From an uncultured SAR86 cluster bacterium (GTDB taxonomy: Bacteria; Pseudomonadota; Gammaproteobacteria; Magnimaribacterales; AG-339-G14): a DNA stretch of 64,000 nt. Shown one piece after another: positions 1 to 64,000 of this stretch. Positions within the stretch are counted from its first letter, which is position 1; each line of letters opens with the position of its first letter. The notes beneath the pieces are model-generated. The model worked only from the letters and a program-made list of their open reading frames with translations, made no database searches and was not told the DNA's origin. The translations under genes and the position numbers were made by a program. The stretch lies in contig CACEOL010000001.1 in the NCBI GenBank assembly GCA_902561325.1, positions 156,209 through 220,208 on the forward strand, given 5' to 3'.

Positions 1-637
1 TTCCAAGATTTTTTAGAGTTTCTACCACAGGTAAAACCCATTTAGAATCATAAACTCCAATACATTGTCTTTTTGCTCCTGCAGGATTTGTAAGTGGTCC
101 AAGCAAATTGAAAATAGTTTTATCGGCAATTCGCTTTCTTACTGGCATTACATATTTCATTCCCGGGTGAAAATTTTGAGCGAACATAAATCCAATTCCA
201 ATTTCCTCAATACATTTAGCAACTTCAATTGGACTAAGACTCAAATTCACATTAGCCGCTTCTAAGACGTCAGCACTGCCACTTTTTCCTGTTGCTGTCC
301 TGTTACCGTGTTTTGCAATTTTTACTTTTGCTGCAGCTGATACGAGACCTGCAGTTGTAGATACGTTCATCATACTTTTCCCAAGTCCTCCTGTTCCGCA
401 ACAGTCAACAAGATTATCTTTCTCTTTCAAATCAACTTTTAAGGAAGCGGCTCTCATTGCTAAAACAGCCCCAGTTAATTCATCTGAGGTTTCCCCTTTG
501 CTTGAAAGACTTAGAAGAAAGTTTTCAATCTCTTGATCTGAGATCTTTCCAAAAAAAATTTCTTGCATTACGTGAGCAGTTTCTTCTTGAGAAAGATTTT
601 TTGATGAAACTTTAGATATGATTTCAGTAGAATTCAT
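1..637 (-). CDS. trpD: Anthranilate phosphoribosyltransferase, N-terminal ~210 codons (3' end lies beyond the window edge)
   Basis: Absent from the ORF track because it has no stop in the window. My reverse-strand translation from the ATG at 637..635 reads MNSTEIISKVSSKNLSQEETAHVMQEIFFGKISDQEIENFLLSLSSKGETSDELTGAVLAMRAASLKVDLKEKDNLVDCCGTGGLGKSMMNVSTTAGLVSAAAKVKIAKHGNRTATGKSGSADVLEAANVNL. This contains the TrpD CGTGG and KHGNR..SGSADVLEA signatures. ATGA overlap with the trpG stop. Confidence 0.85.
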   Translation of the reverse strand, partial: MNSTEIISKVSSKNLSQEETAHVMQEIFFGKISDQEIENFLLSLSSKGETSDELTGAVLAMRAASLKVDLKEKDNLVDCCGTGGLGKSMMNVSTTAGLVSAAAKVKIAKHGNRTATGKSGSADVLEAANVNLSLSPIEVAKCIEEIGIGFMFAQNFHPGMKYVMPVRKRIADKTIFNLLGPLTNPAGAKRQCIGVYDSKWVLPVVETLKNLG

Positions 638-1200
638 ATTGTATTTAAAAAATTAGAAAGAAGTTTTTTCCCATTTTCAGTCATGATTGATTCTGGATGA
701 AACTGAACTCCACTCACATTCAATTTGGAATGTTGAATTCCCATAATAGAGCCATCTTGAGTTCTTGCATTAACTACAAAATCTTTAGAAAGGGTTTTTT
801 CTTCAATAACTAAAGAGTGATATCTGGTTGCAGTAAAATTATTAGGCATGCCTTCAAATAAGAAATTGCCGTCATGCTGTATTTCAGAGGTTTTACCATG
901 CATAAGTTCTTTAGCTTTTACGATATTTGCACCAAAGACTGCACCAATAGCTTGATGTCCCAAACATACGCCTAAAATAGGCTTATTTTCCTTAAAAGAA
1001 TCAATAACTTGCATTGATATTCCAGACTCTTTTGGGGTACAAGGGCCAGGAGAAATTACAATATATTTAGGATCAAGTTTCTTTATTTCTTCTATCGTTA
1101 TTTGATCGTTTCTGAAAGTTTTAACCTCTTGCCCCAACTCTCCAAAGTATTGAACGAGGTTAAAAGTAAAAGAGTCGTAATTGTCAATCATCAATAGCAT
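634..1200 (-). CDS. trpG: Anthranilate synthase component II (class I glutamine amidotransferase; may also serve PabA function)
   Basis: 188 aa. Has LLMIDNYDSFTFNLVQY, GVCLGHQAIG (catalytic Cys) and QFHPES. Sits between trpE and trpD. Confidence 0.9.
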   Translation of the reverse strand: MLLMIDNYDSFTFNLVQYFGELGQEVKTFRNDQITIEEIKKLDPKYIVISPGPCTPKESGISMQVIDSFKENKPILGVCLGHQAIGAVFGANIVKAKELMHGKTSEIQHDGNFLFEGMPNNFTATRYHSLVIEEKTLSKDFVVNARTQDGSIMGIQHSKLNVSGVQFHPESIMTENGKKLLSNFLNTI

Positions 1201-2652
1201 TTAAGAACCTATATTATTAATTGCTTTAACTATTGCCATTGATTTATTGTTCACTTCTTCCCATTCCTTCTCAGCGACAGAATCGGCAACTATGCCTCCA
1301 CCAGCTCCAACATATATTTTGTTATCTTTGATGACTGCACTTCTGATGACAATAGCAGTATCCATATTACCTGACCAAGATATGTACCCTACTGCTCCGC
1401 CGTAAATTCTTCTCCTTGAAACTTCCAGTTCATCAATAATTTCCATAGCCCTAACTTTAGGGGCGCCTGTCAAAGTTCCTGCCGGGAAAGTTGCTCTTAG
1501 TGCATCTATCGGAGAAATATTGTCTCTAACCTTTCCAACTACATTGGAAACCAAATGCATTACATGAGAGTATCTTTCGATTACCATTTTTTCATTAGTA
1601 TTGACTGTACCAATTTCAGCAACTCTTCCGATGTCATTACGACCTAAATCTATCAACATTAAATGTTCTGCTAATTCTTTGGGATCATTTCTGAGTTCAT
1701 CCTCAAGTTGTTGGTCTTCTTTTTCGTTTTGCCCTCGAGGTTTTGTACCGGCAATTGGTCTGACAGTAATATCCCCATGCTCAAGTCTTACTAAAATTTC
1801 TGGGGATGATCCAACTAACTGGTAATCTCCAAAATCTAAGAAAAACATATAAGGGGAAGGATTTAATTTTCTAAGGGATTTATAAAGCTCAAAAGGAGGA
1901 AGATCAAAATCTGCTGATCTTTCTTGAGCAAAGACGACCTGCATTACATCCCCTTCAATTATATAGTCCTTTATTTTTTCAATGCACTTTGAGTATTCTT
2001 CGAAATTCATATTTGATTTGAAAGAAATTTCATTTTTAGAAAGGACTTGTTCATTTTTACTATCATTTTGAGATTCTAGTCTTTCTATCAACTTATCAAT
2101 CTCGCTAAATGTCTCTGCATATGAATTTTCTATATTTGGATTTGAATAAAAGACAACTTCTAAGGTTTTTTCTAAGTTATCAAAAATCATTACTTTGTCA
2201 GATATAAGTAAATTTATATCTTCTATTTCATGAGCTGGATTTTTTGAAGTATTTTGAAGTTTATTTTCTATTAACCTAATGGATTCATAGCCAAAAAAAC
2301 CGACTAATCCTCCGGAAAAAATTGGCAAATCTCCTGTGTCAGGATAAAAATTTTCTTCTAAATAATTTTCAATAAATTTCAAAGGATTAGATGAGGAAAT
2401 TTTTTCTTCGATACCCTTTAAATTTAAAGAAATTTCACAGTTCTTAACTTTAATTGAAGAATCCGAGGGTAATCCAATAATCGAGTATCTACCCCATTTC
2501 ATATCAACTTCTGCAGATTCTAAAAAATAAGAGCCTTTTGACTTAAATTTTTCAAAAATATCAATAGGTATAAGCTTTTCAGCCTTAATTTTCTTTGATA
2601 AAGGTACACGATTATATGTACCTTTTTGATGATAGAATTCCTTTTCTTTCAT
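1201..2652 (-). CDS. trpE: Anthranilate synthase component I
   Basis: 483 aa. Has LNPSPYMFFLDFG, GTLTGAPKVRAMEIIDELE and RRIYGGAVGY (chorismate-binding family). Abuts trpG with no spacer. Confidence 0.9.
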   Translation of the reverse strand: MKEKEFYHQKGTYNRVPLSKKIKAEKLIPIDIFEKFKSKGSYFLESAEVDMKWGRYSIIGLPSDSSIKVKNCEISLNLKGIEEKISSSNPLKFIENYLEENFYPDTGDLPIFSGGLVGFFGYESIRLIENKLQNTSKNPAHEIEDINLLISDKVMIFDNLEKTLEVVFYSNPNIENSYAETFSEIDKLIERLESQNDSKNEQVLSKNEISFKSNMNFEEYSKCIEKIKDYIIEGDVMQVVFAQERSADFDLPPFELYKSLRKLNPSPYMFFLDFGDYQLVGSSPEILVRLEHGDITVRPIAGTKPRGQNEKEDQQLEDELRNDPKELAEHLMLIDLGRNDIGRVAEIGTVNTNEKMVIERYSHVMHLVSNVVGKVRDNISPIDALRATFPAGTLTGAPKVRAMEIIDELEVSRRRIYGGAVGYISWSGNMDTAIVIRSAVIKDNKIYVGAGGGIVADSVAEKEWEEVNNKSMAIVKAINNIGS

Positions 2653-3060
2653 TTAATTTAGGACTAGTTTTGAATTATTCTTGATATTATGTGAAGAAAA
2701 CCAGCCTTTAGAAAGTTCTAAAGCATATTTAGCAGGTTCAGATGAGCATACAGATTCAAGTGATCTAGGAAATAAATCCTTCACTTCAATCAAAGTCATA
2801 TCTTCTCTAAAGAAACCGAGATCTAAAGGAATATAAGTATTTTTCATCCACATACATCTTTTACCTTCATTTTTCCAAATGAATAACATTCCATCTAAAT
2901 TTGATAAATCTTTTCTATACATGAGACCTTTTGTTTTCTCTCTTTGAGAAATAGCCAATTCTACGCATAAATTTACTTTCTCAATAGAAATTGAACTGCA
3001 TTGCTTATCAGAACTAGCTAAAACTGGAGCCAATAAAAGAAGAAAAAGTAATTTAATCAA
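2653..3060 (-). CDS. Secreted DUF192-family protein
   Basis: 135 aa. N-terminal signal peptide [17 protein letters not shown]. The GMLFIW...[15 protein letters not shown] block is typical of DUF192 (COG1430). Confidence 0.55.
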
Positions 3061-3721
3061 TTAAAGATTTTAAATTTGAGATTGTGTCTTTGTAATCTTT
3101 TGTATTAAAAATAGCAGAGCCTGCAACAAAAGTATCGGCACCTGCCTTGGAAACCTCCGAAATATTTTCTTTTGAGATTCCTCCATCTACTTCTAACCTA
3201 ATTTCTTTATCCAGAGAATCTATCTTCTTTCTTAACTTTTTAATTTTAGGAATTGTTGAGTCTATGAACTTTTGCCCTCCAAAACCAGGATTTACGCTCA
3301 TTAATAAAACCAAGTCTAATTCCGGCAGAATTGAATTTATTGTGCTTAAAGGTGTAGCTGGATTTAGAACCATGCCAGCTTTTAAATTATAATTTTTTAT
3401 TGTCTGAACACATTTATGAATATGTTCGGTTGCTTCCGGATGAAAACTTATAACTGATGCTCCTGCTTCAGCAAAATCATCAATCAATCTCTCTACTGGC
3501 TTAACCATTAAGTGCACATCAATTGGAGCTTTTATTCCATAATCAATTAAGGACTTACATACCATAGGGCCAATAGTAAGATTGGGTACGTAGTGATTAT
3601 CCATTACATCAAAGTGAACCCAATCAGCTCCAGCTGATAATACTGCATCAACCTCTTTCCCAAGCTGAGAAAAATCTGCAGATAAAATTGATGGGGCGAT
3701 TACATTCTTTTGTTTAGCCAT
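3053..3721 (-). CDS. rpe: Ribulose-phosphate 3-epimerase
   Basis: 222 aa. Has [22 protein letters not shown] and [12 protein letters not shown]. Confidence 0.95.
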
Positions 3722-3734
3722 AAGCAGAAGTTTA

Positions 3735-4394
3735 CTATTCGACTACTAACCCGTCTAACAAGTTCAACTCTTTTTTTGAGTTTAAATTTACTAAATCTCC
3801 TGAATAAATCTCTCCTGTAACTTCATTTTGTTTTACATACTTTTGAAGTAAATCAGTCCACAAATCATAATAATCTTCTTTTAGACCTTTAAAAATTTTT
3901 GGGTGTATCAAAGCAATACCTGCATAAGTTAGATTGTTTTTTGTTTTTGAATTTTTTACGATACCAGCATCAAGATATGCATCTTTTGATTTTTTTTCTT
4001 CAACAAAAATTAAATGAGCAGCTTTTTTTAATTTAAAGTCTATAAACTTTTCAAGAGGGTAATCGCTCCACAGATCCCCACTTAATAATAAAAAAGGTTT
4101 TCTATGAATAAGTCTTTTAGCTTTTATCAATGCGCCGCCAGTACCTTGAATTTCTTCCTCGTGTGAATAATTAATTTTTAAACCATATTTTTCTCCTTTG
4201 CCAATCGATCTAATAATTTTATTTGATAGGTAGTGAGTATTTATGACTACATCATTAAAGCCTGCCTTTTTAATTTTTTTTAAATTCCAATAAATCAGAG
4301 GTTTATTATTAATTTTGATTAATGGCTTGGGTAAATTTTCTGTAAAGGGTCTAAGCCTCTTTCCAAAACCGGCTGCTAAAATAAATACTTTCAT
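3735..4394 (-). CDS. murU: Sugar-1-phosphate nucleotidyltransferase, MurU-like (MurNAc-alpha-1-P uridylyltransferase)
   Basis: 219 aa. Has the [21 protein letters not shown] nucleotidyltransferase motif. Overlaps an AmgK-like kinase gene and lies next to lptD, as in Pseudomonas. Confidence 0.7.
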
Positions 4395-5410
4395 AATGTT
4401 TTCAACCTTTGTTCCAAAGTTGGTATTAAGTTTTTGAACAAGTCGCTATACTTTTTTGTCTCTGTATATTCTGAAGAAGTATTCATTAAATATTTAAGAA
4501 TGGTTTTAAAATCTTTGATTCTTTCTGATCGCTTTAACTCTAAAAAAACTTGAGATAATTTTCCTAATATTCTTGTCTGCCTTTGAAGACTTGCAAAATC
4601 AATCATTCTTTTAACATCTATAGATTTAAGCGAAGCGCTTTTTACTATTTGAGATTTTTCAACGTAAAAATCAAGCCAATTTACTATTTCTTCTTTGGTC
4701 CAATCTATATAAAGATCTTTAAATATCGAGGCTAGGTCTATTCCCAGAGGGCCTATCAAAGCATCTTGAAAATCAATTACGCCAATTTTTTCTTCAGACA
4801 ATGACATTAAATTTCTTGATTCAAAATCATAATGGTTTATGACCTGAGGATAATCTCTGATTTCAGAGATTATTATCGAATAAAATTCATGAATTTCGTC
4901 TTTTGAGCTTTCAAGTTCAGGTACTTCTAAAAATTCTTCTAAAAAGAATTTTTTAAATAAATTTAAATTATTTACTGTAACTTTTTCAAAGTCAGAAAAA
5001 ATGTCTTTATCTAGCTCTATAACTTCAATTTTATGAATTTGATCTATCGCTAATTTGATTAGTTTATTTGAATTTTTTTTATTCAAATAAAATTGCAAAA
5101 CGTCATCGCCAAAATCTTCAACAATTAAATGTCCAAGAGAATCATTTTTAAAATGAATATCTGGTACGTTTACGTTTGCTTGTTTAAATATTTTTGCCTT
5201 AGTGTAAAAGGATTCAATACTTTCATCTATTCCCTCAGGAACAACCATTAATATAGAGCTTTTATCTTTGAAAGGAATTCGAAAAAATGTCCTTTGACTA
5301 GACTCTATTCGAAGCTTTTGACCTTTAGATAGAATGTCTTCATTTGATACACCAATGCTTTCTGATACCCACTTTAAGGATTCAGCAGAAATATCGCTTG
5401 GCTGAATCAA
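4391..5410 (-). CDS. amgK: APH-fold sugar kinase, AmgK-like (anomeric MurNAc/GlcNAc kinase)
   Basis: 339 aa. Has a catalytic-loop-like HYDFESRNLM and IDFQDA. ATGA-type overlap with murU. The synteny amgK-murU / lptD-surA-pdxA matches Pseudomonas. Confidence 0.65.
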   Translation of the reverse strand: MIQPSDISAESLKWVSESIGVSNEDILSKGQKLRIESSQRTFFRIPFKDKSSILMVVPEGIDESIESFYTKAKIFKQANVNVPDIHFKNDSLGHLIVEDFGDDVLQFYLNKKNSNKLIKLAIDQIHKIEVIELDKDIFSDFEKVTVNNLNLFKKFFLEEFLEVPELESSKDEIHEFYSIIISEIRDYPQVINHYDFESRNLMSLSEEKIGVIDFQDALIGPLGIDLASIFKDLYIDWTKEEIVNWLDFYVEKSQIVKSASLKSIDVKRMIDFASLQRQTRILGKLSQVFLELKRSERIKDFKTILKYLMNTSSEYTETKKYSDLFKNLIPTLEQRLKTL

Positions 5411-5415
5411 AATTC

Positions 5416-6276
5416 TTAGGAGTCTATTGCCTCTTTAGGAGGAGGAATGTCATCTGGTACAAAAAAGTCTGGCGCTAACTGAGCAAAAGGTACCTCAGCA
5501 TATTTTGAAAAATCTTTTACTCCATTATCAGCCAGCAAATTATCATCGATACAAAAGTTACCAGTAAAATCTTTAGAATTTTTTGTAAGAATTACATAAG
5601 CAGCATCGGCCATAATTTCAGGAGTTCTAGATACTTTTACGGTTTCATCTCCACCAAGAATATTTTTTACTGCAGCTGTTGCAATAGCTGTTCTGGGCCA
5701 TAAAGCATTTACTGCAACGCCTTGTTCTTTAAATTCCTCAGCCATTCCCAATACGCAAAGGCTCATCCCAAATTTAGCTATCGAATAAGCCACATTGTTT
5801 GCGAACCATTTAGGATTCATATCCAAAGGAGGAGATAAATTTAAAATATGAGGATTTTCAGCTTTTAGTAAATAAGGAAGACATTTCTTTGATGTTAAAA
5901 AGGTTCCCCTTGCATTTATTTGATTCATCAAATCATATCTTTTCATGTCAGTTTGAAGTGTATTAGTTAATTGTATAGCGCTGGCATTATTCACACATAT
6001 ATCGATGCCGCCAAAATGGTCAGCTCCCTTATTAACTGCCTCTTCCAATTGATCTTCAAACCTCACATCGCATAAAACAGGAAAAGCTTTTCCCCCGGCT
6101 TCTTCAATTTCTTCAGCAGCTGTATAAATTGTTCCGGGAAGTTTTGGGTGCGGTTCAGCTGTTTTAGCAGCTAAAATCACATTAGCTCCATCTTGAGCTG
6201 CTCTTTTAGCAATTGCCAGTCCAATCCCTCTTGAAGCTCCTGAAATGAATAAAGTTTTGTTTGTTAATTTGCTCAT
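5416..6276 (-). CDS. Short-chain dehydrogenase/reductase, HSDL2-like
   Basis: 286 aa. Has FISGASRGIGLAIAKRAAQDGANV, PHPKLPGTIYTAAEEIE and YSIAK (YxxxK). From memory, it aligns along its full length to the SDR domain of human HSDL2. Confidence 0.8.
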   Translation of the reverse strand: MSKLTNKTLFISGASRGIGLAIAKRAAQDGANVILAAKTAEPHPKLPGTIYTAAEEIEEAGGKAFPVLCDVRFEDQLEEAVNKGADHFGGIDICVNNASAIQLTNTLQTDMKRYDLMNQINARGTFLTSKKCLPYLLKAENPHILNLSPPLDMNPKWFANNVAYSIAKFGMSLCVLGMAEEFKEQGVAVNALWPRTAIATAAVKNILGGDETVKVSRTPEIMADAAYVILTKNSKDFTGNFCIDDNLLADNGVKDFSKYAEVPFAQLAPDFFVPDDIPPPKEAIDS

Positions 6277-6367
6277 AAAATTTCCTTACTTAATAGAATT
6301 ATTTTAAACACAATTAAAATTCTGTATATCTCTAATATTAAATTTTTTTAAAGGTAAAATAGTATTC

Positions 6368-8416
6368 TTGAATAAAATATTTAATTCTCTTTTTTTCACT
6401 GCTTTTTTTGTTGGCAGCTTATTTGCTTCTAATATTGAATTTGAAGCAGATAAAACGTCCTTTGATACTAAAAATGAATATTTATTGTTAAAGGGCAATG
6501 TATCTCTAAAAATTGAAAATCTTCAATTTAAAGCTGACCAAGTAAGTTTGGACAATAAAAATAAAGTTTTTTCTAGCGAAAAAATTAGTTTTTCTACCTT
6601 GGATGATTTTATTTATGGGCAAACCAAGTTCGTGAGTATTTCGAAAGAGGAAACGTTGATGAAAGATGTAGAATTTTCAAGTTGTCCTTGTGAAGACAAA
6701 ATATGGTGGGTTGAGTCTAAAGAATTAAAATTTCAAAACAAGAATAATTTGCTTACAGCTAAGAAGAGTAAGCTTATAGTTCAAGGTAGAACTCTTGCAT
6801 ATTTGAATAGTGCAAATTTTCCTATAAGCGCAAAAAGGAAGAGCGGTATTCTTCTGCCAGAAATCTCTGTAAATGAAAGATCTGGTCTGGATGTGAAAAT
6901 TCCGGTTTATCTTAATCTCAGAGAAAATCTTGATTTGACCCTCGAACCTAGATTGATGACACAAAGAGGCTATGGAATTACTAGTCAACTTAGATATTTA
7001 GGAAAAAATTATGAAGGATATTTTAATTCTTCCTTGCTCAACGACAATGAATCTACTTTTAAAGCTTTAGAAACTGATGATATAAGATGGTCATATAATC
7101 TTGCTCATCAACAAAAAATTGGTTCTTCTTTATTTTTTAACTTGAATACTTCATCTTCGGGAGATCCATTCTATTTATCGGACTTGGGAAGTTTTATGAG
7201 TGGATTATCTAGAACTTATGTTTTACCACAGAAAGCCGACATTACTTATTTTAAAGATAATTTATTTATTCGAGCAGATATTAATTCTTTTAAAGTGACT
7301 AACCCTTTGGGGGCTAATCAGTTTCAAAGAATTCCTGGGCTTGAATTTAGATATTTTTTAAATAAAAGTAGTATTAGTTTTAATTTAAATGCAGATTTAG
7401 GATATTTCAGGAAAGGAGGTTCATTTAGAAATAATGAAAGAGAGAGCCTAAAAAAACTCTCATTAAATCCAAGTATTTCTCATGCCTTTTCCAAAAAAAA
7501 TTACTTTCTAAGGTCCGATATCTATTTAAATTATTTTTTTCTTGAGAACAATGGAAATAAGAATAGTGAGTTTTTGCCTTCTTTAAAAATCAAACAGTCC
7601 CTCAAATTCTATAAATCAAAAGATAACTTAAAATTGCTTTTAAAGCCTTACTTAGATTTTTACATTTCAGATCAAAAAAAAATTATCAATAATATAACTC
7701 TTGATTCTGGGCTAAGAATGTCCTCCCTTAATGAAAGTCCGATATTTGGAGATTTATTTTTAAGTAATCAAAGAGATGTAAATTTAGGATCGAGCCTTAG
7801 GCTGAGAAATCATGATGGATCAGTTTTGAACTTTAGTGTAGAACAATTATTTTCCTTAGGAGAGAAAAAACTTTTTTTTGAAAATTTCCGAATAGATTTT
7901 CCTGATCCCTTTTCGATAAAAATGAATTATAAAAATAATTCTAAGATTAATTATTCTTCAGAATTTTCAATTGATAAAAACCATAATTTTTCTTCTTATA
8001 GAAACTCCTTAAAAATAAATTCTCTTAATTTTAAACTGACATTTGACCATTATCTTGTAAGAAATATTAACGTATTTAATCTGAATAAAAATATCAACGA
8101 AATCAAAAAGATAAACTCTTTTGATATTTCCAGCATTTTTAATTTTAATGAAAATTGGAGCGGTGGTTTTAAATTCATAAATGATATTGAACAAAAGAAA
8201 AACATAAATTCTGTCTTAACATTAGATTATGAAAATGATGGATTAAGAGTTGGGATTGCATATATGAAATCAATAGAACTTGATTGGGTAAGTATTTTGG
8301 AAAATAGAGTATTTAAAGATTATCATAAGGACAGATTTAGATTGTTTTTCGAACTGAAAGGCCTCGGATCATTAGGAAGGCCAAAAGAAGACTACATAAA
8401 AAGAAGAAATTTATGA
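6368..8416 (+). CDS. lptD: LPS-assembly outer-membrane protein LptD
   Basis: 682 aa with a TTG start and signal peptide. OstA-like N-terminus followed by a long beta-rich C-terminus. Directly upstream of surA-pdxA-rsmA-apaH. Confidence 0.85.
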   Translation: MNKIFNSLFFTAFFVGSLFASNIEFEADKTSFDTKNEYLLLKGNVSLKIENLQFKADQVSLDNKNKVFSSEKISFSTLDDFIYGQTKFVSISKEETLMKDVEFSSCPCEDKIWWVESKELKFQNKNNLLTAKKSKLIVQGRTLAYLNSANFPISAKRKSGILLPEISVNERSGLDVKIPVYLNLRENLDLTLEPRLMTQRGYGITSQLRYLGKNYEGYFNSSLLNDNESTFKALETDDIRWSYNLAHQQKIGSSLFFNLNTSSSGDPFYLSDLGSFMSGLSRTYVLPQKADITYFKDNLFIRADINSFKVTNPLGANQFQRIPGLEFRYFLNKSSISFNLNADLGYFRKGGSFRNNERESLKKLSLNPSISHAFSKKNYFLRSDIYLNYFFLENNGNKNSEFLPSLKIKQSLKFYKSKDNLKLLLKPYLDFYISDQKKIINNITLDSGLRMSSLNESPIFGDLFLSNQRDVNLGSSLRLRNHDGSVLNFSVEQLFSLGEKKLFFENFRIDFPDPFSIKMNYKNNSKINYSSEFSIDKNHNFSSYRNSLKINSLNFKLTFDHYLVRNINVFNLNKNINEIKKINSFDISSIFNFNENWSGGFKFINDIEQKKNINSVLTLDYENDGLRVGIAYMKSIELDWVSILENRVFKDYHKDRFRLFFELKGLGSLGRPKEDYIKRRNL

Positions 8417-9681
8417 AAATTTTATGCCTATTACTGTTTAGTCAAATACTTTTGTCTAATGTTAATTTTGTAGACAGGATTGGAGTAATTGTCGAAGAAG
8501 GGATAATTATGGAATCTGAAGTGAATAATGCTTTGGAACAAGCAATAAAAAATTTAAAAAAAAATGGTAATCAAATCCCTCCAAAAGAATTTCTGTTTAA
8601 TAATGTTCTTGAAAAATTAATCATGGATGAAATTCTTATGCAGAAAGCAAAAAAGTTTGGAATAAGAATTAGCGACCAAGAGCTTAATGAGTCATTAATT
8701 AGGATTGCAAGTCAAGAAAATTTAAATCTTAAGGAGTTCAAAGAAAAGATTGAAAAAGAAGGAGATACCTTCAAGTCATTTAGAGAAATTATAAAAAAAG
8801 AATTGATGATAAGAAGAGTTCAGTCCGGATTAGTTAGACCAAAAATAGTAATTTCAGACCAAGAAATTGAAAATTACATCAATTCCTCTGAAGGAGAAGA
8901 ACTAATTTCCACTGAATATAAAATAGAACAAATTCTTTTAAAATTTCCTTCTAATTTGAACAATAAAATTAAAGAAAGATATAAAAATCAGGCTAAAGAC
9001 ATAATAAAAGAAATCGATGACGGATTAGATTTCCAAGATGCAATAAAGAAATATTCCTATTTGAAAGAAGAAGAAAATTTTGGAGGAATATATTGGAAAA
9101 AAATCTCAGAGATTCCTTCTATTTTTGAAAAAAAATTAAAAAGCATGAAGCGTAACGATATTTTTGGACCCTTAGAAAGTGGAGCAGGAATTCACATAAT
9201 AAAACTTTCAGGTATTAGAGGAGATTCTATTAAAGTTGAGGAACAATCTTTAGTTCAACATATTCTCATAGAAACCTCTGAAATAAGAAGTGAAAAGCAA
9301 GCCGAAGACTTAATAAATAGTTTATATGACAGAGCCCAAGAAGAAGATTTAGGAATTTTAGCAAGAATTTATTCAGACGATCCTGGATCAAAGCTCAATG
9401 CTGGAAAATTGGATTGGGCTCCAGAGGGTGTTTACGATGAAAATTTTGAAAAAACCATCAAGAAAGTTAAGTTAGGTGAAATAAGCAAGCCATTTAAAAG
9501 TTCTTTTGGATGGCACATACTTAAAGTTTTAGAAAAAAGAGAAAAAAATATATCGGATGAGATAATTAAAGATAAAGCTTTTGGCATTCTATTTAACAGA
9601 AAGTTTAACGAACAACTCCAAAACACACTGGAAGAAATAAGATCTGAATCTTTTGTAGATATAAAAATTTCTTCTTCATGA
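8413..9681 (+). CDS. surA: Periplasmic chaperone/peptidyl-prolyl isomerase SurA
   Basis: 422 aa. Signal peptide, SurA N-terminal domain, and parvulin domains (GWHILKV). ATGA overlap with lptD. Confidence 0.9.
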   Translation: MKILCLLLFSQILLSNVNFVDRIGVIVEEGIIMESEVNNALEQAIKNLKKNGNQIPPKEFLFNNVLEKLIMDEILMQKAKKFGIRISDQELNESLIRIASQENLNLKEFKEKIEKEGDTFKSFREIIKKELMIRRVQSGLVRPKIVISDQEIENYINSSEGEELISTEYKIEQILLKFPSNLNNKIKERYKNQAKDIIKEIDDGLDFQDAIKKYSYLKEEENFGGIYWKKISEIPSIFEKKLKSMKRNDIFGPLESGAGIHIIKLSGIRGDSIKVEEQSLVQHILIETSEIRSEKQAEDLINSLYDRAQEEDLGILARIYSDDPGSKLNAGKLDWAPEGVYDENFEKTIKKVKLGEISKPFKSSFGWHILKVLEKREKNISDEIIKDKAFGILFNRKFNEQLQNTLEEIRSESFVDIKISSS

Positions 9682-10622
9682 ATAAATTCTTTATTTCTCC
9701 TGGCGACCCTGCTGGAATTGGACCTGAAATAACCCTTAAAGCGTTATCAAATAATCAAGATTTACAGAATAAGTTTGTTTTAGCCGGCGATAAAGCTTTT
9801 TACCAAAGTTTGATAAATAAACATAATTTAAAGATAAATTTGACTGATGAAAGCGCTAGAGATGAGGGTATCAAATTCAAACATTTTCCACTTCAAAATA
9901 AAGTTTCTATGGGTGAGCCAGATGTAGCTAATGCAAACTACATTATTGATATCCTTTCTCACGGCGCTTTAGGTTGTCTCAAAAAAGAATTCAAAGGTCT
10001 TATTACTGGGCCAATTAATAAAGAATTGATTAATGAATCTGGATTTGAATTTTCTGGTCACACTGAATTTCTATCTGATATTTCTAATGCAAAAAAAGTA
10101 GTGATGCTTTTAATGAATAAAAAACTAAAGATTGCGCTTCTTACAACTCATATTCCGCTATCTGAAGTTCCATCTAAATTATCAAAAAAGAACTTAGAAG
10201 AGACCGTGTCGATTATTTCTAGAGAATTTAAAAATACTTTAAAAATTGAAAATCCTTCTATATGTCTTTTAGGCCTAAATCCTCATGCTGGTGAGGGAGG
10301 CTATATAGGTTATGAGGAGGAGGAAATTTTAAAACCTTTTGTGAGCTCCTCCGAAGAGAATGTTTATGGTCCAATATCTGCTGACACAGCATTTATTGAA
10401 AAAAATATAAAGAAATATGATGTTTTTCTAGCCATGTATCATGATCAAGGTTTGCCTGTAATTAAATCAATGGGTTTTGGAAATACACTAAACGTTACTT
10501 TGGGATTGCCTTTCATTAGAATTTCGGTAGATCATGGAACAGCATATGAAATAGCAGGAAAGAATGAAGCTGATTTTTCTAGCATGGAAGAAGCTTTAAA
10601 AACATCGGTTTCACTGCTTTAA
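9678..10622 (+). CDS. pdxA: 4-hydroxythreonine-4-phosphate dehydrogenase
   Basis: 314 aa. Has GDPAGIGPEI, SGHTEFL, NPHAGEGG and YHDQGL. Confidence 0.95.
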   Translation: MNKFFISPGDPAGIGPEITLKALSNNQDLQNKFVLAGDKAFYQSLINKHNLKINLTDESARDEGIKFKHFPLQNKVSMGEPDVANANYIIDILSHGALGCLKKEFKGLITGPINKELINESGFEFSGHTEFLSDISNAKKVVMLLMNKKLKIALLTTHIPLSEVPSKLSKKNLEETVSIISREFKNTLKIENPSICLLGLNPHAGEGGYIGYEEEEILKPFVSSSEENVYGPISADTAFIEKNIKKYDVFLAMYHDQGLPVIKSMGFGNTLNVTLGLPFIRISVDHGTAYEIAGKNEADFSSMEEALKTSVSLL

Positions 10623-10623
10623 A

Positions 10624-11394
10624 ATGCAAGCAAAAAAAAGATTTGGGCAGAACTTCTTAACAGACAAAAAAATATTAGAGGATTTAGTAAGTCTTATTAA
10701 TGTATCTAATCAGGATAAATTTTTGGAAATTGGTCCGGGTAAAGGTGATTTAACAGAAAACTTAATTAGCTTATGTGACGCCTACTTTGGAGTGGAAGTA
10801 GATAAAGATTTATTGGTTTTTTTAAGAAATAAGTTTCCAGAAAATAAAAAAGCCTTTATCAATGGAGATATTTTAAAGCTACATCCCTCAAAAATTTATT
10901 CTTCAAATAAATTTAGAGTTGTCGGAAATATTCCATACAACATATCAAGTCCTATCTTAGATTGGTGCGAAAAGTATTATGAAAAAATACACGATATACA
11001 TTTTATGCTTCAAAAAGAGTTTGCTCTAAGATGTGCTGGAAGTGAAGTGACTTCATCTTATGGCAGGCTAAGCGTTATTTGTAACTATTTATATGAAGTC
11101 ACAATTTTAAAAGAAGTTTCAAAAGATTTTTTTAATCCTATACCCAAAGTAGATAGTTTATTTGTAAGGTTTTCTCCAAAGAAAAAAGAAATTGATCAAA
11201 AAGAGTTAAGTAGCTTAAAACAAGTTACGAGAGCCTTATTCAATAAAAAGAGAAAAAAAATTTCTAATTCTCTTGAGGATGTTCTTCAAAAGGAAAGCTT
11301 CAATAAACTAGATTTGAATTTAAACCTTCGCCCAGACGAACTTTCTTTGGGTGAATATCTTCAAATATCTTCATTGGTAAAAGACGATGGCTAA
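10624..11394 (+). CDS. rsmA: 16S rRNA (adenine1518/1519-N6)-dimethyltransferase
   Basis: 256 aa. Has KRFGQNFL, EIGPGKGDLT and VVGNIPYNISSPIL. Confidence 0.95.
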   Translation: MQAKKRFGQNFLTDKKILEDLVSLINVSNQDKFLEIGPGKGDLTENLISLCDAYFGVEVDKDLLVFLRNKFPENKKAFINGDILKLHPSKIYSSNKFRVVGNIPYNISSPILDWCEKYYEKIHDIHFMLQKEFALRCAGSEVTSSYGRLSVICNYLYEVTILKEVSKDFFNPIPKVDSLFVRFSPKKKEIDQKELSSLKQVTRALFNKKRKKISNSLEDVLQKESFNKLDLNLNLRPDELSLGEYLQISSLVKDDG

Positions 11395-12205
11395 TTACGT
11401 AGTCGGAGATATTCAAGGATGTTTCGAAGAGTTTAAAAATGGTTTGAATCTTATAAAGTTTAAGAGTTCAAAAGACTTTTTGTGGATTACAGGTGATTTG
11501 GTTAATAGAGGTCCAGATTCTTTAAAAGTTCTAGAACATGTAATGAAAATTAAAAATTCAGTTCATATAGTCCTAGGTAATCACGACCTACATTATTTAA
11601 ATTGTTTTTTTAACAAAAAAAAACTTAATGACGATGATACTTTTCAATCTCTCATGATTCATAAAAAAAATACAAAAATGGCTCAGTTTCTTTTAAATCA
11701 ACCTTTTGTATTCTCAAAAAAAATTCTTACAAAAAAAAAGGTCATTAAAGTTGCCATGGTTCACGCGGGCATTCCAAGGAATATGACACTTAAAAAAACT
11801 GAAACTTTATCCAAGCTTTGCAGTTTGGAATTAATTAAAAATCCTACAAACAGTTTAAAAAAAATTTTTGAAGACAAGAAAAATTTTCTGGCAGTTGATA
11901 CTTTTAGTGGTTTAGTTAATTTTTTTACAAGAGTTAGAGTAATAAATAAAAATGGATTGCCTAATTTCACTTTTAAGGGAAGAAAAAAGAACATTCCTTC
12001 AAATTTAGCTCCTTGGTTTAAAAAAGAAAATAAAATAATGGATGACCTGGACTTTTTGGTATTTGGCCATTGGGCGGCTCTTCAAGGCAAAACAGATATA
12101 TCTAACATTATCGCCTTAGATACTGGATGTTGTTGGGGAAAAGAACTAACATTTTTAAGATTAGAAGATCAAAAAAAATTTGTGATAAAAAGTAAGCAAG
12201 GATGA
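11387..12205 (+). CDS. apaH: Bis(5'-nucleosyl)-tetraphosphatase, symmetrical
   Basis: 272 aa. Has VGDIQGC, GDLVNRGPDS and GNHD metallophosphatase motifs. No apaG gene lies between rsmA and apaH. Confidence 0.9.
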   Translation: MANYVVGDIQGCFEEFKNGLNLIKFKSSKDFLWITGDLVNRGPDSLKVLEHVMKIKNSVHIVLGNHDLHYLNCFFNKKKLNDDDTFQSLMIHKKNTKMAQFLLNQPFVFSKKILTKKKVIKVAMVHAGIPRNMTLKKTETLSKLCSLELIKNPTNSLKKIFEDKKNFLAVDTFSGLVNFFTRVRVINKNGLPNFTFKGRKKNIPSNLAPWFKKENKIMDDLDFLVFGHWAALQGKTDISNIIALDTGCCWGKELTFLRLEDQKKFVIKSKQG

Positions 12206-13281
12206 AAATTTTCTTAGTAGGCGGAGCTATAAGGGATGAGTTATTAGGCATTCCTTTCAATGAAAAAGATTGGGTTGTTGTAAATTCGTCTCACAAAGAA
12301 ATGATAAAACAGGGTTTTAAACAAGTAGGAAAGAACTTTCCGGTTTATTTACATCCTAAAACAAAAGAGGAATATGCTTTAGCAAGAAAAGAAAGAAAAA
12401 CAGGAAAAGGTCATAAGAATTTTTCTTTTAATACTAAATCAAACATTTCTCTTAAAGAAGATTTAAAGAGAAGAGATATTACGATTAATGCTATTGCTAA
12501 AGATGAATCTGGAAAATTATATGATCCTTTTGGTGGAATTAAAGACCTAAAAGATAGAAAAATAAGAATAGTTTCAAAAGCTTTCTCTGAGGACCCTTTG
12601 AGGCTCTTTAGAGTTGCAAGATTTAAATCAAAACTTTCTGATTTAAATTTTTCAATTTCACAAAATACTTTGGAAGTTTTAAAGAAAATGTCTTCAAGTA
12701 ATGAAATCAACTTTCTTTCAGGAGAAAGAATATGGGATGAAACGCAAAAGGCTCTTAATTATAAAAATTCTAGTAAATATTTTTCTACTCTGAAAAAAGT
12801 AGAGGCGCTCAAATATTTTGACGGACTTGAAAAGACCTACTATAAAAATTTAAAGTTTCTTAAAAAAATGGATAACGAAAGAAATATGGTTATTGAAAAA
12901 TGGGCGATAATTAATCTAAATTCCAGTAAATCAGAAGTACTAGAAAAAAAGATTAGGGTACCAAATAAAATTTCAAGTTTTAGAAAAACTTTTAATGAAA
13001 TTTTTCAATTAATTAAAAATAAAAATATTAACGAAAAAAAACTTCTATCTAGCCTGAATGGTATGAACTTTTTTAGAAACGAAACGAATTTATTAAATTC
13101 ATTAAATTTACTTCAAAGGTTAAAAATAATTTCATCTAAAAAAAATAAAAATTGGAAGTCTCTCTTACATAATCTGAAAAAAATCAAAGTAAAAACTTCT
13201 GGTTTAAGAGCAGAAGAAATAAAAGAAAAAATTTTTCAAGAGAGACTGAAAGTAATTAAGGAAAGTAAAAATGACTTATAA
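12202..13281 (+). CDS. cca: CCA-adding tRNA nucleotidyltransferase (no recognisable HD domain)
   Basis: 359 aa. Has MKIFLVGGAIRDELLG, RRDITINA and DPLRLFRVARF. The C-terminal half is K/N-rich and lacks the H..HD..D motifs. Confidence 0.8.
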   Translation: MKIFLVGGAIRDELLGIPFNEKDWVVVNSSHKEMIKQGFKQVGKNFPVYLHPKTKEEYALARKERKTGKGHKNFSFNTKSNISLKEDLKRRDITINAIAKDESGKLYDPFGGIKDLKDRKIRIVSKAFSEDPLRLFRVARFKSKLSDLNFSISQNTLEVLKKMSSSNEINFLSGERIWDETQKALNYKNSSKYFSTLKKVEALKYFDGLEKTYYKNLKFLKKMDNERNMVIEKWAIINLNSSKSEVLEKKIRVPNKISSFRKTFNEIFQLIKNKNINEKKLLSSLNGMNFFRNETNLLNSLNLLQRLKIISSKKNKNWKSLLHNLKKIKVKTSGLRAEEIKEKIFQERLKVIKESKNDL

Positions 13282-13993
13282 AACTGCCTTAATCACTGGA
13301 GGAGCAATAAGAATTGGTAAAGATATTTGCAAAAAGCTTCATGAAAATGGTTACAACATTATTTGTCATTACAATAAATCAGAAAATGAAGCAAAAGACC
13401 TTAAATCAGAATTAAACCAATTAAGAGAAAATAGCTGTGAAATTTTTTGTTTAGATCTTAATGACTTGGAGCAAGTAGAAGAGCTCATAACCAAGATTAG
13501 CAATAATTTTAATTCTCTAGACGTTTTGGTAAATAACGCTTCTTCTTTTTTTAAAACAGATATAGAAAATCATGACGATTCTGATTGGGATGACCTAATT
13601 AACTCAAATTTACGAGGTCCATTTTTATTATCAAGGCACTGCAAAAAAATACTTTCAAAATCTAATGGGTTAATAATTAATATATCTGATGCGATGGTCA
13701 ATAGAGGAATGAAAAACTACGTAATTTATTCTATGGCAAAAGCAGGACTTGAAAATTTAACCAAAACACTTGCACGAGAGTTTGCTCCTGAAGTGAGAGT
13801 AAATGCCGTTGCTCCTGGAGCAATATTATTGCCATCAGATGGATCTTCAGTAGAAGAAGAACTGATTAACGAAATTCCTTTGAACAGAATTGGAACAGAA
13901 AAAGATATTTCTGAGGTAGTAGTTGGGTTGACTAAATTTACTTATGTTACAGGTCAGATACTAAAAATTGATGGCGGCAGATCTTTAAATTGA
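13271..13993 (+). CDS. Pteridine reductase-like SDR (PTR1/FolM type)
   Basis: 240 aa. The stretch ALITGGAIRIGKDICKKLHENGYNIICHYNKSENEAKDL resembles the PTR1/FolM N-terminus, and YSMAK is present. Folate genes folB and folK lie nearby. Confidence 0.6.
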   Translation: MTYKTALITGGAIRIGKDICKKLHENGYNIICHYNKSENEAKDLKSELNQLRENSCEIFCLDLNDLEQVEELITKISNNFNSLDVLVNNASSFFKTDIENHDDSDWDDLINSNLRGPFLLSRHCKKILSKSNGLIINISDAMVNRGMKNYVIYSMAKAGLENLTKTLAREFAPEVRVNAVAPGAILLPSDGSSVEEELINEIPLNRIGTEKDISEVVVGLTKFTYVTGQILKIDGGRSLN

Positions 13994-14020
13994 TGTATAT
14001 TTACTTTTTTTGAAAAAATC

Positions 14021-15070
14021 ATGAATAGTAAATTTAAAGGGGAGTATTCAGGTACAAAAAATGTATCTGAAAGACATGAAATTAGTCAAAATAAACTTCA
14101 AGAATATCTCAATGATAATGTAGAAAGCTTTGGGAAATTAAATTCAATTGAAGAATTTGTTGGAGGCCAATCCAATCCAACTTATCTTTTAAAAACCCAA
14201 GATAAATCTTATGTTCTAAGAAGAAAGCCTCCAGGAAAACTTTTAAAATCTGCTCATGCAGTTGATAGAGAATACAAAGTAATTGCAGCTTTGAATAAAA
14301 CTGATGTACCAGTCCCCAAAGCCTTCTTACACTGCGAAGACGAGTCGGTTATTGGAACAGAATTCTTCCTGATGAGTTTTGTAGATGGGGAAGTAATGTG
14401 GGAGCCTCATATTCCGCAAGCATCTAATGAAGAAAGACAAAAGATTTATCATTCAATGAACGAGACAATCGCAATGTTACATAGTGTTGATCATGAAAGT
14501 ATTGGGCTAGAAACTTTTGGAAAACCTGGAAATTATGTTGGCCGACAGGTTGCAAGATGGTCCAAACAATACGTGGCATCGGAAACTAGAGAAATTAAAT
14601 CTATGAATAATCTTATGGAGTGGTTACCAAAAAATCTACCTGCCGAAAAAGCCACAAAACTTGTTCATGGCGACTTTAGTTTAAGTAACGTCATGATTGA
14701 CTTAAAAACCTTTAAGATTTGTGCAATATTAGACTGGGAACTTTCCACGCTTGGTGATCCTGCTGCAGATTTTAGTTATCACTGTATTCAATACAAGCTA
14801 AATCCGGTTTTGTCGGACGAAAAACAATGTAAAGATTTAGGCATCCCTACTGAAATGGAATATCTGAAAATGTATGAAGAGAAAACTGGCTATCAAATAG
14901 CGCCTGAGTGGAATTTATATATGGGATTTAATTTATTTAAATTAGCAGCTATCAGTCAAGGAATTATGGGCAGGGTCAGAGATGGAACAGCAGCAGGTAA
15001 AAATGCTGACTCTTTTGGTGAAAATGCAGTTATGATGGCTGATGCAGCATGGAAATTAATTAACGAGTGA
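14021..15070 (+). CDS. APH-fold phosphotransferase of the ACAD10/ACAD11 N-terminal kinase type (stand-alone)
   Basis: 349 aa. Has FVGGQSNPTYLL, VLRRKPPGKLLKSAHAVDREYKV, HGDFSLSNVM and LDWELS. Confidence 0.75.
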   Translation: MNSKFKGEYSGTKNVSERHEISQNKLQEYLNDNVESFGKLNSIEEFVGGQSNPTYLLKTQDKSYVLRRKPPGKLLKSAHAVDREYKVIAALNKTDVPVPKAFLHCEDESVIGTEFFLMSFVDGEVMWEPHIPQASNEERQKIYHSMNETIAMLHSVDHESIGLETFGKPGNYVGRQVARWSKQYVASETREIKSMNNLMEWLPKNLPAEKATKLVHGDFSLSNVMIDLKTFKICAILDWELSTLGDPAADFSYHCIQYKLNPVLSDEKQCKDLGIPTEMEYLKMYEEKTGYQIAPEWNLYMGFNLFKLAAISQGIMGRVRDGTAAGKNADSFGENAVMMADAAWKLINE

Positions 15071-15077
15071 GGTAAAA

Positions 15078-15560
15078 ATGTCAAAAATAAAAATGCCAGT
15101 CGAAAAAAGCCACATCATGATGTTTGCAAGGTCAATTGGAGATGCAAATCCTAAATATTATGAAGAAAAAGATGAAAATGTTATTGCTCCTCCTACTTTT
15201 ATTCAATCTAGTGCTCAATTTGATCCTGACTATTTCTTAAGACCAAAAATTGGTGGTGATAATTGGTTTGGATCTGGGAAAGAAGCTTCAGGAATGAAAT
15301 CATCAGGTTCTGGCTCCGGAGGTGGTGGAGCTGCTATGGGACTGCATGCTGAGCAGCATTATGAATATCATCAACCTTTGAAAGTGGGTGATGTCATCAG
15401 CGCTGAAGTTAAACCAGGAAAATCTTGGGAAAAAGAAAGTAAAAGAGCAGGGAAATTAAAATTTAGTGAAAGTGTAACTGAATACAGAAATCAAGATGGC
15501 GAACTAATTATCACTGCAACTTCTGTTGGTGTGGTAACAGAAAAACCTGTAGAAAATTAG
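15078..15560 (+). CDS. MaoC-dehydratase N-terminal-domain (hotdog) protein with a Gly/Ser-rich insert
   Basis: 160 aa. Pattern MMFARSIGDANPKY...HAEQHYEYHQPLKVGD. Insert SGKEASGMKSSGSGSGGGGAAMG. Paired with the following MaoC gene. Confidence 0.6.
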   Translation: MSKIKMPVEKSHIMMFARSIGDANPKYYEEKDENVIAPPTFIQSSAQFDPDYFLRPKIGGDNWFGSGKEASGMKSSGSGSGGGGAAMGLHAEQHYEYHQPLKVGDVISAEVKPGKSWEKESKRAGKLKFSESVTEYRNQDGELIITATSVGVVTEKPVEN

Positions 15561-15569
15561 GAGAAGGAT

Positions 15570-15986
15570 ATGTTGAAGAAAAATGAAATTAAAGTTGGAG
15601 ATACTTACTCTGAAAAAATCGTAGAAGATTTGAAAAGAACGCAAATAGTACAATATGCTGGTGCATCTGGAGACTACAATCCTCTTCATTCAGATGATAA
15701 GTTCACCAAAGAAATCGCTGGTTATCCAGGAGTATTTGCTCATGGAATGTTATCAATGGGAATGACGGGTAAAATGCTTACAAACTTTGTTGGTGACGGT
15801 ACGCTTAAAAAATATGGCGTTCGTTTTACCAATCAAGTTTGGCCTGGAGATTCTCTAGAAAGCACCGCAACAATCATAGATATTAAAGAAGAAGACGGTG
15901 AAACCCTTGCGGAAATTGCTATCGAAACAAAGAATCAAGACGGTGCTACCGTTATTACTGGTTCTGCTACTGCAAAAGTCGGTTAA
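15570..15986 (+). CDS. MaoC-like (R)-specific enoyl-CoA hydratase/dehydratase
   Basis: 138 aa. Has YAGASGDYNPLHSD and FAHGML, the hydratase 2 motif. Confidence 0.8.
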   Translation: MLKKNEIKVGDTYSEKIVEDLKRTQIVQYAGASGDYNPLHSDDKFTKEIAGYPGVFAHGMLSMGMTGKMLTNFVGDGTLKKYGVRFTNQVWPGDSLESTATIIDIKEEDGETLAEIAIETKNQDGATVITGSATAKVG

Positions 15987-15998
15987 TAACTGAATTTT

Positions 15999-17597
15999 AT
16001 GAATAATCCTTCTATGCCAGAGGTTGGCGGACGTAGTGCAAAATTTGCTCTTATTTTGCTTGTAATAGTCTATGTTTTCAATTTTATAGACAGACAAATC
16101 TTAACTATTCTCGCTGAAGATTTAAAAGCAGATTTAAATATCTCTGACAGTGATATTGGATTTTTGTATGGAACAGCTTTTGCAGTATTTTACTCAGTGG
16201 TTGGGATTCCAATGGGTAAATTGGCTGATACTTGGAATAGAAAAAATTTAATAAGTTTAGGTTTGGCTTTTTGGAGTTTGATGACGTTTTTATCAGGAAC
16301 AGCAAAATCCTTTTTATCATTATCAATTTACAGGTTTGGTGTTGGCATTGGAGAATCGAGTGCCTCTCCAGCATCTTATTCACTTTTATCAGACTATTTC
16401 TCTCCAAAAGTAAGAGCAACAGTATTATCGATATACGCAAGCGGACTATACATAGGTTCTGGAATAGGAATATTTATTGGCGGGCTGATAGTAGACAATT
16501 GGAATGAAGCTTTTCCAATAATATCTGAAGCTCCCTTTGGATTAAAAGGATGGCAAGTGGCTTTTATGGCAGTTGGCCTTCCAGGAATTTTACTGGCCCT
16601 AATAACATGGCAAATAAAAGAACCTCCCAGAGGGCTAAGCGAAGGCTTAACAGAAACCAAAAAAGAGAATCCCCTTAAGGCAGCTTTTGGAGAACTGGTA
16701 GGATTAACTCCTATTGGACTGCTTCAAGCTGAAAATAAACAAAAAGAGTTAATAAGAAATTTTGCTTTGCTAATTTTTGTTTTGTCAGGAGCATACTGGT
16801 TGATTCAAACAACGGGAGATTATTTGCAATGGATTGCCTTTGGCATAGGTTTTTATATTGTGTGTAATTGGATTCAAGGACTAAGAATTAGAGATAAAGT
16901 TGCTTTTGAGTTGATGTTCAAAAGTAAGGCACTGTTTCTTAGTCTGTTAGCTTTTCCTTTCATTACTTTTGTTACCTATGCATTGGGAGCGTTTGGTCCT
17001 GCTTTTTACATAAGAAATTTCGGTATGACGGCCTCTGAAGTAGGTGTAATCTATGGTTTGATAACTGCTTTTGGATCCATGGTAGGAGTAATTGGAGGTG
17101 GTTTTATTGGAGATAAACTAAGAGAAAAATACATAAATGGAAAGCTATATTTGATAATGGCTTCTGCCCTAGGTACGGCAATTACAGGTTTGGGATTTTT
17201 GTATTCTCCTGAGGCTAATGTTTCTTTTGCATGGAAATTTTTCTATCATGTTTCTTCAACTGCTTGGTTAGGCTGTGCTGCATCAACAGTAACTGAGCTT
17301 GTTTTGCCAAGATTAAGAGCAGTGGCAAGTGCATTTTTTATTTTAATGCTTAGTATGGGTGGACTAGCTCTAGGACCATATCTGACAGGTATGTTGAGTG
17401 ATATTTACACAGTACAATTTCTTGCTGAAGGGATGAACAAATCAATGTCAGAAGCAATTGGGTTAAAACAAGCTCTTGCTCAATCCTTGATAGTTTTATT
17501 AGTACCTATTGTTTTATTAGGTATTGCTTGTAGATTTTTGAAAAAAGACGAAGAAAATCTTTTTGCAAAAGCGAGAAGTTTAGGCGAAGCCATTTAA
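15999..17597 (+). CDS. MFS transporter (Spinster-like, 532 aa)
   Basis: About 12 predicted hydrophobic segments. Has DRQILTILAEDLKADL and GKLADTWNRK (an MFS loop 2-3 motif). Confidence 0.8.
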   Translation: MNNPSMPEVGGRSAKFALILLVIVYVFNFIDRQILTILAEDLKADLNISDSDIGFLYGTAFAVFYSVVGIPMGKLADTWNRKNLISLGLAFWSLMTFLSGTAKSFLSLSIYRFGVGIGESSASPASYSLLSDYFSPKVRATVLSIYASGLYIGSGIGIFIGGLIVDNWNEAFPIISEAPFGLKGWQVAFMAVGLPGILLALITWQIKEPPRGLSEGLTETKKENPLKAAFGELVGLTPIGLLQAENKQKELIRNFALLIFVLSGAYWLIQTTGDYLQWIAFGIGFYIVCNWIQGLRIRDKVAFELMFKSKALFLSLLAFPFITFVTYALGAFGPAFYIRNFGMTASEVGVIYGLITAFGSMVGVIGGGFIGDKLREKYINGKLYLIMASALGTAITGLGFLYSPEANVSFAWKFFYHVSSTAWLGCAASTVTELVLPRLRAVASAFFILMLSMGGLALGPYLTGMLSDIYTVQFLAEGMNKSMSEAIGLKQALAQSLIVLLVPIVLLGIACRFLKKDEENLFAKARSLGEAI

Positions 17598-18041
17598 CTT
17601 CTTTTTCCAAATTTCTGAGATTTTTTCTTGATGCCTCGGATGTATCAAGTCAGGGGCAATTTCTGCTAAAGGCTCTAGGACAAATCTGTATAAATCGATG
17701 TCTTTATGAGGTATATCTTTGCCTAAAGCTTTGCCTACGTATTTTCCATAAAGCAACAAATCAATATCTATTTCTCTATCGGAAAACTTTTTTGACCTAT
17801 CTTTTCTGCCAATTTTTTTTTCGATGTCTTTCAATGAAGCAACCACCATATCTGGAGAATCTTCAGTTATAAGACAAATTACTTGATTAAGAAAATCTTC
17901 ACCTTCAAAGCCTTCTGATTTTGTTTTATATGTTTTGGATTCTTTTTCTAATTGGTACTCCTGACTTAAAAGTTCTTTTGCTTTATTTAAATTTTCCTCT
18001 GGCTTAATGTTACTGCCAAGACTTAAATATATTTTGGGCAT
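17580..18041 (-). CDS. folK: 2-amino-4-hydroxy-6-hydroxymethyldihydropteridine pyrophosphokinase
   Basis: 153 aa. Has IYLSLGSNI, REIDIDLLLY and PHKDI..R.FVL.PL. Its 3' end overlaps the MFS gene by 18 nt. Confidence 0.9.
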   Translation of the reverse strand: MPKIYLSLGSNIKPEENLNKAKELLSQEYQLEKESKTYKTKSEGFEGEDFLNQVICLITEDSPDMVVASLKDIEKKIGRKDRSKKFSDREIDIDLLLYGKYVGKALGKDIPHKDIDLYRFVLEPLAEIAPDLIHPRHQEKISEIWKKKLNGFA

Positions 18042-18394
18042 TATCTTGAGCGGAAAATTGTAAGCCCTACTTCTTTTGATCCACGAAGAGCACCAGGCTT
18101 GGATACAGATAGAGAAAGATTTATTACCCTTTCGTCTTGCATAATAATTTTTGCAACTTTTTCAGCAAGAGCTTCAATAAGTTGAAAAGATGATTTTTCT
18201 ACAAATTTTATGATTTTTTTTGATGTGGTTTTATAGTCAAAAGTATCTTCTATATTGTCTGACTTAAAAGCTTTTTTGATATCGACTTCTACTTCGTAAG
18301 ATATTTTTATGAGTTGCTTAACCTCTCTCTCCCAGTCAAAGATTCCAATTATGGCTTCAATTTCTAAATCATTTACAAAAATTTTATTGGACAT
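18041..18394 (-). CDS. folB: Dihydroneopterin aldolase
   Basis: 117 aa. Has IGIFDWEREVKQ and DTFDY. Adjacent to folK. Confidence 0.85.
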   Translation of the reverse strand: MSNKIFVNDLEIEAIIGIFDWEREVKQLIKISYEVEVDIKKAFKSDNIEDTFDYKTTSKKIIKFVEKSSFQLIEALAEKVAKIIMQDERVINLSLSVSKPGALRGSKEVGLTIFRSR

Positions 18395-19400
18395 TTTCTA
18401 AACTCCATCTTGGTGCAACATCAATACTAAAATCTTTGGTCTGCTCTTTAATTTTTTGGAAACCTGCAAAGGCAATCATCAGCCCATTATCGGTACAGTG
18501 TTTTTGATCTGGATAATAAAGATTAATTTTTCCTTTGTGCTTTTCTAGTTCTTCTCTAAGGTATTTGTTAGCAGCAACTCCACCTGATAGAACAAGTGAT
18601 TGACTACGTTCAATTAGGCATGCTTTTAGGGATTTTTTAACCAGACAATCTATTGCAGCATTTTGAAATTCAAAAGCAATATCGTTTACAGTATCCTCTG
18701 TAAGGTCTACTTTTTCAGATAAATCCTTCACTTTATAAAGTACAGAAGTTTTTAAACCGCTAAAACTAAAATTTAAGTCCTTGGAATCAATCATGGGTCG
18801 TGGGAAAGAAAAAAGATGTTTTCCTTTAGATAGCAAAGCTCTTTTTTCAATTTCTGGGCCACCTGGGTAACCCAATTTCAATAATTTTGCTGTTTTATCA
18901 AAAGCCTCCCCCACAGCATCATCTTTTGTTTGTCCAATGACTTTATATGCATTGGGTGAAGAAACTTTAACTATTAAAGTATGTCCTCCTGAGACTAATA
19001 AGCTAATAAAAGGATAAGTTAAATCTTCTGCATCGTATTTTGCCATTATCAAATGTGCTTCCATATGATGTATTGGTATCACAGGAATATCTAAGGCATA
19101 AGATAAAGAGTTTGCAAAGCCTGCTCCAACCATTAAAGGACCCCTTAAACCAGGGCCATTAGTAAACGCAATTGCTTCTATCTCTTTCATGGAGATACTT
19201 GAATCTTTCATTTTATTTTTTAATAAAGGCAAGAGCCGATTAATGTGATCTCTAGCGGCTAACTCAGGAACTACCCCTCCATACAAATCGTGCTCTTCTG
19301 CCTGACTGTATAAAGCTTCGAATACAATTTGATTGGCTTTACCGTCATATAAAGCAATTCCAGTTTCATCGCATGAAGTCTCTATTCCCAATATTTTCAT
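18384..19400 (-). CDS. tsaD: tRNA N6-adenosine threonylcarbamoyltransferase
   Basis: 338 aa. Has ILGIETSCDETGIA, HHMEAH and SGGVAAN. Divergent from rpsU, as in many Gammaproteobacteria. Confidence 0.95.
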   Translation of the reverse strand: MKILGIETSCDETGIALYDGKANQIVFEALYSQAEEHDLYGGVVPELAARDHINRLLPLLKNKMKDSSISMKEIEAIAFTNGPGLRGPLMVGAGFANSLSYALDIPVIPIHHMEAHLIMAKYDAEDLTYPFISLLVSGGHTLIVKVSSPNAYKVIGQTKDDAVGEAFDKTAKLLKLGYPGGPEIEKRALLSKGKHLFSFPRPMIDSKDLNFSFSGLKTSVLYKVKDLSEKVDLTEDTVNDIAFEFQNAAIDCLVKKSLKACLIERSQSLVLSGGVAANKYLREELEKHKGKINLYYPDQKHCTDNGLMIAFAGFQKIKEQTKDFSIDVAPRWSLENVQ

Positions 19401-19464
19401 TTAAATTAAAAGTTATTTTGCAAAATATCTTAACTCTCTATAGAATTGCCTGCCTAATATAAAT

Positions 19465-19683
19465 ATGCCTATTATAAAGCTAAAAGATAACGAATCTTTC
19501 GATTCTGGACTCAGGAGATTTAAAAGGTCTTGTGATAAAGCTGGAATCATTTCTGAAATAAGAAAAAGAGAATTTTACGAAAAACCTACCTCTGTTAGGA
19601 AAAGAAAAGCTGCAGCAGCAGTTAAAAGACAAGCTAAAAGAAGAAAGTTCGGCAAAATGCCGCCTTTGAGAGCAAGAGTCTAA
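19465..19683 (+). CDS. rpsU: 30S ribosomal protein S21
   Basis: 72 aa. Matches the pattern [28 protein letters not shown]...[11 protein letters not shown]. Confidence 0.95.
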
Positions 19684-20133
19684 ATGTCTAAAGATCTTAA
19701 AAGCTTGATTAAAACTCAAGTCACAATTTCTATGAAAGATGGTGACAAGTTTAGAACTACTGTTTTAAGAATGATTCTTGCGGAAATTCAAAAAATTGAA
19801 ATTGAAGAAAAGTCAGATCTTGATGAACTTCAAATTACCTCAATTCTTGAAAAGATGATTAAACAAAGAAATGATGCAATCGTACAATTTGAACAAGCGA
19901 AAAGGCAAGAATTGGCTGATAAAGAAAAACAAGAAATAGAAATAATTAAGGAATTTTTACCTGAACAAATGTCAGAAGAAGAGGTTTCTGAGTTAGTTTC
20001 TAAAATTATCTCTGAGGTTGGTGCTCAGGATATGAAAGATATGGGCAGAGTAATGGGGTCTCTAAAACCTTTGATTGCCGGTAAAGCAGATGCTGGTGTT
20101 GTTAGCCAATTAGTAAAAAAAGCTTTAAGTTAA
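19684..20133 (+). CDS. GatB/YqeY domain protein
   Basis: 149 aa. The standard rpsU-downstream gene. Contains the stretch TVLRMILAEIQK...KQRNDAI. Confidence 0.85.
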   Translation: MSKDLKSLIKTQVTISMKDGDKFRTTVLRMILAEIQKIEIEEKSDLDELQITSILEKMIKQRNDAIVQFEQAKRQELADKEKQEIEIIKEFLPEQMSEEEVSELVSKIISEVGAQDMKDMGRVMGSLKPLIAGKADAGVVSQLVKKALS

Positions 20134-20718
20134 TTTTTTAACAGTCTCAACTATAGAAATCGTTTGTTGGTCTGCTTCAACGTTTACAAAATCACCTTTT
20201 TTCAGAAAAGATAAATTAGTTTTAGAAATAGTTTCTGGAATTATAGAAATTGTAAAAAAATTATTTGTCACATTAACGACAGTCAGACTAATTCCATTTA
20301 TAGAAACATACCCTTTTTTGAAAATGTATCCTTTCAGATTAGAAGGTATTTTAATCTTCAGAATTCTTTCTTTTTTGTTCTCAAAACTTATTATTTCAGC
20401 AATGTTATGAACATGACCAGAGACAAAATGCCCTCCTACTTCATCACCAATCTTCAATGATCTTTCTAAGTTAAATGGTATGGAAGAAAATTTCTCTGAG
20501 ATGTTGGTTAATTTAATAGATTCGTGCACAACATCAAATTCAATCAAGTCTTTTTTGAAATCAACTACTGTTAAACAAACACCATTGACTGCAACGCTGT
20601 CTCCCTTCTTTAATTTTTTTGTGAAATTAGCAGGAACCGTTACGGATAACTTATACCCGTAATCCTTTTCTTTAAATTTTACCTTCTTTGATACAGCCTG
20701 AACTATTCCACTAAACAT
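20125..20718 (-). CDS. ribE: Riboflavin synthase (alpha chain)
   Basis: 197 aa. Has MFSGIVQ and a duplicated lumazine-binding repeat (GDSVAVNGVCLTVV / GYVSINGISLTVV). Confidence 0.9.
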   Translation of the reverse strand: MFSGIVQAVSKKVKFKEKDYGYKLSVTVPANFTKKLKKGDSVAVNGVCLTVVDFKKDLIEFDVVHESIKLTNISEKFSSIPFNLERSLKIGDEVGGHFVSGHVHNIAEIISFENKKERILKIKIPSNLKGYIFKKGYVSINGISLTVVNVTNNFFTISIIPETISKTNLSFLKKGDFVNVEADQQTISIVETVKKLT

Positions 20719-20720
20719 TT

Positions 20721-21275
20721 TTATTTTTTAAGTTCCGAAATTTTTGCTATTGAATGTATTTCAATGCCTTGCTCAGCATAAAACTCTTGAAAAGTTTTCT
20801 CCGAATCATAAGGTTCTTCCCTGTCTAAAGCTACTAATGCTCCCACAAAAGTCCCTCTGTTGTTTTCGATAATTTCTATTGAGTTCTTTATAGCAGTTCC
20901 AGCGGTTAAAACATCATCAATCAATAAAGCTTTCTTTCCTTCCAAATTTCCCATAATAATTCCTCCTTCGCCATGATTTTTCTCTTCCTTTCGGTCAAAA
21001 GCTAAAGGGATATTTTTTTTTGTTACTTCAAAATATTTTGTTGCGACAACTGACGCCAAGGGAATGCCTTTATATGCGGGACCAAAAAATAAATCAAAAT
21101 CTATCTTCAAATCTAATATTTTAGATACATAGCAATCAGCTAAAAAAGAAAGTGATTCAGAATCAAAAAAAGCAGCGATATTAAAAAAATAATTGCTTTC
21201 CATACCAGATTTCAGTTTAAAACTTCCAAACTTTAGTGCTTCTAATTCAATGGCTTTATCTAAAAAATCTTGCAT
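20721..21275 (-). CDS. pyrE: Orotate phosphoribosyltransferase
   Basis: Has ALKFGSFKLKSG and ALLIDDVLTAGTA (PRPP motif). I place the start at the internal Met (MQDFLDKAIE). The track start at 21305 would touch the gmk start codon. Confidence 0.88.
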   Translation of the reverse strand: MQDFLDKAIELEALKFGSFKLKSGMESNYFFNIAAFFDSESLSFLADCYVSKILDLKIDFDLFFGPAYKGIPLASVVATKYFEVTKKNIPLAFDRKEEKNHGEGGIIMGNLEGKKALLIDDVLTAGTAIKNSIEIIENNRGTFVGALVALDREEPYDSEKTFQEFYAEQGIEIHSIAKISELKK

Positions 21276-21304
21276 ATTGGTTTCAACGTTTCCATACTTT
21301 ATCA

Positions 21305-21928
21305 ATGCCTGAAAATCTCCACAAACTTTTTGTTATTTCCAGTCCTTCGGGAGGTGGCAAAACGTCTTTAATAAATAAGCTTTTTGAAGATTCAAGATCT
21401 GCAAACTTTGAAAAAAGTATTTCAGATACATCGAGACAAAAACGTGAAGGAGATTTAGAAGGTAAGGATTATTATTTTTTATCTGAAAAAGATTTCAAAG
21501 ATAAAATTAAAAAAGAAGAATATGTTGAATACGCAATTGTCTTTGGGAATTTCTATGGTACCTCAAAGCAAGAAATAAAAACAAAATACAATAACTCAAA
21601 CCTAATTTTAGAATTGGATTGGCAAGGCGCTTATGCTGTTAAAGAACTTTTTGATGATGCTAGGCTTATTTTTTTAGTCCCTCCATCTTTAGATGATTTG
21701 AAACAAAGACTGATTAAAAGAAATCTAGATACATCTGAATCAATAGAAAACAGACTGTCTGAAGCAAAAAAAGAAATCAGTAAGTCTGAAATCTATGATT
21801 TTTTAGTCTTAAATGATGATTTTGATAAAGCCTTTGAAGATCTTTCACAAATTCTTTTTGAAGGTGTTTCGCCCATGGATTTTAATTCAAGAGCATCTAA
21901 AGGCTTGATTAAAAGATTAGTAGAATAA
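21305..21928 (+). CDS. gmk: Guanylate kinase
   Basis: Has ISSPSGGGKTSL (P-loop). The start is moved to ATG 21305 (MPENLHKLFV). The 23 upstream codons in the track ORF overlap pyrE and look non-coding. Confidence 0.9.
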   Translation: MPENLHKLFVISSPSGGGKTSLINKLFEDSRSANFEKSISDTSRQKREGDLEGKDYYFLSEKDFKDKIKKEEYVEYAIVFGNFYGTSKQEIKTKYNNSNLILELDWQGAYAVKELFDDARLIFLVPPSLDDLKQRLIKRNLDTSESIENRLSEAKKEISKSEIYDFLVLNDDFDKAFEDLSQILFEGVSPMDFNSRASKGLIKRLVE

Positions 21929-21972
21929 TCAATAAAAATTAAGTAGAATCCACTTCCTCAAGAGGTTAATGC

Positions 21973-22242
21973 ATGGCTAGAATTACTGTCGAAGATTGTT
22001 TAAAAAAAATCCCAAATAGATATGAAATGGTGAAACTTGCTGCAAAGCGAGTTAAGCAACTAGCTATAGACGGAAGAGAACCAACCATTGACCCAGAAGA
22101 CGATAAGCCTACAGTAATTGCTCTTCGAGAAATTGCTGCTGGAACTGTAACTCTAGAAAACATAGACAGCTTCAACTTTGATGCTTTTGAAGAGGAACTC
22201 TCTGATCAATTAACATCAGACGACGAAGAAGGCATAGAATAA
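21973..22242 (+). CDS. rpoZ: DNA-directed RNA polymerase subunit omega
   Basis: 89 aa. Has [21 protein letters not shown]. Part of the gmk-rpoZ-spoT order. Confidence 0.95.
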
Positions 22243-22263
22243 CTTTTTTTTGGTAAACTCTCT

Positions 22264-24447
22264 TTGCTAATGGCAACTGAGACAAAAAACCTTAATAAAC
22301 TCACCAAAAACCTTGGAAAATATCTTGATCAAGATCAACTTGAACAAGTAAAAAAGGCTTATTTTTTTGCCGCAAATGCTCATTCAGGTCAGTTTCGAGT
22401 GAGTGGAGACCCTTATGTTTCCCACCCTCTTGCTGTTGCAGAAATACTTGGAAAATTAAAGATGGATCAAGACTGCCTGTCTGCTGCAATGCTTCATGAT
22501 GTTATTGAAGATTCAGGTATTCCAAAGACTTTTCTAAAGAAGGAATTTAACAAAGAAGTTGCTAACTTAGTTGATGGTGTTAGCAAGCTCGATAAAGTTG
22601 AATTAACATCAAAAAAAGACTTGCAAGCTGAAAGCTTTCAAAAAATGGTTCTTGCAATGTCGGAAGATATAAGAGTAATTGTTGTAAAGCTTGCAGATAG
22701 ATTGCACAACATGAGAACAATAAAATTCCTTAATAAAGAAAAAAAATTAAGAATAGCTAGTGAAACCATTGAAATTTACGCACCAATCGCTCATAGACTT
22801 GGAATGCATCAAATTTACAGGGAGCTTGAGGACTTGGCCTTTGAAATTCTATACCCGTTAAGGTTCAGGGTAATTGAGGAGGCTGTAAAGAGAAATACCA
22901 GAGGAAGAAAAAAGATTCTAAAGAAAGTTGAAACTTCCATAAGTCAAAAATTGAAAGAACAAGACTTGGATTGTGCTATTTCAAGTAGAAGAAAGCATTA
23001 TTATGGTATTTATAAAAAAATGAAAAGACAGTCCAAAACCTTGAAAGAAGTTTTGGATGTTTATGCTCTGAAAATCACCACATCAAATGCTATGGACTGT
23101 TATAAGGCACTGGGTGTAATACATAATGCCTTTAATCCCATCGAAGGAAGATTCAAAGACTATATAGCCATACCAAAATCTAATTCTTATCAATCAATTC
23201 ATACGGGAATCATGACTTTTGAAGGACTGCCAGTAGAAATACAGATAAGAACAAGTGAAATGGACGAATTAGCCGAGTTTGGAATAGCGGCACATTGGGT
23301 TTATAAATCTGGAGAAAAGGATAACCCAGTTCAAGCCAGAGCAAGAAGGTGGGTTAATGGCTTGATGGAAATTAATGCTCGATCAGAAGATGCTTCAGAT
23401 TTTGTCGAAGTAATCAAAACAGGATTAGTATCCAATGAAGTGTACGTTTTTACTCCTCAGGGAGATATCATCGATTTACCTAAGGATTCAACACCAATAG
23501 ATTTTGCCTTCGCTTTGCATTCAGATATTGGGCTGCATTGCAGCGGTTGTAGAATCAATAAAAACCTTGCTCCTTTAAGTGTTCCTTTAGAAAGTGGTCA
23601 GACAGTAGAAATTATTACGGATAAAGTTCCGCAAACAAATCCAAGCTGGCTGGATTTCATAAGAACATCTAGAGCAAGATCAGCTATTCGTCATAATTTA
23701 AAGAATCTGAAAGAGTCAGAATCAAGAAAATTTGGAAAACGACTTTTAGAACAATCTTTATTTCCTCATCAAACAAAATTAAGAGATGTTCCAAAAAATA
23801 AAATGAAAAAGCTTCTCACCTCTTTGAACTATAAAAGCGTAAGAGAGCTTCTTGAAAGCATTGGCTCAGGAAAAAGATCTAGTCTGGTTGTTGCACATCA
23901 AATCATGCAATTTCTCGATGAGAAAGAAAATGAAGAAATTCAATTCTCTAACTTACAAATAACGGGTGCTGAAGGTTTGGTAGTAACTTATTCAAGTTGC
24001 TGTCGCCCTATTCCTGGAGACCACATAATTGCACACTTTTCAACAAGCAGAGGAATTGTTATTCACCAAGAAAGATGTAAAAACATCTTACCGATTCGTC
24101 ATGATCCTGCTTTGTGTTCACCCGTACAGTGGGAAGATACTCTGTCAGGAGACTTTTCAGTAGAAATAAAAATTGTTGCAGAGGATAAAGCTGGAATACT
24201 TGCAGAAGTTTCAGCAGTAATTGCAGAGTACTCAACTAACATTGAAAGTATAAAAAGCGATCCTCCTGCTGGAAACAAGGTGGATCTCTATATTCTGCTT
24301 GCAGTAACGGATAGAGATCATTTGGCAAAAATATTAAGAAGATTGCGTCGAAAAGACTTTGTCATATCAGCCACAAGAATACATAGCTGGGAGCAAAGAA
24401 ATGCTACCCTTCCAATTATTGAAGAGGAAATAAGTGAAGATAATTGA
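22264..24447 (+). CDS. spoT: Bifunctional (p)ppGpp synthetase/hydrolase
   Basis: 727 aa. HD hydrolase motifs (HPLAVAEIL, MLHDVIEDS), synthetase domain (EIQIRTSEMD), TGS domain and C-terminal ACT-like domain. The start is either TTG at 22264 or ATG at 22270. Confidence 0.9.
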   Translation: MLMATETKNLNKLTKNLGKYLDQDQLEQVKKAYFFAANAHSGQFRVSGDPYVSHPLAVAEILGKLKMDQDCLSAAMLHDVIEDSGIPKTFLKKEFNKEVANLVDGVSKLDKVELTSKKDLQAESFQKMVLAMSEDIRVIVVKLADRLHNMRTIKFLNKEKKLRIASETIEIYAPIAHRLGMHQIYRELEDLAFEILYPLRFRVIEEAVKRNTRGRKKILKKVETSISQKLKEQDLDCAISSRRKHYYGIYKKMKRQSKTLKEVLDVYALKITTSNAMDCYKALGVIHNAFNPIEGRFKDYIAIPKSNSYQSIHTGIMTFEGLPVEIQIRTSEMDELAEFGIAAHWVYKSGEKDNPVQARARRWVNGLMEINARSEDASDFVEVIKTGLVSNEVYVFTPQGDIIDLPKDSTPIDFAFALHSDIGLHCSGCRINKNLAPLSVPLESGQTVEIITDKVPQTNPSWLDFIRTSRARSAIRHNLKNLKESESRKFGKRLLEQSLFPHQTKLRDVPKNKMKKLLTSLNYKSVRELLESIGSGKRSSLVVAHQIMQFLDEKENEEIQFSNLQITGAEGLVVTYSSCCRPIPGDHIIAHFSTSRGIVIHQERCKNILPIRHDPALCSPVQWEDTLSGDFSVEIKIVAEDKAGILAEVSAVIAEYSTNIESIKSDPPAGNKVDLYILLAVTDRDHLAKILRRLRRKDFVISATRIHSWEQRNATLPIIEEEISEDN

Positions 24448-24808
24448 AACGGATAATGCTCCAAAGGCTATTGGGACCTACTCCCAAGGAGTGAAGGTTA
24501 ATGGTTTTTTATTTATTTCTGGTCAGATACCCTTAAACCCTTCAACAATGGAATTAGTTGAAGGAATTGAAAATCAAATCAATCAAGTTTTTGAAAATAT
24601 CAATCAAATTTTAATAGCCGATGGTATGGATTTTTCAAATGTAGTTAAACTTTCTGTATTACTTGATGACTTAAGTCACTTTGAGAAAGTAAATGAAATA
24701 ATGGCTGACATATTTTCAAAGCCTTATCCAGCAAGAGCTGCTTATGAAGTATCAAAATTACCAAAGGGAAGTTCAGTAGAAATCGAAACCATTGCTTTTA
24801 AAGAGTGA
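24434..24808 (+). CDS. ridA: RidA/YjgF-family reactive enamine/imine deaminase
   Basis: 124 aa. Has APKAIGTYSQG, PARAAYEV..LPKG and VEIE. GTG start inside the spoT 3' end. Confidence 0.9.
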   Translation: MKIIETDNAPKAIGTYSQGVKVNGFLFISGQIPLNPSTMELVEGIENQINQVFENINQILIADGMDFSNVVKLSVLLDDLSHFEKVNEIMADIFSKPYPARAAYEVSKLPKGSSVEIETIAFKE

Positions 24809-26898
24809 AAGGCAAATCGCTTCAAAAAAACATCTCAGAAATAAAAGGAGTTGGTCCCAAAGTTAAAGAAGAGCTCAATAAAATTGGTATTAACCATATC
24901 CAAGATGCTCTATTTTTATTGCCCAAGAAATACGAAAATAGAACAAAATTAACTTCCATAAAAGATTTAACTCCAGGAGAAGCATTTCAATTTGAAGGTG
25001 AAATTCTTGAAAGCAAAACCATATTTCCAGGCAGAAGGTCTTTTATGGCAAGAATATCTGACGGCACAGGATTTTTACAAGTTAGGTTATTCTATTTTTC
25101 ATTTGCTCAAGCCAAAGCTTTTAAAGTTGGTCTGCATGTTAGAGGCTATGGCGTTATTAGGACCAATGGTTCTTTGCTTCAAGTGTTTCATCCAAGCTAT
25201 AAAATCTTTGCATCATCCAAACGTCCTGTTTTAGATAACACCCTAACGCCAATTTATTCTCTTGGCTCCACAAAACTGACGCAATTTAGAGTAAGAAACA
25301 TAATTAAAGAATGTTTAAAAGAAATTGAGGAACTAAATCTAAACGAAAAAGAAATTGATTCAATATTCGTACAACAAAAAATAAGTTCTTTATCTGTTAA
25401 AGATGCCTTACTGAAAATTCATAGTCCTTCTGTTGAAGATGACATTATTAAAATTAATAGTTACAAGCATGAGGCACAAGAACGTTTAATAGTAGAAGAA
25501 TTAGCAACGAATCTAATAGGAGTCAAAATCGCCTCCGAGAAAATAAACATGCTCAAGGCAAAACAAATGCCGATTTCTACAAATGAAGTAAAGTTATTTA
25601 AAGAAAATTTACCTTTCAAATTAACCAATGCTCAAGAAAGGACAATCAAAGAAATTTCTGACGATATATCTCTTGCCAAGCCTATGAGGAGATTGGTTCA
25701 AGGTGATGTTGGATCAGGAAAAACAGTGGTAGCTGCCGTGAGCATGTACATCTCTGCAAAAAATAATACTCAATCTGTTCTGCTTTGTCCCACAGAGGTT
25801 TTAGCCGAACAACATTTCAAAAACTATTCAGGATGGTTTAAAAACTCAAATATAAAAATTGAATTATTAACTGGGAAAATGCCTGTTTCGAAAAGAAGAG
25901 GAATCTATCAGGACTTAGAAGATGGCGAAATTGATATTTTGATTGGCACGCATGCAGTCTTTCAAAATAAAGTGAAAATGAAAAATCTAGGTCTCGTTGT
26001 AGTTGATGAACAACAAAGGTTTGGGGTTAAGCAAAGATTTGATTTAGTAAAGAAAAGTTCTAATCAAATAATGCCCCATCAATTATTCATGACCGCAACA
26101 CCCATACCAAGAACCTTGGCAATGACGATTTTTGCTGATCTGGAAACTTCGAAAATTGATGAATTACCGCCAGGTAGAAAACCAGTAGAAACCTTGGTTT
26201 ACAGCGATAAGAAGAAAGACGAAATAGTAAAAAGATTGGAGACTGTATGTAAATCCGGTAATCAAGTTTTTTGGCTTTGTACTATGATTGAAGAATCTGA
26301 AAATCTAGATGTTCAAGCTGCAGATGAAGCCAAAGAATGGATTAAAGAAAATACGAATGGTTTGAATATTGGCCTTGTGCATAGCAAACTTTCAAAAGAT
26401 GAAAGAGATAAGGCAATAGAGAATTTCAGAAGTGGCAAAACCGATGTACTAGTCTGTACGACTGTTATTGAAGTTGGTATGGATGTTCCTAATGCTAGTT
26501 TGATGGTTATTGAAAATGCCGAAAGACTGGGTTTGAGTCAATTACACCAATTAAGAGGAAGAGTCGGGAGGAAGGCAGATTTAGATGCTTATTGCGTTTT
26601 AATTTATCACGGAGAGATTGGTGAAATTGCTAAGGCTAGACTCGAAGCAATGAAATCGACCAGTGATGGATTTGAAATCTCAGAAATTGATATGAAGTTA
26701 AGAGGTACCGGAGAAATTTTAGGCACCAAACAATCTGGAGGAATAGAACTTAAAATCTCAGATTTATCTAGAGATGCTCATTTAATTAAAAAAGCAGAAA
26801 AACTGGTAGAAGGTTTAAATCAAAAAGACGAGGAAATATCTAAAATTCTTCTAGATAGGTGGCTAGGCGATAAACAAAATTTGATTATCGCCCAGTAA
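24805..26898 (+). CDS. recG: ATP-dependent DNA helicase RecG
   Basis: 697 aa. Has [17 protein letters not shown] and [12 protein letters not shown] overlap with ridA. Confidence 0.95.
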
Positions 26899-26905
26899 GA
26901 AATAT

Positions 26906-28888
26906 TTATAGCAATGGGGAAATAACTAGACTCACTATTGCCATTACATTAATAAGAATATTCATTGAAGGTCCTGAAGTATCTTTAAACGGATCTCCTA
27001 CAGTATCTCCAACGACGGCCGCCGAATGAGTATCAGTACCCTTCCCTCCAAGGTTTCCTTTTTCAATATATTTTTTAGCATTATCCCAAGCTCCACCTGC
27101 ATTAGCCATCATCAAAGCCATCGCAACACATCCAATTAGTCCACCGCCAAGCATTCCGCCCAAAGATTCTGCACCTAAACCAAAACCCACTACAGCAGGA
27201 GCACCTACAGCGATAACGCCTGGAATGAGCATTCTTTTCAAAGCTGCTGAAGTCGCAATGTCTACGCATTTAGCAGTATCTGGTTCTGCATTTCCTTCTA
27301 GTAATCCTGGAATTTCCCTGAACTGTCTTCTTATTTCATTGATCATCTCAAAGGCAGCGTCTCCAACTGCAGTCATTGTGATTGAAGAAATTAAGAAAGG
27401 AATTGAGATACCGATGAACATTCCCACTAAAACGCGAGGATCTGAAAGAAGCAGTTCAAACTCTCCTTTATTATGAGCAACCGTTTCTACGAAGGCTGCG
27501 ATAATAGCCAAAGCTGCTAAGGCAGCTGCACCAATTGCAAAGCCTTTTCCTATGGCTGCAGTTGAATTTCCGACTTCGTCCAAACCATCCGTAATTTCTC
27601 TAGTTTCTGGACCCATACCAGCCATTTCAGCTATACCGCCAGCATTATCTGCAACAGGTCCATAGGCATCTATAGCCATGGTTATACCAACTGTAGCTAG
27701 CATTCCTACGGCAGCTATTCCAACTCCGTATAGACCAGTCAAACTTGTTGATATCCAAATTATTGTTGCAAGCACGAGGATTGGAAGAACCACAGATTGC
27801 ATGCCAACAGCTAATCCAGTAATCATTACAGTTGCAGGGCCAGTCTCTCCCGATTTTGCAATCTGCCTAATTGGACTACTTCCAGTGTAATACTCTGTAA
27901 TTAATCCTATGAGGACTCCTCCGACTGCTCCGGTAAGAACAGCAAGCCAAATGTTAACAAATCCTTCTCCAATAAATAATTGAATAAGAAAATAAGCAGC
28001 TAAGATAAATAAAACAGCCGATCCTATGGTCCCGGTTCTTAAAGCAGCATCAGGAGACATTGAAGAAAATGCTTTGACAATAATTATTCCCAGAACTGAA
28101 GCTATCAGCCCAATAGAAGCAAGCGCAAGAGGTAAAAGCATCATTCCAGAATCGTCCAAAGTTGATGCAATAGCAATTGAAGCAATCATCGCTCCGCAAT
28201 AAGATTCAAAAATATCAGAACCCATTCCAGCAACATCGCCAACATTGTCTCCAACGTTGTCAGCAATTACACCAGGATTTCTTGGATCGTCTTCAGGAAT
28301 TCCTGCTTCAACCTTACCAACTAAATCGGCACCAACATCCGCACTTTTGGTATAAATTCCACCACCTACTCTTGAGAATAACGCTACACAGGATGCTCCC
28401 ATTCCAAATCCTTCAATCGCTCTTGCAGTAGCTGGGTCACCTCCAAAATAAAAATACAATCCTCCTAAGCCTACAAGCCCTAGAGAAGCTACACACAAAC
28501 CCATAATCGATCCACCATAAAAGGCAATTGAAAGAGCTACTTTTGAGCCTTTTTCAGCTGCAGCGGTGGCTGTTCTGGAGTTTGCCTTGGTTGCAGAAAA
28601 CATACCAAGCCAACCTGCTAAAGAGGAAGAAAGAGCTCCTGCTGTAACTGCAAGCGCAGTATTAAAACCAAGGGCAAAATAAGATAAAGCGATTAAAACT
28701 AAAACAAAGAAAAATAAGTATGTATATTCTCGGCGCATAAAGACCATTGCCCCTAAATGTATTTGGTCAGCAATTTTTTTTACTTTTTCAGAACCTTCGT
28801 CATAACTGACAACAATAAAATAAATAACTAATGCAATTAACAAACCGAAAAGGCCGAAAATTGGCGGCATAGAAATATAAGTTTCCAT
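26906..28888 (-). CDS. hppA: Membrane-bound ion-translocating pyrophosphatase (K+-dependent-type signature)
   Basis: 660 aa. Has [19 protein letters not shown] (Ala rather than Lys at the K+-dependence position) and [16 protein letters not shown]. Confidence 0.95.
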
Positions 28889-28941
28889 AAGTGACTCTCC
28901 CGAGAATAAAAACGCTAATTTACCAGATTAGTAACTTTTTT

Positions 28942-30177
28942 TTAACTAATAAAATCTTTTCTTGAAAGCTGATTTTCTGAATTTGCAACAATGCAAGAGA
29001 TCGTCGCATCTCCTGATACGTTTACCGCTGTTCTTAACATATCTAATAATCTATCAACGCCAATGATTAAAGCGATTCCCTCAACTGGCAATCCTACTTG
29101 TTGAAGAACCATAGCTAACATGATGAGTCCTACTCCTGGAACTCCGGCAGTTCCGATTGAGGCTAAAGTTGCTGTGATAATAACCATTAAATATTCAATC
29201 ATACTCAAATCAACTTGGTATACCTGAGCAATGAATACAGTGGCTACACCCTGCATGATTGCAGTGCCATCCATGTTTATGGTTGTTCCCAAAGGAATGC
29301 AAAAAGAACTTACAGATTTATCAACGCCTAGCTTTTCTTCTACAGTTTTCAAAGTTACCGGCATGGTTGCACTGCTTGAAGAAGTGCTGAAAGCAAAAAT
29401 GATAGCTTCTCTCATCTTTGTAAAGAAAATAAAAGGATTAATTTTTGCTAAAGAAGTTAGTAACAAGCTATAAGTAAATACAGCATGAAATATTAAAACT
29501 CCTACAACGATTAGAAAATAATTAATCAAGGTGAAGATAATTGATATTCCCAAAGAAGAGAATGTTGAAAATATCAAACAGAATACTCCAACTGGGGAAA
29601 GCCAAATTACAAAATTAACAATGTTTAAGATGATCTCATTTAAATCTTTGAAGAATGATCTTACTTTAGAGGTCTCGTTTGAAATTTTGTTTACACCATA
29701 CCCAAATAACATAGCAAATATAATGATCTGAATCATATTACCCGCTGCCATAGCTTCAATTGGATTGCTGGGAAATAAATTTACAAAAGTATCTTTTAGA
29801 GATGGAATAGCATCTTGTTCAAAAGACGAATTACTTACCATGCTGACTCCATTTGCCATTTCAAAGAAAGAACTCACAAATAAAGCACTAATAATTGCCA
29901 ATGCAGTAGTGAATAAATAAAGTGCTATTGCTTTAGAGCTGATAGACAGGAGTTGCTTATCAGAAGTTAGGTTAGATACTCCCACAACCAAAGAAACAAA
30001 GACCAATGGAACGACTAGTAATTTAAGAAGAGCAAGAAAAATACTTCCTAGAGCATCAATAAATTCTGAAAAGAAATATAAAAAACTTGGTAAATTATCT
30101 TGAAAGACAGAGTTAAAGATACTTCCTAAAATTATTCCGAGAAGCATCCCTATAAGGATTTTTGCAGTTAAAGACAT
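28942..30177 (-). CDS. Dicarboxylate/amino acid:cation symporter (DAACS family)
   Basis: 411 aa, multi-TM. Has SSSATMPV, IPLGTTINMDGTA and VDRLLDMLRTAVNVSGD. Confidence 0.85.
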   Translation of the reverse strand: MSLTAKILIGMLLGIILGSIFNSVFQDNLPSFLYFFSEFIDALGSIFLALLKLLVVPLVFVSLVVGVSNLTSDKQLLSISSKAIALYLFTTALAIISALFVSSFFEMANGVSMVSNSSFEQDAIPSLKDTFVNLFPSNPIEAMAAGNMIQIIIFAMLFGYGVNKISNETSKVRSFFKDLNEIILNIVNFVIWLSPVGVFCLIFSTFSSLGISIIFTLINYFLIVVGVLIFHAVFTYSLLLTSLAKINPFIFFTKMREAIIFAFSTSSSSATMPVTLKTVEEKLGVDKSVSSFCIPLGTTINMDGTAIMQGVATVFIAQVYQVDLSMIEYLMVIITATLASIGTAGVPGVGLIMLAMVLQQVGLPVEGIALIIGVDRLLDMLRTAVNVSGDATISCIVANSENQLSRKDFIS

Positions 30178-30183
30178 TTGGGA

Positions 30184-30375
30184 TTAATAGCTTTTTCCGC
30201 CCTCCAAAGGAACCATCTCAAAATCTTCTTTTCCAACTCCGCAGTCAGGACAAACCCAATCAAAGGGAACATCTTCCCATTTTGTTCCAGGTTCGATGCC
30301 GTCTTCAGGCCAACCTTCTGCTTCATCGTAAATCAATCCGCAGACAATGCATTCCCACTTAATGTATTCTTCCAT
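30184..30375 (-). CDS. Rubredoxin
   Basis: 63 aa. [12 protein letters not shown]...[13 protein letters not shown] gives two CxxC knuckles. The antisense track ORFs at 30162..30381 are shadows. Confidence 0.9.
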
Positions 30376-30418
30376 AATTAAACAAGTTTAATATCTTTAT
30401 GAGGAATGGATTATATTC

Positions 30419-31270
30419 ATGTTGGACGTTTTAAAAAACTATTTTTTCCTTCTAAGACTAGATAAACCCATTGGTGTGTATCTTCTTTTATGGCCATCTT
30501 TAACCGCAGTATGGCTTGCCTCTGAAGGCAATCCAGAGCTTCTAATAGTAATAATTTTTTGTCTAGGCAGTTTTTTCATGAGATCAGCAGGAGTAATCAT
30601 CAATGATTACTTTGATCAAGACATCGACAGAAAGGTGTTGAGAACATTTAATAGACCTATAGCTAATTATTCTGTCTCGAATAAAGAAGCCCTTACCTTG
30701 TTTTTAATATTGATGATTTTGTCATCAAGTTTGCTTCTTTTTTTAAATCTCAAAAGTTTATATATAGCTTTATTTTGCATTCTATTAATTTCTACTTATC
30801 CTCTGATGAAAAGATTTTTACCTATTCCTCAACTTTACTTGGGAATTTGTTATTCCATGGGAATATTTATGGCTTATGCATTCTTTCAAGGAGCATTTCC
30901 TTTGAATTGTTGGTTGTTGTTTTTTGGAAACATTTTTTGGGTACTTGCCTATGATACTGTTTACGCATTGTCAGACAGACAAGATGATTTGATAATCAAC
31001 GTAAAAAGCTCAGCAATTTATTTTCAAGGTAAAGAAAAGTTAATTTTATGGATAAGTTATTTTGTACTTATAACTTTTCTTCTTTTAATAGGAATTTTTA
31101 ATTCCTTTTCTTTATTATATTTTTTTGCAGTTTCAGCAAATATTTTATTAATCTTTTTTTTGATGATTACTACTAATTTTGACAAACCCTCGGATTGTTC
31201 GAAATTTTTTAGAAAAAACCATTGGCTGGGCATAGGAATATTTTTAAGCTTTGTTGCTGCTTTTGTGTAA
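30419..31270 (+). CDS. ubiA: 4-hydroxybenzoate polyprenyltransferase
   Basis: 283 aa. Has NDYFDQDIDRKV and YDTVYALSDRQDD, the UbiA Asp-rich motifs. Confidence 0.9.
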   Translation: MLDVLKNYFFLLRLDKPIGVYLLLWPSLTAVWLASEGNPELLIVIIFCLGSFFMRSAGVIINDYFDQDIDRKVLRTFNRPIANYSVSNKEALTLFLILMILSSSLLLFLNLKSLYIALFCILLISTYPLMKRFLPIPQLYLGICYSMGIFMAYAFFQGAFPLNCWLLFFGNIFWVLAYDTVYALSDRQDDLIINVKSSAIYFQGKEKLILWISYFVLITFLLLIGIFNSFSLLYFFAVSANILLIFFLMITTNFDKPSDCSKFFRKNHWLGIGIFLSFVAAFV

Positions 31271-32419
31271 ATGAAAGAAATTAAATTTAATAATTCAATC
31301 AGCTCAATTGATAAGGAAAGTTGGAACAAACTAATTCCAGACAATGATTACCCTTTCCTAAAATACGAATTTCTTGAGCTGCTTGAAAAAACAAATTGTG
31401 TAGGAAAAAATACTGGTTGGCATCCGGCACATATTTCTATAGAGGAGAATTCTGAGATTTTAGGGGCAATGCCTCTTTACATCAAAACCGATTCCTCTGG
31501 AGAGTTTGTTTTTGATTATTCTTGGGCAAATGCTTTTTATCAACATGGCATAGATTATTACCCTAAATTGGTTTCCTCTATACCCTTTACTCCTGCTACT
31601 GGCCCAAGAATTCTTTACCAAGATAAAGAATCCGCTGATCAAATATTTTCTCTAATTCTTTCTGGTGTGAAAAAGCTTAGTCAGGAAAATAATATATCTT
31701 CCTGGCATGTCTTGTTTCCAGAAGAAAAAGACATAGGTGTCTTTTCTGAGAAATCTCTCAGCGTAAGGAAAAATGCTCAGTTTATTTGGTTCAATGAAAA
31801 TTTTAATACATTCGATGACTTCGTTGAGACTTTCAGATCTAGACACAGAAAAAACGTTAAAAAAGAAAGAGAAAAGGTTTTAAATCAGGGTATAGAAATA
31901 CAAACTTTCTCAGGAACTGACTTGAGCCAGGAATTGATGATGCAGTTTTACGAATTTTACTTATCAACAAATTTAAAGCGTAGCGGTCATTTTGGATATC
32001 TTACAAAAGAGTTTTTTGAAGAATGTCTTGATACGATAAATGAAAATATTGTTCTTGTGCTTGCAAAAGATACAAATAATGATGCATTGGTTGGGGGATC
32101 TATGTTTTTTAAAGATAGGGAAAATTTATATGGACGTTATTGGGGCTGCTCAGCTGAGTATGATTGCCTACATTTTGAATGCTGTTATTACCAAGGAATA
32201 GAGTTTGCAATTAAAAATAAACTCAATAAGTTTGACCCCGGTGTTCAAGGCGAACATAAAATTAAAAGAGGTTTTAAGCCTACAATTACATATTCTGCAC
32301 ATTGGATTTCTGAACCAAACTTTAAAGATGCAATAGAAAATTTTGTGAATAACGAAGAACAGCATATAGATGCCTATGTCGAAGCAACAAGTAAATATCT
32401 CCCTTTCAAAAGTATTTAA
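31271..32419 (+). CDS. GNAT/FemAB-like protein of the DUF482 (PF04339) family
   Basis: 382 aa. Has YPFLKYEFLELLE, GWHPAHI, YGRYWGC, and LHFE.CYYQGIE..I. Confidence 0.7.
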   Translation: MKEIKFNNSISSIDKESWNKLIPDNDYPFLKYEFLELLEKTNCVGKNTGWHPAHISIEENSEILGAMPLYIKTDSSGEFVFDYSWANAFYQHGIDYYPKLVSSIPFTPATGPRILYQDKESADQIFSLILSGVKKLSQENNISSWHVLFPEEKDIGVFSEKSLSVRKNAQFIWFNENFNTFDDFVETFRSRHRKNVKKEREKVLNQGIEIQTFSGTDLSQELMMQFYEFYLSTNLKRSGHFGYLTKEFFEECLDTINENIVLVLAKDTNNDALVGGSMFFKDRENLYGRYWGCSAEYDCLHFECCYYQGIEFAIKNKLNKFDPGVQGEHKIKRGFKPTITYSAHWISEPNFKDAIENFVNNEEQHIDAYVEATSKYLPFKSI

Positions 32420-33014
32420 AGATCATAAATCAAAAAAAAAGATTTTATATCTTGCTAAAAAAGATAAAGATTTGATTGATTTGTTTATCAATTTTTCTAA
32501 TTTTGGGGAATATAAAAGGGATAAAGGCTTTAAAGGAATTTTGCAATTGATAATTGAGCAACAGCTCTCTGTAGCATCAGCAAATGCAATATATAAAAAG
32601 CTTAAGACAAAAATGCCAAATATTTCTTCAGAATCTTTCCTAAAATTAAAACAATCAGATCTGAAAAACTGTGGTTTAAGCAAACAAAAAATTAATTACT
32701 TAACCGGGTTAGCAAAAAAATGTGAAAATAAGAAAATCAATTTTAGGAAAATTCACAAAATGGATGATGAAAATTTAGTAAAAGAAATTACTAAAATTAA
32801 AGGTATTGGTCCATGGACAGCTCAATGTTACATGCTTGCTTCATTAAAAAGAGATGATGTGTGGCCGGTCGCGGACTTGGGTTTGATGGAAGCGGTTAAA
32901 AGAATGAAAAGACTTAAAAAGAGGCCTTCAGAAGAAGACATGGAAAAAATATCTCAAATTTGGAGGCCTTATAGAAGTACTGTAGCTAATGTGCTATGGG
33001 CATCCTATGATTGA
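32370..33014 (+). CDS. HhH-GPD DNA glycosylase (3-methyladenine glycosylase II / AlkA-like)
   Basis: 214 aa. Has QQLSVASANAI, IKGIGPWTAQ and DVWPVADLGL (catalytic Asp). The ATG at 32370 overlaps the upstream gene by 50 nt, so the true start is uncertain. Confidence 0.72.
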   Translation: MPMSKQQVNISLSKVFKDHKSKKKILYLAKKDKDLIDLFINFSNFGEYKRDKGFKGILQLIIEQQLSVASANAIYKKLKTKMPNISSESFLKLKQSDLKNCGLSKQKINYLTGLAKKCENKKINFRKIHKMDDENLVKEITKIKGIGPWTAQCYMLASLKRDDVWPVADLGLMEAVKRMKRLKKRPSEEDMEKISQIWRPYRSTVANVLWASYD

Positions 33015-33052
33015 ATTTTAAAATCAATTAAATCTCTATAGACTGATAATAA

Positions 33053-33493
33053 ATGTTTAAAACCTATCGAAATTTAAAAAGTTTGCATAGCCTTTATGAG
33101 CAGAATTTCGTTTTAATGGATAAACTATCTGGTGAACTCAAGAAATATAATAAGTTTTCTTTCCAAGTTGGGAATCTTGAAATTAAAAGCCAGGTAAACA
33201 TTTTAAAAAAAGAGCTATCAAAATTTACCGATGAATTACAATTTCAAATCAATGATGTTACTGGAATCAAAGACATTGTTATCAAATGCAGAACTTACAA
33301 AGAAGCTAAAATGATGGAAGTGATTGAATTTCAAAATTTTCATAAAGATTTACTGTCTATTTTTAAATTAAAGAAAATGAATTTTGAAAAAGACGAACGC
33401 CTTCAATGGAATCTTTTTATGAATCAATTTTTGAATTATTCTATTCTTCATGGAAGAGCAATTGAAGATTATTTACCTTCATGGGTTCAATAG
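33053..33493 (+). CDS. DUF1249 (YqiB-like) protein
   Basis: 146 aa. The N-terminus LHSLYEQNFVLMDKL resembles DUF1249. It sits immediately upstream of a yqiA-like esterase, as in the E. coli yqiB...yqiA operon. Confidence 0.5.
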   Translation: MFKTYRNLKSLHSLYEQNFVLMDKLSGELKKYNKFSFQVGNLEIKSQVNILKKELSKFTDELQFQINDVTGIKDIVIKCRTYKEAKMMEVIEFQNFHKDLLSIFKLKKMNFEKDERLQWNLFMNQFLNYSILHGRAIEDYLPSWVQ

Positions 33494-34025
33494 TTCAGCA
33501 GAATCAAAAAAATCAAAAATTTTAGATTCCTATTTAAAAGGAGAAAAATTAATGACTTTAGAATCTCCTAACTTAAATAAGTCTCCCTCTAAAGCTATTT
33601 CTCAAATAGAAAAAATAATTAAAGAAAGTTCAAATAGAGTTTGCGTAGTAGGAAGTTCTCTCGGAGGGCTTTATGCTACTTTTATAGCTGATAAATACGA
33701 CCTAAAATCTGTAACAATAAATCCTGTAGTGAAAAATCACATCTCAGGAATGAAAGACCTAGTTGGTTCTCATAAAAACTTTCATAGTAATGAAGAATAT
33801 AAATTTACAATGAAAGATTACTTGAACTTACAAAAATTAGGCCTAGAGAATCTTAAAGAACCTTTAAATCACTTTTGTCTAATAAAGATGTCAGATGAAG
33901 TTTTGGATCATAATGAAACATTCCAGTATTTTTCTAAATCTTATGTGCTAAGTGAAAAAGGAGGAAATCATAGTTATGATGATTTTTTTGAAAAAATACC
34001 TTTGATTTTAGACTATATGTACTAA
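33450..34025 (+). CDS. yqiA: YqiA-type alpha/beta esterase (UPF0227)
   Basis: 191 aa. Has IIYLHGFNSS and VVGSSLGG (nucleophile elbow). Confidence 0.75.
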   Translation: MEEQLKIIYLHGFNSSAESKKSKILDSYLKGEKLMTLESPNLNKSPSKAISQIEKIIKESSNRVCVVGSSLGGLYATFIADKYDLKSVTINPVVKNHISGMKDLVGSHKNFHSNEEYKFTMKDYLNLQKLGLENLKEPLNHFCLIKMSDEVLDHNETFQYFSKSYVLSEKGGNHSYDDFFEKIPLILDYMY

Positions 34026-34034
34026 AATAGTGCA
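34018..34034. promoter_or_regulatory. NtrC-type palindrome TGTACTAAAATAGTGCA
   Basis: Close to the enteric NtrC consensus TGCACCA-N3-TGGTGCA. I count 14/17 identity to the box at 54313..54329. Lies upstream of glnII and overlaps the yqiA stop codon. Confidence 0.5.
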
Positions 34035-34061
34035 ATCTCAGCACTAAATTAAGACAAAAAA

Positions 34062-34078
34062 TGCACTATTTTATAGCA
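34062..34078. promoter_or_regulatory. NtrC-type palindrome TGCACTATTTTATAGCA
   Basis: Second box, 44 bp centre-to-centre from the first and 49 nt upstream of the glnII ATG. An extra GCACTA half-site is at 34041..34046. Confidence 0.45.
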
Positions 34079-34126
34079 ATTACTTTGTTAATATTTTCTC
34101 CTAATTTTATTTACACGGAGAATACA

Positions 34127-35110
34127 ATGACAGATTTTAAAACGTACGAATATATTTGGCTAGACGGATACACTCCAGAAGCAAATATGCGAAGTAAAGT
34201 AAAAGCTACAGATGAAGATACAGCGCCAGACTGGTCTTTTGATGGTTCATCAACACAACAAGCAGACGGAGGAAGTTCAGATTGCCTTCTGTTACCTGTG
34301 CAAACTTATGAAAATCCTAATGGGCATGACTTAGTAATGACTCAGGTGCAGGCAGCAGATCATACTACTCACCCTTCTAACTTCAGAGCTGCCGCTGCAG
34401 AAGTAGTTACAGATGAATGGTGGTTTGGATTCGAACAAGAATTTTTCTTTACCGATCCGAAAACAGGCGAACCTCTCGGTTGGGAAGACGGAACTCCAGC
34501 AAGAGAACAAGGTGAGTATTATTGTGGTGTAGGAGCAAGTAATGTTGTGGGAAGAGAAATCTCAGATGCTCATTTACATGCTTGTCTTGATCTTGGAATT
34601 ACTTTGACAGGAACAAACGCTGAGGTTGCATTAGGACAATGGGAGTACCAATGTTTTGGAAAAGGAATAAAAGCTGCGGATGACTTATGGGTAAGCAGAT
34701 ATATGCTTTTCAAGATAGCTGAAGAATTTGGCGTTGGGGTGAATATTCATCCTAAACCAAAAACAGGAGACTGGAATGGTTCTGGTATGCACACTAACTT
34801 TTCTAATGAAGAGATGAGATCAAAAGGTTCAAAAGAGCTATTTGAAGGAATGTGTGAAAAACTTGGAAAAGTTCATGATGACGGAATTGCTTCGTATGGT
34901 TCTGATAATGACATGAGACTTACAGGACTGCATGAAACTCAGAAAATTACTGAATTCTCATATGGAGTAAGTGATAGAGGAGCCAGTATAAGAATACCAG
35001 TTTATACGGTTGAACATGATTGGAACGGATATTTAGAAGATAGAAGACCTGCTTCTAATGCAGATCCTTACAAAATTTTAGCGCACATTGTAGGAACGCT
35101 GACTAAATAA
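34127..35110 (+). CDS. glnII: Glutamine synthetase type II (eukaryote-like GSII)
   Basis: Has YIWLDG, WSFDGSSTQQA, FGFEQEFF, NAEVALGQWEYQ, GDWNGSGMHTNFS, RLTGLHET and RGASIRIP. I place the start at ATG 34127, preceded by the ACGGAG RBS. The 22 upstream track codons are hydrophobic filler that overlaps the NtrC boxes. Confidence 0.9.
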   Translation: MTDFKTYEYIWLDGYTPEANMRSKVKATDEDTAPDWSFDGSSTQQADGGSSDCLLLPVQTYENPNGHDLVMTQVQAADHTTHPSNFRAAAAEVVTDEWWFGFEQEFFFTDPKTGEPLGWEDGTPAREQGEYYCGVGASNVVGREISDAHLHACLDLGITLTGTNAEVALGQWEYQCFGKGIKAADDLWVSRYMLFKIAEEFGVGVNIHPKPKTGDWNGSGMHTNFSNEEMRSKGSKELFEGMCEKLGKVHDDGIASYGSDNDMRLTGLHETQKITEFSYGVSDRGASIRIPVYTVEHDWNGYLEDRRPASNADPYKILAHIVGTLTK

Positions 35111-35129
35111 ATCTCAAGGTGTAAATTGT

Positions 35130-35187
35130 TTAAGACCATAGGATTGACCCATTCGAAAGAAGTTTTTTGGTTAATCCTAGGTCTTAA
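35130..35187 (+). promoter_or_regulatory. Long imperfect hairpin between glnII and ntrB (possible attenuator/terminator or RNA-stability element)
   Basis: TTAAGACCATAGGATTGACC pairs with GGTTAATCCTAGGTCTTAA: 19 bp, one bulged A, one G-U, 19-nt loop. It is not followed by a canonical U-tract. Confidence 0.4.
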
Positions 35188-35229
35188 CTTTCAACCTATT
35201 CAATTAAAAGTCAAAGTAGTTTTTCAAAG

Positions 35230-36324
35230 ATGATATTTTTTGAAAATATTTTAGATGAATTGTCTGCAAAAATTCTTATTACGGATGAAAATTTAGACGT
35301 CTTATTTTTAAATAAATCTGCTGAAGACTATTTATGTAATAGTCTAGATGAATCTAAAGGAAAAAATATTGATCAAGTTTTCAAAGAAAAAACCAATAAT
35401 GAGCTTGAACTCCAAGAAATTCTTGAGAAAAAAAAATCTTTAAAACGTCATATAACAACAATTTTTTTAAAAGATAATCTTCAAAAGAAAACGTCCTTTA
35501 AAGCCTCCTATTTTGCTAATAAAGATTTTAGAGGCATTATTTTTGAATTCTTCGATAATTCAAAACCTGAATCAATTACAGACAAAATGAAGAAAAGAAC
35601 AGCTGCATCAATTACTCAAGCTTTTTCAAGAGGACTAGCTCATGAAATTAAAAATCCTTTAAGTGGTATTCGCGGAGCAGCACAATTACTTTCCCAAAAA
35701 ATAGAAGATCCTAAGAAAAAAGAATTTGCAAATATAATTCTCAAAGAGTCAGATAGACTCGTTAATATTGTAAATAAAGTTTCTGGTAACAGGTTCAAAC
35801 TAGAACAGAATTTTCAAAATATTCATACCATCCTTGAAAAGATTCCTACTTTCGTAAAATATATTGAAAATCAAAAAGTTCAAATTGTTAAGGATTATGA
35901 TCCTAGCTTGCCATTAATTGAAATAGATAATTCTTTAATTTCACAGGTGTTTTTTAACCTTGCGACCAATTCTATTGAAGCTTTCAAACAGAAAAATATT
36001 TCAGGAAAAATTACAATAAGAAGTAGAGTTGCTTATGAGGTGTTCATAAACAACAAAAAATATAATACTGCTTGCCAGGTTGATTTTATAGATAATGGCC
36101 CAGGAATTCCTGATGATATTATTGACTCAGTTTTCTTCCCTTTGGTCTCTTCAAAAGAAATTGCTTCTGGCCTAGGTTTATCTATTGTCAAAGGAATTGT
36201 CAATCAGCATGGTGGATCTATAGATTGTTACAGTGACGAAACAGGAACAACTTTCACGGTGCTTTTACCCATTACAGAAATTAACTATGAAAAAACAAAA
36301 ACAAAAGAAGAAATAAATGCCTAA
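35230..36324 (+). CDS. ntrB: Nitrogen-regulation sensor histidine kinase NtrB
   Basis: 364 aa. PAS-like N-terminus, H-box GLAHEIKNPLSGI, N box NLATNSIEA, and G boxes DNGPGIP / GLGLSIV. Located between a GS gene and ntrC. Confidence 0.85.
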   Translation: MIFFENILDELSAKILITDENLDVLFLNKSAEDYLCNSLDESKGKNIDQVFKEKTNNELELQEILEKKKSLKRHITTIFLKDNLQKKTSFKASYFANKDFRGIIFEFFDNSKPESITDKMKKRTAASITQAFSRGLAHEIKNPLSGIRGAAQLLSQKIEDPKKKEFANIILKESDRLVNIVNKVSGNRFKLEQNFQNIHTILEKIPTFVKYIENQKVQIVKDYDPSLPLIEIDNSLISQVFFNLATNSIEAFKQKNISGKITIRSRVAYEVFINNKKYNTACQVDFIDNGPGIPDDIIDSVFFPLVSSKEIASGLGLSIVKGIVNQHGGSIDCYSDETGTTFTVLLPITEINYEKTKTKEEINA

Positions 36325-37714
36325 AAATAAAAAAATTTGGATTGCTGACGATGATGAATCAATCAGATTTGTTTTAGAGTCAGGTTTATCAGAAGCAGGT
36401 TTTAATGTTTCTACATTTGAAGATGGAAACGAAGTGGTGAATAAACTTGATATTGAGTCGCCTCACCTATTGCTTACTGATCTTAAAATGCCCGGTAGAG
36501 ATGGTATGGATTTATTAGAAACTTTTCGTAATGAATATCAAAAAGTTCCAATAATTATCATGACGGCACATTCTGATTTAGATACAACAGTTGATGCTTT
36601 TGAAGCGGGAGCTTGGGACTACATCGCAAAACCTTTTGATCTTAATACCGCAATAGAAAAAATTAACAAAGCAATTTCTGAAAAGAAAAATGTACAAAAG
36701 AAACTTTCAGATAATGAAGAAATCAATCTCAGAGAAGGAAAGATTCTTGGAAAGTCTCCAGCAATGCAAGATTTGTTTAATTCAATAGGCAAATTATCTC
36801 ACTCTAACAGCACAGTTTTGTTAGTTGGAGAGTCAGGTACAGGGAAAGAATTAGTATCTCAAGCAATCTTCGAACACTCTGACAGATCAAATAAAAAATT
36901 AATTTCTTTAAATGTTGCTGATATACCTGTTGAGCTATTAGAGTCTGAATTATTTGGTCACGAAAAAGGAGCTTTTAAGGGCGCTGGCGATCAAAGAATA
37001 GGTAGATTTGAGCAAGCTGATAAGGGAACTCTTTTTCTTGATGAAGTTGGAGATATGCCTCTTGAAACTCAAACCAGATTAATAAGAGTTTTATCGAGCG
37101 GCGAATTTTATAGAATTGGAGGAAATAGTCCTGTTAAAGTGGATGTGAGAATTATTGCTGCAACAAACCAAAACCTTGAAGACAAAGTTAGGAATGGGTC
37201 CTATCGCGAAGATCTTTACCACAGACTAAATGTCATTAAAATAAATTTACCTCCTTTAAGAGATAGAAAAGAAGACATCCTTTTATTAGCTAATTATTTT
37301 TTTAGAAAGTTTTCCGAAGATGCAAAAATAAAAATTAAAGTCCTTAGCAAAGAAGTTGAAGAATTATTCGAAAACTTAATTTGGCCTGGAAATGTTTTGC
37401 AATTGCAAAATGTTTGTCAGTCTTTAACTTTACTATCGCCAGGTCAAGAGATTTCTATAAGTGATATTCCAAAAGATCTTTCGTTACAGCGAAAAGGTCC
37501 AGAAATGAGTTGGAGTGATATGCTCGAATCGTGGGCATCAAAAAAATTACTCAAAGGAGATGATCATATTCTAAATAGTGCTACCCCAATATTCGAAGGA
37601 ACAATGATTAAAGCTGCGCTAAAAGTAACGAAAGGGAAAAAAAGTGAAGCAGCTAAGCTACTAGGCTGGGGAAGAAATACTTTAGCTCGAAAGATTATTG
37701 AACTCGACCTTTAA
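36317..37714 (+). CDS. ntrC: Nitrogen-regulation response regulator NtrC (AAA+ enhancer-binding-protein architecture, variant GAFKGA loop)
   Basis: 465 aa. Receiver domain (DDDESIR, TDLKMPGRDG), Walker A GESGTGKE, ESELFGHEKGAFKGA, and C-terminal HTH AAKLLGWGRNTLARKI. Confidence 0.9.
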   Translation: MPKNKKIWIADDDESIRFVLESGLSEAGFNVSTFEDGNEVVNKLDIESPHLLLTDLKMPGRDGMDLLETFRNEYQKVPIIIMTAHSDLDTTVDAFEAGAWDYIAKPFDLNTAIEKINKAISEKKNVQKKLSDNEEINLREGKILGKSPAMQDLFNSIGKLSHSNSTVLLVGESGTGKELVSQAIFEHSDRSNKKLISLNVADIPVELLESELFGHEKGAFKGAGDQRIGRFEQADKGTLFLDEVGDMPLETQTRLIRVLSSGEFYRIGGNSPVKVDVRIIAATNQNLEDKVRNGSYREDLYHRLNVIKINLPPLRDRKEDILLLANYFFRKFSEDAKIKIKVLSKEVEELFENLIWPGNVLQLQNVCQSLTLLSPGQEISISDIPKDLSLQRKGPEMSWSDMLESWASKKLLKGDDHILNSATPIFEGTMIKAALKVTKGKKSEAAKLLGWGRNTLARKIIELDL

Positions 37715-38118
37715 TTAATTAAAGGTAATTTTTCCGTTACCCAATTATTTATTCCCCCTTTTAAGACGAAAACACTAATTTCTTCTTTTTTTAGATCTGA
37801 AGCCATGCGAGATGAATTTGTGCCATTTTGACAAACCAATATTACTGGCTTGCCATCAGCTTTTGCTATTTCCTTCTTACAAACATCTAGGTCGGGGCCA
37901 ACATGTATTGCTTGGCTAATTTTTCCCTCATCAAAATCTTTTTGAGGTCTTATATCAATGACAAGAGCATTTTTTTTATTAATTAAAACAATTCCCTTGT
38001 GAGGTTCTAAATTTATTGCCTTTGAAATCCTATCCAAAAAGTAAAGAGCAAATAATGAAAAAATCAAAGGAATAACAATAAACCAATTGTCGATTAAAAA
38101 TTCAATAAAATATGGCAT
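37711..38118 (-). CDS. Membrane-anchored single-domain rhodanese (sulfurtransferase)
   Basis: I place the start at ATG 38118 (MPYFIEFLIDNWFIVIPLIF...). One N-terminal TM, then a rhodanese domain with the active-site loop VCQNGTNS. The track's 201-aa version runs into gpmA. Confidence 0.75.
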   Translation of the reverse strand: MPYFIEFLIDNWFIVIPLIFSLFALYFLDRISKAINLEPHKGIVLINKKNALVIDIRPQKDFDEGKISQAIHVGPDLDVCKKEIAKADGKPVILVCQNGTNSSRMASDLKKEEISVFVLKGGINNWVTEKLPLIN

Positions 38119-38155
38119 AAGCGCGATATGATAAACGTAAAATTGATTTGAAACT

Positions 38156-38773
38156 ATGAATTCAGAAGAAAATTTTTCTAACTTAGTTCTTGTAAGACAT
38201 GGGCAGAGCGAATGGAATGCAAAAAATCTCTTCACAGGCTGGAAAAATCCGAGTCTCAGTGAAAAAGGTTTGGAAGAGGCAAAAACTACAGGAAAAAAAA
38301 TAAAGGAACAAAACATTATTTTTGATATTCACTTTACCTCAGGGCTTAAAAGAGCTCAGTTAACAGGAGAAATAATTCTTTCTGAAATTGATCAAGAATC
38401 TATTGAAACAATTGAAAATATTGCTCTGAACGAAAGAGACTATGGCGAATTGTCTGGACTGAATAAAGATGAATCGAGAGAGAAATGGGGAGAGGAGCAA
38501 ATTCATATTTGGAGAAGATCTTTTGATCAGCCGCCTCCTGGAGGAGAAAGCTTAAAAGACACAGCTGATAGAGTAATTCCATATTTTGAGAAAATCATAG
38601 AGCCTATCCTTAATGAAAAGAAGAATGTATTGATATGCGCTCATGGAAACTCTCTTCGAGCACTTGTTATGCATATAGAAAAAATATCTCCAGAAGAGAT
38701 AGTTAAAATAGAAATAGCTACAGGTGAGCCTATTTTCTATAAATTCCAAAATAAAGAGTTTTTTAGAACTTAA
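38156..38773 (+). CDS. gpmA: 2,3-bisphosphoglycerate-dependent phosphoglycerate mutase (short form)
   Basis: 205 aa. Has [19 protein letters not shown] and [10 protein letters not shown]. Confidence 0.9.
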
Positions 38774-39528
38774 AGTCTGACTTCAAAGCCCTTACTCTGA
38801 AGGGCTTGTTTGACTTTTTTTATTGAAATTTCTTCGTAATGAAAAATACTTGCTGCAAGTAAAGCATCAGCTTTACCAAGCTTTACAGCGTCAACTAAAT
38901 GAGAAAGTTCTCCAGCTCCTCCAGAAGCAATTACAGGAATTGATAAATTATTTGAAAGTTCCATATACAAGTTATTATCAAAACCACTTTTGGTTCCATC
39001 TTTATCCATTGAGGTCATGAGAATTTCTCCTGCCCCTAAGTCCTGACCCTTTTTTGCCCACTCAACAGCATCTAGGTCAGTTTTGTTTTTTCCGCCGTGA
39101 GTATAGACGTTCCAAATTTCTCCATCCTGTTTGGCATCTATGGCTAAAACAATACATTGAGCTCCATACTCTTTGGATGCCTCCGCTATCAAATCAGGAT
39201 TTAAAATGGCACTTGTATTAATAGAAACTTTATCAGCACCCGATTTTAGAAGCATATCAATATCATGAAGAGATTTAATTCCGCCTCCAACAGTAAAGGG
39301 AATGAAGACTTGCGAGGCTATTGATTTCACTGTTTCAATTGTTGTGGATCGCTCTTCAAAAGATGCATCAATATCCAACATGCATATCTCATCTGCACCT
39401 TCAGCATCATATCTTTTAGCAGCTTCTGCTGGGTCTCCTGCATCAACAATATCCTTAAAATTAACACCTTTAACCACTCTTCCGCCTCTAACATCTAAAC
39501 AAGGGATAATTCGAACTGCTAAACTCAT
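38770..39528 (-). CDS. hisF: Imidazole glycerol phosphate synthase cyclase subunit
   Basis: 252 aa. Has [16 protein letters not shown] and TVGGGI. Confidence 0.95.
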
Positions 39529-39532
39529 TCTT

Positions 39533-40249
39533 TTAAAATATTTCTAAAGCTTCTTTTAAGTTTATTTTATTTTCATAAAGTGAAACACCACAGATAGCTC
39601 CGATAACATTGGGAATTTTTGAAAGGTTTATTAAATCGTCTATATCTTTTACTCCTCCTGATGCAATAACAGGAAAAGGAGATAGTTTGGCAACTTCGTT
39701 CGTTTCTTCTAAATTTGGCCCGGAAAGCATACCGTCTTTACTGATGTCAGTATAAATAATTGATTTGATAGGCAGCTCTTTATAAGAATTAATCATGTCT
39801 GAGGCTGATAATTTTGAAGCCTCTGTCCATGCTTCTGCGGCTAAAAAACCATTTTTTGCATCGATACCCAATATAATTTTTTTTGGAAAAGTAATACAGG
39901 CTTTCGTAAATAATTCCTTATCTTTTATAGCTATACTTCCTAGAATTACATCGTCAACGCCAGATTTAAAGATTAGATCCAGGGTTTCAAGATCTCTGAC
40001 GCCCCCTCCTAACTGAAGATTCACGTCTGGGAATTTTTCTTTAATCTCTAAAACATATTCTAAGTTTTCTGGTTTACCTGACTTAGCGCCATCTAAGTCA
40101 ACCAAATGAAGTTTTTTTGTTCCTTCTTTTATCCAATGAGTTGCTGCATCAACGGGCCTCTCAAAATAAATTTTAGTTGAGGATAAGTCTCCTTTTTGCA
40201 AACGAACACATTTTCCACTTTGAATATCAATTGCAGGAATTGGTATCAT
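39533..40249 (-). CDS. hisA: ProFAR isomerase
   Basis: 238 aa. Has IPAIDI..GKCVRL and LHLVDLDGA. Confidence 0.95.
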
Positions 40250-40858
40250 TTAAATTTTCCAATTGATAAAATTTTCTAAAAATTTTAGACCTATAGCTCC
40301 ACTTTTTTCTGGGTGAAATTGAGTAGCAAAAATATTTTCAGTTGCTAATGATGAAACAAACTCTTCCCCATAGTATGTAGTGGTGATACTGGTTTCTGTT
40401 TTGGCAGATACAAAAGAATGCACAAAATAAAAAAACTGCTTATCTTTTATTCCTGAAAATAATTCGTGTTTTTTTTCAATCTTTACATTGTTCCAACCCA
40501 TGTGAGGGATTTTGAGATTTTCATTATTTATATCCTTTATTTTAGTGATGTTTCCATTGATTATGCCCAAGCCTTTCTCTTCGCTTTCTTCGCTAGAATT
40601 AAAGAGAATTTGGAGACCTAAACAAATTCCCAAAAAAGGTTTCGATTTGATTACTTCCAATAAAGGATTGAACATTTCCGTTTCTTTTAATTTTTTTACG
40701 CAAGAGCCCATAGAACCCTGCCCTGGAAAAACAAGCTTATCGATGCCTTTAAATTTATCAGGAGTATCTACTATTGAAACTTTTGAGCCAAGGGATTTAA
40801 GAGCTCTAGCTACTGAATGTATGTTACTTGCTCCATAATCGATTACTCCTAGGCGCAT
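40250..40858 (-). CDS. hisH: Imidazole glycerol phosphate synthase glutaminase subunit
   Basis: 202 aa. Has GICLGLQ, PHMGWN and QFHPEKS. Confidence 0.95.
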   Translation of the reverse strand: MRLGVIDYGASNIHSVARALKSLGSKVSIVDTPDKFKGIDKLVFPGQGSMGSCVKKLKETEMFNPLLEVIKSKPFLGICLGLQILFNSSEESEEKGLGIINGNITKIKDINNENLKIPHMGWNNVKIEKKHELFSGIKDKQFFYFVHSFVSAKTETSITTTYYGEEFVSSLATENIFATQFHPEKSGAIGLKFLENFINWKI

Positions 40859-40863
40859 TAATT

Positions 40864-41463
40864 TTATAACAAGCCTTTTGTGGAAGGGAGAACATCTCCT
40901 TTAGAAGGATCTACCATACATGCGGTCTTGAGAGCCAAAGCAAATGCTTTAAATATAGTTTCAGCTTGGTGATGAGCATTTTCGCCTTTGAGATTATCAA
41001 TATGAACAGTTGCAAGAGCCTTATTAACAAAACCATGGAAAAATTCTTTTAATAAACTTAAATCAAAATCGTTAATCGATTCTTTTGTAAAATTTACGTT
41101 CCAACTTAAACCAGGTCTTCCAGAGAAATCTACAACTACTCTAGATAAAGCCTCATCTAAAGGAGCATATGCTGAGCCAAATCTAAAAATACCTTTTTTA
41201 TCGCCTAGAGCATCATTGAATGCTTCTCCAAGACTAATGCCCACGTCTTCTACTGTGTGGTGAGCATCTACCTCTAAATCCCCTTTTGCATCTAAGTCGA
41301 TATCAAATCCACCATGTTTAGATAGCTGATCAATCATATGAACAAAAAAAGGGAGGTCTGCTTTCAAATTACTCTCTCCTTTGCCATCAAGAGTTAGAGA
41401 AAGCTTGATTTGAGTTTCTTTGGTATTTCTTTCTAATTCAGCTTTACGCATCTTTATCCTCAT
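40864..41463 (-). CDS. hisB: Imidazoleglycerol-phosphate dehydratase
   Basis: Has [19 protein letters not shown] and NAHHQAE. The start may instead be the Met at 41451. Confidence 0.95.
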
Positions 41464-41507
41464 TCAAAAAGACATTATAACGGACAGAAATCAGTAAAAT
41501 AATAAAC

Positions 41508-42521
41508 ATGAATCAATTTTCAAAAAAAATTATTGATTGGCAAAAAAGCCAAGGAAGAAATAATCTTCCATGGCAAAAAAAAAGTGCGTATGAAGTTTGG
41601 ATTTCTGAAATTATGCTCCAACAGACGCAAGTTGAAACTGTAATTCCATACTATGAGGCATTCATTAAAACTTTTCCTGAAATACAAATTCTGGCCAAGA
41701 GCTCTAGAGAAGAGGTTATGAGTTTGTGGAGTGGCCTGGGGTATTACTCTAGAGCAAGAAATATTCATAAAACTGCAAAAATAATCTTGAATGAATACAG
41801 GGGAAAATTTCCTCAAGATTTTAAAAGTTTAGTTGAACTACCTGGTATAGGCCCTTCTACAGCAGGAGCAATCCTATCCCTTGCATTTGAGTTGCCTGGA
41901 GTTATTTTAGATGGGAACGTAAAAAGAGTGATTGCTAGGTTTAAAGGCATTACTAATCCAATAGATAACAATGAGACTCAAAAAGAGCTAAAAAGTTTTG
42001 CAGATGCGTTTTTACCAAAAAATTCATTCAGAGAGTATTCTCAAGGAATAATGGATTTAGGCTCCTTGTTGTGCAGGCCAAAAAATCCTGAATGTAATGA
42101 CTGTCCGATACGTAAAAACTGCAAGGCTTTAAAGTCAGGCATTCAAGAAAAAATTCCTTTTAAGATGCCTTCAAAACCAAAAAAAGAAAAAAAGATTGAT
42201 TGGTTATTGATATCTTCGAAAAATAAAATATTGCTCAAGCGAAATGATAACAAAGGCATCTGGAAAAATTTATGGCTTTTTCCTGATAAAGATATTTTGA
42301 GTAAAGATAATATTTCTTTGCTGGAAAAAAAAGAATCGCTTCCTGATATTATTCATAATTTATCGCATCGGAAACTAAATATCTCAACGGTCAAATACAA
42401 ATTAAAAAACAAAGATAGATTAAAGATAGATAGATCTAGCTCAGTTTGGGTTAGCAAAGCAGATTCAGTTAAAATGGGAATGCCAAAACCAATTAAAGAA
42501 ATTATAGAAAATTATTTATGA
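41508..42521 (+). CDS. mutY: A/G-specific adenine DNA glycosylase
   Basis: 337 aa. Has LPWQK..YEVWISEIMLQQTQV, LPGIGPSTAGAI, the [4Fe-4S] cluster loop CRPKNPECNDCPIRKNC, and a NUDIX-like C-terminus. Confidence 0.9.
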   Translation: MNQFSKKIIDWQKSQGRNNLPWQKKSAYEVWISEIMLQQTQVETVIPYYEAFIKTFPEIQILAKSSREEVMSLWSGLGYYSRARNIHKTAKIILNEYRGKFPQDFKSLVELPGIGPSTAGAILSLAFELPGVILDGNVKRVIARFKGITNPIDNNETQKELKSFADAFLPKNSFREYSQGIMDLGSLLCRPKNPECNDCPIRKNCKALKSGIQEKIPFKMPSKPKKEKKIDWLLISSKNKILLKRNDNKGIWKNLWLFPDKDILSKDNISLLEKKESLPDIIHNLSHRKLNISTVKYKLKNKDRLKIDRSSSVWVSKADSVKMGMPKPIKEIIENYL

Positions 42522-42787
42522 AAACTGTTTTTTGCAGAAAATATAAAAAGGATTTGCCTAAGATGGACAGAGCGCCATTTCCGGGAGAAAGAGGTGAGGA
42601 AATTTTTTCAAGTGTATCAAAACAAGCTTGGATGGAATGGCTTCAACAGCAAACAATGCTTGTTAATGAAAAGCAATTAGACTTATCAAAAAAAGAGTCC
42701 AGAGATTATCTCAGTCAGCAACTTGAAAACTTTTTAAATAACGAATCTTTCGATAAAGCTGAAGGTTTTGTCCCTTTAGATAAATGA
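42518..42787 (+). CDS. yggX: Fe(2+)-trafficking / oxidative-damage protection protein YggX
   Basis: 89 aa. Has VFC.KY...LP.MD.APFPG and W..W. The mutY-yggX pairing is conserved. Confidence 0.85.
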   Translation: MKTVFCRKYKKDLPKMDRAPFPGERGEEIFSSVSKQAWMEWLQQQTMLVNEKQLDLSKKESRDYLSQQLENFLNNESFDKAEGFVPLDK

Positions 42788-42830
42788 CTTTATTAGCTTA
42801 CTAAATATCTATAGAATTTGAATTCTTTTT

Positions 42831-42906
42831 GCCCAGATAGCTCAGTCGGTAGAGCAAAGGACTGAAAATCCTTGTGTCGGTGGTTCGATTCCACCTCTGG
42901 GCACCA
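42831..42906 (+). tRNA. tRNA-Phe (GAA), CCA encoded
   Basis: GCCCAGATAGCTCAGTCGGTAGAGCAAAGGACTGAAAATCCTTGTGTCGGTGGTTCGATTCCACCTCTGGGCACCA. Acceptor stem is GCCCAGA/TCTGGGC and the anticodon loop is CT-GAA-AA. Near-identical in layout to E. coli tRNA-Phe. Confidence 0.95.
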
Positions 42907-43034
42907 CTAAATTTATTTATTTTATGAAACTATAATTTCTAGATTTTATAGTTGAAAAAAATTCATAATAATTTCCTTAAAATCTACAAATTGGCATTTA
43001 AATAAGTTAAATTAAGCCCTCATTGGGAGTAAAA

Positions 43035-43943
43035 ATGAAAAAATTATTAATAGTAATTGCTATGGTATTTTCTGGATTAATTTTCAGCCAAAACTTACCA
43101 ATCATTGCAGTGACAGAAATACAATCTTCAGTAGATAGTAAATATTGGAGAGACTATAAAAATTCAAAATCTAATAATTTCCAAAATATGCTGGAAACTC
43201 AACTTGTGAAAGTTGGGAGATTTAAAATCATGGAAAGAAACAGAATAGATGAGGTTTTATCTGAGCAAGCCTTACAAGGAGAATTTTCTGGCTCAGGAAC
43301 CAATATGGCTATGGGAGCAGTAGATTATATTGTTTATGGATCTGTTACCAAATTTGGGAAAAAAGAAAAAGTTATTCAAACCAATAAGTTTTCATCGGTA
43401 AAAATAATTACTGAATTTGGTATTGACTTAAAAGTAGTAAGTGCCTTGGATGGAGAAGTAAGAAGAGCAGAAGCCGTAAATGTTGTTCTGGAGACAGCAT
43501 CAGGTATGTCTACTGGTAAAGTTGCTACTGGGGATGCCGCAGCTGATCCATTAGCAGATGTTCAAAGAAGAGCTGCAAAAAAGGTTGCAGCTGCAATTGC
43601 CGAAAGTATTTTTCCAATTGGAGTCATTACCTTTAGAGATAATGAAGCTTATCTGAATTACGGTGAAGCAATTTTGACAGTTGGTGATAGATTAAAAGTA
43701 ATTCAGCCTGGAGAAGAGCTTATTGATGAAGCTACAGGGTTGAACTTAGGAGCTACCGAAACAGTTATTGGAACTGTAGAAGTCACTGAAGCTTTAGAAA
43801 AGTTTTCAAAAGCTAAGGTGATACGTGGGGGTAACCCAGGGAAAGGTATGCAAGCAAGAATTATCAAGGATGCTAGTTCTGGTTCAGGCGGAAGCCGTTC
43901 AGGTCCTCAAAATCAAAGACAACCGCTAGGGAGACAAATATGA
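43035..43943 (+). CDS. Secreted CsgG/HfaB-fold protein, paralogue 1, with an extra C-terminal beta-rich domain and a Gly/Ser/Gln tail
   Basis: ATG at 43035, 6 nt after the GGGAG RBS. Signal peptide with no lipobox Cys. Contains a CsgG-like core: FKIMERNRIDEVLSEQALQ, VDYIVYGSVTKFG, IDLKVVSALDGEV and ADPLADVQRRAAKKVAAAIAESIFP. Confidence 0.6.
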   Translation: MKKLLIVIAMVFSGLIFSQNLPIIAVTEIQSSVDSKYWRDYKNSKSNNFQNMLETQLVKVGRFKIMERNRIDEVLSEQALQGEFSGSGTNMAMGAVDYIVYGSVTKFGKKEKVIQTNKFSSVKIITEFGIDLKVVSALDGEVRRAEAVNVVLETASGMSTGKVATGDAAADPLADVQRRAAKKVAAAIAESIFPIGVITFRDNEAYLNYGEAILTVGDRLKVIQPGEELIDEATGLNLGATETVIGTVEVTEALEKFSKAKVIRGGNPGKGMQARIIKDASSGSGGSRSGPQNQRQPLGRQI

Positions 43944-44854
43944 AAAAAATTATTAAATCTTTTTCACTTATTCTATTCTTTTTTGCTTTAAGCATAAGTG
44001 CACAAAGCAACAAACCAGTAATAGGTGTGGGTGAAATACAAACTACCATTGGTGGCAATCCTTTGACGTATGCACAAATGTTGGAAACTGCCTTATCTCA
44101 AACAAATAAATTCGAGATTATTGAAAGAGCTCGTATGGATGATTTGTTAGGAGAACAGGCTCTTGCTGCTGGTGGCCTTACGCAGGGATCAGGCCAAATC
44201 GGAGGTTTATCTGGTGTTGATTACTTAGTTTACGGAACCATTACCAAATTAGGTAAAGAAGGAGAAGCCGTGAGTTTTGGTGGAATTGGTGGAGGCAGCT
44301 CTAAAACAACTATGTCAGTTGATATTAAAGTTGTAGATGCTAGAACAGGTTCTGTAAGAATATCTAAAACTGTCGAAAGAACGGCTAAGGGTGCTATGGC
44401 TATATCTCTGGGAGATATTCAAACTGCTAATGAAGAAGCAGATCCTTTAGGAGAAGTCCAAAGAATGACAGCAAACGCAGTTGCATCTCTAATTGCTCAG
44501 GAAATTTTTCCAATAAAAATTATCAATGTTGCTAAAGGACAGGCTTATGTAAATTACGGCCCTCCTAATGTTTATCCAGGTCTTTATTTAAAAGTTGTAG
44601 AGCTTGGCGGAGGCTTTGTTGATCCTGATACTGGAGAAACCTTAGGTGCTGAAGAAACGTATATCGGAGCAATTAAAATTACAGATTCTAAATCTAAGTT
44701 TTCTATTGGAACAATTTTAGAAGGATCATTATCAAATGGAATGATTGCCTCAGTACTAGATAAAAAAGATGGTAAGAAAGCTGAAAGTGGTTATAGAAAA
44801 GTTTGTAAAAAAGCTAAAAACTGCCTAGACGCTACTTTTAAAAAGAAGTATTGA
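43940..44854 (+). CDS. Secreted CsgG/HfaB-fold protein, paralogue 2, with an extra C-terminal domain and a basic Cys-containing tail
   Basis: ATGA overlap with paralogue 1. Same block order: FEIIERARMDDLLGEQALA, VDYLVYGTITKLG, VDIKVVDARTGSV and ADPLGEVQRMTANAVASLIAQEIFP. The tail is KVCKKAKNCLDATFKKKY. Confidence 0.6.
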   Translation: MKKIIKSFSLILFFFALSISAQSNKPVIGVGEIQTTIGGNPLTYAQMLETALSQTNKFEIIERARMDDLLGEQALAAGGLTQGSGQIGGLSGVDYLVYGTITKLGKEGEAVSFGGIGGGSSKTTMSVDIKVVDARTGSVRISKTVERTAKGAMAISLGDIQTANEEADPLGEVQRMTANAVASLIAQEIFPIKIINVAKGQAYVNYGPPNVYPGLYLKVVELGGGFVDPDTGETLGAEETYIGAIKITDSKSKFSIGTILEGSLSNGMIASVLDKKDGKKAESGYRKVCKKAKNCLDATFKKKY

Positions 44855-45093
44855 ATCTTAAAAGCATAGTTTTTATCTTACTTTTGGTAGGAACTTTATT
44901 CTGGGGGCTAATTAATTCTGCGAGTTTTATATCTCTATACTTTATAGAAGACATTCAAAATGCGTTTGAAATTGATTTGTTCCCAGATAATTTAGCCGAA
45001 TACTTAAACTCTTATCTTTTCTTAAAAATTATATTTGCTTGGTTTCCATTTGCGTTTATTTTCTTTCTTTACTATTTTCAAAAGAAAAATTAA
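44851..45093 (+). CDS. Small (80 aa) two-TM membrane protein, possibly coupled to the CsgG-like pair
   Basis: TTG start in a TTGA overlap with the upstream stop. Two hydrophobic stretches (IVFILLLVGTLFWGLI and IIFAWFPFAFIFFLYYF). No homologue recognised and no internal Met. Confidence 0.4.
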   Translation: MNLKSIVFILLLVGTLFWGLINSASFISLYFIEDIQNAFEIDLFPDNLAEYLNSYLFLKIIFAWFPFAFIFFLYYFQKKN

Positions 45094-45118
45094 AGACATA
45101 GACAATAATTTAAAATCT

Positions 45119-45505
45119 TTAATGGTCTAAAAATCTAATTTTTAGAAAATAAAAGGTTATGGCAGCTGCCATAAACTCAAAAATCATAAAAAATACAAAA
45201 ATCATATCTGGCATTCCATCTAGAATTAAACTGAGTGCTCTTCCAAGGCCAATCCCAAACATAAAGACAAACATGCACCATAAAGCTGGAGTCGTTAGAC
45301 TTTTGTTAAAAGCTCCAGAAATCCATAAAAGTACACAGCCAATATATAGACCCATTACAGCTCTAAAGATATTGGATAAGTTTTTGTCTGCTACTTCTAT
45401 TCCATAAAGAATTGGTAAAAACTCTTTTGGATTTAATCCGTATCCCAAAGCAGCGGGGAATACTCCAAGAGAGATGAATAATAAAAAATATGATTCTTTA
45501 GTCAT
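45119..45505 (-). CDS. Four-TM membrane protein, DUF4345-like
   Basis: 128 aa with four hydrophobic helices. The family assignment is from memory of the DUF4345 pattern only. Confidence 0.45.
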   Translation of the reverse strand: MTKESYFLLFISLGVFPAALGYGLNPKEFLPILYGIEVADKNLSNIFRAVMGLYIGCVLLWISGAFNKSLTTPALWCMFVFMFGIGLGRALSLILDGMPDMIFVFFMIFEFMAAAITFYFLKIRFLDH

Positions 45506-45605
45506 GGTTACCTTTTACGTTTGATTTTTTAAAAATTAGTATAGTTACCTAATAAATAATAAAACTTTTCTGCAATGTGTGCGCGTCCTTGTGTAATATT
45601 TGTCT

Positions 45606-46832
45606 ATGTCTGAAAAATTTCTTTTAGAAGGTTTAAAAGTTATTGATGCGGGAAGTTTTATCGCAGGGCCAGTATCAACAACAATTCTTTCTGATTTTGG
45701 TGCAGAAGTTATTAAGATTGAACCACCAAAGATTGGTGATAGTTTAAGACACCTAATTTCTAGAACAAAAAGAGTCAATCCGATTTCTGATAAAGATTAT
45801 TGTTGGCATTTAACTTCAAGAAATAAAAAAAGTTTGGCCTTAAATCTAGGAGAGCCAAAGGGACAAAAGATTTTGCAAGAACTGGTAAAAGTTTCTGACG
45901 TATTTGTAACCAACATGCCAAAAAGAATAAGGGATAAATTAAAAATTAATGCCTCGGACTTACTTCCTTTAAATGAGAGACTAATTTATGGATCTTTGAC
46001 AGGCTATGGTGAAGATGGTCCTGACTCGCACAGAACTGCCTTTGATACCATGGCTTGGTGGGCTCGGAGTGGCTTGATGGATATCGTAAGACCATCAGAT
46101 AATTCTACTCCTGGGATGCCGCCTATAGGTATGGGAGATCAGCCTACTGGAGTGTCTTTATTTGCGAGTATCATGACAGCTCTTTACAGAAGAGAAAAAA
46201 CAGGCAAAGGTGGAGAAGTAAATACATCCTTGATGGCAAATGGTGCATGGTCAAATGGTTCTTTCATTCAGGCAGCGCTTTTTGATGCTGATTTTCCAGA
46301 GAGAAAGACTGAAATTACTCCTCACCCTTTTGGTGGACGATATGAAACTAAGGATGGTAGATATCTTTTATTAGCCATCATTGACGCTGCTAAAGAATGG
46401 CCAAAATTATTAAAAGCTCTCGATATAGAATATTTAAATGGTGAAGAAAGATTTTCATCCTTTCAGAAAATGAACGAAAATCATCAAGAGCTTTATAAGG
46501 AACTTGAAAAAATCTTTAAGCAATATAACTTGAATGAAATAGTTGAAAAATTAAGATTCTCTGAGGTTACCTTTGGTATTCTTAGTAAATCTACGGATCA
46601 TAAAAAAGACGAACAATTTCTCAAAAGTGAGGTGTTGGTTAACTTTTCGAAGGAAAGTTTTGAAACAGAGAACCTAACAGTTAATAGCCCAGTATTTCTT
46701 AAAGATGAACCCAAAAAAACTCCCTCCAGAGGTCCTGACTTAGGAGAACATTCCAAAGAAATTCTTTCTGGCATTGGTATAAATTCAAAAGAACTCGATA
46801 AACTTAAAGAAGACGGGATTATAGATTTCTAA
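45606..46832 (+). CDS. Family III CoA-transferase (CaiB/BaiF type)
   Basis: Has LEGLKVIDAGSFIAGP, VIKIEPP and DVFVTN. ATG at 45606 is preferred over TTG at 45600. Confidence 0.85.
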   Translation: MSEKFLLEGLKVIDAGSFIAGPVSTTILSDFGAEVIKIEPPKIGDSLRHLISRTKRVNPISDKDYCWHLTSRNKKSLALNLGEPKGQKILQELVKVSDVFVTNMPKRIRDKLKINASDLLPLNERLIYGSLTGYGEDGPDSHRTAFDTMAWWARSGLMDIVRPSDNSTPGMPPIGMGDQPTGVSLFASIMTALYRREKTGKGGEVNTSLMANGAWSNGSFIQAALFDADFPERKTEITPHPFGGRYETKDGRYLLLAIIDAAKEWPKLLKALDIEYLNGEERFSSFQKMNENHQELYKELEKIFKQYNLNEIVEKLRFSEVTFGILSKSTDHKKDEQFLKSEVLVNFSKESFETENLTVNSPVFLKDEPKKTPSRGPDLGEHSKEILSGIGINSKELDKLKEDGIIDF

Positions 46833-46891
46833 AAATTAGAGAAAGTAACTTTAAAAAAAACTAGAATATAATACTCAACACAGGGGAAATA

Positions 46892-47419
46892 ATGAGAACA
46901 ATAGAAAATCTATTAGAGGGCTTAATTTACGCCAGTAGATGGCTTTTAGCGCCCATTTATATGATTTTGTGTCTTTGCTTGGCACTGATCGCCATAACTA
47001 CAATTCAACACTTTATTCAATATGCTCCGGGTTTGATGAGTATGAAGTTAAAGGAAGTTCTTTTATTTGTACTGCAAGTAGTAGATTTAGCTTTAATAGC
47101 TAACCTTGTCGTGATGATTATTTTTTCTGGTTACGAAAATTTTATTTCTAAAATTGACGTAGCAAAAGGTGACAGAGATAGGCCGGATTGGATGGGCTCA
47201 GTCGATTTTAGTGATTTAAAAATAAAATTAGTTGCTTCAATTTTAGCTATATCTGGAATTGGATTACTTGAAACGTTTCTTAAAATTGCAGGCTCCGGTG
47301 ACGTTGCGGTGAGTGAGGTAGAGATTAAGTGGATGGTTATCATTCATATCATTTTCATAATCTCTGGATTGCTCTTAGCGATGATGGATTATGTAGCCCA
47401 TCGAAGCAGCAAACATTAA
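46892..47419 (+). CDS. yqhA: UPF0114 (YqhA-family) membrane protein
   Basis: 175 aa. Has IENLLEGLIYASRWLLAPIY and SGYENF. Confidence 0.7.
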   Translation: MRTIENLLEGLIYASRWLLAPIYMILCLCLALIAITTIQHFIQYAPGLMSMKLKEVLLFVLQVVDLALIANLVVMIIFSGYENFISKIDVAKGDRDRPDWMGSVDFSDLKIKLVASILAISGIGLLETFLKIAGSGDVAVSEVEIKWMVIIHIIFIISGLLLAMMDYVAHRSSKH

Positions 47420-47422
47420 ATT

Positions 47423-48058
47423 TTAAAAATATCTTTTTGCTAAAAGCCAAAAAAAGAAAGGTATTAGCGCAATACCTATGAATGCTATTGAGGCAGATTG
47501 GTTGGTAAGGGCTGCTGTTCCTATGGAGGCGTAAACTACTGAAATTAATAAATTACTGACAATCATTACCGTTAGAAAAGTACTCCATTTCATGCCGGCT
47601 AAACCAGCAGCTACAGTTGAAATTTCTGCTAGAGCTGGAGCGGGTCTCGCAATCAATAAAATACTGACACCAAATTTTTTTGCTACCTCTTCTGATCTTT
47701 CTAAATCTTCTTGACTGAGTATTTTTTTTGCTAAGGGTTTGGCAGCGTACTTTCCAATAGCAAACCCAATTATCGAGCCCAAAGTAAGCCCTATCCATAT
47801 AATAGGTATGGATAAATAAAATCCTAGAATGGCTCCAGCAAAAGTATTGGTAACGCCATTTGGAATAGGCAAAAAAACATCAGCTGCCAATGCGAAAATA
47901 ACCAAAATAGAGTTTAAAAATTGGTTTTTTCCACTCCATTCAATAAACTCATTTGTTAAGTCAGCCATAGATGATTCAAGTAATGACAAGGGTAATATGA
48001 TGGAGGTCAAAACAATTAAGATAAAACCGATGATTTTTAAGAAAGTATAGATATTCAT
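47423..48058 (-). CDS. TVP38/TMEM64 (DedA/SNARE-associated) family membrane protein
   Basis: 211 aa, multi-TM. Has PIPNGVTNTFAGAILG and ARPAPALAEI. Confidence 0.65.
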   Translation of the reverse strand: MNIYTFLKIIGFILIVLTSIILPLSLLESSMADLTNEFIEWSGKNQFLNSILVIFALAADVFLPIPNGVTNTFAGAILGFYLSIPIIWIGLTLGSIIGFAIGKYAAKPLAKKILSQEDLERSEEVAKKFGVSILLIARPAPALAEISTVAAGLAGMKWSTFLTVMIVSNLLISVVYASIGTAALTNQSASIAFIGIALIPFFFWLLAKRYF

Positions 48059-48131
48059 TACTTTTTATTACATTTTATATCTTTGTCCTATAGGAAAAAA
48101 TTAAATTTAAGATTTTTATGAATGTTAAGAT

Positions 48132-50132
48132 ATGGCAAATATTCTGTCATTTCTGATGTTTAAAAATATATTTTGTTTCTTATTTGTTATTACGTTTTTT
48201 TTCTCTTGTTCTGAATTTGAGAAAAAAACAGAAAAAGAGTTAGCTCAAGAAAAATTCGGAGATATTCCTTTAGTCGAATACAAGCCTAGTCCCAATCCAG
48301 ATAAAAATGCTTATTTTGGTGACTTGCATGTTCATACGGAAAATTCTTTTGATGCCTATTCCTTTGGCACTACCGCTTCTCCCGCTGATGCTTATAAATA
48401 CGCTAAAGGAGAAGCAATAAAACACCCTACTGGTTATCACATTCAGTTATCAAGGCCTTTGGATTTTTATGCGGTTACGGATCATGGGGTATTTCTAGGT
48501 GTGGTTAAAGAGGCTGCTGATCCAGATAGTGAAATTGGACAATATGAAATTACTAAGCCTCTACATAATTTAAATGAGAATGTAAGTAATAGTTTTTTCT
48601 CCATTATTAGAAGAGGAGGAATGTTTAGACCATTTGCTCAAGAATTGGCAAATAGCATCCAAGACGGAACTGTAGATATGAAGATTTTACAGAAAGTTAT
48701 GAACGATACTTGGCTCAAAACGATTGAAGCTGCAGATCAAGCCTACGTTCCAGGTTCATTTACAACCTTTGCTGCCTATGAATATTCTTCATCGGTTGAG
48801 ATTTATGATACCTATTTGCACAGAAATGTAATTTTTAGAGACACGAAAAACTTACCCAAAAGAATTTTTACACGGGCCGACAGTTTAAATCCAGAAGACC
48901 TTTGGAAATGGATGGATGGACTGAGACTTAAGAGTATAGAAAGCTTGGCAATTCCTCACAATTCGAATATTTCAGGAGGTGCTGCTTTTAGGATGACTTA
49001 CTATGACGGCAAACCCATAGATGAAGCATATACTCTGCAAAGAACAAGAAATGAGCCTTTAGTTGAAGTTACTCAAGCAAAGGGTTCCTCCGAAACGCAT
49101 CCTTTACTATCAAAAAATGATGAATGGGCAGCATTTGAAATACCGGTAGAAAAGCAAGCTAAAGTTTTAGAAAATGCGAAAGGAAGTTATGTCCGAAATG
49201 CTTACTTAAGAGGACTGACTTTAGCTGAACAAGGCATAACAAATCCCTACAAATTTGGCCTTGTAGGGGCAAGTGACACTCATGTTGCTGGAGGTTCCTA
49301 CAGTGAAGAAAGTTTCTTTTCAAAAATTGGTCTGTTAGATGGAACTCCAGAACTAAGAGGTTCAGTTCCTTTCAATTGGGCTTTAGCTAAAGCTGCGAAA
49401 ATCTTTAGACCAGAATCTTTCGCTGAAATTAATGGTAAAGACTATATGGCAGTAACAGACAGGCTGATAGGCTTCTCAGCCTCAGGCCTTACTGGAGTTT
49501 GGGCAAAAGAAAACACTCGCGAGGATATTTATGATGCCTTCAGAAGGAAAGAAACCTTTGCTACCAGTGGCCCAAGAATTAAAGTGCGCTTTTTTTCAGG
49601 TTATGATTTTGAAGATGCCAAAATTAATGACTTAGATCTTGTTAAAAAAGCCTATGAGGGTAATTTATCTATGGGTTCCACCATTAGTATAGAAAAAGAG
49701 AAGGAACCAAAATTTTTGGTATGGGCTTCTGCAGATCCATTGGGTGCTCCGCTTCAAAGAATTCAAATTATTAAAGGTTGGTTAGAAAATGGAGAACACC
49801 AAGAAAAAGTATATGACGTTGTATGCTCAGATGGATTACTTGTCAATTCGTCCACACATCGTTGTCCTGACAATGGAGCTAAAGTTGATATTGAAAACTG
49901 TTCTGTAAGTATAAATTCTGGAGCCTCAGAGTTGAAGACTTTTTGGTTAGACCCTGATTTCTTGATGAATCAAAGAGCTTTTTATTATGTAAGAGTTTTA
50001 GAAAATCCAGTTTGTCGATGGTCAACTTGGGACTCGATCAGAGCAGGTGTTGAACCAAGATCTGATATTCCAGCAACCATACAAGAAAGGGCCTGGACTT
50101 CACCAATTTGGTTTGAACCATCCAAATCTTGA
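48132..50132 (+). CDS. DUF3604-family protein (PHP-like metal site), probable lipoprotein
   Basis: 666 aa. Signal peptide ending in FFFSC (lipobox-like). GDLHVHTENSFDAY is a PHP-type HxH. The sequence AWTSPIWF lies close to the C-terminus, as in DUF3604. Confidence 0.7.
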   Translation: MANILSFLMFKNIFCFLFVITFFFSCSEFEKKTEKELAQEKFGDIPLVEYKPSPNPDKNAYFGDLHVHTENSFDAYSFGTTASPADAYKYAKGEAIKHPTGYHIQLSRPLDFYAVTDHGVFLGVVKEAADPDSEIGQYEITKPLHNLNENVSNSFFSIIRRGGMFRPFAQELANSIQDGTVDMKILQKVMNDTWLKTIEAADQAYVPGSFTTFAAYEYSSSVEIYDTYLHRNVIFRDTKNLPKRIFTRADSLNPEDLWKWMDGLRLKSIESLAIPHNSNISGGAAFRMTYYDGKPIDEAYTLQRTRNEPLVEVTQAKGSSETHPLLSKNDEWAAFEIPVEKQAKVLENAKGSYVRNAYLRGLTLAEQGITNPYKFGLVGASDTHVAGGSYSEESFFSKIGLLDGTPELRGSVPFNWALAKAAKIFRPESFAEINGKDYMAVTDRLIGFSASGLTGVWAKENTREDIYDAFRRKETFATSGPRIKVRFFSGYDFEDAKINDLDLVKKAYEGNLSMGSTISIEKEKEPKFLVWASADPLGAPLQRIQIIKGWLENGEHQEKVYDVVCSDGLLVNSSTHRCPDNGAKVDIENCSVSINSGASELKTFWLDPDFLMNQRAFYYVRVLENPVCRWSTWDSIRAGVEPRSDIPATIQERAWTSPIWFEPSKS

Positions 50133-50170
50133 AAAATTTATTTCTCTGTTAGAAAATTCTTTCAGTTACT

Positions 50171-51469
50171 ATGAAAACCCTTTTTTCAAAGTTTAAAAAT
50201 CTTTTGCTAATTGGTGCTTACAAAATCCTAGTGATTTTTGAGAAACTCACCAATAAGGGAATCGCCTTAGACTTCATTTCAAAAGATTACATTGATAATC
50301 CTTACAAAACTTACAACTTAATGAGGTCTCACAAACCGATTTTATTTTCTCAGACAACAAGATTGCATTGGGTCACTAAGATGGAATTTGCTCAGGAAAT
50401 GTTGAGAGATAAGAGATTTAGTGTGGATGACCGTAAATATCCGATAGCAGATAAACGCAGAAAAGAATTCAAAAAAGCTGGCAGAGAAATAATGTTGGAA
50501 CAATTCGAAAATCCCAGCATGTTGAAGCTTGATCCTCCTGATCATTCTCGAATCAGGAAACTCGTTCAGTATGGATTTACCAATAGATATATTTCTTCAT
50601 TAGAGCCTGAAATTAAGTCCGTTGTCGATAACTGTTTAGATAAAATCCATAATCAAGATTCTTTTGATTTGATAGAGGATTTAGCAAAGCCCTTGCCCGC
50701 TATAGTGATTGCAAAAATGATGGGCCTTCCTGATAAAGACTTAGATCAATTTCAATCTTGGTCTGAGGATCTTCTCGTAGGAGTAGGCGGAATAGGAACT
50801 TCAAAAGAAGATATCAAAAAATCAGGTGATGCTTATGAGTCTTTAATTAATTATTTTGAAGAGATAATTTTAGAAAGAAAAGATTCACCAGGGGAAGATT
50901 TCATTGGTAAATTGATTAAGGCTGAGGAAGAAGGTGACAAATTAAACATCAAGGAAATGTATGGCACTTGCCTGCTGCTTTTAATTGCAGGTCATGAAAC
51001 TACTACCCGTTTAATAGGAAATGGAATGTTTACATTGTTCAAACATCAAGAGCAATTCAATCATCTTAAAAATAATTACAACTTGATTCCCAACGCTATA
51101 GAAGAAATGCTTAGATATGAACCGCCAGTTCATGCCACGGTTAGATTTGCTGAAAATGATATGACCTATGATGAAAAATCCTACAAAAGAGGAACTGCTT
51201 TTGCAGTTAGTATTGCAGGTGCCAATAGAGATCCTGAGGCCAACAAAAATCCTAATGAATTTAATATTCTTAGAGAAGAAATAAAACATATTTCTTTTGG
51301 TTATGGTCCGCATATGTGTATTGGGGCAAGCTTAGCTAGAATAGAGTCTAGAATAGCTTTCGAAGTTTTATTTGAAAGATACCCTGGGATGGCTCTACTA
51401 GAGAAAAATCCTGTTTGGGGAAAAAATCTTATTTTTAGAGGGTTTAATCATTTAAAAATAAAATCTTAA
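50171..51469 (+). CDS. Cytochrome P450
   Basis: 432 aa. Has LLIAGHETTT (I-helix), EEMLRYEPPV (ExxR) and FGYGPHMCIGASLA (Cys ligand loop). Confidence 0.9.
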   Translation: MKTLFSKFKNLLLIGAYKILVIFEKLTNKGIALDFISKDYIDNPYKTYNLMRSHKPILFSQTTRLHWVTKMEFAQEMLRDKRFSVDDRKYPIADKRRKEFKKAGREIMLEQFENPSMLKLDPPDHSRIRKLVQYGFTNRYISSLEPEIKSVVDNCLDKIHNQDSFDLIEDLAKPLPAIVIAKMMGLPDKDLDQFQSWSEDLLVGVGGIGTSKEDIKKSGDAYESLINYFEEIILERKDSPGEDFIGKLIKAEEEGDKLNIKEMYGTCLLLLIAGHETTTRLIGNGMFTLFKHQEQFNHLKNNYNLIPNAIEEMLRYEPPVHATVRFAENDMTYDEKSYKRGTAFAVSIAGANRDPEANKNPNEFNILREEIKHISFGYGPHMCIGASLARIESRIAFEVLFERYPGMALLEKNPVWGKNLIFRGFNHLKIKS

Positions 51470-51500
51470 AAAAAAGGCACCCTATTGGGTGCCTTTTTTT
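51468..51500. terminator. Bidirectional rho-independent terminator shared by the P450 gene and the TBDR gene
   Basis: AAAAAAAA-GGCACCC-TATT-GGGTGCC-TTTTTTT. A GC-rich 7-bp stem flanked by an A-run and a T-run, so it can terminate transcripts from both strands. Confidence 0.85.
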
Positions 51501-51513
51501 ATAAAGAGTTTAT

Positions 51514-54237
51514 TTAGAACTTATGTATAACTTCTAAACCTGCTCTCATACCTGGATAGTACTTAATTCTAGCACCACCACCTTGGCTTTGAGGATAGAT
51601 AAGAGAGAAAGCTATATCATCTTTTTCATCAAGACAATTTGTGCAGAAACCTCTTAAGGAAGTTCCATTATTAAACTCTATCGTTGTAGAAAAGTTTAAT
51701 CTTTCAACAGTATCGTTGAATGTAAGACCTTCTACTCTTTCGTCACCTAAAGCGATATCAGATTTATATGAGTAACTAGCACCTATAACTACATCACCGA
51801 TATTTGTAGGCTGAACATGATTTACTGAAAGAATCATAGATTGTTCAGGAGTCCAAGGCATGCTTCCGCCTGCTCTTGAATAAGATCCAGCTGAGTTAGG
51901 ATTACAAGCTGTAAAAGTACCATGAACTTCAGACCAATCTCTAGAATCATCACAATAACTATCATATTGTGCATCGATGTAGGAGTAATCAAAGTTAATT
52001 GTTGTACCCATACCAACTCTAGCAGTCATGTTTAAATCCAAACCATTAATGGTTGAAGCACCTGCATTTCTAGTTATACCAATTGGCAGTCCTTGAACAA
52101 CAGAAACTTTAATGACTTGTTTATTAGTCCAGTCATAAGTGTATCCTGTTGCACTTAATCTTAAAGAATCGTTAAGAAAAGAACCTTTGTAACCAATTTC
52201 ATACATTTCTAGTTCTTCCGGATCAAAACCTTGATCAACTAACTCTCTAAAATAAGTTGCAAATTGCCATCCGCCGCCTTTAAAGCCCGTAGCATAAGTG
52301 AACCATAACATGGAGTCATCTGTAGGCTTATAATCAATAGTCAGTTTAGGATCGGTTGAAGTCCAAGAAGCTTGGTTTGTTGCTGTAAAAGTTTGAGCTG
52401 TTGAAGCTATTGGCGCAATTCCAATTCCTTGAAGTGCAACTAAAGTTCCAAATGCAGCCATATAGTCTGCATTCCCAGCTGTATCATTAGCATCTATTGC
52501 AGCCAATGTTGGTATAGCTGCTGCTTGAGCTCCCAATGCAGCTATTCCGCCATCCACAACTGCTTTTTGTCCAGCAAAAGTTTGAGCAGTGTAATGGGTA
52601 GATGGATTAGCTGGATTAAAACCTGCTGCAGCAAGATTATTTGGAATTACTAATTGTGCAGGGACCCCAACTGCATTTGATGAGGTTATATAAGTCATTC
52701 CTTTAGTATCATAAGTATATCTAGCTCCCAAAGTAATATTCCATTGATCTGCCATTGGGATAGTTACCTGACCAAAAGCAGCTGAAGATTTATTATTTAT
52801 CCTTAAATCTAAAGCAGCAGTTCCATGATTTTCATAAAATTGAGAAGTAGCAATTCCCCAATCTTCTGCCAAAAGAGCATTAGTTTGGGCTGGTCCAGTG
52901 TAGGTTCCTGCCATATAAGCTTGAAGATTTGTTATTGCTCCAGCAGTAAATATTCCACCATCAGCAACAGCAACTCCAGCAGCTCCTGCCATATTAAATG
53001 CTCCTTCGGGACCTGTTTTAAAAACATCGATTCTGTCACCGTAATCTAAAAAGGAATAGATTCCAGCAACCCATTGAATTTCGTCTTCAGCTTTTGAACT
53101 CCATCTCAATTCAATATTTGACTGGTTAGTTTTTTGAATAGAAGACTGAGAAAAAGATTTTGCAGCTGTTGCATCAAAATCCTTTAATTCTTCACCTTGG
53201 TTTTGGTTAGTAGATGCAATTACAGTCAAATCATAATTATCTCTAAAAAGTTTTATACGCGCTGCTAATAAAGAGTCGTCTCTTCTGTCAAAAGTATTTT
53301 CACTTTGAGCAGTAGAATAAGGATCAGCTCTTAAGGCTGCAATTGCTGCATCATCAGATGCGTAAGCTGCGGCAGCTGCAAGATTCGTCTGAAAGACATC
53401 TAGGCCTTGAGCTGCTGCTGCAGCACTAGCCTTTATGAGATTAAACTGTTGAGCGCTACATTCTGTAGCATTTCTACAAATTTTCACTTCGGATACAAGA
53501 CCATCAACCTTTGAGACGGCATTCTCTGCAGTAAAAGACCACTCCATATCAGAACCTTCCCCAAAAAGGGAAAATCTAATATTTTCGTTTTTTGGTCCAT
53601 CATCAGATCCGCCAAAACTAGTGTCTGTATGAACACCTTCAATGTCTTGATAACCAATAACCATTCGACCATAAAGACCATCACTTAATTCTCCGGATAA
53701 CATGTAGCTTAAAGACTCATAGCCAGAGTCGCCTGCCCCTACTTTGATTTTTTGTTCAAACTCACTAGTTGGTTTTTTATAAAAAATACTTACGGCGCCT
53801 CCTAAAGCATTTCTACCGTATAACGTTCCTTGAGGACCTTTCAAAATTTCAATACGTTCTATATCTACTAATCCAGACATAACTGATTGAACTCTTGGCA
53901 TGTAAACTTCATCGACAAACAATGCGTTTGATGATTCGGAACCGATATCAAATTTAGTTGAGCCAATTCCCCTGAGCCAGATGTTCGCTCTTCCAGGATC
54001 TTCACCAGACATCATCATGTCAGGAATCATATTTGTTAAATCATTAGTATCTCTAACACCAGCGTCTTCTAGCATATCGCCAGAAAAGGCTTGAAGTGCT
54101 GAAGGCACATCCAATAAGTTTTGTTCTCTCTTTTGAGAGGTAACTACCATTTCTTCTAAAGCTTCTTGAGCTAAAGTAAAGGTAGAAGTAAGAAGAAGAG
54201 TTATAGAAACTCCATACTTTAAAAAGGTCTTAATCAT
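51514..54237 (-). CDS. TonB-dependent outer-membrane receptor (907 aa)
   Basis: Signal peptide, TonB-box-like EEMVVTSQ, plug-domain motifs (IERIEILKGPQGTLYGRNALGGAV), and a long beta-barrel ending in a terminal Phe (...EVIHKF). Confidence 0.9.
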   Translation of the reverse strand: MIKTFLKYGVSITLLLTSTFTLAQEALEEMVVTSQKREQNLLDVPSALQAFSGDMLEDAGVRDTNDLTNMIPDMMMSGEDPGRANIWLRGIGSTKFDIGSESSNALFVDEVYMPRVQSVMSGLVDIERIEILKGPQGTLYGRNALGGAVSIFYKKPTSEFEQKIKVGAGDSGYESLSYMLSGELSDGLYGRMVIGYQDIEGVHTDTSFGGSDDGPKNENIRFSLFGEGSDMEWSFTAENAVSKVDGLVSEVKICRNATECSAQQFNLIKASAAAAAQGLDVFQTNLAAAAAYASDDAAIAALRADPYSTAQSENTFDRRDDSLLAARIKLFRDNYDLTVIASTNQNQGEELKDFDATAAKSFSQSSIQKTNQSNIELRWSSKAEDEIQWVAGIYSFLDYGDRIDVFKTGPEGAFNMAGAAGVAVADGGIFTAGAITNLQAYMAGTYTGPAQTNALLAEDWGIATSQFYENHGTAALDLRINNKSSAAFGQVTIPMADQWNITLGARYTYDTKGMTYITSSNAVGVPAQLVIPNNLAAAGFNPANPSTHYTAQTFAGQKAVVDGGIAALGAQAAAIPTLAAIDANDTAGNADYMAAFGTLVALQGIGIAPIASTAQTFTATNQASWTSTDPKLTIDYKPTDDSMLWFTYATGFKGGGWQFATYFRELVDQGFDPEELEMYEIGYKGSFLNDSLRLSATGYTYDWTNKQVIKVSVVQGLPIGITRNAGASTINGLDLNMTARVGMGTTINFDYSYIDAQYDSYCDDSRDWSEVHGTFTACNPNSAGSYSRAGGSMPWTPEQSMILSVNHVQPTNIGDVVIGASYSYKSDIALGDERVEGLTFNDTVERLNFSTTIEFNNGTSLRGFCTNCLDEKDDIAFSLIYPQSQGGGARIKYYPGMRAGLEVIHKF

Positions 54238-54259
54238 TTTTCCCCCTAGTTAAACTAAT

Positions 54260-54274
54260 TCGACATGATGTCGA
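54260..54274. promoter_or_regulatory. Perfect 15-bp palindrome TCGACATGATGTCGA in the TBDR leader
   Basis: 7-bp arms around a central G. It lies 23-37 nt upstream of the TBDR ATG and just upstream of its AGGGGGA RBS. It could be an operator or a 5'-UTR hairpin. Confidence 0.4.
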
Positions 54275-54312
54275 TTTCAGGTGTGGATTCTATCAAAAAG
54301 TAAGATGATTTG

Positions 54313-54329
54313 TGCACTAAAATGGTGCT
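54313..54329. promoter_or_regulatory. Near-consensus NtrC-type box TGCACTAAAATGGTGCT
   Basis: Compare the enteric consensus TGCACCA-N3-TGGTGCA. Shares the TGCACTA half-site with the boxes upstream of glnII. Lies in the 205-bp divergent region between the TBDR and Fe-ADH genes. Confidence 0.55.
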
Positions 54330-54442
54330 TCTCAGTACTATCCGATATTTAGGTGTCAAAAAGTTAAACCTAACTAAAAGAAGACTTCCCCCAAGAAAAT
54401 AAATATGATTACATTTAGTCTTTGTTTTAAGAAGGAGATGAG

Positions 54443-55573
54443 ATGCAACTAAGATATTTTAACCAACCCCATTTTGAAAATGGATCTCTCAAGCTAATAT
54501 CGCAAGTTTTGAAAGAACATGGGATAAGTAAGCCACTAATTTGTACTGATCCCGGTCTAGTGGCTATTGGAATGACAGACAAAATTCGTAATCTCCTTTC
54601 AAACGAATTATCTCCAACTTTTTATACAGAAACTCCTGCCAATCCAACAGAACAAGCTGTAAATGATGCTTTGCATATGTATAAACAGAATGATTGTGAT
54701 GGTGTAGTTGGGTTTGGCGGAGGTTCAAGTATGGATCTTGCTAAGGCAGTTGCGTTAATGGCAAATCATGAAGGTAATGTCGTAGATTATTCTGTCAATG
54801 AAGGTGGTACTGGAAAAATTACAGAAACAGTTCCAACAATTGCCATCCCAACCACTTCTGGAACAGGAAGTGAGGTCTCTCTTGGGGCAGTCATAATTAT
54901 GAATGATGGGAGAAAATTAATTTTGGCAAGTGATTATTTAGTACCAAATGCAGCCATTTGTGATCCAGAATTAACTATGGGTCTTCCTCCGGTGCTTACA
55001 GCTGGAGCAGGAATGGACGCATTAACTCATTGTATTGAAGCTGTTTTATCCCCTTTGGATGATCCACCGGCTGAGGCAATCGGCCTAGATGGTGTAGAAA
55101 GGATTATAAGAAAAGAAAGTCTTGTTAGAGCTTGCGAAGATGGCCAAGACAAAGATGCTAGATGGAACATGATGATGGCATCTACTGAAGGAGCAATGGC
55201 TTTTTCAAAGGGCTTAGGAGCTGTACATTCAATGAGTCATGCTGTTGGAGCAGATCAAGAACTTAGATTGCATCATGGCACTTTAAATGGTGTGATTTTG
55301 CCAACAATCTTGAGATTCAATAAAGACCATGTGGGAGATAAATACGCAAGAATTGCTAGAGCAATGGGTAAAGAAGAATCAACTGACTTAGCGGACGAGA
55401 TAGAAAAATTAAATGAAAAGATTGGTCTTCCAAATGGGTTAGCTGCCATGGGGGTCACGGAGGAGATGATTCCTGCCTTAGTAGAGCATTCAATGACTGA
55501 TCCTAGTAATATGACGACGCCAAGATTACCTTCTCAAGATGAATGGGAAAAACTGTTTTTAGAGGCAATGTAA
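54443..55573 (+). CDS. Iron-containing (group III) alcohol dehydrogenase
   Basis: 376 aa. Has GFGGGSSMDLAKA, PTTSGTGSE, DALTHCIEA and HSMSHAVG. GAAGGAG RBS. Confidence 0.85.
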   Translation: MQLRYFNQPHFENGSLKLISQVLKEHGISKPLICTDPGLVAIGMTDKIRNLLSNELSPTFYTETPANPTEQAVNDALHMYKQNDCDGVVGFGGGSSMDLAKAVALMANHEGNVVDYSVNEGGTGKITETVPTIAIPTTSGTGSEVSLGAVIIMNDGRKLILASDYLVPNAAICDPELTMGLPPVLTAGAGMDALTHCIEAVLSPLDDPPAEAIGLDGVERIIRKESLVRACEDGQDKDARWNMMMASTEGAMAFSKGLGAVHSMSHAVGADQELRLHHGTLNGVILPTILRFNKDHVGDKYARIARAMGKEESTDLADEIEKLNEKIGLPNGLAAMGVTEEMIPALVEHSMTDPSNMTTPRLPSQDEWEKLFLEAM

Positions 55574-55591
55574 TTTAAATAGGATTTGAAT

Positions 55592-56350
55592 ATGGAAAAA
55601 GTTTGTTTAGTAATTGGAGCTGGAGCCGGTATTGGAGGAACTGTGGCAAAAAGATTTGCCAAAGAAGGATACCATGCATATCTAGCAAGAAGGACAGATG
55701 AGGAAGGACTCAATAAATTAATAAAAGAAATTTCAGATGCAGGAGGAAAAGCTTCTGGTTCTTTGCTTAATGTAATTGAAGAAAATTCAATTGAAGATTT
55801 AGTAAATAAAATCGAATCCGACATAGGTCCAATTGATACTGTTATTTACAATATCGGAGCTCAAATAGGCGATCGCTCTTTAGCCGAAACTAGTTATAAA
55901 GCATTTGAAATGGGTTGGCGTATGGCTACTTTTGGCTTGTTTAGACTAGCTCAGGTTTTGACTCCAAAAATGAAGGAAAGACAAGAAGGAAATATTATAG
56001 TGACCTCTGCTACTTCTGCAGTAAGGGGTAATAAAGGACAACACTCGCATGCAGCGGCAATGGGAGGTAGAAGAATGCTATGCCAATCATTGAATGCTGA
56101 GTTTGCGAAATCAGGTATTCATGTTGCCCATGTCATTATTGACGGGGCGGTGGATGCTCCTGATACTCTTGGAAAGATGTTGGGCTCTGACTTATTTGAA
56201 AAATTTAAAAAGCAGAAAGGTGTTGATGGCATGATTTTGCCTGAGAATGTTGCCGATACTTATCTCTTTTTAGCACAACAAACTAAATCAACTTGGACTC
56301 ATGAGATTGATATAAGAGCTTTCTCAGACCAAGCTTGGTGGAATCATTAA
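55592..56350 (+). CDS. Short-chain dehydrogenase/reductase
   Basis: Has VIGAGAGIGG and SATSAVRG. ATG at 55592, after the AGGA RBS, is preferred over TTG at 55586. Confidence 0.8.
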   Translation: MEKVCLVIGAGAGIGGTVAKRFAKEGYHAYLARRTDEEGLNKLIKEISDAGGKASGSLLNVIEENSIEDLVNKIESDIGPIDTVIYNIGAQIGDRSLAETSYKAFEMGWRMATFGLFRLAQVLTPKMKERQEGNIIVTSATSAVRGNKGQHSHAAAMGGRRMLCQSLNAEFAKSGIHVAHVIIDGAVDAPDTLGKMLGSDLFEKFKKQKGVDGMILPENVADTYLFLAQQTKSTWTHEIDIRAFSDQAWWNH

Positions 56351-56368
56351 TTTATATAGGAGATTTTC

Positions 56369-56833
56369 ATGAGATATCTATCTTTGATTTTAGTTGTTAT
56401 ATCCACTTCTCTTTTTAGCATGCATCATGAAAAATTAGACGTTATCGTTTTTGCGATTGATTTAGAAATAATTGATGGCCAAAAAAATAAAGCTAGAAAC
56501 TTTGTTTCAAGAATTACAGACAACGTAAATAAAAAAGAGCCGCAAACACTAGTTTATCAATATCATTTTTCAAAAAAAGAAAATAAAGTTTTTCTTTTGG
56601 AAATTTATCCCAATAACGAAGCAGCTTTAATCCATATGGATAATTTTCTAGGGAGTAAATGGGAGGCTGAGTTTGTCAAAAACTTTTCAATAAGTAATTT
56701 TCAGGTTTTAGGAAACGCAAATTCAAAACTTAAGAAATCTTTAGAGCCATTTACTAAAGATTTCCGAAGTAACCTTTTAGGTTTTGATAGAGTTGCAAAT
56801 CAACTCGGCGAGGAAATTTCTAAGATTAAATAA
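56369..56833 (+). CDS. Secreted ABM-like (dimeric alpha/beta barrel) protein
   Basis: 154 aa. Signal peptide MRYLSLILVVISTSLFS. The core LVYQYHFSKKENKVFLLEIYPNNEAALIHMDNF resembles antibiotic-biosynthesis-monooxygenase domains. Weak call. Confidence 0.4.
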   Translation: MRYLSLILVVISTSLFSMHHEKLDVIVFAIDLEIIDGQKNKARNFVSRITDNVNKKEPQTLVYQYHFSKKENKVFLLEIYPNNEAALIHMDNFLGSKWEAEFVKNFSISNFQVLGNANSKLKKSLEPFTKDFRSNLLGFDRVANQLGEEISKIK

Positions 56834-56836
56834 CTT

Positions 56837-57976
56837 TTAACTTACGAAGTTATTTAGTCTCTCAAAGGCATTAATAAAATCCTCTTTAAATTCTTGCACA
56901 ACATCACTTGCTGAGATGCTTTGGTTCATTAGACCAACTCCTTGTCCTACCCAATAGGTAGCAAGATCTTTTGCTCCTTCATGACCTCCAGCAGCTAGTT
57001 TATTAACCTTTTGCAAAGCTGGCTCTGCAACCATTGGTTGCAATGGCATTGGTAAAGGTTCTGGAGCGCTATCTGCCTCCCAAGCTTGAGTCCATGGAGT
57101 AACTAATTGTCTAGAATGTTTGCCAGTTCTGCTTCTTGACCTGACTGTTTGACTAGAATTTGCTGCAACCATTTTCTCTTTAATCACTGGCTCTACTTCC
57201 GACTCAATTGTAGTTAACCAAACTGAGCCACACCAAGCTCCTGAAGCACCCATAGCCATGGCTGCCGCCATTTGCTTGCCGGTTACAATGCCGCCAGCAG
57301 CTAAAATGGGAACATCACCATATGGCTGAATAGCTTGATGAACCTCTGGAATTAAAACCATGGTAGAGACACTTCCACAATGTCCTCCTGCTTCGGTGCC
57401 AGAAACAACTAAAATATCAACTCCGGCTTTAACTTGATTGATTGCATGTTCTGCAGTTCCTAATAGTGCAGCAACTTTACAATCATTATCTTTGCCCATT
57501 TGAATCATCCAGTCTGGTGGGACGCCAAGTGCATTAGCAATGATTTTTATTGGGTGTTTAAAAGCTACATCTAATAGGGCTTTAGCTCCATCGGACTGTG
57601 TATTTTGAGCAAAGCCTGATCCACCAGTGTCAATTTCTCTTAACTCTGGAGCATCAATACCATGATTTTCTAAAACATCGGTTCTGAAATCTGCATATTC
57701 TTGAGGAATCATTTTTGCAAGCTTCTCAGCGTCAAATTTTTCATCTTTTCCAACCATTTTATTTGGAATTAATACATCCACTCCATATGGTTTTCCATCG
57801 ATATGTTCGTCAATCCATTTCAATTCTTTTTCCAATTGTTCTGGAGACATACCAACTGCGCCTAGAACGCCACAGCCTCCTGCTTTGGAAACTGCTACAA
57901 CAACGTCTCTACAATGTGTAAATGCCACGAGAGGAAACTCTATATCTAACATTTCGCAAATTCTTGAATTCATCAT
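56837..57976 (-). CDS. Nitronate monooxygenase / NMO-family FMN oxidoreductase
   Basis: 379 aa. TIM-barrel FMN motifs: VVSGTEAGGH, and ILAAGGIVTGKQMAAAMAMGA. Confidence 0.85.
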   Translation of the reverse strand: MMNSRICEMLDIEFPLVAFTHCRDVVVAVSKAGGCGVLGAVGMSPEQLEKELKWIDEHIDGKPYGVDVLIPNKMVGKDEKFDAEKLAKMIPQEYADFRTDVLENHGIDAPELREIDTGGSGFAQNTQSDGAKALLDVAFKHPIKIIANALGVPPDWMIQMGKDNDCKVAALLGTAEHAINQVKAGVDILVVSGTEAGGHCGSVSTMVLIPEVHQAIQPYGDVPILAAGGIVTGKQMAAAMAMGASGAWCGSVWLTTIESEVEPVIKEKMVAANSSQTVRSRSRTGKHSRQLVTPWTQAWEADSAPEPLPMPLQPMVAEPALQKVNKLAAGGHEGAKDLATYWVGQGVGLMNQSISASDVVQEFKEDFINAFERLNNFVS

Positions 57977-58055
57977 TTTTATACCTCTTTATTTCTAATC
58001 ATTAATATCTTCTAAATTTCAATTCAAATCAAGATTTTTGTATTAAAATTTATTT

Positions 58056-58931
58056 ATGCCTAACAAGACTACTATCCCAGTCTCTTTCATTGTTATTTTA
58101 CTATCTACTCTTATAGCTTTTGCTGCCAATCAAGGAAGTGTTTCTATTTCAAACATTCCGCTTTTTGGATTTGTAGTGTTCTTAATTTTTGTAATTCAAT
58201 GGCTTGTCTTTATTCCGTCTTTCATTAACAGAACGGAACATTTTTTTGATTTAACCGGGTCGCTTACTTTTATGTCAGCTTCTCTTTTTACTCTTATGGC
58301 TATACCGGAAATATATTTACGAGATATCGTAATTACATTATTAGTCGTAATGTGGGCTACCAGACTTGGTTCTTTTTTATTTTTTCGAGTTAGAAAAGAT
58401 GGAGGCGACGGAAGATTTGAAATCATGAAAACTAGGTTTTGGTGGTTTTTAATGACTTGGAATATTCAGGGAATGTGGGTATTTTTATCTTTAGCTGCAG
58501 GTCTTGCCGCAATGACCTCGCAAAATAAAGTTGAGGCAGATATCTTTTTAGTTATAGGCACTTTGATTTGGATTTTGGGTTTTTCTATAGAAGTTATCGC
58601 AGATAATCAGAAATCGAAATTTAGATCTAACCCTGAAAATAAAGACAAATTTATTACAACTGGGATTTGGTCTTGGTCAAGACATCCAAATTACTTTGGC
58701 GAAATTCTTTTGTGGATAGGAATTACTTTAATAGCTTTACCAGTTCTTCAGGGCTGGCAATTCATAACACTTATATCACCTATCTTTATTATCATCCTTT
58801 TGACCCAAATAAGTGGTGTGAGGTTACTTGAATTAAGAGGTAGAAAAAAATGGGGGAACAACGAGGAATATCTAAAATATATTAAAAAAACGTCTGTTTT
58901 GATTCCTTTGCCGCCAAAAAATAAAGACTAA
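58056..58931 (+). CDS. DUF1295 membrane protein (steroid 5-alpha-reductase / ICMT-like fold)
   Basis: 291 aa, multi-TM. Has the family-typical GIWSWSRHPNYFGEILLWIG. Confidence 0.75.
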   Translation: MPNKTTIPVSFIVILLSTLIAFAANQGSVSISNIPLFGFVVFLIFVIQWLVFIPSFINRTEHFFDLTGSLTFMSASLFTLMAIPEIYLRDIVITLLVVMWATRLGSFLFFRVRKDGGDGRFEIMKTRFWWFLMTWNIQGMWVFLSLAAGLAAMTSQNKVEADIFLVIGTLIWILGFSIEVIADNQKSKFRSNPENKDKFITTGIWSWSRHPNYFGEILLWIGITLIALPVLQGWQFITLISPIFIIILLTQISGVRLLELRGRKKWGNNEEYLKYIKKTSVLIPLPPKNKD

Positions 58932-59030
58932 GACTTCAATATTTTAATGACATCTTCTGTTAAGTAAGAGATAGAAGGATTTAGTATGCCGTGTAGTGAC
59001 AAATTTTCTTTTTTAATTTAAATTTATTCA

Positions 59031-59831
59031 ATGACAGAATTAACTTTGTACCACAATGGTCCCTCTACATGTTCTCAAAAAGTAAGACTAATTTTAGAAT
59101 TAAAAAAATTGCCATATGTCTCAAAAGAAGTGAATTTATTGGCTGGAGAGCAGCACAGCCCTGAATACGTAAAGTTAAATCCTAATCATGTCGTTCCGAC
59201 ATTAGTAACAAAAAACGATATTCTAATTGAGTCCAATTTGATTGTTGAATATTTAGATGATGCTTTTCCAGAAATTCCAGCAAGACCATCTTCACCTGAA
59301 GCAATTCATAAGGTTCGTCTTTGGATGAAATATATTGATACATTTCAACAATATACTGGGCCCATAACTCACGGAATTGCCGTACGAAAACTTCAAATGG
59401 ACAAGTCTGATGAAGAGAAAGAAGCGGATCTTCAAAACATACCTGATCCAGTTAAAAGACAAGCTAGAAAAGAAACAATAGAAAAAGGAATAGATGCTCC
59501 TATAGTTATGAATTCGCTCAAAAAAGCTGGTGAATTTTTAGACCAACTTGAAACGAATATAGAAGATAGTGGTTGGATTGCTGGAGATAAATTTAGTATG
59601 GCAGATGCTTGTGTCCTACCCTATATTCAACGTTTTGATCATCTAGCACTTTCTGAAGCTTTCAGTGAAGAAAAAAGACCTAAAATAAATAAATGGTTCA
59701 GAAAAGTGAAAGATTTAGATTTTTTCGACAAAGCTGTAACCAATCATATTCCTTCTCGTTTGGTAGAAATGATGAATACCTTTGGAGAAGAAGTTAAAGA
59801 TCGAGCATTAAATTTAATGGAGAAAAAATAA
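59031..59831 (+). CDS. Glutathione S-transferase family protein
   Basis: 266 aa. Thioredoxin-like N-domain (LYHNGPSTCSQKVRL, NPNHVVPTL), then a helical C-domain. Confidence 0.8.
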   Translation: MTELTLYHNGPSTCSQKVRLILELKKLPYVSKEVNLLAGEQHSPEYVKLNPNHVVPTLVTKNDILIESNLIVEYLDDAFPEIPARPSSPEAIHKVRLWMKYIDTFQQYTGPITHGIAVRKLQMDKSDEEKEADLQNIPDPVKRQARKETIEKGIDAPIVMNSLKKAGEFLDQLETNIEDSGWIAGDKFSMADACVLPYIQRFDHLALSEAFSEEKRPKINKWFRKVKDLDFFDKAVTNHIPSRLVEMMNTFGEEVKDRALNLMEKK

Positions 59832-59841
59832 TTTGCAGTTA

Positions 59842-60270
59842 TCATATTTTATAAGTTAAGCCTGCTGCTTCTACTCCTGCAATTGCACAAATCTCATCAC
59901 GATCAGGTAAATCTCCTGAAACGCCAACAGCACCAATTACATCATCACCTTTTTTAATCATTATTCCTCCGGGAGATGGAGCTATTTTATTTCCAGACAT
60001 AGCTCTAACAGAATGGAAAAAATGAGTTTGTTCGGGTTGAGCGCCAATGAGATTTCTGATTTCTCTGCTTGAAAAGCCTATTCCAAAACAGCCCCATGCT
60101 TTGGCAAAGGCAATATCAGGTCTAATGATAGCTGAATTATCCTCCATTGCAGAACTTACTAATACTCCTCGAGTATCAACAACTGCAATCGTGACAGGCA
60201 TCATATTCTCCTCTCTGGCTGTATTTAAACAACCTTCAACTATTTTTTGTGCTTCTTTAAGGGTAATCAT
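59842..60270 (-). CDS. GlcG/HbpS-like (DUF336) haem-binding protein
   Basis: 142 aa. Has PVTIAVVD.RG and GAVGVSG. Confidence 0.8.
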   Translation of the reverse strand: MITLKEAQKIVEGCLNTAREENMMPVTIAVVDTRGVLVSSAMEDNSAIIRPDIAFAKAWGCFGIGFSSREIRNLIGAQPEQTHFFHSVRAMSGNKIAPSPGGIMIKKGDDVIGAVGVSGDLPDRDEICAIAGVEAAGLTYKI

Positions 60271-60319
60271 ATTTATCTCCTGAATTTAAAAATCTTGAAA
60301 TTAAAATATTTAATTTACA

Positions 60320-60952
60320 TTACTTTTTTTCGAACTTATAAGACTTAGATCTTTTAAAGGCCTCTCTCTCAAAAAGCATGTCGGTGTATCTTTTTATATT
60401 TGGTTTGAATGCTTGCTCTATGCCAAGTGATTCAGCGACAACAAAAGCATAACTCACACAAATGTCTGCAATTGTAAAACGATCTGAACATAAATATTCT
60501 CTATCGTTTAAAGTTGTCTCTAATAATTTACACCTTGAGACAAACCATCTGCTGTAACCTTCTACTGCAGCATCCGCAACGCCTGGTTCTTGAAGTTTGT
60601 ATCTAAGAACAACCGTTTGTGGAAAAGTTAAAGTTGCATCAGAGTGGAAAAGCCAATTTAAATAAGCTGGATAATCAGGCTCATCTGGCATAACTCTCAA
60701 ATCAGTCGGTCCATATTTCTCAACTAAATATTGGGACATCGCAACAGATTCAGTCATTTTCACTTCGCCGTCTATCAAATAAGGGATTGTTCCTAGCATG
60801 TTGATATCCAAATATTCTTTCATGAACATTCTGGGTGGAAAAGGCATCATCACGAGCTCGTAATCTATGCCCATCTCTTCTGCGGTCCAAATTGGCCTCA
60901 TTGCCCTTGAAGCTTCTGTTCCCCAAATCTTAATCATTTTCTTTTCTCCCAA
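60320..60952 (-). CDS. Glutathione S-transferase family protein
   Basis: 210 aa. Has GTIPYLIDGEVKMTESVAMSQYL. The start may instead be the Met at 60937 (MIKIWG). Confidence 0.8.
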   Translation of the reverse strand: MGEKKMIKIWGTEASRAMRPIWTAEEMGIDYELVMMPFPPRMFMKEYLDINMLGTIPYLIDGEVKMTESVAMSQYLVEKYGPTDLRVMPDEPDYPAYLNWLFHSDATLTFPQTVVLRYKLQEPGVADAAVEGYSRWFVSRCKLLETTLNDREYLCSDRFTIADICVSYAFVVAESLGIEQAFKPNIKRYTDMLFEREAFKRSKSYKFEKK

Positions 60953-61007
60953 TATGATTTAGCCTTGTATACTAAATTTTAAAATAATATTTATTATAGG
61001 AGAAAAC

Positions 61008-61295
61008 ATGATAGGAGTACTTGTTAAATTAAACATTAAAGAAGGTAGTGAAAAAGACTTCGAAGAAAACATGCTGAAACTTGTAGAAGCAACAAATGCA
61101 AATGAGCCTGGTGTTTTCTACTACGGTCTATTAAAAACAGATAATCCTCAAACTTATCAAATGATAGAGATATACAAAGATGCCGAAAGTCATGCTCATC
61201 ATTCCCAAACTGAACACTTTAAAACATTGGGTGGAGCACTAGCACCATTTCTTGCTGGAGCACCAGAAATTACTGTTCACGAGGAAATAAAATAG
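61008..61295 (+). CDS. ABM-domain protein (putative quinol monooxygenase, YgiN-like)
   Basis: 95 aa. Has the pattern VLVKLNIKEG..KDFEE...LVEATNANEPG...Y.....DNPQTYQMIEIYKDAESHAHHSQTEHFK. Confidence 0.8.
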   Translation: MIGVLVKLNIKEGSEKDFEENMLKLVEATNANEPGVFYYGLLKTDNPQTYQMIEIYKDAESHAHHSQTEHFKTLGGALAPFLAGAPEITVHEEIK

Positions 61296-61387
61296 CTCTA
61301 AAAGAAAATTATTTAAGAGCGGTATCAAGCCAAAAAATATCCTTAGATGACGCTCAGCTTAAATTAGCTGAGCGTTTAGATACTTGT

Positions 61388-62347
61388 TTGCAAGAAATAA
61401 ATATTGAAAAAGGTTTTTTTAGCCTTTTTTCTAGAAAAACTCCTCAAAGAATTTATATTCACGGAGATGTAGGGCGTGGAAAAACCTTTCTCATGGATAT
61501 GTTATTTGAAGAAATAAATCATGAGAAAAAAATAAGACTGCACTTTCATCGCTTTATGCAAAATCTTCATGAGCGCTTAAAAAAATACGAAGGGGCAACT
61601 GATCCTTTAAAAAGAATAGTTAAAGATTTATCTAAAAAATATGAGTGTCTTTGTTTTGATGAATTCTATGTTGAAGATATTGCAGACGCCATGCTGCTAG
61701 GAAAATTCATGACTGAGCTTTTTGAATCTGATTTATCCTTTTTTGCAACTTCAAACATTTCTCCAAAAAATTTATATGAAGGTGGATTACAAAGAAAGCT
61801 CTTTTTACCTGCTATAAATGCTATTGAAAGTGCTTGTGAAATATACCATTTAGATTCTGAAATTGATTTTAGATTAAGAGCTTTGGAAAAAAGTGGAAGT
61901 TATTTTTATCCAGCTGAGAATAATAAAGAAATCATAGAAAAAATTTTTAAAGAAATTACCCAAAATAGAAAAGCTGAGGAGAATTTCGTAACAATAAATA
62001 ATAGGAAAGTTAGTGTCTTAGCTTTTTCTAAGGGAGTCTTATGGGTAAATTTTTTACAAATCTGTTCATCTCCTAGAAGCGCTACAGATTACATAGAAAT
62101 ATCAAAAGAGTTTCATACAATTATTTTGACCGATGTGCCCATCATAAATTCTGATGACGAAGCAAGACGTTTTATTTCTTTTATAGATGAGTGTTACGAC
62201 AGAAAAGTAAAATTAATCATTTCAGCAGCTGAACTCCCTGAAAAAATTTATGTCAAATCTAGACTAGAAGAAAAATTTAAAAGAACTGTCAGCAGATTAA
62301 CCGAGATGCAGTCTAAAGATTACCTCTCTCAAGCTCACTTAGCTTGA
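61388..62347 (+). CDS. zapE: Cell-division/AFG1-family ATPase ZapE (start codon unresolved; homology extends upstream to about 61292)
   Basis: Has Walker A GDVGRGKTFLMD, LHFHRFM, LCFDEFYVEDIADAMLL and ATSNI.P..LY..GLQR. The in-frame upstream codons ..KENYLRAVSSQKISLDDAQLKLAERLDTC align, from memory, with the E. coli ZapE N-terminus but contain no ATG, GTG or TTG. Confidence 0.85.
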   Translation: MQEINIEKGFFSLFSRKTPQRIYIHGDVGRGKTFLMDMLFEEINHEKKIRLHFHRFMQNLHERLKKYEGATDPLKRIVKDLSKKYECLCFDEFYVEDIADAMLLGKFMTELFESDLSFFATSNISPKNLYEGGLQRKLFLPAINAIESACEIYHLDSEIDFRLRALEKSGSYFYPAENNKEIIEKIFKEITQNRKAEENFVTINNRKVSVLAFSKGVLWVNFLQICSSPRSATDYIEISKEFHTIILTDVPIINSDDEARRFISFIDECYDRKVKLIISAAELPEKIYVKSRLEEKFKRTVSRLTEMQSKDYLSQAHLA

Positions 62348-62397
62348 AAATATATGTATAGACTCCATATAAAAGGTATAAATGTTAATATAAAAAT

Positions 62398-62730
62398 ATG
62401 AAAGACATAGTAGAAACTAATTTTGCAATTGGCCAGGTAGTTAGACATAAACACCTAGATTTTAGAGGTGTAATATTTGATGTTGATCCTGAATTCAATA
62501 ACACTGAAGAGTGGTACCAAAGTATACCGGCTCAAATAAGGCCTAAAAAAGACCAGCCTTTCTATCATGTTTATGCTGAAAATGAGGAGGTCTTTTACAC
62601 CGCCTACGTTTCACAACAGAATTTACTAGCTGATAATTCCCTTGAGCCTGTAGCTCATCCAGATGTTCATGAAAATTTTGGCCCATTTGATGGGAAAAAA
62701 TACGAAGTTTTGGAAGTTACTAGAAACTAG
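62398..62730 (+). CDS. hspQ: Heat-shock protein HspQ (hemimethylated-DNA-binding YccV family)
   Basis: 110 aa. Has F.IGQVVRHK..DFRGVIFDVDP and PFYHV. Confidence 0.85.
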   Translation: MKDIVETNFAIGQVVRHKHLDFRGVIFDVDPEFNNTEEWYQSIPAQIRPKKDQPFYHVYAENEEVFYTAYVSQQNLLADNSLEPVAHPDVHENFGPFDGKKYEVLEVTRN

Positions 62731-63938
62731 CTTTCTTCGGCTAGCAATACGCAAATACAGAACAAATCCATAGCTTCTGACAGCTCATCAAGCTCAACCT
62801 GAGTCGGAGCTATCCGAATGTTTTTATTTTCCAAGTCCTTACCATAAGGAAAAGTTGCTCCTAATGGAGTAAGTTTCAGGCCTGCTTCCTCACAAAGTTT
62901 ATAAATTTTTGAAGCATTGCCATTTAAAGAATCAAAAGAGACAAAATACCCTCCACTAGGTTTTGTCCACTTTGCTAGACCTTCCGGCAACTCATTCAAC
63001 TTTTCTTGAACAAGGTCGAATTTAGGTTTGATTATTTTTGCTAATTTTTGCATATGCTCTGTTAGAGCTTTCTTTGAATTAAAAATCCTAGCATGTCTTG
63101 CTTGATTTACTTTGTCAGAGCCCAATGAAAACTTAGAAAAATAATTAACAAAGTTTTCCATATTGTTTGGTGACAAGGAAATAAATGCCAAACCTGATCC
63201 AGCTAAAGAAATCTTACTTGTGCTACCAAGCATAACTAATGAATCGTGCGCATTTTTGTCAATGAATATTTTTTCTATGTCAGGTAGTTTTTTTGAATCA
63301 TCAAAATCATGAACTGCATAGGCATTATCAAAAATAATTTTGAAGCCATCCCTATTAATGGTTGCCAAAGCTTCTATTTTTTCTTTAGAGAAAATCTCTC
63401 CAGTGGGGTTTGAATGTTTGGGTACACAAATCATCCCCTTTATAGTTTCATCAGTTTCTAACAAATTTTCTATTGAATCTAAATCGGGTCCATCTCCCTC
63501 TAATGAAACAGATATCATTTTTATTCCTAATTTTTCCAACATTGCAAAGTGACGGTCGTATCCGGGAACAGGGCATAAAAAAGTAACTTTATCGAGATCT
63601 TTCCAGGCTACTTGCCCATCGCCATGAAAAATCATGCTATGTAAATAATGTCCTAATAAAGTCAAGCTGCTCGTACCATTAACAAAAATATTTGCTGGAT
63701 TAGAGTTAAGAACCCAACCAGCTAATTTTCTAGCAGAGGGAAGTCCTTCTAGAATTCCATAATTTCTTGTGTCGACCTTATCTTGGATAAAGTCCCCTTT
63801 GATTGCAGTTTCCAAATTATCAGACAGGTCTAGCTGTTCAGAGGATGGCCTACCCCTTGTTAAGTCTAAGAGTTTTTTTGAATTTTTAAATTTTTGATAT
63901 TCTTTTTTTATTTTCGATATATCGTCGCTTAGATTCAT
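62727..63938 (-). CDS. PLP-dependent aminotransferase (class I/II fold)
   Basis: 403 aa. Has PKHSNPTGE, FDNAYAVHDF and GSTSKISLAGSG (PLP-Lys). Substrate unknown. Its 3' end overlaps hspQ by 4 nt. Confidence 0.8.
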   Translation of the reverse strand: MNLSDDISKIKKEYQKFKNSKKLLDLTRGRPSSEQLDLSDNLETAIKGDFIQDKVDTRNYGILEGLPSARKLAGWVLNSNPANIFVNGTSSLTLLGHYLHSMIFHGDGQVAWKDLDKVTFLCPVPGYDRHFAMLEKLGIKMISVSLEGDGPDLDSIENLLETDETIKGMICVPKHSNPTGEIFSKEKIEALATINRDGFKIIFDNAYAVHDFDDSKKLPDIEKIFIDKNAHDSLVMLGSTSKISLAGSGLAFISLSPNNMENFVNYFSKFSLGSDKVNQARHARIFNSKKALTEHMQKLAKIIKPKFDLVQEKLNELPEGLAKWTKPSGGYFVSFDSLNGNASKIYKLCEEAGLKLTPLGATFPYGKDLENKNIRIAPTQVELDELSEAMDLFCICVLLAEES

Positions 63939-64000
63939 AAGATTTAGCTATCTATTTATTATTTGTAAATTGTTAATTTCTGCATGCTCTTTAAGCCTTT

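Follow-up and report, generated by a model that had tools for sequence, protein, structure and literature searches.

What do two adjacent genes encoding CsgG-like secreted proteins do in a bacterium that is reported to have no genes for flagella, pili or exopolysaccharide? Few heterotrophic bacterial lineages of the surface ocean are as abundant as SAR86. Its genomes are streamlined, and they are reported to be without flagellin and motility, pilus, EPS and adhesion genes. In the window analyzed here, a 64,000-nucleotide stretch of a SAR86 genome, the two genes (p1 and p2) and a gene for a micro-protein (p3) follow a tRNA-Phe gene (Table 1). A first-pass annotation had suggested either an outer-membrane channel or a periplasmic cage. 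We find that the second of these fits better. Our preferred reading, which we hold to be about as probable as not, is that p1 and p2 could assemble in the periplasm into a hetero-oligomeric, non-lipidated ring that bears a short crown of hairpins.

Table 1. Coordinates of the tRNA-Phe gene, the three-gene set and the protein segments discussed in the text (positions within the window).
Feature	Position	Strand	Residues	Sequence	Basis
tRNA-Phe (GAA)	42831..42906	+			ARAGORN; Rfam tRNA 75 bits
p1 Shine-Dalgarno	43025..43029	+		GGGAG	read off sequence
p1, ATG start	43035..43943	+	302 aa		ORF
p1-specific loop	43128..43178	+	32-48	SVDSKYWRDYKNSKSNN	alignments
p1 hairpin 1	43359..43415	+	109-127	KKEKVIQTNKFSSVKIITE	CsgG TM1 position
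p1 hairpin 2	43482..43541	+	150-169	VVLETASGMSTGKVATGDAA	CsgG TM2 position
p1 FlgT_C-like β-roll	43611..43862	+	193-276		
p2, ATG start	43940..44854	+	304 aa		ORF
p2 hairpin 1	44255..44311	+	106-124	KEGEAVSFGGIGGGSSKTT	hhalign to CsgG TM1
p2 hairpin 2	44378..44437	+	147-166	RTAKGAMAISLGDIQTANEE	CsgG TM2 position
p2 FlgT_C-like β-roll	44507..44758	+	190-273		
p2 polybasic tail, predicted helix	44759..44851	+		KKDGKKAESGYRKVCKKAKNCLDATFKKKY	
p3, TTG start	44851..45093	+	80 aa		ORF

p1 and p2 are secreted paralogues. Aligned over 296 columns, they share 36% identity (E = 1e-52), and this alignment contains all of the ordered blocks from which a pair of related, roughly 300-residue secreted proteins had first been recognized. 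Each consists of a Sec signal peptide, a CsgG-like N-domain and a FlgT_C-like β-domain. p1 continues into a low-complexity tail that ends in the conserved motif QR...GR(K/Q)I, while p2 finishes with a polybasic C-terminal helix bearing a C-x6-C pair; a basic tail is kept in most aligned p2-type proteins and singletons. We place the p1 start at its ATG rather than at the TTG at 43023 because of the GGGAG motif. The sequence has an ATGA overlap at the p1/p2 junction and a TTGA overlap at the p2/p3 junction, chaining the pair to the 80-residue, two-TM open reading frame as originally described. The fixed stoichiometry once read into these overlaps goes too far, since they argue for coupling and not for a ratio.

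Likeness to CsgG and the possibility of a channel

Both proteins contain a CsgG-family core, as first proposed. With a gathering cut-off of 20.8, PF03783 (CsgG) gives 44.4 bits for p1 and 73.6 for p2, and the family profile matches CsgG in the PDB with E = 1.8e-6. Foldseek matches to CsgG (reference structures 4uv3 and 4uv2) cover the N-domain only, with approximately 197 columns and E = 1e-9 to 1e-7. Alignment to E. coli CsgG with hhalign (94% probability) pairs the first of two variable segments with TM1, as does the family profile, and the second segment lies between shared SKT and (A/N)(D/E)P anchors, which is the TM2 site of CsgG. The segments therefore do occupy the positions of the CsgG transmembrane hairpins. 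AF2 draws both of them as long extended β-hairpins resembling those of pore-form CsgG, confidently so for p1 (pLDDT ~85 for hairpin 1); as modeled, these hairpins would be compatible with a barrel too.

The likeness may extend to a p1-specific loop located where CsgG has its constriction loop. Among p1-type orthologues this loop is kept as VDS..W.DYKNSK..N; p2-type proteins and singletons do not have it. The segment at the constriction position is 21 residues long in p1-type proteins and 12 in p2-type proteins, against 24 in CsgG. The p1-type version holds Tyr, Trp and a conserved Asn-Phe, and the p2-type version has no such motif. The constriction of CsgG itself is built from stacked rings of Phe, Asn and Tyr.

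These features could be read as those of a true CsgG-type outer-membrane channel of alternating p1 and p2, with a shortened barrel and an unknown peptide or polymer cargo. In such a channel, the constriction would come from the p1 loop (W.DYKNSK..NF) and a periplasmic collar from the FlgT_C domains, with transport by export or import. The Pfam, profile and hhalign matches, the drawn hairpins and the near-CsgG length and Asn-Phe of the p1 loop all favor such a channel, as do the p2 hairpins, which are Gly-rich like CsgG TM1 and hydrophobic at their tips. The hairpins are nevertheless short and polar. They measure 19 and 20 residues, six fewer each than the 25 and 26 of E. coli CsgG, and contain one and zero aromatic residues against three and five. 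Only about five uncharged residues are available per strand, and an aromatic girdle is absent. In p1, hairpin 1 is Lys/Glu-rich, hairpin 2 is polar apart from one conserved hydrophobic position at its tip, and conserved Lys, Arg and Glu interrupt the strands on both faces. Each p2 hairpin is consistently hydrophobic at just two or three positions near the tip: hairpin 1 is otherwise Gly/Ala/Ser-rich (hydrophobic at 111, 113 and 116), and hairpin 2 has an acidic turn within its hydrophobic tip (155, 157 and 162). Judged from their composition and length, the hairpins appear too short and too polar for outer-membrane spanning, which is thus not supported.

The lipid anchor is also missing. Neither signal peptide contains a Cys, in agreement with the early observation that both are without a lipobox, and convincing lipoboxes are rare among relatives, nearly all of which have none. 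Outer-membrane insertion of CsgG requires this anchor: a mutant of the lipidated Cys does not insert and instead forms soluble periplasmic ring oligomers. NanoporeDB likewise ties the poor membrane embedding of CsgG-like models to an absent anchor. Hairpin lengths are invariant across 317 relatives, save for a few with hairpins of CsgG length. One of these few (P0266) also has a canonical LLGC lipobox, so the wider family probably includes members of the channel type.

CsgG further differs from the pair in several respects. It has a lipobox, longer hairpins richer in hydrophobic and aromatic residues, and a 36-stranded barrel; it is without the FlgT_C domain and charged tails; and it is a homo-nonamer, whereas two paralogues are present here. 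No csgA/B/E/F, DUF799 or DUF4810 gene occurs among the ten flanking genes scanned, as had been noted, so substrate or accessory genes for a channel were not found nearby, and SAR86 is reportedly without EPS and adhesion pathways. The top full-length structural match, moreover, is the non-channel protein FlgT. With short, aromatic-poor hairpins, charges on them in p1 and no anchor, a CsgG-type transmembrane barrel is not supported, and we regard a channel as unlikely. The resemblance that persists comprises the N-domain, both hairpin insertion sites and the presence in p1 of a loop at the constriction position; in function, the pair would resemble the soluble, ring-shaped "pre-pore" of non-lipidated CsgG.

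The C-terminal domain and its ring-forming relatives

At the C-terminal end, each protein has a divergent FlgT_C β-roll as an extra domain. The β-rich domain reported initially, without its FlgT_C likeness being recognized, is present, at about 85 rather than about 100 residues; a separate charged tail comes after it. Pfam returned no match for the isolated p1 and p2 C-domains, even at E <= 10; the FlgT_C identity was thus reached through relatives found with the C-domain, among which FlgT_C (PF16538) was found in 16 of 40 and a CsgG/LpoB-type domain in 33 of 40. NCBIfam has no match for p1 or p2, and searching PDB chains by sequence with p2, or with its C-domain alone, gave nothing useful. 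Among PDB chains, CsgG and 6ve2_O were reached by the family profile only. The latter is a LysM-domain chain that we take to be TsaP, and the profile aligns with both of its tandem domains, the first of which reads IDPKTKEVLG against VDPDTGEVLG here. This region contains the most conserved motif of the family, F.DPDTGE.LG.EE in the p2 β-roll, and corresponds to the conserved segment D..TG..LGA.E in p1.

FlgT is the closest full-length analogue of both proteins. The best full-length Foldseek matches of p1 and p2 are to FlgT (3w1e and 8z5n; E = 6e-14 to 9e-15), spanning 283-293 columns. Foldseek TM-scores are low (0.34-0.39), since the domains are oriented differently relative to each other, and this counts against the comparison. 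The fold searches thus confirm a channel-family N-domain, but place the whole proteins nearest to a TolB-N-like, "non-channel" group. In FlgT, a protein of the Vibrio flagellar H-ring, a FlgT_C β-roll comes after TolB-N/CsgG-like α/β domains, and the protein assembles into a 26-mer periplasmic ring. It is exported by Sec and is not lipidated. Its three domains (N-M-C) compare with one α/β domain and one β-roll in p1 and p2, which unlike FlgT are a paralogous pair and have two long hairpins inserted where CsgG has TM1 and TM2. FlgT is found with flagellar genes (MotX/MotY/FlgP) in a flagellated host, whereas the context of p1 and p2 is non-flagellar.

TsaP offers a second parallel. Its FlgT-C-like domains are chained via finger subdomains into a heptameric belt around PilQ, in which two non-identical copies alternate, a precedent for alternation of p1 and p2. 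The tandem C-domains of TsaP lie on one polypeptide, while p1 and p2 have one per protein and two per operon. TsaP also has an N-terminal LysM and no CsgG-like domain; a Pfam LysM match is absent in p1 and p2. PilQ, the type IVa pilus secretin that TsaP encircles, is not expected in SAR86, where pilus genes are reportedly lacking.

The α/β core fold of p1 and p2 is also common to PelC, GNA1162/DUF799, CT253, HpaA and LptE. PelC, which partners with PelB in the Pel exopolysaccharide system, is a dodecameric lipoprotein ring without a transmembrane barrel; like the related lipoproteins, it is without the hairpin insertions and FlgT_C. The PBP1B activator LpoB belongs to the same fold superfamily, but is an outer-membrane lipoprotein with a long disordered linker and no FlgT_C domain. 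We found no characterized protein with the domain architecture of p1 and p2 in the literature.

These relatives raise the alternative that no ring is formed, and that p1 and p2 act in the periplasm as TolB-N/LpoB-type adaptors, either monomeric or heterodimeric. Their role would be to bind and regulate another envelope protein, for example an outer-membrane assembly factor or a peptidoglycan synthase, and the tails and FlgT_C domain would serve for docking. Weak LpoB (PF13036) and DUF4410 matches to both proteins point this way, although the LpoB scores (13.5 and 14.7 bits) fall under the gathering threshold of 22.3; matches to LpoB among C-domain relatives reach E = 1.8e-22. Fold matches to the monomeric or small-oligomer proteins GNA1162, CT253, HpaA, LptE and TolB are consistent with adaptors, and the conserved C-terminal ends (QR...GRKI in p1, the polybasic tail in p2) suggest peptide docking. 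In Erythrobacteraceae the genes adjoin bamD, an adjacency that would suit an adaptor and that we do not take as functional. However, LpoB-type activators are lipoproteins, FlgT_C domains are known from ring-forming proteins, and a conserved partner gene was not found across the lineages of 55 loci. Invariant hairpin lengths and recurrent multi-copy or fused forms are also easier to explain by a repetitive assembly. We consider adaptors of this kind improbable.

Distribution, p3 and genomic setting

The p1-p2 pair is conserved beyond SAR86, in many Gammaproteobacteria of marine origin. It occurs in this order at no fewer than 16 of 55 loci and in several gammaproteobacterial lineages: SAR86, Porticoccaceae, SAR92, Pseudohongiella, Luminiphilus and Azotimanducaceae. 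The gene-neighborhood comparison thus bears out a conserved linked operon, with which p3 travels. The description of the pair as "orphan" holds for the missing partner genes, and not for the proteins themselves, whose homologues number in the hundreds. Beyond lineage-specific synteny, no conserved neighbor gene was found across the 55 loci. Sphingomonadales have a different second gene, with the C-domain motif in common.

Elsewhere, the module is found as singletons and as fused (N-C)x2 and (N-C)x3 proteins. The modules of the fused proteins score alike against both paralogue profiles, and we therefore reject literal p1-p2 fusions. These proteins are independent duplications, which indirectly support multi-copy use. 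Together with the linked operon and p3, the fused relatives make hetero-oligomerization plausible.

p3 is a real coding gene. Its dN/dS is 0.09, its length is conserved, and it travels with the pair even where the downstream genes differ. The product has two hydrophobic helices joined by an acidic loop; NCBIfam gave one weak match only, which is meaningless. p3 is confined to one SAR86 subclade and is missing from most pair-bearing lineages; the SAR86 relatives L001 and L002 have open reading frames of 85-86 residues with a similar topology.

The tRNA-Phe gene had been proposed to mark a switch from core to accessory gene content. We find no GC anomaly at the pair and no integrase or mobility gene near it, and the flanking genes are his genes, mutY, yggX and metabolic genes, so the neighborhood is housekeeping or metabolic and the proposal is not supported. 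A functional link between tRNA-Phe and the pair is not shown. The scan for promoters and terminators detected nothing exceeding shuffled expectation, and read-through from tRNA-Phe may thus occur. In other lineages, the pair is also near tRNAs, of other identities. Searches for a defense system (PADLOC, no match), a phage origin (PHROGs and IMG/VR, negative or negligible) and a structured RNA (Rfam, negative or negligible) were likewise unproductive.

That the pair is mobile or accessory island cargo at tRNA-Phe, with no conserved host function, is very improbable: its start 128 bp downstream of the tRNA, its proximity to other tRNAs elsewhere and the use of this tRNA-Phe as an integration site in the sister SAR86 genome L005 (a 2.2-kb islet with a C5-methyltransferase gene, bounded by a repeat of the tRNA-Phe 3' half) would favor it, but the pair sits outside the L005 islet repeat and is present in both genomes, GC and flanks are ordinary, the pair is essentially absent from viral contigs, and ordered pairs are retained in many lineages, including several streamlined SAR86 clades.

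A putative periplasmic ring and its meaning

In the periplasmic ring that we prefer, p1 and p2 would be exported by Sec, remain soluble and non-lipidated in the periplasm, and co-assemble into a hetero-oligomeric ring or belt. By analogy with CsgG, FlgT, TsaP and PelC, we infer ring formation, and the linked paralogues suggest that both contribute subunits. The FlgT_C-like β-rolls might chain laterally via the conserved DPDTGE-LG segment, as the TsaP C-domains do around PilQ, and the CsgG-like N-domains could form a ring like the pre-pore. The two hairpins of each subunit would then line up as a short β-crown, whose tips (hydrophobic in p2, basic and aromatic in p1) could touch the membrane surface or a partner. 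Membrane contact would thus be peripheral, not integral. The paralogues may be specialized, p1 through its constriction-position loop and p2 through its Gly-rich hairpins and polybasic tail. In the SAR86 subclade, the co-translated p3, presumably in the inner membrane, may anchor or position the complex; that its acidic loop pairs with the basic p2 tail is speculative.

Against such a ring stands the reported lack of flagella and pili in SAR86, which leaves none of the machines surrounded by FlgT and TsaP. Our guess is that the ring has an envelope-structural or scaffolding role. A more specific version, which we put forward tentatively and think doubtful, is a previously undescribed, non-lipidated, two-paralogue CsgG/FlgT hybrid ring positioned by p3. 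With a constriction-type loop from p1, and membrane-dipping Gly-rich hairpins and a polybasic tail from p2, it could act as a shallow pore or gate; otherwise, it could be a free-standing, housekeeping periplasmic cage of streamlined marine Gammaproteobacteria.

Because SAR86 genomes are streamlined, they are unlikely to keep a three-gene envelope module that they could do without. The module unites the CsgG α/β domain with the FlgT/TsaP β-roll, both of them well studied as elements that form rings. Its host is reportedly without flagella, pili and EPS, and curli genes are not near the pair, which points to an undescribed use of this architecture. Automated pipelines annotate these proteins as "curli secretion channel CsgG", a label that is probably wrong for the p1/p2 subfamily and that would lead to overcounting of candidate nanopores, and of the potential for curli or biofilm formation, in marine metagenomes. 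With its missing lipid anchor and shortened hairpins of fixed length, the subfamily offers a natural experiment on how a ring of the CsgG fold becomes a membrane pore.

A recurrent pair of CsgG-like paralogues

The sequence-level observation of the first-pass annotation is confirmed: two adjacent secreted paralogues, p1 and p2, and an 80-aa two-TM micro-protein, p3, are encoded in the same orientation. The p1/p2 junction is an ATGA overlap and the p2/p3 junction a TTGA overlap, both read directly from the sequence. For p1, the ATG start is favored over an upstream TTG (43023) because of the Shine-Dalgarno GGGAG. A scan for promoters and terminators stayed at background level. Pairwise alignment of p1 with p2 spans 296 columns at 36% identity (E = 1e-52) and contains all the ordered sequence blocks proposed as common to both. 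Both have typical Sec signal peptides that hold no cysteine; thus, as had been claimed, neither has a lipobox.

Coordinates of the features described (window positions, unless a compared locus, L, is named)
Feature	Position	Strand	Description
p1	43035-43943	+	302-aa ORF counted from ATG
p2	43940-44854	+	304-aa ORF
p3	44851-45093	+	80-aa ORF, TTG start
Shine-Dalgarno GGGAG of p1	43025-43029	+	read from sequence
tRNA-Phe(GAA)	42831-42906		128 bp upstream of p1
F.DPDTGE.LG.EE motif	44609-44641		p2 residues 224-234
Interval without the L005 islet	42907-43034		
Islet of SAR86 AG-390-O18	L005:782-3083		~2.2 kb, at tRNA-Phe 3' end
Broken p1-type gene	L002:4070-5004		130- and 147-aa ORFs; SAR86-related
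67-aa single-TM protein	L010:4961-5164; L013:4947-5150		conserved Cys pair; one SAR86 subclade, after module
~140-aa Cys-containing ORF	L008:5027-5443; L009:4995-5426; L019:878-1294		Acidiferrobacteraceae-like, after module
Sphingomonadales ~300-aa gene	~4850-5890 per locus		L034, L036, L038, L041-L043, L045-L047, L049, L051
tRNAs near pair, other lineages	L006:2852-2927; L016:2612-2688; L002:6638-6715; L052:5295-5381; L010:8460-8549		
Three-module proteins			~885-970 aa; P0252, P0260, P0261, P0263, P0274, P0316
Two-module proteins			~616-757 aa; P0259, P0288, P0299, P0276, P0302

The pairing is conserved. A gene-neighborhood check bore out this part of the earlier proposal, with a p1-type gene followed by an overlapping or closely spaced p2-type gene in at least 16 of 55 loci. 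Among the lineages with this order are several SAR86 clades, Porticoccaceae, SAR92, Pseudohongiella, Luminiphilus, and Azotimanducaceae. A lone gene is the usual state in Alphaproteobacteria, Planctomycetota, and Acidobacteria. Carriers available in culture are SAR92 strain H921, Erythrobacter sp. NAP1, Sphingomonas, and Qipengyuania. The window itself belongs to SAR86, as p2 shares 95% identity with its SAR86 AG-390-O18 counterpart. Homologues number at least 196 for p2 and at least 472 for p1. Most come from marine metagenomes, and sources that name them use 'CsgG/HfaB family protein', 'curli ... channel CsgG', or 'hypothetical protein'. A conserved gene without a Pfam match comes after the lone CsgG/FlgT_C gene in 11 Sphingomonadales loci; all that it has in common with p1 is the motif at the start of the C-terminal domain (VNYG....GD.L.V). 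In Erythrobacteraceae, bamD (YfiO) and recN come next. The p1-type gene of one SAR86-related locus is broken into two ORFs, by either a frameshift (a pseudogene) or an assembly error, and its p2-type gene and small ORF are intact.

Some relatives are single polypeptides with two or three tandem modules, each a CsgG-like plus a FlgT_C domain. The first module is degenerate in the three-module proteins. Fused modules are not split into p1-like and p2-like types and therefore reflect independent duplications. The repeated use of several non-identical copies lends support to co-assembly but does not establish it.

In p3, an acidic loop connects two hydrophobic helices. Its homologues fall into four clusters, with identity down to 64%, and every one is exactly 80 aa. 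Two loci (L056 and L057) retain p1-p2-p3 with overlapping junctions despite differing downstream genes, and a third (L058) has the p2-type gene and p3 only. Compared with the 64%-identical copy, dN/dS is 0.09. Length conservation, linkage, and this ratio together indicate that p3 is a real gene of the operon. At the position of p3, two further SAR86 genomes have an ORF of 85-86 aa that shares its topology at 18-22% identity, and another SAR86 subclade has an unrelated single-TM ORF. No p3-type small ORF was found behind the pair in the examined lineages outside SAR86. We therefore regard p3 as a lineage-specific accessory rather than a core component. The ORF after the module in Acidiferrobacteraceae-like genomes has a hydrophobic signal-like start and is likewise unrelated to p3. 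One speculation is that the acidic loop of p3 pairs with the basic tail of p2.

Fold and domain composition

On profile evidence, p1 and p2 are members of the CsgG superfamily. PF03783 (CsgG) scores 44.4 bits for p1 and 73.6 bits for p2, against a gathering cut-off of 20.8. A profile of 43 homologues searched against the PDB matched E. coli CsgG at E = 1.8e-6, and hhalign to the same protein gave 94% probability. AlphaFold2 models based on homologue alignments A1 and A2 (pLDDT 80 and 79; pTM 0.70) predict a signal helix, an α/β domain, a separate ~85-residue β-domain, and a tail in both paralogues; the tail is a basic helix in p2 and disordered in p1. The strands of the α/β domain are unusually long (95-113, 116-133, and 139-157 in p2).

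A Foldseek comparison with the PDB upheld the proposed CsgG fold for the N-terminal domain, while the best full-length match is FlgT, the Vibrio flagellar H-ring protein, and not CsgG. FlgT ranks first for both models, with entries 3w1e and the LPHT ring 8z5n matching both domains (E = 6e-14 to 9e-15; 283-293 columns). CsgG is second and matches the N-terminal domain only (E = 1e-9 to 1e-7; ~197 columns). Lower ranks are held by the CsgG/TolB-N-fold proteins GNA1162, CT253, TolB, HpaA, LptE, and PelC. LpoB and DUF4410, from the same fold superfamily, match p1 and p2 below threshold only. A non-ring LpoB/TolB-N-like adaptor is, in our view, an improbable account of the pair.

The C-terminal domain is FlgT_C-like. 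In isolation, the p1 and p2 domains matched no Pfam model, and that of p2 matched no PDB chain. A phmmer search with the p2 domain against 1.84 billion representative proteins recovered 424 relatives; among 40 diverse ones, a CsgG-type domain is present in 33, LpoB in 21, FlgT_C (PF16538) in 16, and FlgT_M in 7. Both tandem C-terminal domains of the LysM-domain chain 6ve2_O, which we take to be P. aeruginosa TsaP, align with the p1/p2 family profile. In the first, IDPKTKEVLG faces VDPDTGEVLG, the most conserved motif of the family. This domain is also the only parallel seen for F.DPDTGE.LG.EE, the most conserved element of the protein, which has an equivalent in p1. Within the p2 motif, D228, T231, G232, L235, and G236 are invariant, and the acidic D-P-D-T-G-E pattern might bind a divalent cation.

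The TsaP structure preprint describes the FlgT C-terminal domain as a β-roll from which a finger protrudes; in TsaP, fingers link CI and CII within and between subunits to give a heptameric belt round PilQ. The Vibrio motor has 26 FlgT subunits as part of its H ring. The domain added in p1 and p2 is thus a known ring-building element.

Hairpin segments and division of labor

The two variable segments occupy the transmembrane-hairpin positions, as first proposed: segment 1 aligns to CsgG TM1, and segment 2 falls between anchors common to CsgG, where TM2 sits. Position is where the likeness to CsgG-type hairpins ends, as length, aromatic content, and hydrophobicity all differ. Between equivalent anchors, the hairpins of p1 and p2 have 19 and 20 residues, compared with 25 and 26 in E. 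coli CsgG (reference sequence identical to PDB chain 3x2r_D), or three residues fewer per strand. The first segment has a single aromatic residue and the second none; CsgG has 3 and 5 at these sites. Column profiles from 31-32 orthologues show only 2-3 consistently hydrophobic positions in each p2-type hairpin, located at the tip (111, 113, 116; 155, 157, 162) and flanked by conserved charges. Conserved Lys, Arg, and Glu break up the p1-type hairpins (SKKKEISTKK / FATVKVIAEF). Among 317 single-module relatives, hairpin lengths are essentially invariant (medians 19 and 20, interquartile range zero), and convincing lipoboxes are rare.

These hairpin properties and the absence of an anchor make a CsgG-like transmembrane barrel unlikely, since CsgG needs its lipidated cysteine. 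The published record indicates that mutating this residue blocks outer-membrane insertion, and that non-lipidated CsgG forms soluble, ring-shaped periplasmic 'pre-pore' oligomers without transmembrane strands. NanoporeDB also ties the poor embedding of CsgG-like models to the lack of an anchor. Judged from sequence, a soluble ring topped by a short β-crown of constant height would be more economical. A genuine shortened CsgG-type channel, with hairpins at the TM1 and TM2 sites, is improbable for p1 and p2.

A minority of relatives have hairpins of CsgG length or longer (25-38 aa: P0266, P0112, P0114, P0279, P0331, P0332, P0346, P0354, P0361, and P0283). P0266 combines a canonical LLGC lipobox with hairpins of 27 and 24 residues. 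The long hairpins of P0112 and P0114, the two inspected, are Gly- and aromatic-rich. Some members of the wider family may thus truly insert into membranes.

The two paralogues differ at the constriction-loop site, where CsgG function relies on rings of stacked Phe, Asn, and Tyr. Here, p1-type proteins have an insertion of 9-10 residues, conserved as VDS..W.DYKNSK..N, with a family-wide Phe after it. The insertion coincides exactly with the CsgG loop, giving 21 residues compared with 24 in CsgG; p2-type proteins and singletons (relatives without a paired paralogue) have only ~12. The p1-type C-terminus is a low-complexity linker, then a conserved QR...GR(K/Q)I. A polybasic tail, helical in the p2 model, closes most p2-type proteins and singletons; in the SAR86 clade, this tail also has a C-x6-C pair. 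Most singletons match p2 better than p1, so p2 stands closer to the ancestral form, with p1 the derived partner.

Genomic context and a ring model

The pair has no consistent neighbors. The window flanks carry hisB, hisH, hisA, mutY, yggX, DUF4345, a CoA-transferase, UPF0114, a DedA/VTT protein, and DUF3604. No curli genes flank the pair in the window. A neighbor search of 55 loci found no consistently adjacent gene family besides the pair itself. PADLOC, PHROGs, IMG/VR, and Rfam added nothing on the pair.

The tRNA-Phe is an integration hotspot. In SAR86 AG-390-O18, an islet at its 3' end lies between direct repeats of ~50 nt of the tRNA-Phe 3' half, which identifies this tRNA as an att site for that SAR86 population. 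One islet gene specifies a C-5 cytosine DNA methyltransferase (PF00145, E = 1e-97); a second ORF, divergent and 299 aa long, has no Pfam match and may encode the cognate restriction enzyme. Carriage of the pair as island cargo can be set aside as very improbable, as the pair lies outside the islet repeat and the surrounding GC content has no island signature. Elsewhere, the pair lies near tRNAs of other identities (Ala 85 bp upstream, Met ~320 bp upstream, Val/Leu/Ser nearby), with a tRNA within a few kb in 6 of 10 loci. This proximity could reflect no more than chance in compact genomes, or it could hint at past mobility or shared transcription.

By profile, the p1-p2 module falls within the CsgG superfamily. 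It is not the curli channel, because four tested features differ: the lipid anchor, the length and composition of the hairpins, the operon partners, and, in p2, the constriction loop. The best supported reading is a non-lipidated, hetero-oligomeric periplasmic ring, to which, as a whole model, we give about an even chance. Its FlgT_C domains would link up in the manner of TsaP and FlgT, and its CsgG-like domains would assemble into a ring resembling the pre-pore, with the hairpins as a short, non-spanning crown. In this clade, p3 would accompany the ring from the inner membrane.

Our literature search found no paper characterizing the CsgG-like plus FlgT_C architecture. Dupont et al. described SAR86 genomes without genes for pili, flagellin, chemotaxis and motility, and EPS production. 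Thus, the flagellum of FlgT, the pilus secretin of TsaP, and the EPS pathway of PelC are all expected to be absent from SAR86. The module has nonetheless been retained in this streamlined lineage.
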